From: Octopus vulgaris
Lineage: Eukaryota
DNA: 64,000 nucleotides
NCBI GenBank assembly: GCA_951406725.2
Contig: OX597818.1
Location: 3,410,001 to 3,474,000 of the forward strand
Reading direction: 5' to 3'
How positions within the stretch are numbered: position 1 is the stretch's first letter; each line of letters begins with the position of its first letter. The notes beneath the pieces are model-generated. The model had not been told where the DNA came from. It ran no database searches and saw only the letters and a program-made list of their open reading frames with translations. Shown in pieces: positions 1-64,000 of the stretch. Position numbers and translations under genes: made by a program.

Positions 1-634
1 TCAGTGATTTTCATGTTTAAACAATTTGAAAGTTTTGTTCGTTTCATCACAATATTTCTGTCTCAAGAAATTATATTTTGTGAATCTTAGTCTTTCTCTC
101 TCGGTCAAATTTAATGGCTTAAAGGTCAGATGGTCGACTTATCATCACACTCGGTTTAACCCTTCAATGTCTTTAGTGTAATCCTCTGTATTGAAAATAT
201 TTCAGGTTAGGTCTGCCATTTAATCCTTATTCCTCCCACGAGTTATGGATAACCTACAAAGGGTAATGGGTACTTCCATTTCCCCATCTAATTGACCTAT
301 TAAAACATCCTAATTAATAATGCTAAAAGCTCTAATGTATGTACGTATATATCACTTCCTAAATACGCAAGACTACTTCACTTAGTCGTCGTTTGCCGCC
401 AAACTTCCCAATGTTATTCACTCTACGACCACTAAATTTCCGGAATGAAAAAGAAATATTGTTAGCTGGTTTCTTTTTTCTCTTTAATAATACATTTATG
501 TAACACAGGTCCTCTTGAAATTGTTATTCTTCAAAACTTTTTAGCAAGTGGCATGGAATCAAATTCTGAAAGATAAACAAATAAATATAAACATAATAAT
601 TTGCTGATTAAAAGTACACTATATTCACACACTA

Positions 635-1010
635 GGTACAGAAATAGTTGCATGGTTAAAAAGTTCACTTCGCAATCACATGGGTCCAGGTTCGATTCCA
701 TTGCGTAGTCTCTTGGACAAGTGCCTTATACTGTAGCTTCAGACTGACTAATACTTTGAAAGTGAGAGTTAGACTGGCTAATACTTTGAAAGTGAAAGTT
801 AGTAAACAGAAACTACACAGAAGCCTTCATAATATACATGTGTGCGCGCGTGTGTGAAGGTGTGTGTATGCATACGTATGTGTATGTGTGCATGTAACAT
901 CATTTTGACTAAAACACTAACCTAGCCATTCGATGAATAGAGATCACTAAAATATGTACGGAGGTCAATATGATCGACTAAAACCATTAAAGACGGAGCA
1001 AAAGTATAAA
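635..1010 (+). mobile_element. Decayed tRNA-derived SINE, same family as 56510-57120 and 39340-39420
   Basis: B-box GGTTCGATTCC at 689-699, followed by a body resembling the younger copy at 56750-56880 (-). Central (TG/TA)n tract. 30-bp internal tandem duplication at 741-800. Confidence 0.7.
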
Positions 1011-1419
1011 AGTAGTAAAAGTATAAAAGAATCGAAAGAATTTATTTACAACTTTGTTTGGTGGGCGGGGCAACTTTTGAGGCGTTGTTCATTCTAAACA
1101 TAGAAACATCAGTTTTTACCAAACACTTAAGTTCGGTTGCTAAACACTAAAGGCTTCAAAAGTGAACTTTTCCATTTTTGTAATTTAAGGAAAATTACCG
1201 ATTATAATAAATTTTTGATTCGTTTAAAATTAAAATAACATCTCCAAGACATTTTAATGATGACTGTCAGGATTATTTCCACACCTCAACCATCGAGTTA
1301 TTACAGTGAAAGAATCATTAGTACATTACTGAACTGTGGATTAAGAGGTTATCTACTCTTTACGTTTCAAAAGGTTAGGTTTTGAGGTTGATTTCGTTAC
1401 AGGACTTTAACAAAGCATC

Positions 1420-1650
1420 TTGAGAAGAAAATTGATGAAACTTATACAAGAATGTTTCGTGCTGCTCTGAACACAACACCCTACGAAAGGACTTCTATAT
1501 GGTATTTACCACCAATATTACGTGTCATCAAAGGAAGGTAAAGATTCGATGGACATTGCTGGGGAGCAAATGATGAGATCATCAGTGACTTTCTTCTCTG
1601 GAAACCGAAGCATGGGTATGCAAATGTTAGCAGACCACATAGAACCTGCA
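1420..1650 (+). pseudogene. C-terminal fragment of an RTE-like non-LTR retrotransposon ORF
   Basis: Manual translation across frameshifts gives KIDETYTRMFRAALN...LPPI...RFDGHCW...DEIISDFLLWKPKHG...RP, typical of the post-RT region of RTE-group LINEs. Confidence 0.55.
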
Positions 1651-1659
1651 ATAAAGCAA

Positions 1660-3137
1660 TGAAATAAATATGAAATTCAGCTTAGAAAAATGTGTCAAAG
1701 TAAACTTGTAAAGAGGAAAACTAATTAAGAGTAACAATACCACACTAGATAAAGAAAATGAAATAAGAGAATTAGATCAGACCCAGACATAAAAATACTT
1801 TAGGAATAAATGAACTAAATACGTTACAACACATATAAATGAAAAAGAAGATAAGGGGGGAATACTATAGAAGAGTTAGATTAATACTTAAAACAGCTCA
1901 ATGCGAAAATCAAGATAATAAGTATCAATACTCTAGCTGTCCCAGTTGCAGTTAGAATATTCTTAATTGGACACGAAATGAACTAACCAAATTAGACAGG
2001 TAAACAAGGTGATGGAATTTAGAATACACCACCCAAAATCCGACATTGAAATATTATATATACAATAAATTGAAGGTGGTAGAGAGGCCTTATACAACTG
2101 CAAAACTACTATAAAATAACCAATACAGGATTGTAGAAATATCTAACTCAGAACCAAGGAAAACTGGTACATATAGCCACAAAACATGAGCAAAGCAAAA
2201 AACTGCTTTGTGTCTTTAATGAGCTGAAAAAAAAAAGATGCGGGAGTGCCTAACGACAATGAAGAAAAAGAGAAAACAACAAAAGCGCTAAAGCAATTGA
2301 AACTGGAACAAATTACCGTAATAAAACGATGGCTAGAAAAGCCCTTACATGACAAATACTGGGATAAGCTAATCAGAAAAGAAATAAACGAAGTAAAATC
2401 CCAGCAATGGTTGAGAAGCTCAGGACTCGAAGCAGAGAGTGAAACATTTTTAATTGCGGTACAAGATCAAAGCCAGAAATACATAAAGAAGAAAAATACA
2501 ATAAGTAATTGCAGAATATGTTGTGATAGGGAAGAAACAATATATTTTCTCTTGCTGTCCAGTCCTGGCTAAGAAGGTATACATATACACTGGAAGCTAT
2601 GCCAGCACTATGGAATGACAACAGAAAAAAGATGGTATAAGCATATCCCAGAAAAAGTCTCAGAAAATGACAAAGCAAGCATATTCTGGGATATGCCCAA
2701 TACACACAGATAGAGATCAAGGCTAATAGACTAGATACAGTTGTCAGAGGTCACCAAGAAAAAGTGCCTGCTAATCGATGTATCAATCCTAACAAATGAC
2801 AATGTACCTTTAAAAGAAACAGAGGAACTTAAAATACAAAGTACTGGAAATAGAGATAACTCAAATGCAAAGCCTAAAAACAGAAACAATCCCTATAATA
2901 AGTGCATTAGGTATGATTTTAAAATATTCAGACAAATACATAATCAAAACAATAGGACTTACGAATATATATAACATACAGAAAATAGCACTTCTAGGCA
3001 CCGCACACATAAAACACTTTCAATACAGTGAAAATAACAACAGAAACAAACCACAGCACGTACCCAAGGCATACGGAATGTGCTCGGTAGTGTAGTGAAA
3101 GCACATGATAAAAATAAGACTACTGAATAATAATAAT
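1660..3137 (+). mobile_element. 5'-truncated R4/Dong-like LINE (RT C-terminus, CCHC finger, restriction-like endonuclease), decayed
   Basis: ORFs 2246-2572, 2741-2974 and 2865-3095 give KPLH..., QWL...ETFLIAVQDQ, CRIC...ETI, (R)LD...CLLIDVSI...K and QKIALLGTAHI. (TAA)n tail at ~3127-3137. Confidence 0.85.
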
Positions 3138-3139
3138 GG

Positions 3140-6100
3140 TTTATTTTATTTACTACCAGGGTGAAGGATGCGGGGGAAATTACAAAGACAGACATAAAGT
3201 GTGAGGATTTACATATAATGAAATAGTTTAGAAAGAAGAAAAGGAAGAAAGAAAATTATATACAGTATACAATAAAACTAAAAAGAGTAAGTATACATAG
3301 TATACAACAGTAAAAGAAAAGAAGGAGTAAAGGATGATAGTGATGTGATCCGCCTGAGGATCTCTAGGGATAATCGAGGAACCCCACAGTCCAAGATCTT
3401 CCCGAACACCAAAGACAAGTGCCCTCTCCAATTCCTTTTCTCCAATTCACAGGTCTACACTTACAGCGGTACCATCCACTTTTGCCATTTTCGCAACTGT
3501 CAACCACCTTTCAATAAAATCACTCGAGTACAACACCTTCCTCTCTATCCTCACTTTCCTTTTCAAGTGAAACTTGAAAAAGCCGAAGACAGTTCTACCA
3601 AAGAAGAATGTCTCTGTTCTCATATCTTTCAACCTCGTCCACCAGCCACAAGGCAAAGGAAAACTACCTTACCTGCCCAATTAAAGAAAGGCGGCGGGGC
3701 AATCAACATAATGGACTCCACCGGCAAACGGATCTATCCCACAGCTGTTCGACATAACTCTACAAGTAATGCCCAGACACTGAACGAGTGCATGCAAGAA
3801 CGGTTTCGTTGCTCTGAGCGCACCTCGAACTCACCATGATAGCATTGCCAGGCCAAGGACACCAGGAAATTATTCATAGTAGTCCCTGACCGGAAAGACC
3901 TTCGGAACAGCTTAGCCAATTCGTTTTCATCGACGCTCAGGATCTCCCTAAGGACTTCGTCACACTTCCCCGTCATTAATCCAGTATATATCGTTAAAGT
4001 GGAACATCCACCGATCCTATTGCCTGACGACATTCTAGGTGCGAGGCACTTAGTTTCGGTCTATTCTTCACCCAAGACTACAGCTCCACCAAAGAGATGA
4101 TCTGCAGAAAGACGTGCCTCACGAACGGAACCCACACATGTCCACCGTCCAGTAATCATTGTAGGTGGCACAACCTGAGTGCGTGTCTACGCATCAGAAA
4201 CCACGGAATGCCTAAGTCACAGAGAGTGCTGGCAGCAGACTGACCACCTAACCATTGGAATGCATCCCTTCCACAAGAAAATAAACAAGCGATTCTCCAA
4301 CTGGTCAAATAGGGACTATGGCAAGGCACGACAGACAGGCAATAAATGATAACGGAGGCGATGTAGGCATTCGTCGCCTCTACCTGACCTTTCAAGGACA
4401 GTTTCTTCAGCCCATTTCTGGGTCACTCTATTCGTCACCTCGTTCCAGTTCTTATCCACCTGGAAGTCGGGAGCAAACCAGGCTCCGAGCAGCTTAACTG
4501 GTGCATCATTCCAGCGTCCGACGATGTCTGACGGCATCGACCTACCTCTCCATGTGCCACGTTGCAAGCCCACCGACTTGTCAGTGTTGATTTTGTCGCT
4601 GCAACTGACTCATATTCCTTTAGAATGGAGCCACCCGTCTTCACTTCGGAGGCTACCGACACCATCACCATGGCGTCGTCCGTGTACACCGACACTGCCC
4701 TCCTGTGTCCCACTTTTCACTAACACCTTGGCTAAATCTTTGGCCACAACCTTTTCGCTATCACCTTGGCCAAAATCTTAAAATCTGTGTTTAGCAGAAT
4801 TATGGGCCAAAAACTCCCCAGCATGCTCCGATTGTTGGCGTCCTTCATCAACCGCGTTACCACACTCCGGCTAACAACACTAGTAATTCTCCCGTTCTGC
4901 TGCTAATTATTGTAGACGTTGTAGAACGTTGTTGAACTTGCTGTTAACCATGGTGAAGTATTCACAAACAGCGTGAAATTAAACCAAAGCGAATGGTGCT
5001 GTGTGCGTAGAGATGTTGTTGGCGTCGATAAGATTAAGGCGACGTTAAAATGAAGGCGACGTTGAGATGAAGGTGACGAAGGTGGAGGTCCTGAAATACT
5101 GCTGGTGTTGGTATTGTCTGTCACTGGGTGCTCTGTGGTCAGTGGTGAGGACCAAAGATGCTCGATTCGATGAATCGCTGTGTTTTATAGCAAACTAGGC
5201 GACTCCAGAAGAGAATTTAGAAGACTATCACGGGACCTTATCAGAAGGTTGCGATTGGTTGGCGCGTAATACAGCAAGAAACAAATCACGCCAATACCAA
5301 TCAATCAGAGTAGTGGACACAACAGGGCCCAAGCGGCCGAAGGTTAGCTGTTATCTGCTACGTCGTATTTATGTTATATATGTCAGAGAGAGAGAGAGAG
5401 AGGATGAATTTCACTAAGAGTATGCTACAGCGTCTACCAAGAAGCCGTCAAACCAATCTGGTATGAACACAGGATTCATAGGGCAGACTACCAAAACCGA
5501 GCGATTTGCTTCTTCCCACCTTATTTCAATGGTCTGTTTCGGCTTTTTGCGGAACCTCTCGTCGGTTGCTGAAAGCTGCGGTAGGTCGGTCAGGCACGAA
5601 CTATAGTCCACTACCGTTGCCGAACAGCCGCCGAAGACCCGATTGTCGGTCGCGATGCCTTTACTAATCGCCTCTTTTAGATTACTAACTAGTTCTCCCC
5701 CCTAATCTCTTTCTTTCTATTGCTAAATCTTTGCTAAACGCTGAGGCACATGACATCTGGTTTCACAATATCCTTTTTCTACTGGAGGGTTTTTTTTTTC
5801 AATTCTTGCACTGAATACACGGTTCACTGAACTTATCTCAAAAAAGATAGAGTTGTCGTGATTATGTTATTGTTGCTGTTGTTTTCCACATAGATTTTGT
5901 TTTTATTACAACAGTTACCACTGTTAACAGCATTCTCATTTTAGCTATTGTTGTTGTTCACATTCTTGTTGATGCTGTTACTGTTATTATTTCTTCTGCC
6001 GTATCTGTTGTTACTGTGGCTGTTGTCATTTTCATCGTCGTCGTTGTCACTATCGTTGCTGCTACTTGTATCTTTGCCGCAGCGTCGTGGTCCATTGTTG

Positions 6101-6260
6101 TCTGTGCCGCTGTTGTCTATGTTGATTTTTCACATTTAATTCTGCACACTACGAGATTCTTTTCACCCACGTGTTTCGTTTTAATTTTTCTGTGTGTTAG
6201 TGTATTACATATTTTTCTGTGCTTCTGTGTGCTAGCATTTTTCTGTCCGTTGGTATTTTA
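3140..6260 (-). mobile_element. Internally deleted L1/Tx1-like LINE (Thr-rich ORF1 start, ORF2 linker, RT, C-terminus), interrupted by a solo LTR
   Basis: SVYTDD (YADD) in 4435-4713; ILLNTDFKILAKVIAKRL at ~4760-4810; FFKFHLKRKVRIER C-terminus at 3447-3656; linker RFSKDLAIERKR at ~5700-5745. Homologous to the copies at 15268-18040 and 41915-45120. Confidence 0.85.
4920..5429 (-). mobile_element. Solo LTR (TGTAG...CTACA family, internally deleted) inserted into the LINE RT
   Basis: TGTAG/CTACA termini; TSD ACGT (4916-4919) / GCGT (5430-5433). Removing it restores the LINE frame FLVD|VYNN. TATAAAA on - at ~5183-5189 with CCAAT boxes upstream. Homologous to 29983-31107 and 49217-50185. Confidence 0.85.
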
Positions 6261-6664
6261 AATACTAAGTTGGCCCCCGAATTGGTTGGCTATCTACGTC
6301 TCTTTATATCGAGCACAAACGTCTGCGTGTTGTTTAATATACATCTCAGGAAAAGCAGCCTTCTTATATTGAATAAGCTTGGTGGCAGCCTGGTGGTACA
6401 TATCATTGTGACAAATGTAAAACCGCCTATAATTGTATTGTTATATATTTTAATTACCAAGGTGACCCACGACTTGACTGGATATCCACGCCGGTTATAT
6501 CGAGCATAAACTTACACGAAGAATAGGCAGGTGTGTGCATGTGTGTTGTTTTATATAATTTTGGGGTACATTAATATATTTCTACATTTGGTAAGTTTTG
6601 GTAGCACTTATAACTGTATTGTTACATATGTAGCGGGTATGATTCTTGGCCACTACTTCTGGTC

Positions 6665-6835
6665 TGATCTGAGGGTAGCCCTTAAAAGGACGGTTAACGC
6701 AATTAGATCCGATCCAAGAATAGTCCTAAAAAGGACTGTTATCGCAATTAGATCGGATCTGAGAGTAGTCCTAAAAAGGACTGTTATCGCATTCAGATCA
6801 GACTTGAATTAGCCCTGAAAAGGGCTGTGGTCGTA
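6665..6835 (-). repeat. Four ~45-bp tandem units in the 3' LTR, each with a 16-nt histone-type stem-loop (three units in the 5' LTR, ~11695-11840)
   Basis: On -: AGCCCT-TTTC-AGGGCT (6811-6826), AGTCCT-TTTT-AGGACT (6767-6782 and 6722-6737), CGTCCT-TTTA-AGGGCT (6677-6692). Spacing 44-45 bp. Confidence 0.85.
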
Positions 6836-7559
6836 ATCAGCAAAACTGGACAGACGAAAGCAGTAGCTGAAGTGACGAGCAGACAAGAGGTGCAAGTTTA
6901 TACAGCGATTTTTTTCAGGCGTGAAATAGCAGTACAAAGGTTCGAGGCGGCGTGAGTGGCGAGCGTGGCAGGCGAGAGGGACACGATTTACATCAGTCGA
7001 GTGCCAAAAAGCCAACTGCCTTTACAGCGATTTATGATGTCTATTTATACAAAAATATCAGCAGTGATGTTCAGCCAGTGTCCAATAGAATGGCAGGTAG
7101 GTAGCTTTTGTCCAATGAAAGGTCAGGCAAGTCGCTAGGGGTAGTTGCTTTGTTTTCTCTAGTGATGACAGATGTATTTCCGGTGTCCGTGCAAGTTACT
7201 TCCGGTGACTGTACATAGCCCTCTGCCAGATCTTTTGTACAACAAAAGAGCGACAAATCGTACAGTGATAAGTCAGAGAAAAGAATATATATATATATAT
7301 AAACAGATAAAAATGAACTACAAAATGATGAATGAGCCTGTTGGATTTGGGTTGATCTGCCTGTGGATTGCGTGACAAAAAGTCCCACGGGCAGAGAAAC
7401 TACCGGTAATAAATAATGTTTTTCGTGACAATGAGAGCATGAGCACATGGTCACTAAATGGTGCAGGAAAAATTAGAAACAAGCAATATAGGAATGTTTC
7501 GCAAGAAGCATGCTTGTGAAACTCGGTTTTAACGATATTTCACGTATTGTGCCAACTTG

Positions 7560-10500
7560 GCGGGCCAATGGACACGTCGTCCACTTCTTGTGACTGGAAA
7601 TGAAACAGGTGGTTTGCTGGGAATGCAAGCTGCTGGAGTTTCTGGCGTAGAAACCGTAATCGTGTCCATGAAGGCTTTTTTTAATCTGTCCACACTGACA
7701 GAATTCTGTTTACCATTTTGATCGATGACAAAATATTTTGGGTGTTTCTAGGACACGGTAAGGGCCAGAATATTGAGGTTGAAGATTAGTGGAGATGGTG
7801 TCATTTCTAACAAAAACGTGCGTCCAATCGCTAATGTCTACAGGTACATGTGTGTTCGTGTTCTGTTGACGGGTGCTCGCAGGGGCAAGGTGAGACATGT
7901 ATTGACGAAGTCGGTGTACGTATGATCCTGGGTCTGGAACGTCCTGAGGAGAGATGGGAGCAACCATCTGACCAGGTAGAACCAGGGTGGTGCCGTACAT
8001 TAATTCTGCAGGTGTGTGTCCGAATTGTTCCTTAACGGTGGAACGGATGCCAAGAAGGATGAGTGGCAGGTATTCAAATCAGTGGGTCTTGTCTGGGTAC
8101 GCCTTTATTGCAGCTTTCAATTGACGATGTGTTGATAAGCTGTTGTGCGGATGTGTTTACATCCTAACAGACGAGTCAGTTCCCTGAAGAGATGGGAATC
8201 AAATTGGCGTCCTCTGTCGCTGGGGCGCTATAACGTGATACCCAGTGTAAAACCAAAGTTTTAGCCACTGTTTCCGCTGAGGTATCACTTATAGGAAAAG
8301 CCTCAGGCCAACGGGAAAAACGATCAATGCAGGTGAGCAAGTGAGTGCAGTTCTGTGATAATGGTAAAGGTCCGACGATGTCGATATGCACATGCTGAAA
8401 ACGTGCATCAGGTTGCGCGAATGTGCCGAGTGGCGTTTTGATGTGTCTGTGGACTTTGGCCTTCTGGCAGGCAATGCAGTCGCGCACGTCCTTGTTAATG
8501 TTGGCCCACACAAAACGAGCAGAAATGAGTTTCTGTGTAGCCCGGTCGTTCATGACCAGTAGAAATGTCGCACCAAATTTGTCCCGGAGAAGAAGGAATG
8601 GAAACTTGCTGAAACTTGAGGGATGGCGAATCTCGGAGTTTGATAAACTCTTGGTCAGTCTCTTGGTCAGCTGCAATTTGATGAAGGTCGATGCCTGAAT
8701 CCACATGTATTGAGTTCAGCTGGATTCGGGACAGAGCGTCAACTGCTACGTTGTCTGATCCCTTGATATACCGAATATCGGTTGAATATTGGGAGACAAA
8801 GTCCAAGTGGCGAAGTTCTCTCGGTGAATGTCGATCCGGTTTGGTACGGAACGCATAAACTAGTGGTTTATGGTCCGTGTAGATTACGAAATCCGATTCT
8901 TCGAGCATGTGGCGAAAATGCTTCACTGAAAGGTAGGTTGCCAAGAGTTCACGGCCGAATGTACTGTATTTGGTTTCAGTGGGTTGCAACCGCTTAGAAA
9001 AGAAGGATAAGGGTTGCCAAACGCCGTCGACATATTGTTGCAAAACGCCTCCAACCCCCATGTCTGATGCGTCTACTAGCAGCGAAAGAGGAGCGCCAGA
9101 CCTGGGGAAAACGAGCATGGAAGCGTTTTCCAGCATTTCTTTGAGACCGTTGAAAGGTGTTAATTCTTCCTCGTTCAACGTTATGTCTTCATTTTTCCGA
9201 ATCCGGTTGCGAAGAAGGTCCGTGAGGAGTCTGGCTGCGTCAGCACAATGAGGGATGAAACGCCTATAAAAATTAACCAAACCGAGGAATTCACGTAGTT
9301 TCCGAAGTGATGTAGGTGCTGGAAAATTGCGGATAGCGTCTACTTTCTCAGGAAGTGGACGAATGCCGTCTTTATCAATCATGTGCCTGAGAAAAGACAG
9401 TGAAGGAACGCCGAGAACGCACTTGCTTGGGTTGATGATGATGCCGTACTCGGCCAAACGTTGGAACAGAAGATCCAAGTGCTTCTCGTGTTCTTGCTCA
9501 GAAGTACTTGCTACTAGTACATCGTCGATATACGCGTACACAAAAGGTAGGTCACGTAATACGGTGTCAATGAACCGTTGAAAAGTTTGTGCAGCGTTGC
9601 GCAGACCGAACGGCATTCGCAGGAATTCGAATAAACCGAACGGTGTTGTGATTGCCGTCTTTGGAATATCAGCAGGCTCCACAGGTATCTGGTTATATGC
9701 TCGCACCAAATCTATCTTAGAAAAGATGCGTGCGCCTTGCAGAGAGGCAGAAAAATCGTGCAAGTGAGGTACAGGGTAATTATCGGGCACTGTGGTATTG
9801 TTGAGTGCACGATAATCCCCACATGGTCGCCAGTCGTTCTCTGTTTTTTTGGGGAACAAGGTGTAGAGGTGCAGACCAGTTGCTGGAGGAAGGGCGAATG
9901 ATTCCAAGGTCCAGCATGTGCTGAAATTCCTGTTTGGCGATTCGCAATCGGTCTGGAGACAGTCTCCTTGGTCGGGCAGCTGTGGGTGGTCCTCGTGTCT
10001 CGATGTGATGTGTGACACGATGTTTAATGGGTCCATCTTTACATACCGGGCGAGTGATGTCTGGATATTTCTGGAGAATGCTGTTGTAACGCGAAGGCTC
10101 TGACTGACAGATTACAGGGCTCACTGTCGGTTGCGTGGTAAATATACCTCTCACAGTGAGGTTTGTGGTGGTGTCAATAAGCCTCCGGTTCTTCATGTCC
10201 ACCAGAAGGTTGAAGTGGTGGAGAAAATCGGCTCCTAAGATAGGGGTCGGTAGGTCTGCCACGACGAAAATGAACTGGAAACTACGCCTCAGGCCTAGAT
10301 TCAGGGTCAGTGATTTCTCACCGAAAGTCGGAATTGACGATCGGTTCACTGCCTGCAGAAAGGACGGTGCTGAATGTCGTTTGCCCGAGACTAGTGAAAC
10401 AGGAATAACACTAACCTGGGCTCCTGTATCTACGAGATAGCGGATACCCGTCGCTTGGTCGTTAATAAAAAACAGACGATTTTTTTTTCTCAGTGCCAGG
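7560..10500 (-). pseudogene. pol: Gypsy-1 pol (protease, RT, RNase H, integrase), frameshifted
   Basis: ORFs 9780-10349, 8495-10036, 8176-8706 and 7710-8000 carry the canonical motifs in PR-RT-RH-IN order. Confidence 0.95.
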
Positions 10501-11115
10501 GATGAAAGTCGTCACTAGCCTGGTCTACCCGTTTCCCTGGGTGGTATTCAGGAAAGAGCACGGGGCCTTGCACTTAGATGCCCGTGCGCCGAATTCTGCG
10601 TGATACCAGCAGATGTTGCCAGACACACGAGTTTGACTGGGACTTCTGGATCTTCGACGGTGAGTGGACCTTGATGAACTGTTGCTGCGCCGCCGGTGTG
10701 TTTCCAAGGTCCAGTTTTCTAGCTTGTTTGTGAGGGCTTTAATTTGACCAGCCTGCTCTCTGATCATAGCTCGCAGCTCTGCAATCTCGGAGGTAGAGTC
10801 TGAGGACGCTTCGAATGGGTTCGTCCGATGGTTGATTTGTACCACAGAAGAAAAGGGGTTTGACACCTCAGCGATTCTATCTGCGACACGCGCAAGTTCC
10901 TCCGGGGTTGCTGTGTCGTTGGTCGACGCCAGATTGCCCTGCATTGGTAAGGGCAGGCGCTGTAGAAAAAGCCGTTTCAGGACCTCTTCTGACAGCGGTT
11001 GGTCATCAGCTGTCTCATTTTACGCAGCAGTTGGGACGGTTTTCTGTCCCCCAACTCTTCTGCAGACACGAGTTGGTTGAGTCGTCTCTGCTGTGATGCG
11101 GTAGTTCGCATTATT

Positions 11116-11500
11116 GGAAGCACTCCGTCGGTTACGACGATGAGGGTTCCGGTTGATCCGAATCAACGGAACAGCCTGCTCGTGAAATTAACGTGTAAGT
11201 GACTGAGCACTCCACAGACACGTGCACCCTTAACGTAGTTCTCGGGGATATTCAGCGTGACACAGAGAGTGACAAGGCCGGCCCCTTGAAATACAGGTAC
11301 AACAGAAACAGGAAGTAAGAGTGAGAGAAAGTTGTGGTGAAAGAGTACAGCAGGGATCACCACCATCCCCTGCCGGAGCCTCGTGGAGCTTTAGGTGTTT
11401 TCGCTCAATAAACACTCACAACGCCCGGTCTGGGAATCGAAACCGCGATCCTATGACCGCGAGTCCGCTGCCCTAACCACTGGGCCATTGCGCCTCCACT
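11116..11500 (-). mobile_element. Full-length young tRNA-derived SINE inserted in gag
   Basis: tRNA-like head TGGCCCAGTGG (A box) ... GTTTCGATTCC (B box). Exact 12-bp TSD GTTCGCATTATT at 11104-11115 and 11501-11512. Confidence 0.92.
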
Positions 11501-11641
11501 GTTCGCATTATTAATTCCTTGCGGAAAGCTTCGTACGACACCGTGCCTGGCGGTGCCATGACTAGGTCTCTCACCTCAGCCAATACTTCTGGTGGGACTG
11601 ACCCAATGCTGATTCTTGATATGCTGTTCGCTTGATTCGTT

Positions 11642-11654
11642 GTCGGGGTCACCA
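11642..11654 (-). promoter_or_regulatory. Primer-binding site, tRNA-Trp type
   Basis: TGGTGACCCCGAC 2 nt downstream of the 5' LTR, complementary to the 3' end of eukaryotic tRNA-Trp. Confidence 0.8.
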
Positions 11655-12196
11655 ATTGTAGCGGGTATGATTCTTGGCCACTACTTCTGGTCTGATCTGA
11701 GGGTAGCCCTTAAAAGGACGGTTATCGCAATTAGATCCGATTCAAGAATAGTCCTAAAAAGGGACTGTTATCGCAATTAGATCGGATCTGAGAGTAGTCC
11801 TAAAAAGGACTGTTATCGCATTCAGATCAGACTTGAATTAGCTGGACAGACGAAAGCAGTAGTTGAAAGGACGAGCAGACAAGAGGTGTAAGTTTATACA
11901 GCGATTTATTTCAGGCGTGAAATAGCAGTACAAAGGTTCGAGGCGTCCGGTGTCCGTGCAAGTTACTTCCGGTGACTGTACACATATATTAAATACCAAG
12001 GTTGCTCTCGATTTGGCTGGTTATTCACGCCGGATATATCGAACACAGACTTACATAAAATACAGTTGTGTGTTTGTGTGTGTGTGTGTGACGACATGGC
12101 TGAGATGGAATTGTGTGACAATCATGCATTTCTTATATGAGGAAGAACCCTCTATTGCAATTCTTCCACGTTTTAAAAAAATTCTTTAACTTTAAC

Positions 12197-15100
12197 TGTT
12201 GTGATGTAAAGGAAGAAAAAGACGGAAGCGAAGAGAGAATTGCGGTAGTCTTACCTGTCAGTCCGGAAAAAGGGTCACTTTCAACGTCCACGTGCTCTGT
12301 CTAGATCTGCAAGGTTCACTCAACGTCCACGTGCGCTGTCCGTCGCCGTACAATCTAACACGTCCGCTCTGATGCGCTGTTCCCCACCGGCTGACTCCTC
12401 GCGCTTCACTGACCTCGCATGCCCACCGCGGCCCTTCTGGTATGCAATCTCTTCAGCTCCGAGTCACTCAGTCAACACACTGCAGCCACTCCTTGCTCCA
12501 GATCCTCTGGCATCTACAACCAAGATTTCTTTACTCTGGTCAGGACATCCGCTCTATTCCTCTCAGAGGGCACAAAACCTCAGGTCAAACTCAGCAGCTG
12601 GCTCACCCAGAATTCCCAAACGGCGTTTTATCAGCATCTCTGCGCCCTCTTTGGTTCGCATCCTCCGCTCACCGGTGACCACTGATCCGACCCATCTAAG
12701 TACAGTGGCCGAATCGGTTCGGATCTCGATGGTACGCAGCCCCCATCTCAGGGCCAGGTTCAACCCCTTCAACACGGCATCTAGCTCCACCACGTTGATG
12801 TGGTTGCAGTCGTCCTTCTTCCTAATCCAAGCTCCATCTTCCACCACGACACCTCCGATTTTCAGGACAACTCCCGTTGCTATGCTGCTGGCATCACACC
12901 ACACGATCCCGTTCTTCAATTTGGGCACATACCAGTTCCCTCTTACAGGGTCCTCCGCAGTTACTCTCTGCAAAACTTCTTGCATCATGGCAGTTCTCTT
13001 CTCGCCGACGTTATCACTCCACCTCACTCCTTCAGCTCGCCTCTTGATGAAGTTGCATGCCGTCCGGAGCCTTCCTGCAATCGGATAGTGTCCAAGCAGC
13101 TTCCCACACACAGAAAACAGTTCCCGCCTACTCGTCTTGGAGCCCAGTTCTGGGATCTCATTCCCTTTCTGAAACACCAACGCGCCGGCGCCTTGTCTCT
13201 CCGTAGCTTGGGTCCCAGTGCAGCTCCTCATTCCATCGCCTTGGGCGGTTTGACAGTTAGCCCAAAACTCTTCAAGTGGCTTATGACCTCCTTTGCCGAC
13301 TCTATGCTCTCGTCTACCAGGATGTCATCAATATAAGAATTGGTGGCTCTTTTCACTTTGTCGGTCTTTGCCAGGATGTTTTTGAGAATCGTCACCATAA
13401 TCTTCGGTGCTGAATTCAACCCGAATCCCAACCTGGTCAGTCAGTATGTCCGTCCCTTATACTTTACCAGCTGATATCTCCACAGTATCTCAGCCACATG
13501 CAGCTGCAGGTATGCGGACTTCAAATTTTGGAAGCCCCTGTCATCTGCCTCCACTCTCTCAAGGTATCGCTACAAATGCCCGTAGCTTCGCCGCCCGTAT
13601 GGCACAATACGTGGTCTTTCAGCTCTCGGAAATCCAATACTAGCCTGACCTTATGCTCGTCGGTTGCACCACTGCCATCAGTAGTAGCACGCCACTCTCT
13701 ACTTCCTCCTTCCAAGGAATCAGAATACCTTCCTTGATCCACCGGTCCACCTGTCCCTCTAACTTGCTTCTGGCATCCCCTTTCAGGGTATGCTGATAGC
13801 AGCCTACTGCGTTTTTCAATGTCGGAGGATCTCCCCTCTAGTTCCATTCCACTCTCCACTGCTGGCCATCGAACACGGCTCGAAAATTTTTGTCTATGAT
13901 GGTGTGTACAGCATATTTTTCTTCGCAGCTCTCACCACTCTCCTGTCGCGGACTCACAGTGCATAGCGTCCCCACATCACCGAACGCTACACCGGTTTCA
14001 TTGACCGTGACACTTCCCAAACGGACAATAGCGTCCATCTACATCACTACATCGTTTCCGTCCACTACGTGATCAATCACAATCACAAGCAACCTCAATC
14101 TTGTTCCTCGTGCCACCATCTCCACATCGCTACTTTCTCTGCATTCAATTTCCGTACCGTCAACAGCCTTTACACTACTCACTCCACTCCATTCTTCTAC
14201 CACCTCCGGAGTCATTAGGGTTATTGAGTAGCCCGTGTCCACAAGGGCTCATGACACCTTTCCGTTCACCACGACTTCTAGTACTGGCAACGACTGCATA
14301 CGCGCCTATTCTTTCGACGCGACGACAACCGGTGCAGTAGTCTCCCTTGGACCATTTCCCTGCACGCATTCACTAGCGATGTGGCCTATTTGTCTGCATC
14401 GATAGCAAATTACTCCAGGCCTGAGTTCCTTGCAATCTCTCACCATATGCAAACCCTGACACCGAAAACACTGCCCTTTGAAGGGTCACACACGTTCCTT
14501 GTTCGACTCCTCTCCGCCACTCCTTGTTTGATTCCTTCTTGGTGTTGCAGTCACTGCTAAAGGTGTCGTCCTGCAACACGAGACGATGGCTCTGGCCCGA
14601 GATATTACCTCTCCCATCACCATGGAGTGAATATTTGGAGGCTTTTGCTGGTCGACCGACACGTGGTCAGGAAATCCTGTCACAAAGGCTAATTTAACAG
14701 TTTGTTCCAACGCGTCAATTCTATATCTCACGTGTCTAGCCAATCTCCTGATCTCGTTGGCAAACACATCAACCTGTTCACCCATCCCCAGTCGACCATA
14801 TGCTATAAATAGCCTTTCTGTAAGAGCCTCCATCAGCCGGCCTTTTATTTTTTTCTGCGTTCAACTGGTCCTTCTCCATTTCCAGGTATAGCGCCAACGC
14901 CGATCCATCGGGATACAACGGTATGAAACTCGCTTGGTCATCTATACCGTGGAGTCTTGCCACCAACTTAATTTCATGCAACCAAGCGGTGACATCTCCC
15001 TCGCCACAAAATGGCCTAACCGTCTCATCCGAAACACGGATCATACCCACCATTTTTGTTTCTTGAGCGGAAATAGCTTGTGACGTAAAGGAAGAAAAGG

Positions 15101-15267
15101 ACGGAAGCAAAGAGAGAATTGCGGTAGTCTTACATGTCGGTCGGGAAAAAGGGTCACTTTCAACGTCCACGTGCTCTGTCTAGATTTGCAAGGTTCACTC
15201 AACGTCCACGTGCGCTATTCGTCGCCATACAATCTAACACGTCTACTCTGATGCGCTGTTCTCCACA
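12197..15267 (-). mobile_element. Ty3/Gypsy provirus 2 with short (~190 bp) LTRs; most of the integrase deleted
   Basis: Direct repeats ~12197-12388 and ~15077-15267 (duplicated CACGTGGACGTTGA). gag 14778-15170 and 14486-14833; PR DTG at 14039-14242; RT FGLNSAPKIM...YIDDILV; RH WCDASS...HINVVELDA...RTDS. No clear TSD. Confidence 0.9.
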
Positions 15268-18040
15268 CACAAGGAGTGAAAAAAGAATAACTCCTGCACG
15301 CACACACACTTGACTACAACTACAGACATGAAAAATACAAATAAATCAAAGGTAAATATGAGATACGTGAAAGTGAACGCTGTCAACGTCACTGATACTG
15401 CAACCACGATCGTTAACAGCCCTGTCATCACCACCAACAACAACAGCAACAACAACGAAATCATCACAAAGCCGTCCACCGTGACCTCTATCAAAGACAG
15501 TACCGCCAACACAAACACCACCACTACAACTAACACCTCTACTACCACCACCACTACCACCACCACCACCACCACCACCACCACCATCAAGGACAAAGCA
15601 AATTTCGCCGAAGCTATAAAACAAAAAAGAACAATCGTGAAATTCACTGCAGAAGAGATAAACAACACAACTTCGCTTCTTAGCAAAGAAGGAGATAATT
15701 TACATGCCCACATTCCAAAACATATAGAAAACACACAAAAAAGGACAATCATATATAAAATTATCAATACGAAGACAATACGACCGGAAAATGCACCACA
15801 AGAAAAAATAGAAAAATGCCTTCGCCTTGTTTAGCTACATAAGGAATATATAAACTGGCGGCACAAATGCAGCACTGTCCAAGTCCGGTTTCAGGACGAA
15901 AATCTGGCCAAACGGTTTTGAACACTGACTCTCCACACGGATGAGTTGGTGATGATACCAACATATTTAGGCCAGAGAGTGACGAAAGTCAAAATAAAAT
16001 ATGTCCCACCAGAAATAGAAACACAATGGATAGTATCTGCTATCTGCTTTGAAATGGCAGAGACTAACATTCTGGAAATTGCTGTTTTAGAACAGGAAAA
16101 CTGGGTCGGAAAGACACTTCAAATACTTAAGCAAATTAGAAAAGATACCCACCTCTATAAAATTGACAGAAGGCTACAGATTGTATGTAGTGGTGGAGGG
16201 CAGGCGGTCACGATCTATGCAGCGAAACACATTTAAAAAAGAAATGTCCAACTGCCGCACAACAACAAGAGCAACTACAGCAACTACCACCACAACCAAA
16301 ACACTGAGAAAAAAGTGTTACTACCCACACCACCATCAACACAGAAGACGACAAAAGAAGCATACCAACCAAACTCATTAACAATCGAAAATAAAACAAC
16401 ACCTGAAAAAATACCACCACCAACAACAGCGAGAACTAAAGGTAAGGAAAACCAAAAAGATACTAAAACTAATTCCTCCTCCCCTATATCACATACACCT
16501 CACACAAACAATCAACAACCAACACCAACGAAAATAACAGCAGAACCACTTACACAAACATACATAGAAGCTTACAATATGCCCTAACACCCTTCCGAAT
16601 CCTCAGAAATTTCGTCGGAAGACGAATGCACTGAGGAATGGCAAATAGCCAGAAAAGAAAGGAGGAAGGGAAGCAAAAAAAAAGAACAAAAGCAAGCACT
16701 AACAAAAGCAAGCAGGGAGATACACAACTCACGAAGACATTTCGAACTCTGACACAAACAATACCGACACCACAAAAACGAAGCTCACAACCATAAACAC
16801 TAAAAGCACAGAGTTGATGGAATACATCAACTCAAAAACAAACCTAACAGAAGATGACATAAAAACAAGCAACCACCCATACACAATACCACCAGAACAC
16901 ATCAAAATTTTGCACGTCACACCGACCTTGCACCACACTAAAATCCATCTACCCCAATGCGGTAGCGGATGTCAAAAATACTCCTCAAAAATACTGTACA
17001 GCAACCTCCTTAATGAAAAATCAAAGGAGGTAACAAAAATTTCGAACAGTAACTCTGTGTTCCTTTCGTTTGTGTTTTAAAAACACACAACTCATTAGGA
17101 TCATGATCAAGGTTGGTTGTGTGAATGCACGTGGCCTGGGGTCCCCTTGGAAACAAGGGTACCTCTTAAATGACATAAAGTTACACGAGTTAGGAATTAT
17201 AGCCATAAGTGAGACAACGGGCCTTAAAGTCCATGTTTGGCGGACAGTTTAACATTTATGTCTCTCCCTGTCTGCTGAGAATGGGCGGTAGTAGCACGGC
17301 GGTACTTTTTCGCAAGAGTCTAGATATCGAAGTAAAGACAATATTCGTAGACCCGGAGGGTAGACTGGTTGTCCTGGATGTCGATGGCAGCGATGGGTGT
17401 GCTTTTCGACTCCTATCAGTCTATGCACCGCCTCTAATAGGTCGGCCGGATTTCTTTCGACGTCTAGAAGTATTCCTAGGAACGTCTCGCCCTTTACTTT
17501 TAGTGGGGGATTGGAATGCTACCTTGGACACGCATCTAGACTACGTGGACAGAGAAAAGAATAGATGGGGATGCAAATGCCTCAGAGACCTGCTCAGATG
17601 CTTTCAAGTGTCTGACAGGTACTGACTCGACCACCCAAATGCGCCAACGTGGACATGGAGCAACCGCATGCGGTCGTCAAGATCGTATCTAGATAAAATA
17701 CTGTGTAGGACAGTAGACAGGGATAGCTTAGGATGTCCACAATTCCACATAGTCAGATACACGGATCAAAAACTTGTGACGTGTACTCTAGACCTAGATA
17801 AGGCACATAGGCAGGGCCCCAGTTACTGGAAACTGAACGCGTCTTTCCCGTTGAGATAGGTTTTTCAGGGACTGAATTAGCCCGCTAGTAAAGAGGGCTT
17901 TGACAGGAGCCATCACCAATAACAAATGGTGGTTCGCCCTCAAGAAAGCAATAACAGCAGAAGCGATTAGGTATAGCAAAACACTAGCAATAGATAGAAA
18001 CAGAGTAGAGGGTGACCTAGTTAAGAAGCTAGAAGAGCTG
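15268..18040 (+). mobile_element. 3'-truncated L1/Tx1-like LINE: Thr-rich ORF1 and APE endonuclease of ORF2
   Basis: ORF1 pieces 15310-15834 and 15946-16236 (PTYLGQRVTKVKI..VPPEI). ORF2 MIKVGCVNARGL...ISET, VYAP, GDWN, SYLDKI, TDQK, YWKLN. Confidence 0.9.
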
Positions 18041-18269
18041 TTTCTGCTATAAGATGCAGTGGACTCTTATACATCATCATTGATTTTGTCACTGGTAATG
18101 CTTTCCCTATATATTGCAAAAATGCAAGTTTTGCTTTCCCCACCATATACATTGCACTTCGTATTCGAAACTCAAATGAAGCTACAGGCACTCAGTTAAG
18201 AATCTACTGCATCGTATAGCAAAAACCGTTGTAAGCTAATAAAGTTCATAACATAGCCATTGTTTTCCT

Positions 18270-19914
18270 GGTTCTAGGTCAACTGCCCGATGAACAACTG
18301 CCCGACAGATTGATAGATACCTGCCCGATAGAGCACCAGGTGTCGAAAAGCCTAACAACTCTATTAACAGTGAAGCTCGTGAAACGTTTTCATCTTAATT
18401 TATATACAATTGTTAGAACCCATGCATTTAAAACTGAACGTGGAAGGTTGAAGCTGTGCTATAATTGTTACGTCTACGTTAAGAACAAGGACTTGTCATC
18501 TGGAAATACGTTCTACGAATGTGAACGCTGCCGACATAACAACTGCAAGGCCAAAATTATACTGTGTGGAGAAGAAATAATCAGCCAGACACACGAGCAC
18601 ACTCACGCTGCAGATATTCTTTGTCAAGATCTCCTATCTGTACGTGAGGAAATGAAGGAGAAAGCTATTACAACCCAGCAAACTTCACACCAAATTATAA
18701 CAAATTTTACAGAAAGTTTCAGAAAAAGTCTCTACTTAGTTACCGGCCATGAGCACTATTAGGCATTCAATCAGATGATATAAGCAAGCTATACACGCTC
18801 CGCATCCCATACCGAGAAACTTGCATGACATGGTCATTCCAGATGAATACAAAAAAAAATCATGCAATGAGGAAAATTTCTTACTTTACGATAGAGGACC
18901 CAGTGAGAACCGCATACTTTTGTTTTCTCCTGAGAAGAATATATGACTCTTGCAATCTTCAAGTGATTAGCTTTACGGTGGTACATTCAAAGTACCAGAA
19001 CTGTTTTACTAACTCTACTCCATTCACTGTTTAATCTCTAATAGAACGATTCTTTGTGTCTTTGCATTATTGCCAAATAAACGTCAAACCACTTATGAAG
19101 AACTTTTCAGCCAACTTCGGGCTATTAACCCCAGGCTCAACTCAGCTAGTATCTTGATCGATTATAAACAAGCTGCCAAGAATGCAATTACCGACATTTT
19201 TCCAAATGCAATTATTAAAGGGTGTTTTTTTCCATCTCACTCAAGGTACATCTCACTCACGGAAGGTACAGTCAGAGGGATTACAATCAAGATATTAGTG
19301 CGATGCTGATTTTACTCTAAGCATTCGTATGACACCAACCTTGGCTTTTGTGTTGTAACAGCATTTGAGCATTTACAAGAAAATTTGTGCCATGAAGCAG
19401 ATCCAATCATTGATTACTTTGAAGATGCAAATATCGGTAGAATACGACAGCGTAACAGAGGTAAACCACTCTTTCCTATTTGTATGTGGAACATGTATGA
19501 CCGCATATGCAATGATTTACCACGAACAATAAATTCCTTGGCGGGATGGCATAACCATTTACAGGCGAATGTAACGTCAAGTCATACAGGTATTTTCTTC
19601 AGGTATTGAAGACAGAACAAGCACTTAACGACACGATCATCAACCAAATTCTGGCAGGACCCAAAAAGAAAATATCAAAATTTAACGAAAAGAATTGCAA
19701 ATATTCCACTTTTTGTACTTTTATTTTACCTTTGAAAAAAATAAATTATGACAACTAAAAGGGTTTAATATTTTACTTTAGTTAATTTTCGTATTTTTAA
19801 TTTTTAGTTTCAATTTACTTTTAAATTATCAGGCAATTGTCCCTCTCGCAGTTGTATCTGTCGGGCATTTGTCCATCTGGCATTTGACTGTTGGGCACTT
19901 TTTTTCTTATTACC
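18270..19914 (+). mobile_element. Mutator-like (MULE) DNA transposon with FLYWCH domain, decayed
   Basis: YECERCRHNNCKAKI...HTH (FLYWCH); GTFK, LLPNKRQTTY, LIDY...KGCFFHLTQ, PRTINSLAGWHN. Imperfect TIRs built of TGCCCGA / TCGGGCA repeats at both ends. Confidence 0.88.
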
Positions 19915-20644
19915 GCTCTATACTCATTTAACACTTCGTTCTGAAACATACGTATGATAACATACCAAGTTATTAGTCTCACAATGCCGAAGTGAAATGT
20001 GTGTGTGTGCGTGCATGCGCGCATATATTTCGTAATGTTTATTTTTGCCTTTTTTTTTTGATAGTGCTGTATACAATAAAATGATAAAAATTTTGTTGAC
20101 ATGTGTGAATTGGTAACTGACCCAACCGCATAAGCATCTACAATGACTGTTGGACAATATATATTATTGAAACTTCTGGTGATGTCAGTACACTAGCCTC
20201 TTGAGGTGAAGATAACGAATCTTAAGAGAGACGCCACACCGGAAACATAGTGGCAATCATTTTCTTTCTGTTGACTTCGGTCAAATGATAATTATTTTAA
20301 CAACGAACGAGATGTCAGACGTCAACAGACCCATTACATTTCTTCAGAAAGTGGACGCCAACATACAATTAACTGACCACTTAACACATCAAATTGATGA
20401 GATCCTTTCGTAATATTAACAATAATGACTTCTTGTCATTAATAAACACCGCGCACGCAAGCAAGCAACATGCAAACAATACAATGTGGAATGTAAACAG
20501 AGCGAAGTTTTATACACACTTACACGTGAATACATCACAATATATTTATGTGTAAGTCACATATTTCTATACTTGCACATATAAAATATTATACAAGCAT
20601 AATTGTGTCGTTAAAAATATCAGCAGTTTTATTAATGATAGAAA

Positions 20645-20799
20645 ATCGACCCCCAGGGCTCAACTGATACTTTATTGACACTGAGAGGATGAAAGGTAAA
20701 GTCAACCTTGGCAGAATTCAAACTCAAAACGTAAAGACGGATGAAATGCTGCTAAGCATTTGTTCGGTGTGCTATCAGTTCTGCCAGCTTGCTGCCTTA

Positions 20800-20800
<1 letters not shown>
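20645..20800 (-). mobile_element. tRNA-derived SINE (family 2), partial
   Basis: Homologous to 21832-22030. Head TAAGGCAGCAAGCTGGCAGAA...GAGTTTGAATTC on -. Confidence 0.75.
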
Positions 20801-20881
<81 letters not shown>

Positions 20882-20900
20882 TGATGACGATGACGACGAC
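20800..20900. repeat. (ATG)n/(ACG)n microsatellite
   Basis: Direct reading. Confidence 0.95.
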
Positions 20901-20934
20901 TGAAAGAATAGTTTAAACAGAAAATGAACAAAAA

Positions 20935-21754
20935 AAAAAGATAAAGCATGGAAGGTCAGTACGGTCAGTTTGCAAGAGATACAAACGCCAAGACAGATAC
21001 AGAAGATTGGTGGCTATGGATGAGTAGGAGGGACATGAAGATATAGGCAGAAGCACTCACATGCGCAGCTCAAGAACAAGGGTTAAGGACCAACTATGTG
21101 AAGTGCAGAATAGACAACACTACTGATAGCGTTAAATGCAGAAAATGTGGTGAGTGAGGTGAAACGGTATGGCACATCGTTAGCGAATGTCCAAAATTAT
21201 CACAACGCGAATATAAAAGACGACATGACAATGTGACAAGAATGATCAATTGGGAGCTCTTTGGAAATCGTAGCCTACTAAGAGCAAAAACGTGATATGA
21301 GCAAACTCCAGGAGTTGCCGAAAATGAGAATTGTAATGATTCACCCGACCAGACATCGGAAAGCGACATTGTTGTGATGAAAAACAAAGAGAAAGAACAT
21401 GCATGGTAATCAACATAGCATGCCCCGGTGACAACAGGATCAATGTGAACGAAGAAGAAATAAACAACTATGACGATTTGAAGTGGGAAATACAGAGGTT
21501 GTGGTCAATGAAGAGAGCAGACGTAATATCAGTAGTAACTGATGCACTTGGAACTAACAGCACTCAGCTACTGGCTGAAGAAGTTCGGTGCATGAGTGAA
21601 AGTAGAACACCTACAAAAATCAGCATCGCTTGGAACTGCAAGAATTCTTCGCAGAGTTCTTGAAGCATGACGAGTAAACAAGTATCGCCTTAGTCTGCTG
21701 GCTGTGGACAGCTGACACTTTCCATCATACCAGCAAAATAAGCAGTGAGTTTTC

Positions 21755-21789
<35 letters not shown>

Positions 21790-21790
21790 C
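20935..21790 (+). mobile_element. 5'-truncated R4/Dong-like LINE, second subfamily
   Basis: AAQEQGLRTNY, CRKCGE..ETVWHIVSECPKL..REYKRRHD, DIVV...INIACPGD...YDDLKWEIQRLW; (AAT)n tail at 21761-21787. Confidence 0.88.
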
Positions 21791-21831
21791 GACGACCACG
21801 GCGACGACGACGATGATAATGATGATGATGA

Positions 21832-22030
21832 TTTCTAATTTTGGCAGAAGGCCAGGAAATTTGGAGCAGGGGATAAGATGATTACATCGACCCAGTGCTC
21901 AACTGGTACTTGTTTTATTGACCCTGAAAGTCAGCCTTGGCAGGATTTGAACTCTGAACATAAAGACGGATGAAATGCTGCCAAGCATTTTGTCCGACAC
22001 GCTACCATTTCTGCCAGCTCGCTGCCTTAA
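21832..22030 (-). mobile_element. tRNA-derived SINE (family 2)
   Basis: Head TAAGGCAGCGAGCTGGCAGAA...GAGTTCAAATCC; flanked by (ATA/ATG)n. Confidence 0.8.
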
Positions 22031-23582
22031 TGATAATAATAATAATAATGATGATGATGGTGATGTTACATTTTTTTTACGGAACTCACAACTACGTGTA
22101 ACTTTACTACATTAGGGTGGAGCGAAAAATGCAACTTTCGAAATTGGTAACCAAGAATCGATATTTTGTTGCGAATTAGGGATAAAACAAAAGTGTATAA
22201 AGAACTTTATGGTTAAATATTTTTTTCGGGCTCCGCAATGGCAATTGAAAATTTTTTAAATCGCTATTTTTGGTCGAATTTTGGATTTCAGGAATTATAA
22301 GTTGTAACGAATACATATTTCTTCATAGCAGAATGCAAAACAGTAAATATAATATCCTTAGAAAGTTGTGTACCAATTTTCTATACAATTGACTAATATT
22401 CTGGGGTGTGAACTTATCTCCAGTGCCGCCGCAACGGCCGTTGCGTTAGAATGTACGTCGTACGGGTGTGAAGTTTTCTTCTTTGCACCTTGACTTTAGG
22501 TCATTGTATTAAAATTAACGATCGTGTTAAATTTAGTGTTGTTTACATTTAGTGATGACTAACAAGCCAATAACGCGTCATGATACTGAATGCCCAATAT
22601 TTGGTACTCCGTGTGATCTTAGCAAACGAGTTTTGCCAACTTACAAGGACATTCTAAAATGTGTTTTATTTGAACGAGAGAAAAAAAAGAATGTAGTTAA
22701 GAAAGATCCTTCAATTAAACAAATTGTCGAAATTGTAGCAGAAAGATAATTCTTCTTTGGCAAAAGGCATCCATCCCTTGTGTTATGACTGAGTCAGTTA
22801 AACCGAAAATCTTAAACTTTTATCCAAAGTACCAAGCATTACTAAAATCTGTGAACAATAAAAAAAAGTGTCCCATCTTTTCAAATAAAGTGTAATGTGT
22901 TTAAAAATAATGCAGCAAAAGATTTGACATTTCCTGTTGCAAGTGCAACTCATTTAAAAACTGCAGTTGTAGTAGAGACAAAGAAATACCACAGAGAGAA
23001 CAGGATCAATGGACAAATCGAAAAATGATCATTGGCGGAGTAGTTCAATCAGAAGTTGATTAGAAAGTATCGGTCAGATCACAGTCATCCCTCTATGTTA
23101 GCAAAGGATTCTGAATTGATAGCGTTTTCATCAAACAGTGAATCTGGAAATGGATCAGCAGGCGAAGATGAAGATTTTCCAATTCCATTTTCCATGAAAC
23201 GAAAAGACGTCAGCAAAAACGTAAGTTCAAAAGCACCAATAAAACAAATGAAATTCCCAGAACTAGCTCCTGCCTGTAACAGCACCGGTATGTCAGACCG
23301 TGCTGCTGCTCTTGTTACAAGTTCGGTCATCAGAAACTTAACGGCAAGTACATCTGGTAAATGTTTCTTCGTTATAGACAGATCGAAAGTAAGGCGGAAC
23401 GATCCAGATAAATGTAAATCCCTGCAGCAGGAACGTAGGCCACATAAACCGTTGTCTGCCGTGTATTTTGATGGAAGGAGGGAGACAACCCCCATAAATG
23501 GGAAAAAAATGGGTGAGAAAACAATTCAGGGAGAACACATTTCATTGATAGAAGAACCTGAGTTCCGCTGTCTTGGACACTT

Positions 23583-26500
23583 TGTAGGATTTTTACGTGA
23601 TATTCGCACTTGTAGGGTGCGTCACATCTCTTTACATAGTTGTAGAAAGGGAAAATAGCAGGAACACGAATCTCCGAACGAATAACAATAATAATTTATT
23701 TTCGCCGAAATAAGCATTTCATCTCTGGACATCGGTAGCATGGACGCCTGGGGTAGGAAACAGCAGAGTCGGTTTAAATCACAACTGTTGAAAGCATTCT
23801 TCACAACTCGCCAAGTCGTATTCGCCTTCACACGGAGCTTATCTGGTTTGCGTCTGTTGCCTTCACACGGAACATGTCTGGTTTGCGTCTGTCTCTCTCG
23901 GTAGCAGAAAGCAAAAGACAGAATAGCGGTAAAAGTTAGCTGCTGATGGTTACTGCACATGCGCATAAGGGACATCCGGCAGGCCTACCGGAATACACTA
24001 ATCCTTGCACATGCGCAGATGAACATCCCAAAATGGCGTCTGAAACCTGGCGTTACTACAAGGCTTCTCCTTGAGTGCGGAGCACGAAAATATAAAGATT
24101 GTAGTGCGACCAGAAGCAAGATGGCTACCGATCACCTACAAGATGTGGCACAAAATATGATAACTCAAAAAGAAAAAAAGAATTACAATATAAATGAGCA
24201 TGCAAAAGAAAAAAATTTTCTTCAAGAAATGTTCAATAACAAAACATTGAAATGTCCAGTATGCAAGAGAACACCTGTTTGTACACACGTACACATTATG
24301 TATGCACGACGGCCATGTCTATCGTCTATAACTAATGTCTCTTTTGTCTTCTACAAAGCGTTTGTAATATACATTATCCCTCTCTGAGAGATATCACGCA
24401 AATGAGGACGTGTCAGTTAACAGCCATCCTTCGGCTGCCTAGGACCAGTTGTGTCCGCTGTTCTGATTGGTATTGGTATTCTTTTATTCCATGTATCTTT
24501 GGCTTCTTTTGTAGGCGACCGTGCGGCGTTCAAAAAGGAGACATTTCGTCACCACCCCCTTTACGTACGGTCGCTCTACAAGTTCGTAGACACGAACACA
24601 CAATAGAAAATGTCAAAAGTTTCTTGGGCCAGTGAACAGTTCGGTCAGTCCTGATGACATAGGGTCTGCTCGAGGCAGGTTGCGACGACGAAGGTGGTGT
24701 TGTAGGTGCTGGTGTTGTCAAAGGTGCATGTGTAGGTGATGGTGTTGGCAAAGGTGCACGTGTAGGTTCAATAGTGGGCGTGGCAGCGGTGTCATCGAAA
24801 GATGTGGACACCTCAAAATATGCTCTTTTAAGTCGATCTACAGAAACGGTCTCCATACGACCATTCATATCGATTGTAAAAACTTTGGGTGTGCGAGAAA
24901 GCACACGAAAGGAGAAACAAGAGGTCCCTTGATAGAGTTATCTCGAACAAAAACATGCGACCAAGAGTCAATATCTGATGGGACATGAGAAGGTGAAGAT
25001 TGGTCCCGGGAATCCATGGGCGGAAGATTAGAAAAATAGGTGCGAAGTCTGGCGATGTATGACGCCAGATTATTAAGTTGTAAAATGTCTGGTACCAACA
25101 TCGTACCAGACAATGCGAGTGTGGTACCAAACAGCAGCTCTGTGAAACCCAGATCTGCCTTGACAGCTGTACGACAGCCAAAAAGCAGGATTGGCAGAAA
25201 TTCAGTCCAGGACTGCGGATCTGGAGAGGCACGTAGAGCGGCCTTGAGCTGTCTATGAAACCGTTCGACCATCGCGTTGGAAGCTGGATGGTAACTGGTC
25301 GTGCGAATAGGATGCACACCTAGAATTCGTGACAATTCACGAAATAAAGAAGCTTCAGTAGTTAAGCTGGACGGAACTCCGAAGCGGGAAATCCAGTTAG
25401 AGACAAAAGCTTGAGCAACAGATTTAGCAGAAATGTCTGCTATTGGAATGGCTTCTGACCAACGGGAGAAGCGATCGACACAGGTCAAGGGATAAAAGAA
25501 CCCGCGACTCACAGGCCATGGTCCAACCAGGTCAATGTGGACATGGCGAAAATAGGCCTCTGGAGGAGAAAACTGTCGAAGCGGAGCACGAATGTGCCGT
25601 TAGATCTTGGAGCGTTGGCACTTGGAACGACTACGTGTCCAAGAAGTAATTGTGCGACGCATATTTGGCCAGAAAAACCGAGCAGTAATAAGCTTAAGTG
25701 TGGCAGTGATGCCCGGATGCGACAAAGAGTGCAGGGCGTCAAACACTGAGCGTTGGGGATTCTCAGGCACGAGTGGCCTGGGAGGACCAGTAGAGGTATC
25801 ACAAAGAATAGTGCCTTCAGCAAATTGGCAACAAGAAAACCTTGGCGAAGTTAGATGAAAGAGAACAGACTGGAAGACGAGAAATAGCGTCATCAGGAAC
25901 GTTCTCTTTTCCAGGTATGTGACGCATGTCACTGGTAAACTGTGAAATAAAATCCAAGTGACGGAAAGCACGAGGCGAGAGTTTGTCCGTCTTAGACGAT
26001 AGGGCAAACGTAAGAGGCTTGTAATCAGTATAGATCACAAAATCTCGCCCTTTGAGTTGATGTTGAAAATGACAAATTGACAGGTAGATCGCCAATAGTT
26101 CGCGATCAAAGGTGCTGTACCGCCGCTCAGCTGGTTGTAACTGGCAAGAAAAGAAAGCCAGAGGTCGAGTCTGATCGTCCACTGTGTGTTGCAGCACAGC
26201 ACCGATTGCAGTGTCCGATGCATCCACTGTTAACGAGAGTGAAGCATCGGGAACCGGATGTGCAAGCAACGGGACAGAAGCTAATTCCTTCTTGATGGAC
26301 ATGAAAGCAGATAATGCTTCAGCAAAGAGGGTGAGTGGACCGTCCTTTTTAGAGGTGCCCTTTAGCAGCTGAGTCAGAGAAAGTAGCTTATCCGCACACC
26401 CGGGTATAAAACGTCGGTAGAAATTAACCATGCCGAGATGATGTCTCAACTGACGCAAGGAAGAAGGAAGTGCGATGCGTTGAATGGCATCGACTTTTGA

Positions 26501-29500
26501 CGACAGAGGTCTGATGCCACTCGAGTCAATATGATGACCTAAAGAGTCTAGAGAAGATTGTCCGAAAACACACTTGTCGGGATTAATGCGTACACTATAG
26601 GCGCGAAGACGCTGAAAGAACTGAGACAAGTGCCGGTGATTTTCACGGGTGTCGCTCGCAATGAGTATTTCATCAACATAAGCAAACACAAATCAAGACC
26701 GCGGACAACTTCATCAATAAACCGCTCGAACATGCTGGTAGCGTTCCGCAAAACAAAACTCATATAGAGAAACTCAAAACACCCAAAAGGAGTGGTAATA
26801 GCAGTCTTCGGAACATCGGCTGGGTTGACCGGTATCTGGTGATAAGCACGAATGAGGTCAACCTTTGAAAAATTGATACAGCCATAAAAGATTCGCTGAA
26901 AAGTCCTGAAGATAAGATTCCATATTGGGTAGCGGTCTGCGTTGAAGCGTCTATAATCTCCTACCGGGCGAAAATCAGACTCCCCTTTTCGCGCCAACTG
27001 AAGGGGAGACGCCCATGGGATGGTGGAGGGGCGTATCAGGCCAAGCTGAAGCATGTGCTCAAACTCGGCCCTAGCCGTTTTGGGACGGTCAGGCACAAGA
27101 CGCCGTGAGCGCGAAAAAACAGGCGGCCCAGTAGTGGTGATAAAATGGAGGATCGAGTGGGCAGGCTTTGCCGGCTGAAAGGTAATGTCCACTAGCTCCG
27201 GAAAAGGAGTCAAAAGAGAATGAAAACCATTTCCAGAGGTGGCAACAAAAAATGTCGGGCTAAGAACCGCATTGGTAGAACCTCTAGTCGGCGGGGAGAG
27301 CGACGTAGTACCCTCGAGAAGCCTCCAACGCTTGACATCTAACAATAGATTAAAATTATTCAAGAAATCAGCAACAACAAAAACCCATTGAAAGTCTCGA
27401 CGAAGATGAATATCGAGGCGTAAAGAAACCTGACCAAAAGTAGCTATGGGAGACGAGTCAATAGCGTGCAAAACAATGGAAGAACGCTTAGGCTTGTCTC
27501 CAGTGAGACGAAGAGGCCAAATGCTACAACAAGAACCGGTGTCAACCATGAAGAATTTCTTTAACAAAGAATGCACGATAAGTAGGAAGGGAAAAGGAGG
27601 AAGGTGCCGTGCCCAACTCCTCCGAAACTAATTTCCCGAAAGCTTAAAACTGCACGGCTGGATGCACTTGCGTGCTTTATCAGCAAATATGGAATGGTAC
27701 CAGCACAGCCCGGAACGTGGCCTAGAGGCACGAGAAGCAGAACGACTCCGACTTCGCGAAAAACGCCTATTTTCCCGGCATAGCTCATCCATACGTCGCG
27801 TGAACGCGTCAAGTTTGTCGAAAATGGCGTCATGTGACACAGGATAGGATTTAACTGAGGCTGTCGAAGGGGCCTCAGTACAAACGCACGCGCCACACGA
27901 CGATGGCTGGCCGGAAAGTTCTAAAATTTGATCTGCCATCGTGGAAATCTGGTCCATGGTGTTGTGTTCAAGAGCCGTGGCCAAAATCGTCCGTATATTG
28001 GAGGGCAATCTGGAAAAGAAAATTGTGCGTAACAGTGGCGCATCAGTTGAGTCACCGCTCAACTCACGTAATCTGCGCAAAAACTGCGACGGGATTCTGT
28101 CCCCCAACTCCTCATCCGCCATTAATTCATTGAAACGGCTCTCCTCAGACCTGGTGTTGCGGCGTAATATTTCCGCTTTAACGAACGCATAAGTGGCGTC
28201 TGGGCTAGGATCTGTAACTAGATCCCTAGCAGAGGTGGCGAGTGGTGCGGGCATTCCACAATACAATAACTACAATTGTTGCGCGGGGGAAATGCCATGA
28301 GCCGAAAAATAAGCCTCAATTTATGCAAACCACAGAGCTGGATCCCCTGTAAACAAAGGTAACGATGGCAGGGACATGATGTGTATTCAGGTTTTTCCAA
28401 TGACTCTTAGAGAAAAACGAATAGAAAGTGGCGATGAGGAAAAAACAGCAAATTCTCCGAGATGAAACACGAGAAATAAAGAAACCAACCAGTGAACCGA
28501 CAGAAATGTTTTTTTTTAAATTTTGTGGAGCAGTGTGTGCACAAAACAAAGAAGAAAAAATATATCTTAAGAAACATTTTTTTTTCTTTTGATTTGTGTA
28601 CTATAAGCAGGAGGGAAAAATTCACCAACCTTCGTCGCGCTGAAAAAAAATATATGAGAAACAAGAAAAACACCAGAATGTTAGTGTGCGCGTGTGTACT
28701 GTGTTTTAAAGTTGTTCTGCTATTATTTTTTTTTCTTCTTAAGAAGCTGGCAAAAAAAAAAATAAATGTTTCAAGAAGACGAAATTCAAAAGATAATGTC
28801 ACTGCTAAAAATAGCAGCTGAAAAGAAAAAAACCGTATAGAAGAATGTGGTTGAAAGAAAGATGGTTCCACAACCATGATTAATGAGCACGTGGTGTCGG
28901 CGTTGATGTTTTCCTCTGTCGAAATTGTGGCGGCTGGATGTCGGTTGAAGAAATAGCGCGAGGCCGACAGACTTGTGATTTCGGCGTCAGTGCATAAGCT
29001 CCGTTTTTTTCTATTCATAATTGTGAAAACTGGCGCTAGAGAATCTGTTTCTGCTAATGTTCTTCGCGGGATCACCAATTTGTGGAATTTTTATGTGATA
29101 TTCGCACTTGTAGGGTGCGTCACATCTCTTTACATAGTTGTAGAAAGGGAAAATAGCAGGAACACGAATCTCCGAACGAATAACAATAATAATTTATTTT
29201 CGCCGAAATAAGCATTTCATCTCTAGACATCGGTAGCATGGACGCTTGGGGTAGGAAATAGCAGAGTCGGTTTAAATCACAACTGTTGAAAGCATTCTTC
29301 ACAACTCGCCAAGTCGTATTCGCCTTCACACGGAGCTTATCTGGTTTGCGTCTGTTGCCTTCACACGGAACCTGTCTGGTTTGCGTCTGTCTCTCTCGGT
29401 AGCAGAAAGCAAAAGACAGAATAGCGGTAAAAGTTAGCTGCTGCTGATTACTGCACATTCACATAAGGGACTTCCGGCAAGCCTACCGGAAGACACTATT

Positions 29501-29558
29501 CCTTGCACATGCGCAGATTAACATCCCAAAATGGCGTCTGAAACTTGGTGTCACTACA
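23583..29558 (-). mobile_element. Ty3/Gypsy provirus 3 (related to provirus 1), decayed
   Basis: LTRs 23583-24060 and 29081-29558; target duplication CTT(T); PBS TGGTGATCCCG at ~29068-29078. gag 27628-28266 (CWYHSIFADKARKCIQPC) ending at GGGAAAT. pol ORFs 26548-27576, 25817-26689, 25600-26007, 24865-25512. Confidence 0.96.
24100..24580 (+). mobile_element. Composite mini-LTR inserted between the integrase and 3' LTR of Gypsy-3
   Basis: TGTAG start, CTACA end, flanks AGAT/AGTT. 24356-24580 is an inverted, deleted copy of the 29983-31107 LTR family; 24100-24355 itself ends in CTACA. Confidence 0.65.
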
Positions 29559-29982
29559 CTTTGCTATGAAAACAGGGATCTGCAAAAGCCGTTTCCGATG
29601 GTTTGTTAAATTATTTGGAAACCAATGAGACAGTAACCATGATAGTTGTAGGTTGCCACATTCGAGAACTAGCATGGAGGCGCATAAAGAAAGCTCAAAC
29701 TTTCAAAATTCCTATCCTAAACTTTGCTGTCTCAAACTGCATGGACTATTGTTACTGCGCCACCTCTAACACACGCATTTTCATTCAACAGCGGCATTTG
29801 GTGCAACTGGAAAAATCATCGTGCCACACCCAATCTTTGGAGAGATGTGTAAAAACTAATGACAGAAGCATTATATAACTTTTTTGGTAAGAACGGTCGA
29901 AACGGTTTCATTAGGAGTCGAATCGAATCAAGAGAAAAATTTCAGGTATTCGAGACAAAAAAGCTCTTCAGATTGAAAGGTA

Positions 29983-31107
29983 TGTAGAGACGACCGTACG
30001 TAAAGGAGATGGTGACGAAATGTCTCCTTTTAAACGCCGCACGGTCACCTTACAAATATAAGCCAAAATATAATGGATAAATGAATAAAGGGTGCCAGTA
30101 AGGAATAAGGAGAAACACAACCGTATAATGTATAAGAGAAAAGACTTTATTTACAGATGTGTTCGTGAGGAGCAAAGTGTTTGTCTATGAGTGCGACGTA
30201 AGTGTGTGTCTGTGTGTTCGTTGTAAGTACAAACAATAGTGTATTCGTGACTGCGACATAAGTGTGTGTCTGTGTGTCTGTGAGTGCGTTATAAGTGTGT
30301 ACATGATAAGACAGGCCGTCAAACATACAATGTGTGTGTACAAAATGTGTATGTGTGTGAGATAATACAGAGCATAGAAATGAGCGTCTCTCAGGATACA
30401 AAATGAATGTTCGGACAAGATGTTGTTAAATACCAGTTCGGTGTAAAACACACCATAGTTAGTTCTGTAACAGAGAGGTTGGTGGCAAAGCGGAGAGCCA
30501 GTTGAACACATGTCGTGAAGCGGTTGAGGCTTCAATCCTATGCCGAGTTACTTTGGTACAGAAGATCTCGCAGGTAGAGCTGAGCTGTTAACCTTGGTGA
30601 ATATTCACAACAGCGTGAAGTTAAACCTGGAACGATATTGGTTGGTATTTACGTAGAGATGTTGGTGATGTCGATAAGCTAAGGCCACGGTGGTGGTGAC
30701 GGCGTTAAAGTGAAGTCGACGATGGTGATGGTGACGGTGGAGAAAAGTCCAGAAATGCTGCATGTTGGTGTCGTCGCTGTCTGTCACTGGAACTGGTTGA
30801 GTCGCTAGAACATGGCTGGTCTGTCGCTGGATGCTCTGTGGTCACTGGTCTAGGACCAAAGACGAAATGGTCTGTCGATCTAGCCATTTTAAAGGGCTCA
30901 AACAATGCATAAGAAAAACGTGGCCTTAACTGAAGGCTGCGATTGGTTGGTTTACACATTGGCGCGAAATAAAACTGCACCAAAACCAACCAATCAGGGC
31001 AGCGGACACAACCTGTCCTAAGCAACCGAAGGATGGCTGCTATCTGCCACGACGTTATTTGTATTATTTATGTCAGAGAGAGGGGATGTGTTTCACCAAA
31101 CGCTACA
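29983..31107 (-). mobile_element. Solo LTR (TGTAG...CTACA family, ~1.1 kb)
   Basis: Termini TGTAGAGACGACCGTACG / ACGCTACA; homologous to 4920-5429 and 49217-50185; CCAAT boxes at ~30941 and ~30990. TSD not preserved (GGTA/GAAA). Confidence 0.8.
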
Positions 31108-31782
31108 GAAAAAAATCAATTGGAATTGTTTAGCGATTTCCAAAACAACAAATCTTTGACTGTTCCATTCTTTATTTGAGAGTGAGATGCTAATTCTCAT
31201 CTACGAAAACAAATAAATTGGCTTTATTACTGGAACGAAAAAGAATGTACTACAACGATTCGTATTATTTAGTTACATGAAATTATTTCGAATAATTTGG
31301 AAATGTTAATAATTTTTATCACCAAAATGTATCAAGGATCAAAAATTAGTTTACACGTAATTTTAACTTAATGTAGACCTCATGTAACACATATATTTGG
31401 TGACCTAGTATTAAAAATAATAAAGAAAACAACGTCGTAAAGTCTATTTATTTCACATAATTTCGAAATTTCAAGTGCATTGCAGAGCATGAAGATATAA
31501 ATTTTAGAGCTTGAAATTTTAATTCTTGTTTTTAAAAAAATTCGCATAAGAAAATTGATTCGTAATAATGAATGTAAAAAATAAACTGAGGAACGTCAAA
31601 TATGTTATAAATTGATTTTTTGCGCGTTATTCAAAATTTCAAGTGAACTGTGGAACCTGAAGATGTAAATTTAAGAGCTTCAGATTTTAACACAGTTGTT
31701 TTTAAAGGATTTCGCAATAAAAGATATAGCCTTAAAAACATATTTCGAAAATCTGTGTAAAATGTGCCTCTTTTGCTCCACT

Positions 31783-34775
31783 GATGAACATTCTAAAACC
31801 TATTGGATAATGTAACTGCTCAGGCATTTACCATGCTTCTGATTCTTATCCTTGTGAAATACTTTAAGTGTATATTTTGTAATATGCCACGCAAACACAA
31901 TTTGAAATTGCCACCTTTTGAAAAGTATTCTGGACGTTTATTCTGTTAGCCTTGAACACCACTAAACCATATTTTTTAATAATATATTCAGCATGCTGAC
32001 AAGTTTCAATTTTTGTCCTTCACGAATTCAATTTATAATAAATTATTACTCTGGTATTTAACCTTCTGAGCTTCTGACTTTCTTAGAGTTATTTGTCTCA
32101 ACTTATTGAAAACCTCAGATGATAATTTGCTGCTTCTCCACAAAAAATTGGTAACTCCGACGTAAGAATATTTTTCTCTTGTTCAACTGAACATCTGGAA
32201 TTCGTCGTCTTCATCTCAAACTTATACCTAATAGGTTATGCATTCTTCTTTCAAGGACATACACGGTGTTCTTTCAAATAATTTCAATTTGAAATATTTT
32301 TTCTCCCACAATTTCGACTGTCAGCGTTTTATGCCAGTAGTACTTCAAATACACCCCGGAGCCTCGTCCAACATGGCGCCTATCTTCATCTTTCTCGTTG
32401 GTTTTTCTCGCAAATTTGCCTATCTGAGCATGCACAGTGATATGCGCGCCAAATCTCGAGACTTCTCCATTGAATTCGACTGTCTTGAATTTTCCATGTG
32501 CGGTGACTTAATGATTTTCATAACACTTCGGTGATTCCAAGCCTCATTCCAGCAGGTCGGCCAACTTCGATGAAAGACTTCTTCTTTTCTCACCAGTTCA
32601 TCTCTAGACGAACAAAACCTTTCATTTTTCAAGTAGGAGGACATATTTCTTCCTTTTCTTCTTCGAGAGATCCGGTGTTCCTAGCTGCTAGTTTTGATTT
32701 TCTTCTTATTCAAGTGTTGTACTGTTCTTCCATCATAGGTAGCAACTCCTTGCCAAATTTTACCGGCGATGTTCGTGTATGTTTTGCTCGCAACGTGGTG
32801 AATATTGCGGCGTAAGAAAGAATGTGAATGGCCAGGGAAAAAATTTTGACGAGGTTGCCAAAAGTCACAAGCCATGATTGACACAGCGAGTCAAGGCTGG
32901 ATTTGAAATTACTCCCTAGTGATTTAAATGCAAATCTCCGACGTTGGATTCACCACTTTAGTGATAGTTATGCACACCAACAGCGCTATCATCAACACCG
33001 CTAATGCCGTCACCGCTTCGGCCTTCGTACCAGACCACAGCGCTAATATCACCACTGCCACGGCTTCAACGCTAATTTCAAATTGTTCCTGCAACATCTG
33101 TACAGCAACCAATTTTGTATCCTCATACAGTAAAGTTCAGTCACTATGAGCACCACACAGATGGACGGCACTTCAAACAGCTTCTTAACCCGAAACGCGA
33201 TGTTTTATTACCAACCATGCATTTCTTAACAGCATTCATTGGAGCACTTATTCAACGAACTGAACATTGTGCATGTTTTCTTGTTTTTTGTTTCTTTCAT
33301 ATATCTCAACTTCACCATGAGCTTTTCTGTTCATTTTGTTGCATTTTTAATACTCCCATGTGCATACACTCTGTAACATGCCTTTTGATTCAGTGAAACA
33401 CCTACTCAGCTTCTCGCCTTACATGCCTAGTCTCCGATGCACAACTTTCGACGGGGGATACTGCATCAAACTCTGCAATCGGTGTTGTTTCACAGTGCTT
33501 CCAGCAGTTACAGTCGCATATTTTTTTTGTATGCTTCATTCTTCCTGTATTTAATTCATTCACCCTTCAGCCTCTGTAGGCTAGCACCTTCAGCCTTTGC
33601 AAGTGACTCGCCGCTCTTGCAGACTCACAACTCTTTTGCCTCTGCAAGCGACCCACTGCTCCTGCAGGCAAAATCTTGACACTGTTTATGTCTCAGCAGC
33701 CAACATTACACTCTCTTACACGTTTGCACGTCAAGTTTCGCTTGCTGTCTTGCGGAGACCATCTTTCCGGGCAGCAAGCTACGAAGAACTTCCTTCAGTT
33801 TCCTTTTTGTCATTTTCTTTTGTCTTGTTCTCCTTTTTCATCGCCCTTTCGGTCTAAGCGGGGTGGGGGCATTTGTAAGAGAACTATTTCATTTTGGCGG
33901 AACAATATCTATGTATGCGTGTTTAATAATAGAAGGCAAGGCTTACGATATCGGAGGAATATCGCCTCCTTCCATCATCTTCTTGTTCTTTATGTAGTTC
34001 AGGCTTCCGGCAGGCGAAGAGAAAAGACTTTAAGTACAACTGCTATTTACAACTGGTTTATTTACAGGAAAGGTGAAGTGTGCTGCTCTCAGCTACCATC
34101 TTAAGCTCCGTCAGTGTGGGCGTATTGCCTCTGGAGATAGACAGGCAGAAAGCCTCAACCAGTGGTGGTGTTCAGCCAGTGCTGCTGTGAAGGTCTGAAA
34201 CGGTTTCCCGTTTATATAGTTTCCATTGCGAGCCTCGTTGAGATCTCGTGCATGGCACATAGATGCAGGTGAGGTCGCGCTCCAGTCCCGGAGATGGAAA
34301 TGGCTGCAGCGAGATCTCATGCAATAGGGCGCTGGCTGCTTGTGCCGCTACACGTGATTTGGTTAGCACAGCTAACTGTCGTTCAACCCGCGCTTAGATA
34401 CACACCGTCACCTTGTCACCAGGAACGCGCGAAGCTTAAACAATTCTGGCCAGGCTTTCGAGGCAATAAGACTTACTATGTCCCTGACTGAACTCACTAC
34501 CACGTGTAACTATTCTAAGGGATGTACATTCTAAAACCTATTGGACTCTGTAACTGCTCAGGCATTTGCCAAGCTTCTGATTCTTATCCTTGTGAAATAC
34601 TATAAGTATATTTTGTAATATGCCGCGCATAAACCATTTGAAATTGCCACCTTTTGAAAAGATCCCTGGACATTTATTCTGTTAACCTTGAACACCATTA
34701 AACCATATTTCTTGATGATATATTCAGCATGCTGACAAGTTCCAGTTTACTTCCTTTACGACTCATTTTATAATA
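31783..34775. repeat. Pair of ~255-bp direct repeats (31783-32040 and 34521-34775) enclosing unassigned sequence
   Basis: Colinear match from GATG.ACATTCTAAAACCTATTGGA to TTTATAATA. Confidence 0.85.
33856..34401. mobile_element. LTR-like sequence preceded by a purine-rich tract; possibly nested LTR fragments
   Basis: AAGCGGGGTGGGGGCA then TGTAAG at ~33874; internal TGTAG at ~33993; TATATAAA and AATAAA on -. No TSD or partner LTR. Confidence 0.35.
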
Positions 34776-34777
34776 AA

Positions 34778-34810
34778 CTAGCATTATGACCCGTCGTTGC
34801 CGGGTCATAG
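34778..34810 (-). mobile_element. Helitron 3' terminus (hairpin + CTAG)
   Basis: Hairpin ATGACCCG...CGGGTCAT at 34786-34808 followed on - by CTAG-T (34778-34781). Confidence 0.75.
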
Positions 34811-34929
34811 TGCATGTATATATGTGTACATATTACATGTACATCTATATATATATATATACATCTACACATAAAATACAAAATACAAAGTTATATCTTG
34901 ATATCGCTAGTGATAACAATACTCAAAAT

Positions 34930-35480
34930 ATATAACAGACTGGAATTGTAGGCCTGTCTCTTGCAATTTCGATCAATTGTATCTTGTCCTCCCTCTTGTA
35001 TAGAAGTGTGGCTACAATCCAGCCTACCTCTACTTCTGGGGTGACATTTTAAATTTTTATCCGGGACGTCCTACGTCCCAGATATAAAGGTGAAGATAAA
35101 ATATTTCTACTTTGCAAGTTTTGAGTCGAGTACTTCCTTGCACGCTCCGTTGACTCGAACCTTGCTTCTATTGTGGCGAATTTACCGCCTCTGGTTAGAT
35201 ATCTTTCATAGTCGCACCAAGACACTTTTCGTTGGTGCTTTCCTCCCGGTGTTCAAATCTTTTTTCTTCTCTACATTGTATACTTTATAGACAATAGTCT
35301 TTTCTTTAATTTATTTTTTTATTTCGTTTGGTGGTCTTATCCTAGATTCACCGTCTTTGTCGGTGATCAATCCGAAATAGGTTTGTATTTCTTCCATTTT
35401 AATTTTAATGAGTTCGCACCCCCCGACGGCTGCAGCGAAATTCATTTTTGGACTTTCTTCTATCGAAGGCATTCTAACAA
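34930..35480 (-). pseudogene. L1/Tx1-like ORF1 fragment lying between two Helitron 3' ends
   Basis: Manual translation NFAAAV...YLTRGGKFATIEARFESTERARKY...YLGRRTSRIKI.NVTPEVEVGWIVA aligns with ORF 44436-45116. Confidence 0.75.
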
Positions 35481-36263
35481 AAATGCTTCCGTGTAAACGG
35501 TGAAAACATTGTCAATTTCCCCAAACAGGGACACAATTCAATTTTTCAACAATAACCAAAGCTCCTTCTCCCAAAGAGGGAGGGTTACAGTTTACAATTA
35601 TTTAACAAATGCAACACAACAACGTTTCCCTTACACGGAACCAACAAACGTGATAACAATATACCTATTGATTTAGGGAGATTTTATGGTTAATGTTGAC
35701 ATGATTACTCGGAAACGAAATAGAAAAAAAGATAGTGCAACTGGTGTAAAAAATATTGGGTGTAGGAAACGAATATGAAAACAAAAATGCTCGGAAAGCA
35801 AGATCCGAGTTTTCCCTCATAACTTTTAGGAAAATGCTTTTTTAGTGAAATTTTATATAAATACCTTTCAAACGGCATATATTACGATTATAACGAAATT
35901 TGTGGGTAAAATCTTTTCCGAAAGGGTGGAGAGAGGACTTCGTAAAATTCACAAGATCCGATTTTTTCCCTCGTAAGTTTAAGGAAAATGGATATCTTTG
36001 ACTGAAATTGTATATAAATACCTTTCAAACGACATGCATTACGGATGCCCAAAGTGCCGTAAACCCCTTATTTTTGTTCGGAAAGTGGGTGGGGGACCCC
36101 AATAAATGCGTTTTTGAAGGTGAAATGCGAAATTCCAATAGCCACTTTTCTTTACCCATATTTTAAGAGAATTTTGCAGAAATACATTTTCTGGAGTGTG
36201 GATTATATTAAATTGAAAATTTAAACAAGTTTGGAAAGAATAATAAGTGAAAATGCTGAAAAA

Positions 36264-38090
36264 CTAGCAGGCGTACCCGGCGTTGCCCGGGTGCGTTAGT
36301 TCGAAAAGGCTTAGAAACTAATAAAGCGATTAACACCCCTCCCCCCTTAAGCACCTTTCACACTTTATGGCAAGAGTAACACCTAAGTAACTCTTTAAGG
36401 GAATCGCATGTGTAATATTACGACAACAATCAAGTGAAAAAATAAAGCAACAAAAATTAAAACAGCAATAACGTAAGGACTGAAATATGGCGCCAGTACG
36501 GCAAGTCTACAAAACTTCCTTATAAACAGCATTTTTAGTTTTCCCCTGGGGGATGAAGGCATGTAAACTATTCCTACAACCCACTCTTGAACAGCCAACA
36601 TATATTTAACCGTGTGAAAAGCATGGTTCGGTTAAGTAAAGTCCAACGACAGACAGCGACTGCCCCTGAGACTTATTAATGGACATAGTGCAACTGAGTC
36701 TAATCGGAAATTGCACTCTACAGAATGTGAACGGTAAGTCAGCAGCCGAAAGCACAAGGGGAATTCGTGGTATGAAAACGTCTTGACCTTTACCACTGAC
36801 GGTCATAGTCGTTGCTTCAACGACATTGGGAAGTAATTTTGTGATAACAAGGCGTGTACCGTTGGGAAATAATTTTGTGATAACAAGGCGTGTACTGTTG
36901 CACAATGTCGGTGGATACCTACTTTAAGAACAAGTATATGTGGAGGTACACCTGAAGGCTCTAAGGAATTCAAAAATTCAGTGGGATAATCAACTACCTC
37001 ATCCTGATTGGGAATGCTGTCTACTGACTTATAGACTGTCACGTCCCCAGGCAAACGCAGTAAGAGGTTGTTGTTGATTGCACTGACCGCAACGTTTTTA
37101 GAAGCCAAAATGGCTCTTCAGCAAAGCCAATCTAGATCTCCGTAGTGGACTTCTAGGCATAGGAAGACCTGATCCTGAAGACTCTGGATAGTACTGGCTA
37201 TTGTGCAAATGTTACTTATGTCAACATCTTCATTTTCGTCTTCTGGAATTTCACCATTGCAAAGAAGGAGAATGTTCCTCGCAAAATCTTCTGACAATGA
37301 GTCCTCATGGAGGCGCGCTCTCATGTTGGATTCTAACTTTAAAGTAACAACATGGCCCCATAGAGGTGAAGACTTAAGACACGCCATTACTTCATCCGCC
37401 CTTGTGCCTTTCGGAATCACTGGCAAGGTTTGTCTAAATTCCCCAGATAGCAAGACAGTGATACCCACCATCGGTTCGTGGCTTTCCTTTATGTCTCGCA
37501 AAGTTCTATCTAATAACTCAAGGGCACCCTTGTGAGCCATTGTGCATTCACCGCAAACAATCAGGTGGCATTGTGGGAGCCCGTTGACCAACGTCTTTGA
37601 AATGTTGAAAACAGGCGTTGGTGAACTTGCGAGGTTAAGGGGAAGCTTAAACGCCAGGGAGCAGAGTAGCAGCTACACCCGAAGTTGCCACAGTTATTAC
37701 GATGTACTTTTGTAGCCTTACTTTTGCAAGAATGAGTCTAGTTACGAACGTTTTGCATGTCCCGCCAGAAGTGTTAAGGAAGAAAACGTCACCTTTACGA
37801 CCCTGGACTTGCTGAACGATAGTATCGTAGGCGTGCTTCTGGTCAGGTAGGAGGAGTGCCTCATTGATCTGTACATATGTGGATAGTCCAGTAATGTCGT
37901 AAGATGTTTCTCGAATAATCTCAGACGGAAGATCATTTGAGGTAAGCTTTGCAGTGGGGGGAAGCCCGTAAGAGGTCATTACGTCGCTGCCTAAAACTAA
38001 AGTCTTGTTTTCAGTCTCAATCAGCGCTAGGTTATATATTGTATCTCGAATAATCTCAATCAGCGCTAGGTTATATATTGTATCGGTGAA
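36264..38090 (-). mobile_element. Helitron remnant: Pif1 helicase region and 3' end
   Basis: GGTCKT (Walker A), ATSGVAATLLPG, GEFRQTLPV, QFPIRL...INKSQGQSL...CFSHG. Hairpin ACCCGG-CGTTGC-CCGGGT at 36275-36292 plus CTAG at 36264-36267. Confidence 0.9.
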
Positions 38091-38327
38091 ACCATACTCA
38101 ATTTCATTTTTACCAAATAATTTATTTCCCTTGGACGCTTAAAAATAATTACGTCTGTCGTTCAACCGCACCCAAATGATGTTCCTCCGCCGTTTACCCG
38201 AACATTTTTTCGAAATCAATTTATACTTAAAACCTCTCCAGACACATAAGCAATGTGCGTGTGAAGTTCAAGAAAAATCGGTCGAGCCGTTTTGGCGCAA
38301 AACGAGGACATACCCATGTACACACAC

Positions 38328-38329
<2 letters not shown>

Positions 38330-38376
<47 letters not shown>

Positions 38377-38377
38377 T
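38330..38377. repeat. (CAGA)n microsatellite
   Basis: Direct reading. Confidence 0.95.
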
Positions 38378-38772
38378 AGTGGTAATGAAGTCTAAACAGG
38401 AGAAAGAATGATACAACATCCTTACAAAAACCACGTTAGAGTTTGTGTGTGTGAAACAAGTAAAATTATGATATTAAAACAAAATATTTTTACATACCTC
38501 TTAAAAATCACTGTATATATTAATCTTAGATTGCAGCATATTAGGTCACTGTAATTCATTCATAGAAAATAAAAAAACCTTTTCCAATAATTCCGGTTTC
38601 TCCCCACCCCTTTTTTTCGAACAAAAATAAGGGGTTTGCCGCACATTAGGCATCCGTAATGCATGCTGTTTGAAAGGTATATATATATATAAGAATAAAT
38701 GTTTTTATATATAAAGAACGTGAAATACAGGAAGGGACGAACACGGAACACAGACAAATCATTCGAAGCCTT

Positions 38773-38835
38773 CAATCTTCAGTCAGACACCGAATCATCA
38801 TAGCAAATTTCGGCTGTTCAATTCTGATATTTGCT
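38773..38835 (-). ncRNA. Candidate non-circularly permuted hammerhead ribozyme in a Penelope-type terminal repeat
   Basis: On -: AGCAAA-TA-TCAGA ... CAG-CC-GAAA-TTTGCT ... TCTGA-CTGAAGA-TTG. All three stems can form, but the strand order is UH, GAAA, CUGANGA. Confidence 0.5.
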
Positions 38836-39339
38836 CCAACTCGGCCAGCCCCAAGAAAAAAACTAAGCTGTAAGCATTAGATTTCTTGGTAGAAGACAGG
38901 AATGTGAACGCACGAGACGGATGTAAATACAAGAGACGAAAACGAAATTGAAAACAGTAATGAATAAACAAAATATAACGATGGTTGTCTTACGACTTTA
39001 GACCAAATGAGACAAAAACAACAACAACATAGCAGCTGGCGTAGAAATAATTACCGTTTCGGTAGAGGGGACACATATTGGTCGAAATACGATCGCCAAC
39101 AGAATGGTTAAGAAGCAGCAGGTTGCAGGAGAGAGAGAGAAAGAGAGACAGAGAGAGAGGGAATCAAAGAGGGTGGAAGGCAGGGGACAGAATCAGTGAC
39201 CAAGAGAAAAGGAGAAAGAAGGGATTAAGGAGGATGGGAGGAAGAGGGGGGAAGAATCGGAGGGCGCCAAAATAGTTTGGTAAAGAAGCAATGGCGGGTA
39301 GGAAAGACAAAGTGTATAGAAGTCGTGCAGGGTTTCAGG

Positions 39340-39420
39340 AGTGGCTGTGTGGTAAGTAGCTTGCTAACCAGCCACATGGTTCCGGGTTCAATCCCACTGC
39401 GTGGCACCTTGGGCAAGTGT
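39340..39420 (+). mobile_element. SINE head fragment (family 1)
   Basis: TGGCTGTGTGGT A box and GGTTCAATCCC B box; matches 56825-56880 (-). Confidence 0.8.
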
Positions 39421-39698
39421 ATATATATATTCATTAAAAGATATCCATTTTCCTTAAAGTTTCAATAGAAAACGTCGGATCATTTCCGAAGTTCTCTCCC
39501 CACTCTTACCCCGTTGCTTCCCGCGCATTTTTGTTTTCATATTTGTTTCCTACACCCTATTTTACACTCGTTGCATAATTTTTTTAAAATTTCGTTCCCG
39601 GGTAATAATGACAACATTAACCCAAAAATGTTAGGTAAAGAAACAGTGCTTTCTTGGATGTAATCATCCCTTTAAAAGGTTGGTATATCCTCTAATTA

Positions 39699-39702
<4 letters not shown>

Positions 39703-39775
<73 letters not shown>
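39703..39775. repeat. (TA)n(GA)n compound microsatellite
   Basis: Direct reading. Confidence 0.95.
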
Positions 39776-39780
<5 letters not shown>

Positions 39781-39906
39781 ATAGTAAAGAGTGAAAAAAC
39801 TACAGAAGGCTTAAGTGTTAAAAAATATATATATTTGCGTCAATATGTCTGAAGAATATTAAAAAAATTTTTTTTTAAATTTTTCTCTTATAATGACATA
39901 ATTTAA

Positions 39907-39945
39907 AAGAAAGACCGGTTTCGCGTGTAGCTTTTCAAATTTCTT
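39907..39945 (-). ncRNA. Minimal hammerhead ribozyme-like motif downstream of the Penelope ORF, U3-A8 core variant
   Basis: On -: AAGAAA-T-TTGAAAA-GC-TACAC-GC-GAAA-CCGG-TC-TTTCTT. Confidence 0.6.
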
Positions 39946-39990
39946 GCGACGTTATGTTTATGTTGAATAGAGTTATCGTTATGTTTATGT

Positions 39991-40575
39991 TCAGGAGAGT
40001 TCTAAATAAGGGGAGGTAGCGAGTGATTTCTTCCGGTGTAAGGGAGATAATCGCTTAAAAATTTTTCCTTTCCCTTGGTGTGAATTTCTCTGTATCAGTA
40101 TGTTCGGATGGTTGAGTCTGGGCTTGTACTTTTCAATGAAGAATGTTTCCTTGTTTAGTCTAATTTGTGTTGATGATCCGAAAGCACATTGGTAGAATGG
40201 AAGGATTAAAAATTGTGGTAGTAGTTGCTTTGCGCATTTCTCAATGTGCTCACTAAAAGGTATCATTCTATATTCTGGGAATGCAATCTGTTGTCGATGC
40301 AGTGTGCATCTACGTCTGAGTGATAGTCCCGTGGAACCCACGTAGTCTTGGTGGCAGCCCGAGCATTTTATGACATAAATTATGTTTTCAGAGGCACAAG
40401 TAAAGTTAGATTTGATCTTGAATTTCTGTCCCTCTTTAAAGAGGAATTCTGATCCTTCTAGCAGGTTAGGACATGTTGCACAGTTCGATCTACCACATTT
40501 TTTTACTTTTGCATCCGTAATTTCAGAACTCGTCCCTTTAGAAATAACACCCAAATCACCCTGGCCACACTGCAC
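39991..40575 (-). mobile_element. Penelope-like element 3' part: GIY-YIG endonuclease with upstream CxxxxCxxC motif
   Basis: KCGRSNCATC...FTCASENIIYVIKCSGCHQDYVGST...R...H...E.FFIEKYKPRLN. Confidence 0.9.
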
Positions 40576-40624
40576 CGTCTTTGTTGAGTAAAACGTACCC
40601 GTACCGTATTCTTTCGTTATCTTT

Positions 40625-40664
40625 TGTGTGTGTGTATATATATGTGTTAGTATGCATGTGTGTG

Positions 40665-40749
<85 letters not shown>

Positions 40750-40760
40750 CTGTGTGTGTG
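40625..40760. repeat. (TA)n/(TG)n microsatellite
   Basis: Direct reading. Confidence 0.95.
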
Positions 40761-41914
40761 AGGCGATAACAATGCCTTATTTCCGAATCAATGGAACTAC
40801 CTTCTAGTTAAATCTCTAATTTTTACAAGTGCACCTTTACCAATTTTTTTTTTTTTTTTTTGCATATTCGTAATCTTTGATATTTAATTAAAACTAGGAA
40901 TCCGAAGAAATTTCGGTGCACATGGCGGAGACGTAACCCAACCCCTCCCACACTTAATTTTTTTGTTTTTTTACGGAAGCCCAGGTTTTCGGTTATGGAG
41001 ATTCCGATTCTGAAAAAATTTGCAAAAATCGCAATTTCAAAATTTCGATTCCCCCCACCCCACCCCTCTTTTCTTCATTTTTCACTTTTTACAGAATTTT
41101 TTGGGGGCCAAATACGTAGAAAAATAAGATTATGATTCTAGAAAAATAAAAACTGCTTGTAAAATTTCAATTTTTCAAAAAAGAATTCCTGCAACCCCCT
41201 TCCCGATTCTACGGCCTTCAAGCAGGCTACCCGTATTCTAGAAATAACAGCCAAATCTCACACAAACTTCTTGGCACATACATACATACTCTATATCGAA
41301 TGTTTTGCTGTATCAGTTTTGGCTTTTCCCTTGGATAACATTGGTTGCATGGAGAGGGTCGGCAGGTATGACCGGCATTGGTGACTGCCGGTCTTCCATT
41401 AACAAATTTGCCTGGACTTGTACCTTAGAGGGGAACTTTCTAGGTGCAATCTCATGGTCATTCCCTTACTAGATATTAGTAACCACACTGGTCCTCTACA
41501 AAAACCTGCTCCTCCTCATAGATCATTCCCTTGTCCACTGGCATGAAGCTGAACTCACCCCACAAGATTTGTAGTTTCTGCGAGGTACATGGATGTTAGA
41601 TGATGATAATTTATATATTTTTTTGTGAAAATGTTCCTGAATACAACAACACAAAAATAACCACCGCAGAGTTAATGACGATGATAAAAGTGATGATGTT
41701 AACTACTCTTGATGACAACGATTAAGGCAATGTCGAACATGATTATAAGCAATTTAGAATTGTTTCATATATGCATGCGTGTGTAGATAGTAGATTGATT
41801 ACATATTTCTTTCATTATTTTATCACATCTTATAGGTCAAAAATTTTATTAAAAAATATAAATTTTTCTGAAAGTTAAATGGAAACAAAGTTTGTGTGAG
41901 ATTTGGCTGTTCAA

Positions 41915-44900
41915 CCACGAATCGGGGCAAGGCACGACGGTCAGTCAATAAGTGATTACAGAGGCGATAAACACCTCTGCAACCTCCGCCCTCCCTTTCA
42001 AGGACAGCTTCCGCTCAGACCAGGTCTGAGTTAGGAGAGCCACCTCGCTCCAATTCTTCTCTATCTAGAGATCTGGACCTAACCAGATTCCAAGCATTTT
42101 CACCGGCCTTTCCGTCTAACGTCCTACGACGCTGTCGGAAGACATCGACTTGCCCCTCCAGGTGCCGAGTTGCAAGCCGACCGATTTATCCCGGTTGACT
42201 TTCGCTCCTTCCACCGCTTCGTAGTCACTTAAGGCCTCACCCACCCACTGTAGGTGCTCGACCCGGGATACGATGACGGTGATGTCGTCCGCATACGCCG
42301 AAGCTGACTTTCCGCACCCTAGATCTTGCGGAGTGCCCCTCATAGTTTCCAACCTCCTCAGCAACGGTTCGAGGACCAAAACGTAAAGAAGCGGGGAGAG
42401 AGGGCACCCTTCAATGCGGAACGGCTCCGAAAAGAAACCGTTCACCCGAACTACCGATTCGATGTTGCTGTATAAAGCGTTGATCCATCCGCGGAAGGTC
42501 TGGCCAAAGCCAGCCGCCGCGAGGACCGCCGCCAGATACTGATGGTCCACCCTATCGAACCTTTCGATTGGTCCAAGTGTACCATAGCCCCATCCTTGCC
42601 AGGAATCCTATTTACCCTTTCTAAGGCATAGCGTAGAAAGTGGGGATTGTCGTGGACGGTCCTTCTAGAGATGGCGCATGTTTGCGCCTCGCCAACAAGT
42701 TCACCCGCGCCAACCTTTTTGCTAAGACCTTGGCCAAAATCTTCAACTCTGCGTTAAGCAGAGTGATGGGCCGAAAATTATCAATTAAATCCCCCTTGTT
42801 TGGGTCCTTTCTTAACAGCGCTACCACCCTTCGGCTCACAGACTTGGGAATTCTCCCGTTCTGCTGCCAGTTGGTGTACACGCATGCAAGTAGGTGCCCA
42901 AACAAGTCTGGCATGCTACTATAGAGTTCATAAGGCAGACCATCGAGTCCCGGCGATTTGTCCCCGCCGCAGTCTGCCAACACATCCTCGACTTCCTTGG
43001 CTGTGATCGGCGCCTCACAAGATTCCGCATCCGGCCTCGGTAGACGCGGCGAACCGGCTAGGAAGTCTGCGAGCTTCTCCCGCGCTCCAGTCCGCCGCTC
43101 CTCCCGAATAGCTGGGCGAAATGATCGTGAAACACCTTTCACATCTCCACGGGTTCGTTTGGGTCCGTCAAAGATCGAATGGTTGAGTTGTTGCCACGCT
43201 GGCCCTCTACCACCCGGGCCCATCCGGCTGCGTTGATCCCTTCCTGCCTCATTGCACGGATCTTAGCTCTGACAATGAACCCTTCGTGTATAGCATTGAG
43301 ATGTTGGTCGAGTGCCAACCTCGCCGCTAACACTTTCGATGCACTGTCTGACCTCATTGCCTCATGTACTACCTTAACTAGTTCCTTTTCTACTTTGTTT
43401 CTAGCACTAGCTAATTCTTTGCTAAACCTAATTGACTCAAATTTGATGGCTCTTTTCAGGGCGTACCACCATTTGTTGGATCCGGTTAACGCCCTCATTA
43501 CTAATTGTCTAATCCGCTTCCTGTAGGCTTCACTGTCCAATATTGACTTGTTTAGCTTCCAGTAACCGTTGCCTCGTCTACACATACTATCTATGTCGAG
43601 CGTACAGGTCACTAATTTGTGATCGCTGTAGCTGACGATATGGTGTTGTGGACAGCTAAGTATTTTCTTATCTTTCCTTTTAGTTATGATTCTATCTATG
43701 TAAGATCTGGATGACCCGTCGTTTCTTGCCCAGGTCCACGCTGAAACGTCTGGGTGGTCCAGTCTGAATCGATCTGCCAACTCGAAACGACTTAGCAGAT
43801 CATTGAGGTGAGGTATTCTTTCTCGAGCCAACATAATCTACGCGTGCATCGCAAATTATGATGAAGTCACCTAGCAATACTAACGCGTTCGACGTGCCGA
43901 GAAAATTCTCTAGGCTTTTGAAGTAATCTTTCTGCCCGGCATTTCCTTCGCAGGGAGCATAGACAGCGACCAGCCCGAACACTTTACCACTGCTGTGCGT
44001 CACATCCAAAACGACCAACCTGCCTTCCGGATCTATAAAGACAATTCTAATCTCTAATTGCAGGTTTTTTCTGACCAGCACTGCCACTCCTCCGCCCCCT
44101 CCCGGTCGACAGGGAGAAACGTATTTCTCGTAGCTGTTTAGAAGGGGCGAAAAAGCCTGCAGCCCACTCAGTCTGGATTCGGTAATTACAACTACATCCA
44201 AACGATGCGACCCAAGGTCGTTAAGTAGGTAGCCTTGCTTCCAATACGACCCCAGGCCGTGAATATTTAAACAACCGAGTTTAAACGAGAATGTGAAAAA
44301 TAAGTCGAATGTTTAAAACTTACTGTTTTAACGGGAGAGAGGGTGTGGTTTCACCCTCCTCTTTTCTGTCTGTGTGTGTTGTGGTTTGCGAGGTCATTTT
44401 TTTCGCGAATTGCCTGTACAGATGGCTCGAAAAGTTCATCTGTTTTCTCCCGCTGTCGGATGTACTTCAGCAATTGGTGTGCGCGACGTGGCTGCTATTT
44501 CTAGCGGTGTGGTCGTTGTCTTCGGCGTCGTGCTTGCCTCTTCTGCTGCGTTGGCTGTCTTCTTCTTACAGTTCGACCTTATGTGGCCTTTCTCGCCACA
44601 TTTGTAACACCTGGGCTTTCTCCCCTCGACTACCACCATCAGGCTGGTATTTTCCCCAATTGTAAGGGAACTGGGCATTTTTTCTAAGTCTGAGGGGTTT
44701 GCTTGGATGACAAGGTCTAAATCTTGTCCAACCCAGTTCATGTGGTGGTATCTCTTAGTTTGAAGGATTGTAATTTCTCCCTCTTTGCCTATGAGAATAG
44801 CGGCTACCACCCAGGCCACATCTATTTCGGGTGGTATATCAGTGACCGTGACTTTTGAAGTTCTCCTTCCTAAGTAAGTCGGCAGGAGAACTACTTCTTC

Positions 44901-45120
44901 CGACTTTAATGTCATTGTTAAATGTTCCCTGGCTTTTTCTTCGCTAGGGAAACGCACCTCTACAGTACCGAAGCGACTACCCCTCGTTATATAGCATTTT
45001 TCTATCGCTTCCCTCGGCACGAAGTCGATTTTTTTATTTTTCACATGATATGTTTTATATATCACAGTTTTTCTCTCCGTCGCGTAAATTAATTCACTAG
45101 GAGTGAGCAACTTCACATTT
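41915..45120 (-). mobile_element. L1/Tx1-like LINE (ORF1 with CCHC knuckle, APE, RT), truncated at both ends
   Basis: ORF1 CYKCGEKGHIRSNC (44436-45116); APE VYAP, LGDF, SYID, SDH; RT KSPGLDG, FRPITLLN, GCPLSPLLY, AYADD. Confidence 0.93.
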
Positions 45121-45344
45121 TAACCTTCTTTTGAAATTTCCTTAAATCTTCCTTGTTTATAATGATGTTTTCACAGGGGCAAGTTGCTACACTCACAAAA
45201 TTAATTTTTGATTTTTCCTCTTGTTTTTATTTTTCTTCTTTTAAGAATATTGTTTGATATCCATATTCCAAACATATGCAAGTTCAATTCTGTAAAAATT
45301 TGTACGCAAATTCAAATCTTTTGAATCCCTTTTCTGTTTCTATT

Positions 45345-45535
45345 TAAACTAATCCTTATCCTAACTCAAAATTGTAATCCTAAATGCTAAAATGAAATTA
45401 TAAACTTAAATGCTAACCCTCAACGCTTACCTGAAAACTTAACTCAAGATCTTGATCCTATTTTTATCCCTAACTTCTAAACTACAATACCCTAGCATTA
45501 AACCCTAAACCCAAACCCCAATGCTAGCCCTAATT
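45345..45535 (+). repeat. Degenerate (AACCCT)n-like hexamer tract
   Basis: Recurrent CCTAAC/AACCCT/AAACCC units; highly decayed. Confidence 0.4.
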
Positions 45536-45606
45536 TTTGTGTAGAATCATGATCTCCTATGTTTGAAACATACTTCTAAAAAAATGCGGAACATTAAAAT
45601 TGTTAC

Positions 45607-48600
45607 TGTTATGCATTATTTCGTTCTCGATGGGCTGATAGACAACTCAATGAAGGCATTGTTATTATTTACGTGTTTATTTACTTTTTCTTGTTACACG
45701 AACTGTCAACATTCCGCGTAGTAATACATATATACTTTAGACATATACTTTAGCGGGCCATTATCAAATACCATTCTTGGCTCTCTGTGAACAGATCTAC
45801 TCCAATAATTTGCCATGGCCTTCTTGGGATGTCACTAGATATCATTTCCTCCTTTTGTTGTTTCTGTACTTTTGACAGATGTGGCATGTAGAAACTATCT
45901 TTTCTATGTCTTTTTACATGCCTACCCAATATACTGCTGACTTGGCTCGGAGCTTGCATTTCTCCATTCCTAGATGCCCTTGATGGATCTTGTCAAGAAT
46001 CTCCTTTTGCATTGACTTGGGTATAATTATTCGGGATCCAGCCATCAGAATTCCATTCTCCACTGATATATTATCATGGATGGCCCAATATTCACGAATG
46101 AGGGGCTGCACCTGATGTCTCTTTTCTGGCCAGCCCTGAATCACCATCTGAGTAAGGAGCTGGAGTTCTTCATCTTTGCTGGTCTCCTCTTTGACTTCTG
46201 CTAGTTTTGTGGTTGTTACATTTACAATGTGGTGGCCCTTTATGCTTAGTCCTTCCATCTCCTGTTTATCATGTGAGGGTAGTCTGGAAAGAGCATCCGC
46301 CAATATCAGGTCTTTTCCTGGCTTGTACCTGATATCGTAGTCGTATGTTTGAAGCCTCAACAGTAATCTTTGCAGTCTGGCTGGTGCTTTCGTGAGGTTT
46401 TTTCTATGTATTTGTTCTAGCGGGCGATGGTCTGTTTCAATGTTGAAATGTCTGCCATACAGTTCCCTTTCAATATTTGCGTACCTTGTCCCCGTAGGAG
46501 AGAGAGCTTTCGAGGCATATGCAATGTGTTTACCTTCCTGTATCAGTGCTGCGCCAACTCCTCTCATAGAAGCATCGACTTGGAGTATTACTGGTTTGCG
46601 TCTGTCATAGTACTGCAGAGTTGTCTCCTTATTGATGAGCTTTTTGATTACTTTGAAATCCTGTGTGTGTGAAGTACACCAATCAAACTCTACGTCATCT
46701 TTGTTTAGTTCTCGGAGATTTGCAGTGTGATCGGCCAGCTTGGGTATGAAGGCTCCCATGTAGTGGATAAGTCCCAGGAAGCTCCTGAGTTCCTTCTTGT
46801 CTTTGGGTTCTTTGATGTCTCTGATGGCTTCCACTTTAGCGGGGTCTGGTTTAACTCCCTCTACAGAGTATATAATTCCAAAGAATTTGCACTCCTTTGC
46901 TTTTATCACACACTTGTCTGCATTGAGTTTGATACCTGCTTGTCGGGTTATCTCCATAGCTTCGTGTAAATTCAGGTCATGTGTGGTCTCATCCTTGCCA
47001 TGCATTTGGATATCATTTGCTACCCAATTGCTCCCTTGCAGCCTTGGTAGATCTCACCTTCAATCCAAATGGGAGTCGATTGAATCGATATCTGCCAAAT
47101 GGTGTGTTGAAGGTAGTGAGCATGGATGACTCTTTGTCTATCTTTACATTCCAGTACCCATTACTGGCATCCAGTTTGCTGAATAATTTGGATCCAGCCA
47201 ATGATGGTGTGATTTCTTCAAGGGTTGGAATTAGATGGTACTCTCTTTTTAATGCCTTGTTCAGGTCCCTTGGGTTGAAGCATATCCGTAGGGAACTATT
47301 GGATTTTTCTTTGATTACAATTGAATTCACCCAGTCTGTTGGTCGTGTCACTTTGGTGATTATTTCATTTTTTTCCATCCTGTCCAACTCTGCCTTCAGC
47401 TTCTCTTTTAGTTCTAGAGGGACGCAGCGAGATGGCTGAACAATTGGTTTGATATTGGGGTCGACTGTTATATGGTATCGACATTTCACAAAGCACCCGA
47501 CTGTATCGTCAAAGCATTCAGAGTACATGCTTATCAGTTCTTCTTTGTTTGTGATTGGTGGTCGGTCTTTGATAGGAATATCTCTGTCAATCCTGCTCGG
47601 AGCTGCCTTCACTTCACCATTGATTGACACAATATTAAGCTTTTTACATGTATTGTGTCCAAGTATTGCTGGTCCTTCTGTTCTTGTGACATAAAAAGAA
47701 CGCTTGATTATTTTTCTTTTGTGTGTCCCTGAGATTGTTGTTTTGCCCAGTTGTGGAATCCTGGTACCTCCGTACGCATAGAGGATTACATCACTTGGTG
47801 TGAGGATTCCTTCTTTGATTTTATCCTCTTGTGTCATGTATTCTGGGAACATCTTTTTGTAGAGGTTGACAGGCAAGATATCACTCTGGGCTCCAGTGTC
47901 AATCTTTAGCCTTAAGTCAATGTTTATTCGTTTCTTGCCAGACTTCTTTTGTATTCGTATCGTTGTGTATGCCTCATTTTTTTTCTGGTCGTCATTTCCC
48001 ATCTCATGCACATTTATTGTGCTGACTGCCAAGAATTCCTCCTCTGAGGTGTTTTCTTCTTGTTGTTGGGCATGTAATCTCTTTGCTTTCTATTTCTGCT
48101 CCTCTTTGAAAATTGGGGCTTGTATTTCTGGGATTTTGTTAGCCTACACATTTTTTCCCAGTGGTTGGGTTTTCCACATGCTTTGCAGTGTGTGCCGAAT
48201 GCAGTACTGGCATGTTCTTTGTTTACGGGTATGTTTCGTCTTATGTCTAGATACAATATCTACACTGCTGCCTAGTACGCTTGTTTGTAAAGTAAGTGAG
48301 GCCATTTGTTTGGTAGTGGCTTCGAATGCTCTTGCAGTGTCTACTGCTTCTATCAACTGGAGAGCGTCCTTACCTATGACGGATTTCTGGACTTCTTTAT
48401 GAGCACACCCCCATATTAGTTGATCAACAATTCTTTCGTCCTTGTCTTTGAATTTGCCTTTTTCGGCAACATTCTTTAGTCTGGACAGGAAATTGTCAAT
48501 CGTTTCTTGTGGGTCTTGTTTCAGGCCCTGGAATTCGTATCTGTGAATTCTATGGTTTGATCTGGGCTCTATGTGCCTTTCAAATATCTCTAAAGGTGTG

Positions 48601-49193
48601 TCTGGCTTATTGCAATCCGATTCTGACATTTCCCAGCTATTGAATATGTCTAGGTCCTTCTCTCCCGTCCATAAAAGGGTGTAGCTTACCTTTTCATCGG
48701 CGGTTGTACCTTTCAGGAAACTTTTGAAAGCTAGTTGAGTTTTCTGTTTGAATTTCTTAAATGCTTCCACGATATCATCGGAGTCCCAGTTCATGATTGG
48801 ATGTAAATTCATCTGTACGGCGACGGGAGCCGCCATTTTGGATCCTCGTGTGTGTGTGTCCGAAGATGAAGCGATGTTTTGTTTGTTAAATTTCTGGTTT
48901 GTTGTGTTCCTGTTTTGTTGTAAAGGCACAGTTTCCGATTAATTATTTACCGCTGCCACCATGTTATGCATTATTTCGTTCTCGATGGGCTGATAGACAA
49001 CTCAATGAAGGCATTGTTATTGTTTACGTGTTTATTTACTTTTTCTTGTTACACGAACTGTCAACATTCAGCGTAGTAATACATATATACTTTAGACACA
49101 GTTCGTACTGTTTACTAGCAAAATAGTGCCAAAAGTGGGGATGTATTCTACACATGTATACCCACGTATACACATGGATATGAATGTGTAACA
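45607..49193 (-). mobile_element. Ty3/Gypsy provirus 4 (Mag-like); deletion removes most of IN and part of the 3' LTR
   Basis: 5' LTR 48962-49193 (TGTTA...TAACA); partial 3' LTR 45607-45742; TSD GTTAC/GTGAC; PBS TGGTGGCAGCGG (tRNA-Leu type) at 48950-48961. gag 48144-48929; PR KIDTGAQ; RT KLDASNGYW; RH QVDAS; IN HQGHLG...YW. Confidence 0.95.
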
Positions 49194-49216
49194 GTGACCG
49201 TACATAACTTTGAAAT

Positions 49217-50185
49217 TGTAGGGTTATACGACCGTACGTAAGGAGGTTGGCAACAAATGTCTCCTTTTGACGTCGCACGGTCCCCCCTAACAAAATAAGA
49301 GAAACCAGATACATGACATATGAATACAGTGCCAAAAGATATAATGAAGGACAACAAACCGTTCTAATGTTTGAGAGAGAAGAAGACTTTATTTACATTG
49401 TGACACAAAGAAAAAGTGTTTGTGCCTGTGTGTCCGAGTGTGCGACAGATACAAATAAGGTAAATGGGTATAACAGAAATACGGAATACAGAGCATAAGA
49501 TAAGTCTCAGCATATTGAGTTAAAGATAGAGTTTAGTTTACCAGTTCATTAGGTACACGATAGCAAGAGTTCTATAACAATATGTTGTGTCTCAAGGCGA
49601 AGGCCGGTTGGACGAATATGCAGCGGTTAGAGCCTCAACGCCTCTTGATATAGTATTTCTTTAGATGGACTGACTGTTATATTTGGTGAAAGGTTCCCTC
49701 TCACAGCGTGAGTTAAACTTGGTCCTGTTTTTTATGTGTACATGCTGTTGACGGTGGAATAGCGACGATGGTGATGACGGCGGCGGAGATAGAAAACGTT
49801 GTCTTTCGCTGATATATAATAGCGTCTTCATAGCTGGAGCTACAGCAGGGCTGACTGATCGTCTGTCGCTGTAACTAGAACATGGCTGAGCAGCTCTGTG
49901 GTCAGTGACTAGACCATAGAAGGTCTGGAGTCGAAAGACGAAGAATAGTGAAAGCTGGCCTTTTTATAGGGAAAAAATGGCTCAAAGAAGCAGGCCTTAT
50001 CCGAAGGCCGTGATTGACTGGCTTTACACAGTGGCGCGAAATAAGTAGAGAGACAAACTGCGCCACATGCCAACCAATCAGATCAGTGGACACAACAGGA
50101 ACAAACCAGCCAAAGATAGCGGTAATCTCAAACGAGATCATTCTTATTGTGTTTCTCAAACAGTGAGGATATCAGATATGCTACA
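49217..50185 (-). mobile_element. Solo LTR (TGTAG...CTACA family)
   Basis: Exact TSD AAAT (49213-49216 / 50186-50189); TATAAAA on - at ~49962-49968; CCAAT upstream. Confidence 0.9.
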
Positions 50186-50299
50186 AAATTAAGCAGAACA
50201 AAAAAGTGGTAAGCAAATGCAATTTTGAAAAACTTTTTATTTGCAGAGTTGTAATATCTGATATTTAAAACATTGAGAGAAGAAGTACACACACACACA

Positions 50300-53200
50300 T
50301 ATCAGGGTTACCTGGTGTTACTCGGGAGCCAACTGCAATATGACACTGTTTTGCCATGTTAAATACATTTTTGCATTTCATTTTCAGAATTCCTATTTTC
50401 GGCCCATGTCCTTTCACCCCTTAATTGTGTTATGTGCTTATCTTATTAACTATTTATTCTAAATTTAGAACTTCCTTACAAATAGTGTTACTTGTTTTTC
50501 CAGAAGGAGCATATGTAAAAAGATTGCGTGGACTTCCAACTCTTGTACATGCTACATACAGTTGCCCATGAGAAAAAACAATTTTCTTCGAGTTGTAGCC
50601 CAGCAACAGATAACACTTGTCCCTGTGATTTATTTATAAACATAACAGAGCTGAGTTTCACTGAAAATTGTAGCCTTTTGAATACAAAAGATATTTCTGT
50701 GTCAGATGGACTCAAAGGTATTCTCAGTATAAGTGCCTCCTCTCCCATAAAACACACAATCAAAGTAGTAGCTTGAATAATATGATGTATTAACTTTTTA
50801 ACTACCAGTCTAGTAACATTATACAACCGAGGCTGATCAAGGTTCTGTAGTAGCATGAGAAGTCAGTGAGATGGAAGCCCAGAAGGTTCCAAAGAATTTA
50901 AGAATTCAACAAGACAACTGACAGCCTCTGCAGGATCTGGAACTGAATCTGTAGATTTGTAGGTCAGTGTATTTCCTGAAATGCAGTCCAATAACTTATT
51001 TTTTATGGTGTTGACTGATATTTTTTGGCGCAAGTAATGCCCTTTCACTTAAGTACTTATGGTTTTGTTGGCGGTCTTAAAAACTTGGAAAAACACTTAT
51101 TAGTTCATCGAGAAATGAAACTGATATACTAATTGGAGATATATTTAAGCAATTATTTTCATCTTGGGGTACCCTACCTTCTCCAAGTTTCCATCAATTT
51201 TGAGCAAATTATTCAGTCAAAACACCGTCCGAAAGAATGGTTCTCATGTTCTTAGGCTCACTTTTGTTACATGTCTCCACAAATAGGAGGACTTCAAGCA
51301 TGCTGTTAACTTATCTGCCTTAGTGCCCTTTGGAATTACAGGCAAAGTCTGACGAAATCTCCTGAGAGTACAGTGGTAACCCCACCAATTAATAATTTAG
51401 AATTTCTTAAACCTTGCAAGCTTCAATTCAGAGCTTCCAAAGACTTTTTGTTGGCCATCGTACATTCATCCCAAATAATGAGATGATACTCCTTTAGTAT
51501 CTGTCCCATTACAGATGTTTTCATAAAATTACAAACTAGTGTCCTAATGCTAGCTATATTCAAGGGCAATTTGAAAGTAGAGTGAGCTGTTCTTCCTCCT
51601 GGGAGTAAAGTAGCAGCAATACCTGAAGAAGCATCAGACAAAGCTATTTTTTTCTTTTGTCGCATTTTGACAAATGTTTTGCCAGTTCCTGCAAGAGCAT
51701 CAAGAAAAAAGCCCTCCTATTTGATCAAAAACTTTTTCTAGTATATCTTGTAAGGTCTTCCTTACAAGGAATGGTATGAGGAAGTCCATACTCATACAAT
51801 TCATTACCTTTCATAGAAACAACTTTGCCTTCAATGGCAATTAATGCGGCATTGTAGATTTCATCACTGATTTTTTAATTTTGTGCCAGGACATTGTAAT
51901 TGAATTTGGTACTTGTAATCTGCAAGATAATTTCTCTATCTTAGCCATGTTGATCCTGAATCTCCTAAATCACAGTATTTAAGGAGAATGGCAAACAGTG
52001 TTCTTAAATTGCCTCCTGTGCAAGACACAGAAGCCTCTGACATAACTGCCATCCAATGACGGTCATCCTGTAACAAACCTAACCTAAAAGCTGCTTCTCC
52101 ATTCGAAGCACAAACGTAACCATCAACAGTTCGAATGTCGATAAAAGATATGGCACCACGAATTTCATGGAGAAGCAAAAGTAAAAACATTCCTGCTGAG
52201 TTGGATGTCCCAGAACATTGTCAAATCGGATATCAGGATAACCATCAACCTCAGTGCCTCTTTTTCTGTGATTCCATTGTTTGTTGTTCCATGTATAATA
52301 TAATGGTAATTGATAGTACAACAGGGTTTTAGCGAAAGAATCTTTCTGGCAAAATTCTGGCAAAATTCTGCTGCAAATATACCGCCCCATTTGGAAGTGT
52401 GTCACTTCATCTTGAAATGTCTGTCGAACATTGCAGCATCAGAACCCTTATTGACATATTTACAAATGTACTTTATAGAATTGCAATAGTCAATATGAGC
52501 ATTGAATGTCTTAGACAAAAGAGGGCAGTAAGGCACTTTCCATTGATTACCACCAATTGTATGGTGACAAATTTTTGTTTCAAAACCTTCTTCTGTATGA
52601 TGGATATCCATCATACAGTGGTGCCCTTCTTCTGTATGATGGATATCCATTATTACCCATTTGCGTTTCTTTAATGAAATTTTTAGAATAATGTTTCGTA
52701 CACTTCTTGTTTCGTACACTTCAACGCAAAGTGCAGTTGGGTTGAGGTCACCACAAGGGCCATGAATCATGTTCGATTTTACAATGTCATAAAGTTCTTT
52801 GTTTTTCGTAGGGTTTGGAATTTCTGCTGAGATTGTGGAATCAATTTCATCAGTCTGAATTTTCTGCAAAACCCAGATTAATATATGTGTGAGAGGTAGG
52901 CCTTTTTTTGCCATACAGTGGTATACATGTCGCATCGTACTGGTCAAAATATGTAAGACTTAATTATGAAGTCCATCAATTTCGAAATGTTGAGATAAAA
53001 AACTCTTGCAATTAGGTCGTGTCTGTTGATGTATAACTGTAATAGAAAAAGTTCAGTTTGGATTTCATTCCATTTGGGATTGCAAGTAAAAGTGATGCTC
53101 ATAAGTCATGGCATCCTGCGTCCTCTCGTTCACATATTTTGGGCTTCCTGTAAAACTGGTTGGGAGAATACAAAGTTGTCCAAGCCCTGTCCCAGCAATA

Positions 53201-54900
53201 TCATTGTTAATACCATCTTGTAAATGCACATACGATTCTGAATGTAGTTCTTTTTGGTGCATTTTTATGTAGCACAACCTCTCCGACTCTATTTTGGTAT
53301 ACATACCAACAACATACAAGTAAAAAAGATCTTGACAATAGTTAAGATGATTAAACGAATTACTTTGAATTATCAATCGATGAACATAATAATCCATACA
53401 TGATACAGTACTTTTGGAAGTGATTCCTCCAACTTGTGGTATACCAAACTGCCATCCATTAGCAAAAGCAAAGGATAGTGTAATGCATCATATGAACGAT
53501 GAGTTTTAATTATGAACGTGATACTATTGTCACGATATTTCAAAACAATATTCTGTTTACCATGTTGTTTTCCAACCATAATAATAACCACTTCATTACA
53601 CTCAGGAACTCTGAATCGAAGGACATGTTCTTCAGCTGGTCTTTTGTTCGCATTGATGACAACATGAAAGTCTGCAGTTGAAGTATATTCTAAAGTATCT
53701 CACATAAGAATTCTTTTCGTGAAGCATTTCTGGCAGCTTAAAAATAAGTTCTAATCTTGTACCCGAACAATTCTCGCTGCGACACTGTGCTTCTTTTTGA
53801 ATGTCTCCTATAAAATATATTTGAATAAATTGTGAATCTTTATTCTGTAAAGGTTTAAGAGAGCCAATTCTGTGATAAATTTGTCCTTGCACTTTAAAAG
53901 TCGGCATAAACTCACTTTCCCTAATAATTTTTGCCTCAAATGATGTCATTTGAAAAGCACAAATGTATGCTCAAATATTTCTAAGAAAGTGTTTTGATTC
54001 TGAAGTGGTACCCAAAAGAGGATGTTTTATAAGTTCTGGAGGCTCAATTGTTTGTAAATGGACATACCTAATGATTTCTTCTCCCACTTCCTAGGACCAC
54101 ACTTTTCACATGTTTTGCATGTTTTGCAAGGAGACAATTTTTTCATATGCATAATCACGATTAGGATCATAATGAAATGCTACACCTTGCCATTGAAATC
54201 CTCTATACTTTTTCTGCTGTTTTTTTCTGGAAAGTTTTCTCCTTTTTAGTCGTAATTTCAGGTCACTTTCACTTTGTTTTCTATTTATTCTACCTTTTAC
54301 TCTCTCTTTTGCAATCGTATTTCTTTTTTTTATTTTCTTGTATTCTTTTATTTCTATAATTTCCCTTCTTTCTCTGCAATTTTATTTCCCTGTCTTTATC
54401 AGCTTCTTGTTCTCTTGTCCTCCTCTCATATTCCCTCATCTTTCACAACCTAACTTTCCGATGGATTTTACTTTCTTCCACAATTTTCATATTAAGTGTT
54501 TGAATTCTCATTCTTTTGACTTTCTTACTGTCTTATGATAATTCATTTCCTTCTCCATTTATTTCATGCTCATGATTGTTTACGAGAAAGAGAGCATCAT
54601 AGTGGCTGTTGTCAATTTCGCCACTATATAACACTGCTATCTTCCTTTCTGTAAGTTTGACCGCAAATGGTGAAAAGAAGAAGAATTTCATCGCCATTTT
54701 TGTGATAGACCTGAATTGCAACATTGTACAATTCACTAATAGAAGCTCATTCAACATTACCACCACATGTTCCGTCCCTACTCATGTATGCTTGGTATTC
54801 CTGCATTGTATTATTAGGAATAAAAGAATGAAAATATTTCCAATTATTGTATATGGGAACTTAAATCCCAACGAATTAAGTATGATTTAAAGTGGGAGAT
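50300..54900 (-). mobile_element. Autonomous-type Helitron remnant: OTU-like domain, charged repeat, Zn finger, Rep (HUH) and Pif1 helicase
   Basis: IAVLYSG...HYDAL (54533-54766); MTSF...FKVQGQIYHRIGSL; SYDALHYPLL; GSPKY...QDAM; LTHILIW, MIHGPCG, KYICKYVNKGSD; ASSGIAATLLPGGRTAHSTFKLP, IIWDECTM, INKSQGQ. Decayed 3' hairpin at ~50305-50326. Confidence 0.92.
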
Positions 54901-56065
54901 AATTTGCAAGGCAAAATCATATAGTATAGGTAGTATTCCTGTTTTTAATGTTCTAGTGGATTTAAAGAAATAATATTTAATAATCATAATAAATTAGTTA
55001 ATTCATTGAACGAGCGTAAAATTAAATGTAGACACAAATTACTTTACTTATATAATAAATTTTTAGATAAATAGCGATTATATTTAAACCCTATTTTGTT
55101 TCTAATTTGTAGTTATAATTTGTACTAGTATTAAATCTATAATTTAGCATGTAATTATATATTGTATATTACATAATTTAATAAGTCTAAATTAAATATT
55201 TATTATTAAATAAATAAATGAATTAATTAATGAAAGTAGTGATGTGGTTGTATTTCTGTAGGGTGTTTTGAATATAAGTCAATAAGAGTTAGTAAAGGTT
55301 TTTTTAAATACTTAGTGTTAGATTATATTTAAATGTTTATTTAATTACTACATATATAATTTATTTAATGAATATAGATTAAAAGATAGTTATTTCATTA
55401 TTTGTTTGTTGTTATTGTTGTGTTTGATATTGTTATTATTATTATGCTTATTATATGTGTACTAAAATTAAGAGTATTAAGTATATATATATATATATAT
55501 ATATATTGGTAATAGTTTTAGTAACGTTAAATAAATAATTTTGAATATGTAGTAAAATTTTTTTTCTTTATGCACTATTTATCTATAATGATAATACGTA
55601 CTTTATTTATTCAGTTAATGAGCGAAGTATTTGATCTAAATATAAATTGCTTTATTTATATAATAAGTTTAATTTATTATTTTAAGATTTGTTTTGAATA
55701 TTAATTTGATATATAATATATATTTGTTATAAATGACAATCTAGTTTATAGTTTGTAATAATATTTTTTATATATTAGTCAAAATGTATTTGTATCATAT
55801 ATTTCGATCTAGATTTATTTAGATGTTTATTTAATTAATAAATATAATTTATTAATGAATATTAATTACATTATAGTTTTTAAATTAACGTAAGTTTATT
55901 AAATTAGTGGTTATAATATAGATACTGACTGAATTAGTACTAAGTTTATATAGAATAGGTCTAAAAGTTGTTTTGTTTAAATAAATATGTTTAAATATAT
56001 ATATAAATAAATAAATAAATAAATATATAAATAAATTTGTTTAAATATATATATATATATATTTA
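54900..56065. other. Extremely AT-rich, C-poor segment with a dispersed ~55-bp repeat
   Basis: Composition by eye; 55320-55376 resembles 55810-55862. Confidence 0.7.
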
Positions 56066-56459
56066 CTCAGCCCCTCAATCTCCCTAAATATATAGACGCG
56101 AACATTAGAAGTATAGTCGCAATTAGTTTAGTTTAGAAGAAAACGTTTGTAGCTTCGGACAGGTATATATTTATAATTTACATCCTGTTAATAATCTTTC
56201 ATTTTCTATTTCCGCTTCGTAACCTCCTCTCTTTCTTGTCTTTCTCTCTCTGTCTCTTCACTTCTCTCTATCACACCATCTTTCTTCTCTCAGGCGCTCA
56301 ATCTTTCTAACCCCTTTTCATTTATTTATTTTCCCGTAATTCAATGTAAGGGCCATTCTCTGTTTACTTTCTTTAATAATCTTTCGGTTTCTGTTTCAGC
56401 TCCGTTACATCTCTCTAAAATTATTCAATTTTAGATAGGCATATATTTATTTGTTACTT

Positions 56460-56496
<37 letters not shown>

Positions 56497-56509
56497 TCTT
56501 TACTCTTTA

Positions 56510-56880
56510 CTCTTTTACTTGTTTCAGTCATTTGACTGCGGCCATGCTGGAGCACCGCCTTTAGTCGAGCAAATCAACCCCGGGACTTATTCTTTGTAAG
56601 CCCAGTACTTATTCTATCGGTCTCTTTTGCCGAACCGCTAAGTGACGGGGACGTAAACACACCAGCATCGGTTGTCAAGCAATGCTAGGGGGACAAACAT
56701 GACACACAAACATATACACACACACTTATATATATATATACATATATACGACAGGCTTCTTTCAGTTTCCGTCTACCAAATCCACTCACAAGGCATTGGT
56801 CGGCCCGGGGCTATAGCAGAAGACACTTGCCCAAGATGCCACGCAGTGGGACTGAACCCGGAACCATGTGGTTGGTTAGC
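56510..56880 (-). mobile_element. tRNA-derived SINE (family 1), near full length
   Basis: B box GGTTCAGTCCC, central (TA/TG)n, 3' end CCAGCATGGCCGCAGTCAAATGACTGAAAC and (GAGTAAA)n tail. Confidence 0.9.
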
Positions 56881-57120
56881 ATATATATATATATATATGT
56901 GTGTGTATGTGTGTGTGTTTGTGTGTCTGTATTTGTCCCCCTAGCATTGCTTGACAACCGATGCTGGTGTGTTTATGTCCTCGTCACTTAGCGGTTCGGA
57001 AAAAAGAGACCGATAGAATAAGTACTGGGCTTACAAAGAATAAGTCCCGGGATCGATTTGCTCGACTAAAGGTGGTACTCCAGCATGGCCGCAGTCAAAT
57101 GACTGAAACAAGTAAAAGAG
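56881..57120 (+). mobile_element. 3' half of SINE family 1, inverted relative to its neighbour
   Basis: 56932-57120 is a near-exact reverse complement of 56510-56697. Confidence 0.9.
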
Positions 57121-60100
57121 TCATAAGATCTCACATTGGCACGCTTGATGCCATCTTTGACAACGGACAAAGTAAAGATGGCAAGGATGGAGGCGCGTGT
57201 GCTGATGAAAGATGTCACCCCCACTTGGTAGACACCCAGGACAGCAACAAAGAAGATTCAGGTGAGAAACCTGCCCGGGAAGTACAAGTGCTCCTACCAG
57301 CACCAAAAGCCAAAGCCAAAACCATGGAGATGAAAGAGCCAAAAAAGAAATAAAAGGAGGAAAAACTAAAAGAAAAACAAAAGAGGAAACAGCCAAAGAA
57401 GGAAAAACTAAAACTCAAACAAAACCAAAAGATGAAACAGCCAAGGACAGAAGCAAACCTGACTATCCATGTACCAAAAAGGATAGAAACAGACAGCGCA
57501 CACGAATGTGTAAATTCCACCTGAAAGGTGTCTGCTTGCATGGAGAGGAAGGTGCAGGCTGCTATTTTGCACATCAAAGACCCTGCCACATAAACATGAA
57601 ACAGGTCAGAAACCAACAACCGAAAGGGAAAGGAATGGACCACGCACCACAAACCGCCAACATGTTATTGAAAGGGCAGCTGCTGAACAAGAATCTTTTT
57701 TGTGTATGGCACAAAAGATTGTACAGCAGCTAACCTGGCTCCATCAAACTCAAACTCACAGATGGGACTATCGACAATACACAAGACCGCCACAGCAAAT
57801 AAACCCAAGGTGGACACCACCGGCAACAGTATACACCTCACCTCGATGCTCCTACTGAACATCAGAGGACTACTAACACTCAGTAATAGGACAAAAATCC
57901 CGTTCTTGAGAGACTTTGTTGCATGCAATCAAGCCTTATGCATAGCACTTACGGAAACACACCTGAAACCAGATATAGCAGATGCGGAATTACACATACC
58001 GACAGAAAAGAAAGGAGTCATGGAGGAGTTGCTATGTACACCCGTGAGGACCTCACACCCCAGGTCCTTTTGTCATACTCAAATTCGGTGTGTGACACAC
58101 TAATTGTACATATGAGGCAACTTGGTGTAGTTATATGCGCTACATATCGCCCTCCAGATGCCCCAAGCCATGTAGGCAAGTTTGAAGACTGCCTTATAAA
58201 AATAGAGGTTCTAGTCACATTAGAACACATAAGTGTACTTCTTATGGGAGACTTCAATCTACCCAATGTCAGATGGCCCGAGGGCCTTTCTCTCCCAGGA
58301 ATGACACGATGTGAACGAGGACAGGCGAGGTCCCTCCTGAACCTCATCAACACTCTGTACATGGAACAAGTAATACTCCAACCAACCGGGGCAGGTAACA
58401 TACTGGATCTCTGCTTCACAAATAATATGGATCCCATCCATAATGTGAAAGTGACACCGACACTACTCTCGGATCACAACATGGTAGAGCTGACCATGTA
58501 CGGGCCAAAGGAAAGCATGGACATGCAGCCTACAAGAAACCCTCAGAATCTTTCCAGCTTGAACTACCATAAGCAAACTGGAAACAAATTGAGAAAGAGA
58601 TCTTCAAACAAAACTGGCCTGAATGTCTATCCTCGCCAGACATCGACATGAAACTTCAACAATTCATGTCTGTAATGCAAGCCATATGCTACAAATGTAT
58701 CCCAGAGAGAAAGACCACTGTACACAAGAACAAAATCCCCAGGGGGAGGAAAATTCTAATGAGACGGCGTACAAAAATTTCAAATCGCCTAAACAAACAG
58801 ATTGAAAGCAGTGAAAAGTTCTGCCTGAAAATGAAACTGTTGGAAATTGAAAAATGTCTGCAACTCTCCCATGAAAAAGAAAGAGCAGACAAAGAAGCCT
58901 GGGCTATAGAAAACATAAAATCTAACCCCAGAGCTTTCTACAGGTATGCCAAAGAAACAGCTACGGTGCACTGTAGAATAGGGCCACTCCTTGAAAAGGA
59001 TGGCACACTCACAGGAAATCCAATGAGGGTAAGTGAAATACTAAATGAGCAATTCAAGAGTATTTTCACTCCACCCCTTGGGCATTTTCAAGTCAGCAAT
59101 CCAACTGACTTCTTAACCACTGCAGATATAAAATCAGAGGCAGCGATGATTGATTGCATCAGTATAAAGGAAGACGATGTAATAGAGGCTATAGTTGAAA
59201 TGAAAACAAACTCAGCTACTGGCCCCGATGGATTCCCAGCAATCCTTCTAAAAGTATGTAAGAGAGTCCTAGCAAGACCACTGCAGTTCCTCTTTCAGAG
59301 CTTCCTTGCAGCTGGCAAACTTCCAAGAAAACTGAAGGAAGGTAAAATATGCCCTATTCATAAAGGAGGTAGCAGAGCGGAGGCCAAGAACTACAGACCT
59401 ATCTCTCTGACCTCACACATCAGCAAGGTCATGGAACAAATAGTCAGAAGGAAACGAATCGCCTTCCTTGAAGAGAATGACTTGCTGTCTGACACCCAAC
59501 ATGGTTTCCGACCAGGAAGAAGCTGCTTTACTCAACTCCTACAACACTATGACTGGGTGCTGAAACGACTTCTCAACCACTCAAATGTGGAAGTGATATA
59601 TCTCGACTTTGCAAAGGCCTTTGATAAAGTCGATCATGGAATAATATGTCACAAACTGCGTGATCTTGGCATAGTTGGAAAATTGGGAGAATGGCTTCAT
59701 GACTTTCTGAAGAATAGAAGTCAGGTGGTAGTAGCCAATGGGGCCACTTCCATTAACATGCAAATAGTGAGCAGTGTTCCGCAAGGCACTGTTCTGGGAC
59801 CACTACTGTTCATAATGGCCCTCTCAGACATATCCTCAGCCACGCTGAGAGCCACGATCACAAGTTATGCAGATGATACAAAAGTTTCACAGGCAATACA
59901 GAACCCTGAAAACACTAAGCACCTGCAATGTGAGCTGGACAAAATATACAAGTTGGCTGAAAAGAATAGCATGCTGAAGAGTTTCAAGCTTTATACTATC
60001 AGCATGCAAAACTAAATGCAATGCCCAATAAATACACTGGACCTGGAGGGATTGCAATCCCAGAGGCACAATCAGTGCGAGACCTGGGTATTTACATGAG

Positions 60101-60860
60101 TGATGATGCAACATTTCATGTGCAAGTTGCTAAATTGGCAATGAAATGTAGACGGCTGGCCGGATGGATTCTTAGAACCTTTAGAACAAGAGACTAGGAA
60201 ACCATGATGGTCCTCTGGAGGACACTTGTCCTAAGCCACTTTGACTATTGCTCTCAGCTATGGTCACCATCCAGTGTCAAGTTAATCACAGAACTTGAGG
60301 CGATCCAACGAAGCTACACGAAGAAGATAGCCTCTGTGTAGCATATAAGCTATTGGGAAAGACTCAAGAGATTGAGACTCTATTCCTTAGAGCGTAGGCG
60401 AGAAAGATATGCCATAATATACATCTGGAAGATCCTAGAAGAACTTGTCCCAAACTTTGGCATCGAGAGTTACACAAATGCCAGAACTGGGCGCCACTGC
60501 ATAGTGCCAAGGACTCCAAATTTGCCATTAAGATGTAGGACAAGATACTGTGATAGCCTGGGCTTCCGAGGCCCACAGCTCTTCAATATCCTCCCGAAGA
60601 ACCTAAGAGACCTGCATGAGGTGGATGCAGATATCTTTAAAATGAAACTGGATCTCTTCTTGTCAGGTGTCCCAGATGAACCAACTTCACGGCAGGAGGT
60701 GCAGATGAGGGCAGCTGCATCGAACTCTCTCATGCACCAGATGACATTTGCTAAAAAGCATTCGTGAAGTAAAATCATGTAGCAACACCAAATGGCGGTG
60801 CCCCAGCATGGCCACAGCTTGTGAGCTGAAACTAAATAAAATTTAAAAAATAAAATAAAA
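57121..60860 (+). mobile_element. CR1/L2-group LINE: ORF1 remnant with CCCH finger, ORF2 APE-RT, intact 3' end
   Basis: CKFHLKGVCLHGEEGAGCYFAH; LNIRGL, LTETHL, YRPP, GDFN, LDL, SDH; YRPISLTS, QHGFRPGRSC, LDFAKAFDKVDH, VPQGTVLGP, YADDTK; LYSLERRR; A-rich tail. Several stops and frameshifts. Confidence 0.93.
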
Positions 60861-61306
60861 AGAAATATTGTGAAATTTGATTTAATACTAAGTTGAATTT
60901 TACCCTGTAAGTTTGGAGTTATACTCCCTAACAATATTATGTGCGCGCGCACGCGCGCGTGTGTGTGTGTGTGTAAATATATATTATGTCAGGTCGCTCT
61001 TGAGTGGTACTAGTAACATGTAATCCAGTACAACCTGTTGCATGGTCGGGTCGTCGGCGACTAAACTGGCAACCCCACCAGGTTTGCTTGGTGATGAGGG
61101 TGTTGTTGGAAACCCTGCGGGTGGAAAAATAAGACCCGCAAAGGGCGGATGAAATCCTGAATAGTCAAAGGCCATCCAAACAAAATGTCTGTAAATATGA
61201 ATATGTTTCTTTTTTATATGTGTATATATGCATAATTTTATTTTATATATATATATATTATTTTATATCTTTTAATTGCATATATTTTACTTTTCTTTAT
61301 ACAATA

Positions 61307-63830
61307 CTAGCAGATACCCGGCGTTGCCTGTGTTACATGCACTTGAAGAATTAGACCTGTCTGTTATATTTTCTCAAATTAACTGGAATACCTATGATTC
61401 GAATTTCATCAAAATTGCGGATGAGAGTTCTTTCCCTCTTTACCCACCCTAAAAAAATTCTAATCATGACACATGTATCCTATACTAATGATCTTTATGC
61501 ACAGATTCCAAAAATGCCAGTCTTATGGAACCTGTTAAAAGGATTTTGCTCCTGAAAAATGGAGGTCATTGAGCTCTAAAATGTGGGAGTTAAGGCCACT
61601 ATTGGGGGTGGGTGTCTTAATGTCAACAAGAGAAGTTGAATTGTTGAGAATCTTTTTAACTTGGTTCTTATATCTATTGTTTGAATTTCTTTGAAATAGG
61701 AAATATATGTTCACTGGGTTTGTAAAAGAGAGCAAAGCTACAGGAAACCAAAAGACGAATGATCACAATAAGCAGTCAGCTACCCTACCCTAGTCGTTAA
61801 CACTCCCAATGTAGAATTCCTCACCATACAGGCGCCAGGCATATCTGTAAGGTGCATTACGGATCTATAGCAATTGGAAGGGCATAACCCAACTCAAATA
61901 AATATTAACAACTGTGTGACGTGAGAGTTAAGGAGAAATGAAAGTGTCACTTCTGGAGTTTGCAAATGACCACTATAGCAATAGGTAACTGGACAGAATA
62001 AATTTACAATCTATAAATGCCATTGAATAACCAGTCAGTCATCTGGGAAGGCCTTGAAATCAATGTTACCATCTGTGGACTACGTGTGACCCAGTGATAA
62101 TAAAAAGACTGAAAGGAGGTCTGCAACTAAATAACTTTACTCAACACTTTGCAAGAAGATGAAATTTTAGAAATATTACTTCATTTGTGTCTAATATCTA
62201 TGGTTAAAATTTTTCAACAGCCAAAATATATGAATTGTCATGGGGGTTATGGTCCTTGTGAGTTGAATATAATTTCCAAATTTCGTAAAGATCCATTCAG
62301 TACTTTTGACCTAGTTTGGGATAATAAAAGAAATTACTAAAATTTGGGAGTTAGGGCCCCCATTAGGGGGGAATTACAACCGTGTTTCGTGGTCTGCTAC
62401 CACAACAGGATCCAGTTAGCTCAAGACATCATCAGGAGGAACCACGTCCGGTTTCGGCCCCTACTCCTCTACCGTTTTGACGTGGCGGGGCCCCCCTTTC
62501 GGAGGTGTCTTCAGCTTTGGTGTTTGGTGCATGTCTTCTTTCTTCTTTTTTCTTCTGTTCCCTGGCCTCTTCGATGTATCGTCAGCGAGTGTCAGCCGGT
62601 GACTGACTGTCTTGTCAAATTTCTCCCTTTAAATACCTGCCGCACAGGCTCCAGCAGGCAGCCCTAGCAAGTTGTCACGTGACACTGTCTCACCTTAACT
62701 GACTAGTGAAGGCGCGTAGTTTTAGCCCGCGCTTTTTCTAAACGACCGTCATCTGTCAGTCAGTGAAGCTGATTCAGTCAGCTTGTCTCACCTAATGATG
62801 TTATTTCCCGTCGGCGTGTTTATGACTTTCAAGCCATTTTCGGTCTTCCCGCTTCAGCCATATATAGAAGCTGGCTTTTTCAACCGCCTCCTGTACTCTG
62901 CTTATTAGTTTACGCAGCTCGGGGCTAGAAAAAACAAATCTTCTTTTGAAAAGCGTTGTCATTTTCTTTTCAATGAAGCCTCTAGCCCCCATTGCCAGGT
63001 AATAATATTTGACATTCCATCCCTGTTCTCTGCATTCTTCGATTAGCTTTTCATACCTCTTCTCCTTTCGTTCCTCTGCATTGCCGATGTTCTCTTCCCA
63101 AGGCTCTGTCAGTTCTAGCAAAATTCCCATTCTCCGGTCTCTGTTCCATAGCACTAAGTCCGGTCTTTTTGTTGTTTTTATTAGTGGAAATACTACTTGT
63201 CTTTCCAAGTCCGTGGCCACCTCCCAGTATCCCTTCCATCTTTCGTCTATCTCGTATACTTTCCTTGTAGGCCTGGTTTTATAACCTTTTCCCTCCTTGT
63301 GGAAGTATACTTTCCTGCACTTTTCTCTCCCCTATTGTACCTCTCGATCTTCTCCTTGAGTGCTGCGCTTATGACACCGAGGACTTGATTATGCCGCCAT
63401 GTATTTCTTTCAAGTGCTAGTTTGCAACCTGACAGAACATGTCTAACCGTCGCTTTCTCTCCGCATCTACACTCATCGGTTTTGTTTATGTTCCAACGGA
63501 CTTCGCCGGTGAGGGTAGAATGTCGAAGGTAGACTTGATCAGGAAGGATGTTCTTGCTTGTTCCCAAGCCCAAAGTTCCTTCCATGATATTCTTAGAATC
63601 CTCATGTGAAGTGGAAATTTTGAGAATACTTCTTGATGTGTGTCAATTACCCATGGTTGAAATTTCATCAACATTCAAAATTTATGAATTTTCATGGGGG
63701 TTCTGCCCCCTTTAAGCCATCTGAAATTCAAACCAAGCATATTGAATTATACCCGCCCTTATGCATTGAATCTAAGTTTCAAATATCATAAGGATCCATT
63801 CAGTAATTTTGGTCCATGAAATTGTATGAA
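61307..63830 (-). mobile_element. Non-autonomous Helitron-like repeat (3' end at 61307) with repeated internal units, interrupted by a LINE
   Basis: CTAG at 61307-61310 plus ACCCGGCGTTGCC hairpin remnant; 62205-62310 resembles 63660-63815. Confidence 0.55.
62370..63610 (-). mobile_element. 5'-truncated HERO-like (R2-group, REL endonuclease) non-LTR retrotransposon
   Basis: SFLIKSTFDILPSP...CRCG...HVLSGC...WRHNQVL; RPDLVLW...ELTEPWEE...K...Y; GARGF; ASFYIWLKR. Confidence 0.88.
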
Positions 63831-63871
63831 ACACACAGCATTACCCTTCTTGGCTTGTTTTATGTGTGTGC

Positions 63872-63873
<2 letters not shown>

Positions 63874-63947
<74 letters not shown>
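63874..63947. repeat. (TA)n microsatellite
   Basis: Direct reading. Confidence 0.95.
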
Positions 63948-64000
63948 AAAAAGATAGATTGATAGATACAACTGTGTATGTATACATGTATATGAGTAGA

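What the first reader, a model, noticed from the sequence alone, without database searches (positions are those of the whole stretch)
6665..6905. Gypsy LTR carries a tandem array of histone-mRNA-type 3' stem-loops instead of a poly(A) signal
Seen: in the element's sense (-), downstream of TATAAA (~6898-6903), four 45-bp units each hold a 6-bp stem / 4-nt loop: AGCCCT-TTTC-AGGGCT, AGTCCT-TTTT-AGGACT (x2) and CGTCCT-TTTA-AGGGCT. Each has an A/C-rich 5' flank (TAAC, CCAC) and an A immediately 3' (AATT, ACTC, ATTC, ACCC). The third stem pair varies while staying paired (C-G, T-A, T-G). No AATAAA lies between the TATA box and the LTR end. Known: replication-dependent histone mRNAs end in GGYYCU-UYUN-AGRRCC-ACC bound by SLBP; the second G-C pair, the top U-A pair and loop U1/U3 are the key determinants, and all are kept here; only the basal pair differs. 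Inference: this retrotransposon may mimic histone mRNA, recruiting SLBP (and possibly U7) for non-polyadenylated 3'-end formation, S-phase or oocyte-coupled stability, or translation. I do not know of this being described for LTR elements.
Basis: partly seen in the sequence, partly recalled or inferred. Interest (0 to 1): 0.85.

Follow-up and report, generated by a model that had tools for sequence, protein, structure and literature searches.

The report
Histone-like hairpins in retrotransposon leaders
Several retrotransposon families in this animal genome carry one to eight copies of a short palindrome predicted to fold like the hairpin that ends histone messenger RNAs; it likely sits near the start of their RNA and likely borrows the host's histone-RNA binding protein, and it does not replace the poly(A) signal, which most copies keep.

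Summary
The four hairpins are there, in the 3' LTR (6629-7215, minus strand) of a CsRn1-type Ty3/Gypsy element. The 'instead of a poly(A) signal' part is wrong. AATAAA stands 83 nt upstream of the array in 27 of 30 family copies and in this element's 5' LTR; this 3' LTR has a private change there. The likelier TATA box is at 7041-7049, which would put the array in U5.

The hairpin itself looks selected. The same 16-nt stem-loop recurs in three other LTR groups of this genome (B, D, E) that align to this LTR nowhere else. There it starts 41-44 nt after TATA, in 1-8 tandem copies. Across groups, G2-C15, C5-G12, U6-A11 and loop U1/U3 hold, while pairs 3-4 and loop positions 2 and 4 change with pairing kept, the pattern of histone stem-loops. 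CArG or STAT sites fit only 4 and 1 of 15 recurrent variants.

Against SLBP binding: the basal pair is A-U, not G-C; Histone3 scores are below cut-off; B/D/E lack the 5' flanking adenines. Best reading: a 5'-leader histone-stem-loop mimic that likely recruits SLBP after transcription. Binding and RNA ends are untested.

The parts
6629..7215 (-). 3' LTR, 587 bp, TG...CA ends; 4-bp target-site duplication TATG flanks the element
11657..11982 (-). 5' LTR, 326 bp; a 229-bp deletion removes the upstream TATA and a 33-bp deletion removes unit 1; 318 of 325 aligned bases match the 3' LTR
6811..6826 (-). stem-loop unit 1 (C-G third pair private to this copy)
6767..6782 (-). stem-loop unit 2 (Histone3 21.9 bits, below cut-off 34)
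6722..6737 (-). stem-loop unit 3 (Histone3 18.6 bits)
6677..6692 (-). stem-loop unit 4 (basal C.U mismatch), ends 48 nt before the LTR end
11705..11811 (-). units 2-4 in the 5' LTR (unit 3 carries one extra base), directly upstream of the primer-binding site
7041..7049 (-). likely TATA box (TATAAATA in 23 of 30 copies, variant in 2, region absent in 5)
7012..7020 (-). initiator-like CAGTT, inferred transcription start (not mapped)
   Evidence: inference
6909..6914 (-). position of the family poly(A) hexamer; AAAAAA here, AATAAA in 27 of 30 copies
11905..11910 (-). AATAAA in the 5' LTR
11642..11654 (-). primer-binding site; read as tRNA-Trp type (recalled; the CsRn1 clade uses tRNA-Trp per PMC2582038)
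10525..11019 (-). 3' part of gag with CX2HX9CX3C (CHCC) motif; gag is interrupted upstream by a very high-copy insert at about 11115-11500
8176..10511 (-). pol in broken frames: protease, RT, RNase H, integrase zinc finger and core
7216..7230 (-). purine-rich tract before the 3' LTR (polypurine tract, inferred)

Best explanation
[quoted passage not shown] SHOWN: the array and its variants; a conserved upstream AATAAA; the same hairpin in otherwise unalignable LTR groups B, D and E, 41-44 nt after TATA, in 1-8 copies; substitutions that keep pairing; a host SLBP gene. INFERRED: the RNA starts near 7017 and is polyadenylated about 20 nt after AATAAA, so in family A the hairpins occur only at the 5' end of the genomic RNA, just before the primer-binding site. 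In B/D/E they open the R region. The feature the groups share is therefore position in the capped leader. PROPOSED, untested: SLBP bound near the cap gives the RNA histone-mRNA-like handling (export, translation or oocyte storage) timed to S phase or oogenesis, when germline insertion is possible, and extra copies raise avidity to offset the non-canonical basal pair. Step odds: selected RNA hairpin about 0.85; leader position about 0.8; SLBP as ligand about 0.5.
For: Recurrence: the pattern built from families A and B has 223 genome matches against 6 for the reversed control. In copy sets found by LTR or U3 searches, at least one unit occurs in 30/30 A, 17/20 B, 29/30 D, 20/20 E and 4/5 A2 loci. 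The A LTR aligns to B/D/E only over a 19-nt hairpin stretch, and A and B RT-RNase H are far apart on a quick tree. Pattern of change: among 15 variants seen at 3 or more loci, C5-G12, U6-A11, loop U1 and loop U3 are 15/15 and G2-C15 is 13/15; pair 3 is U-G 8 / U-A 7; pair 4 is C-G 9 / U-A 5; loop 2 is U or C, loop 4 is C, A or U. Twelve of 15 meet all histone rules. The three failures come mainly from one cluster of duplicated copies. Pair counting on 17 LTR rows plus 3 host rows: 95.8% paired, covariation 0.372, 0 of 500 shuffles as high. G-C at stem position 2 and U at loop position 3 are the diagnostic histone features (bioRxiv 10.64898/2026.10.14.759114, passages), and SLBP specifically reads that G (PMC12775136, passages). 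Family A flanks resemble the host's: A at -2 in 130/133 units, A at -3 in 102/133, A at +1 in 132/133. The host encodes an SLBP RNA-binding domain.
Against: All 12 host histone stem-loops examined have a basal G-C pair; the recurrent LTR variants have A-U (12 of 15) or a mismatch (3 of 15). Histone3 scores are below cut-off in family A and absent in 7 of 7 B/E stretches. Wild-type SLBP affinity is said to need two 5' flanking adenines (PMC10388802, passages); B, D and E have A at -2 in only 1/17, 2/40 and 1/49 units. There the flanks instead form a second covarying stem below a 2-3 nt bulge, a TAR-like shape. The double-sided change at pair 4 may be only one or two events, and the rows are related and were chosen by me. 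The nearest family by RT (C, 75-79% identity) and the 59-65% families have no such hairpin in their LTRs, nor do 80 related loci from other organisms (41 with a repeat pair, most from one assembly). No known SLBP function acts from a 5' leader (own knowledge). In 4 of 11 B/D/E folds the first hairpin loses to other pairings.
Confidence: 0.4

Rival explanations
1. The hairpin is a selected RNA element for the element's own needs (Gag binding and packaging, dimerisation, or a TAR-like 5' hairpin for another host factor), and the histone likeness is incidental or a relic of an old capture.
For: Leader position next to the cap (B/D/E) or the primer-binding site (A). B/D/E carry a covarying lower stem (GGTT/AACC, AGTT/AACT, GCTT/AAGT, GTTT/AAAC) under a 2-3 nt bulge. 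The basal pair is never the host G-C in recurrent variants. B/D/E lack flanking adenines.
Against: The invariant positions are the ones histone stem-loops keep. A and B differ strongly in pol and share nothing else in the LTR, which fits a slowly changing host ligand better than a co-evolving Gag (inference). Family A has no lower stem but does have histone-like flanks.
Confidence: 0.3
2. The unit is a DNA element: a palindromic transcription-factor site repeated as an enhancer or insulator array (CArG box for SRF in A; TTCnnnGAA for STAT in B).
For: Units 2-4 in the window contain perfect CC(A/T)6GG boxes, and one B variant contains TTCnnnGAA. Tandem site arrays are common in LTRs (own knowledge).
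Against: CArG fits 4 of 15 and STAT 1 of 15 recurrent variants. Mismatches in the palindrome are of the G.U type on the sense strand (8 variants with U-G at pair 3), and the spacer is strand-asymmetric (U-Y-U-N). Both are expected of RNA.
Confidence: 0.08
3. One reading: the array directs SLBP/U7-type cleavage and gives a non-polyadenylated 3' end.
For: In family A the array lies near the LTR end, and unit 4 is followed by ACCC like the host's. The diverged A2 copies read AAGAAA rather than AATAAA at the homologous place. Poly(A)-minus ends were not examined.
Against: AATAAA in 27 of 30 A copies, 83 nt upstream and followed by a U/GU-rich tract. In B the hairpin is about 40 nt after TATA, with AATAAA about 270 nt further on. 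No host-like purine-rich element follows the units. Cleavage in the 5' LTR would truncate the genomic RNA (inference).
Confidence: 0.07
4. The structured array tunes polyadenylation, for example by damping poly(A) use in the 5' LTR, with or without a protein.
For: In A the array follows the poly(A) signal and is predicted to fold into a stable nested structure (-115.6 kcal/mol, z -5.0, inflated by the repeat).
Against: In B it is hundreds of bases upstream of AATAAA, and loop-letter conservation is not needed for occlusion.
Confidence: 0.08
5. No function: a chance palindrome copied by tandem duplication.
For: Single chance hits to the rule occur: 12 in 1.22 Mb of metagenome loci (both strands; one of them a true histone stem-loop) and one at window 43448. 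Palindromes favour slippage.
Against: Shared by unalignable LTR groups, at a fixed distance from TATA in B/D/E, with pairing-preserving changes; 1 in 4000 by shuffle for the B LTR.
Confidence: 0.05

Closest known systems
Replication-dependent histone mRNA 3' stem-loop (Rfam RF00032), SLBP ligand
   Same: 16-nt hairpin with a 4-nt U-Y-U-N loop, G2-C15, C5-G12 and U6-A11, variable pairs 3-4; A/C-rich 5' flank and 3' A in family A
   Different: Basal A-U or mismatch instead of G-C; tandem arrays; inferred 5'-leader position; poly(A) signal present; no host-like downstream element; below the Rfam cut-off
CsRn1 clade of Ty3/Gypsy (CsRn1, PwRn1, Boudicca)
   Same: CHCC Gag motif, tRNA-Trp-type primer site, PR-RT-RH-IN order
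   Different: No histone-like hairpin in LTRs of the 80 relatives from other organisms or of sister families C and F; placement against named members was not tested
HIV-1 TAR and other retroviral 5' leader hairpins that recruit host proteins (recalled)
   Same: Groups B/D/E: hairpin at the inferred RNA start with lower stem, pyrimidine bulge and upper stem
   Different: 4-nt histone-type loop; no Tat-like gene seen; tandem copies; family A lacks the lower stem and carries the units downstream of AATAAA
Cassandra, Helenus and Ajax TRIMs (PMC10886601, passages)
   Same: LTRs carrying a motif of a host RNA
   Different: Those carry 5S rRNA- or tRNA-derived Pol III promoters acting as DNA; the paper has no mention of histone (0 occurrences)
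SLBP use by SARS-CoV-2 frameshift RNA (PMC12166091, abstract)
   Same: A parasite RNA reported to bind SLBP outside a 3' end
   Different: Not reported as a histone stem-loop mimic in the abstract; different element and host

Membership tests
Histone 3' stem-loop (RF00032) | 6-bp stem, 4-nt loop, G-C at stem position 2, U at loop positions 1 and 3, U-A closing pair | tested here: met
   4 of 4 window units keep these letters (unit 4 has 5 bp); 12 of 15 recurrent variants
Histone 3' stem-loop (RF00032) | Basal G-C pair as in host histone genes | tested here: not met
   host 12 of 12 G-C; recurrent LTR variants 0 of 15
Histone 3' stem-loop (RF00032) | Score at or above the gathering threshold (34 bits) | tested here: not met
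   21.9 and 18.6 bits in the window; no match in 7 B/E stretches
Histone 3' stem-loop (RF00032) | Adenines in the 5' flank, A at +1 | tested here: inconclusive
   met in family A (130/133 at -2), not in B/D/E (4/106 at -2)
Histone 3' stem-loop (RF00032) | Lies 25-60 nt after a stop codon, at the 3' end of an RNA without poly(A) signal, followed by a purine-rich HDE | tested here: not met
   in an LTR, downstream of a conserved AATAAA (A) or just after TATA (B/D/E); no host-like HDE
Histone 3' stem-loop (RF00032) | Binds SLBP | not testable with these tools
   host SLBP gene present; binding needs an experiment
CsRn1 clade Ty3/Gypsy | Gag CX2HX9CX3C motif | tested here: met
   translation; definition from PMC2582038
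CsRn1 clade Ty3/Gypsy | tRNA-Trp primer-binding site | tested here: inconclusive
   site present 2 nt after the 5' LTR; its match to tRNA-Trp is recalled, not aligned to a host tRNA
CsRn1 clade Ty3/Gypsy | PR-RT-RH-IN order, paired LTRs with TG..CA and target-site duplication | tested here: met
CsRn1 clade Ty3/Gypsy | RT groups with named CsRn1 members | not tested
   the tree holds no named reference element
CArG box (SRF site) | CC(A/T)6GG kept across copies and relatives | tested here: not met
   4 of 15 recurrent variants

The most novel reading that the evidence does not exclude
A lineage of CsRn1-type retrotransposons has turned the histone mRNA stem-loop into a multivalent 5'-leader element (up to eight copies) that hijacks host SLBP. 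This would couple retrotransposon RNA to the S-phase or oocyte histone programme, and may compete with histone mRNAs for SLBP: a transposon mimic of histone mRNA acting from the opposite end of the RNA.
Probability: 0.35. Interest if true: 0.88.

Novelty: new variant of a known kind. Interest (0 to 1): 0.66.

Why it matters
The histone stem-loop/SLBP pair is treated as almost exclusive to histone mRNA 3' ends. A transposon lineage that keeps the SLBP-read letters across unalignable LTRs and repeatedly multiplies the hairpin would be a case of parasite mimicry of a cell-cycle RNA signal. It would offer a way for retrotransposons to time themselves to dividing cells or oocytes. It also supplies natural variants (A-U base, bulged lower stem, 1-8 copies) that make 'what does SLBP do from a 5' leader' directly testable. 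Even if the ligand is not SLBP, this is a conserved cis-acting RNA element of invertebrate Gypsy LTRs that my searches did not find described.

Tried and rejected
RNA evidence: no RNA holder listed. Laying contigs of three runs guessed to be RNA and one of unknown kind gave no starts, ends or strand, and the loose-end table was swamped by the high-copy insert, so expression and RNA ends remain open. U7 snRNA: an Rfam U7 search of the genome found nothing and the controls were silent too, so it is uninformative. The careful tree did not finish; only the quick tree is reported, with 2 loci left out for short matches, and no clade test was run. No internal (gag-pol) region was found for groups D and E: 0 of 20 ten-kb stretches had an RT match, so they are tied to B by LTR similarity only. 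CArG and STAT readings were rejected as general explanations. The TATA at 6896-6903 was rejected as the promoter because it is not kept in A2. The structure paper on SLBP-RNA was not held, so the tolerance of SLBP for a basal A-U pair could not be read up. Earlier scan notes: three look-ups, nothing found.

Full report
WHAT THE ELEMENT IS. The finding lies in the 3' LTR of a Ty3/Gypsy retrotransposon on the minus strand, 11982 to 6629. It has protease, RT, RNase H and integrase domains in broken frames, TG..CA ends and a 4-bp target duplication. The two LTRs agree at 318 of 325 aligned bases; the 5' LTR has lost 229 and 33 bp. Gag ends in CX2HX9CX3C, which with a tRNA-Trp primer site marks the CsRn1 clade (PMC2582038, passages); the Trp reading of the site is recalled. 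The host genome has 2.8 Gb in 227 contigs; a cephalopod is my guess from size alone, untested.

THE OBSERVATION. Four hairpins stand at 6811-6826, 6767-6782, 6722-6737 and 6677-6692 and are predicted to fold together. Rfam Histone3 scores two of them at 21.9 and 18.6 bits against a cut-off of 34. The host's own stem-loops (12 examined of 48 matches, 33 over cut-off) all have a basal G-C pair and flanks such as CCAAC or TAAAC and ACC. Across 30 family loci there are 4-8 units per LTR (21 with four). The C-G third pair of unit 1 is unique to this copy, and unit 4 has a basal mismatch. A rule-obeying hairpin arises in 1 of 4000 shuffles of a family LTR.

THE POLY(A) CLAIM FAILS. The hexamer at 6909-6914 is AATAAA in 27 of 30 copies and in this element's 5' LTR; only this 3' LTR reads AAAAAA. 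A U/GU-rich tract follows. AATAAA with a GT-rich downstream stretch is the conserved layout of animal Metaviridae LTRs (PMC3601003, passages). The inferred layout is U3 to about 7018, R to about 6890, then U5 holding the array. One result points the other way: A2 copies read AAGAAA at the hexamer and have AATAAA only upstream of TATA. They share flanks, so they probably descend from one old insertion. RNA ends could not be mapped.

THE HAIRPIN RECURS IN OTHER LTR GROUPS. From 150 RT matches in the genome I fetched 40. Five loci of family B (RT 72-74% identical, LTR about 820 bp) carry the hairpin in their LTRs about 41 nt after TATA and about 270 nt before AATAAA. Family C (75-79%) and the 59-65% families carry none. 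A pattern drawn from A and B matched 223 places against 6 for the control and exposed groups D and E. These are LTRs related to B at about 70%, with the first unit 41-44 nt after TATA in most loci and tandem units of about 48-72 bp, up to eight. To avoid choosing by the hairpin I re-collected B, D and E by their U3: 17/20, 29/30 and 20/20 loci hold a unit. The A LTR aligns to B/D/E only over a 19-nt hairpin stretch. On a quick RT-RNase H tree (49 rows, 2 loci left out, careful search unfinished) A groups with hairpin-less C (SH-aLRT 98) and B sits on its own long branch. So the hairpin was either ancestral and lost in C, gained twice, or moved by recombination; I did not test which. Eighty related loci from metagenome contigs, 41 with a repeat pair and most from one assembly, show none in an LTR.

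PATTERN OF CHANGE. Of 244 units detected without regard to pairing (a few are spurious), 15 variants occur at three or more loci. C5-G12, U6-A11, loop U1 and loop U3 are 15/15; G2-C15 is 13/15; pair 3 is U-G 8 and U-A 7; pair 4 is C-G 9, U-A 5, broken 1; loop 2 is U or C; loop 4 is C, A or U. Twelve of 15 satisfy all histone rules, CArG 4, STAT 1. The three failures come mostly from one cluster of duplicated copies. On 17 LTR rows plus 3 host rows, 95.8% of cells pair and the covariation score of 0.372 exceeds 500 of 500 shuffles. These rows are related and hand-picked, the basal-pair change comes from the host rows, and the pair-4 swap may be one or two events. G.U-type asymmetry and a strand-asymmetric loop favour RNA over a DNA palindrome. 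The kept positions are the diagnostic ones of histone stem-loops (bioRxiv 10.64898/2026.10.14.759114, passages; PMC12775136, passages).

AGAINST A SIMPLE SLBP STORY. No recurrent variant has the host's basal G-C. Wild-type SLBP affinity is said to need two 5' adenines and one 3' adenine (PMC10388802, passages). Family A has A at -2 in 130 of 133 units; B/D/E in 4 of 106. In B/D/E the flanks pair into a second stem with its own compensatory variants under a 2-3 nt bulge, a TAR-like shape. Engineered histone stem-loops set in three-way junctions, some with G.U pairs, still work (PMC5368982, passages), so a helical context does not exclude binding. The host has an SLBP RNA-binding domain at one locus.

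MECHANISM. The common denominator of the groups is inferred position in the capped 5' leader, not the 3' end. I commit to a histone-stem-loop mimic that recruits SLBP to the retrotransposon RNA for histone-like export, translation or oocyte storage, with tandem copies adding avidity (0.40). Rivals: an element-specific packaging or TAR-like hairpin (0.30), a DNA site array (0.08), poly(A) tuning (0.08), U7-type 3' ends (0.07), neutral (0.05). SLBP acting together with polyadenylation has a precedent in maternal histone mRNAs (PMC11997800, abstract), and SLBP binding to a viral RNA has been reported (PMC12166091, abstract).

PRIOR DESCRIPTION. Full-text searches for retrotransposon + histone stem-loop + SLBP, LTR retrotransposon + histone mRNA + stem-loop + mimic, histone stem-loop + SLBP + transposable element, SLBP + virus and TAR-like + retrotransposon + LTR listed no paper whose title or abstract start describes this. 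I saw listings only for most hits, and the library lacks most subscription papers and Repbase notes. No supplements were read.

VERDICT. A real, probably selected RNA hairpin of histone-stem-loop type in the leaders of several LTR groups. It is not a member of RF00032 and not a replacement for the poly(A) signal; its ligand is untested. New variant of a known kind (a retroelement leader hairpin that would recruit a host protein); interest 0.66.

Noticed in passing
L113-L117, L122, L315 (for example G000:C7:29255.9-29257.9 kb): A roughly 1.8-kb element with a zinc-knuckle ORF, often in tandem, is inserted at the 5' arm of the group E hairpin unit in 6 of 10 loci examined (the query favoured such loci), with a duplication of about 15 bp at L116/L315. 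L121 shows a tandem junction carrying the same target-like sequence. Possibly a target-preferring non-LTR element that hits these hairpins.
   Followed up: partly
L276, L277, L284: The 3 of 20 group B copies without a whole hairpin all break off inside the hairpin's 5' arm or loop; a few D copies (L229, L230, L252) have the first hairpin deleted. The site may be a hotspot for insertion or breakage.
   Followed up: no
window 10531-10537 (-): GGGAAAC heptamer just before the gag stop codon, a likely -1 frameshift site joining gag and pol (motif recalled).
   Followed up: no
window about 11115-11500: Very high-copy insert with a tRNA-like head (by eye) splits gag; contig depth there is thousands of times that of the element.
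   Followed up: no
window 6660-6810 (-): Spacers between the hairpins hold near-palindromic GATC-N-GATC motifs that are predicted to pair between units and scaffold the hairpins; possible dimerisation motif.
   Followed up: partly
L255-L259: An older, single-hairpin relative of this LTR (A2) recurs with the same flanks at five loci, apparently carried inside another mobile element.
   Followed up: partly
window 23578-29375 and 45607-49098: Two further repeat-flanked Gypsy-type elements with RT and RNase H; no rule-obeying hairpin matched in their sense strand.
   Followed up: partly
window 43448-43463 (+): A lone histone-like hairpin, antisense within another ORF-bearing stretch; taken as chance.
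   Followed up: no
L097:1991, L104:2007, L136:5512 (oriented coordinates): Group E LTRs carry an additional hairpin copy about 450-500 nt downstream of the leader array.
   Followed up: no
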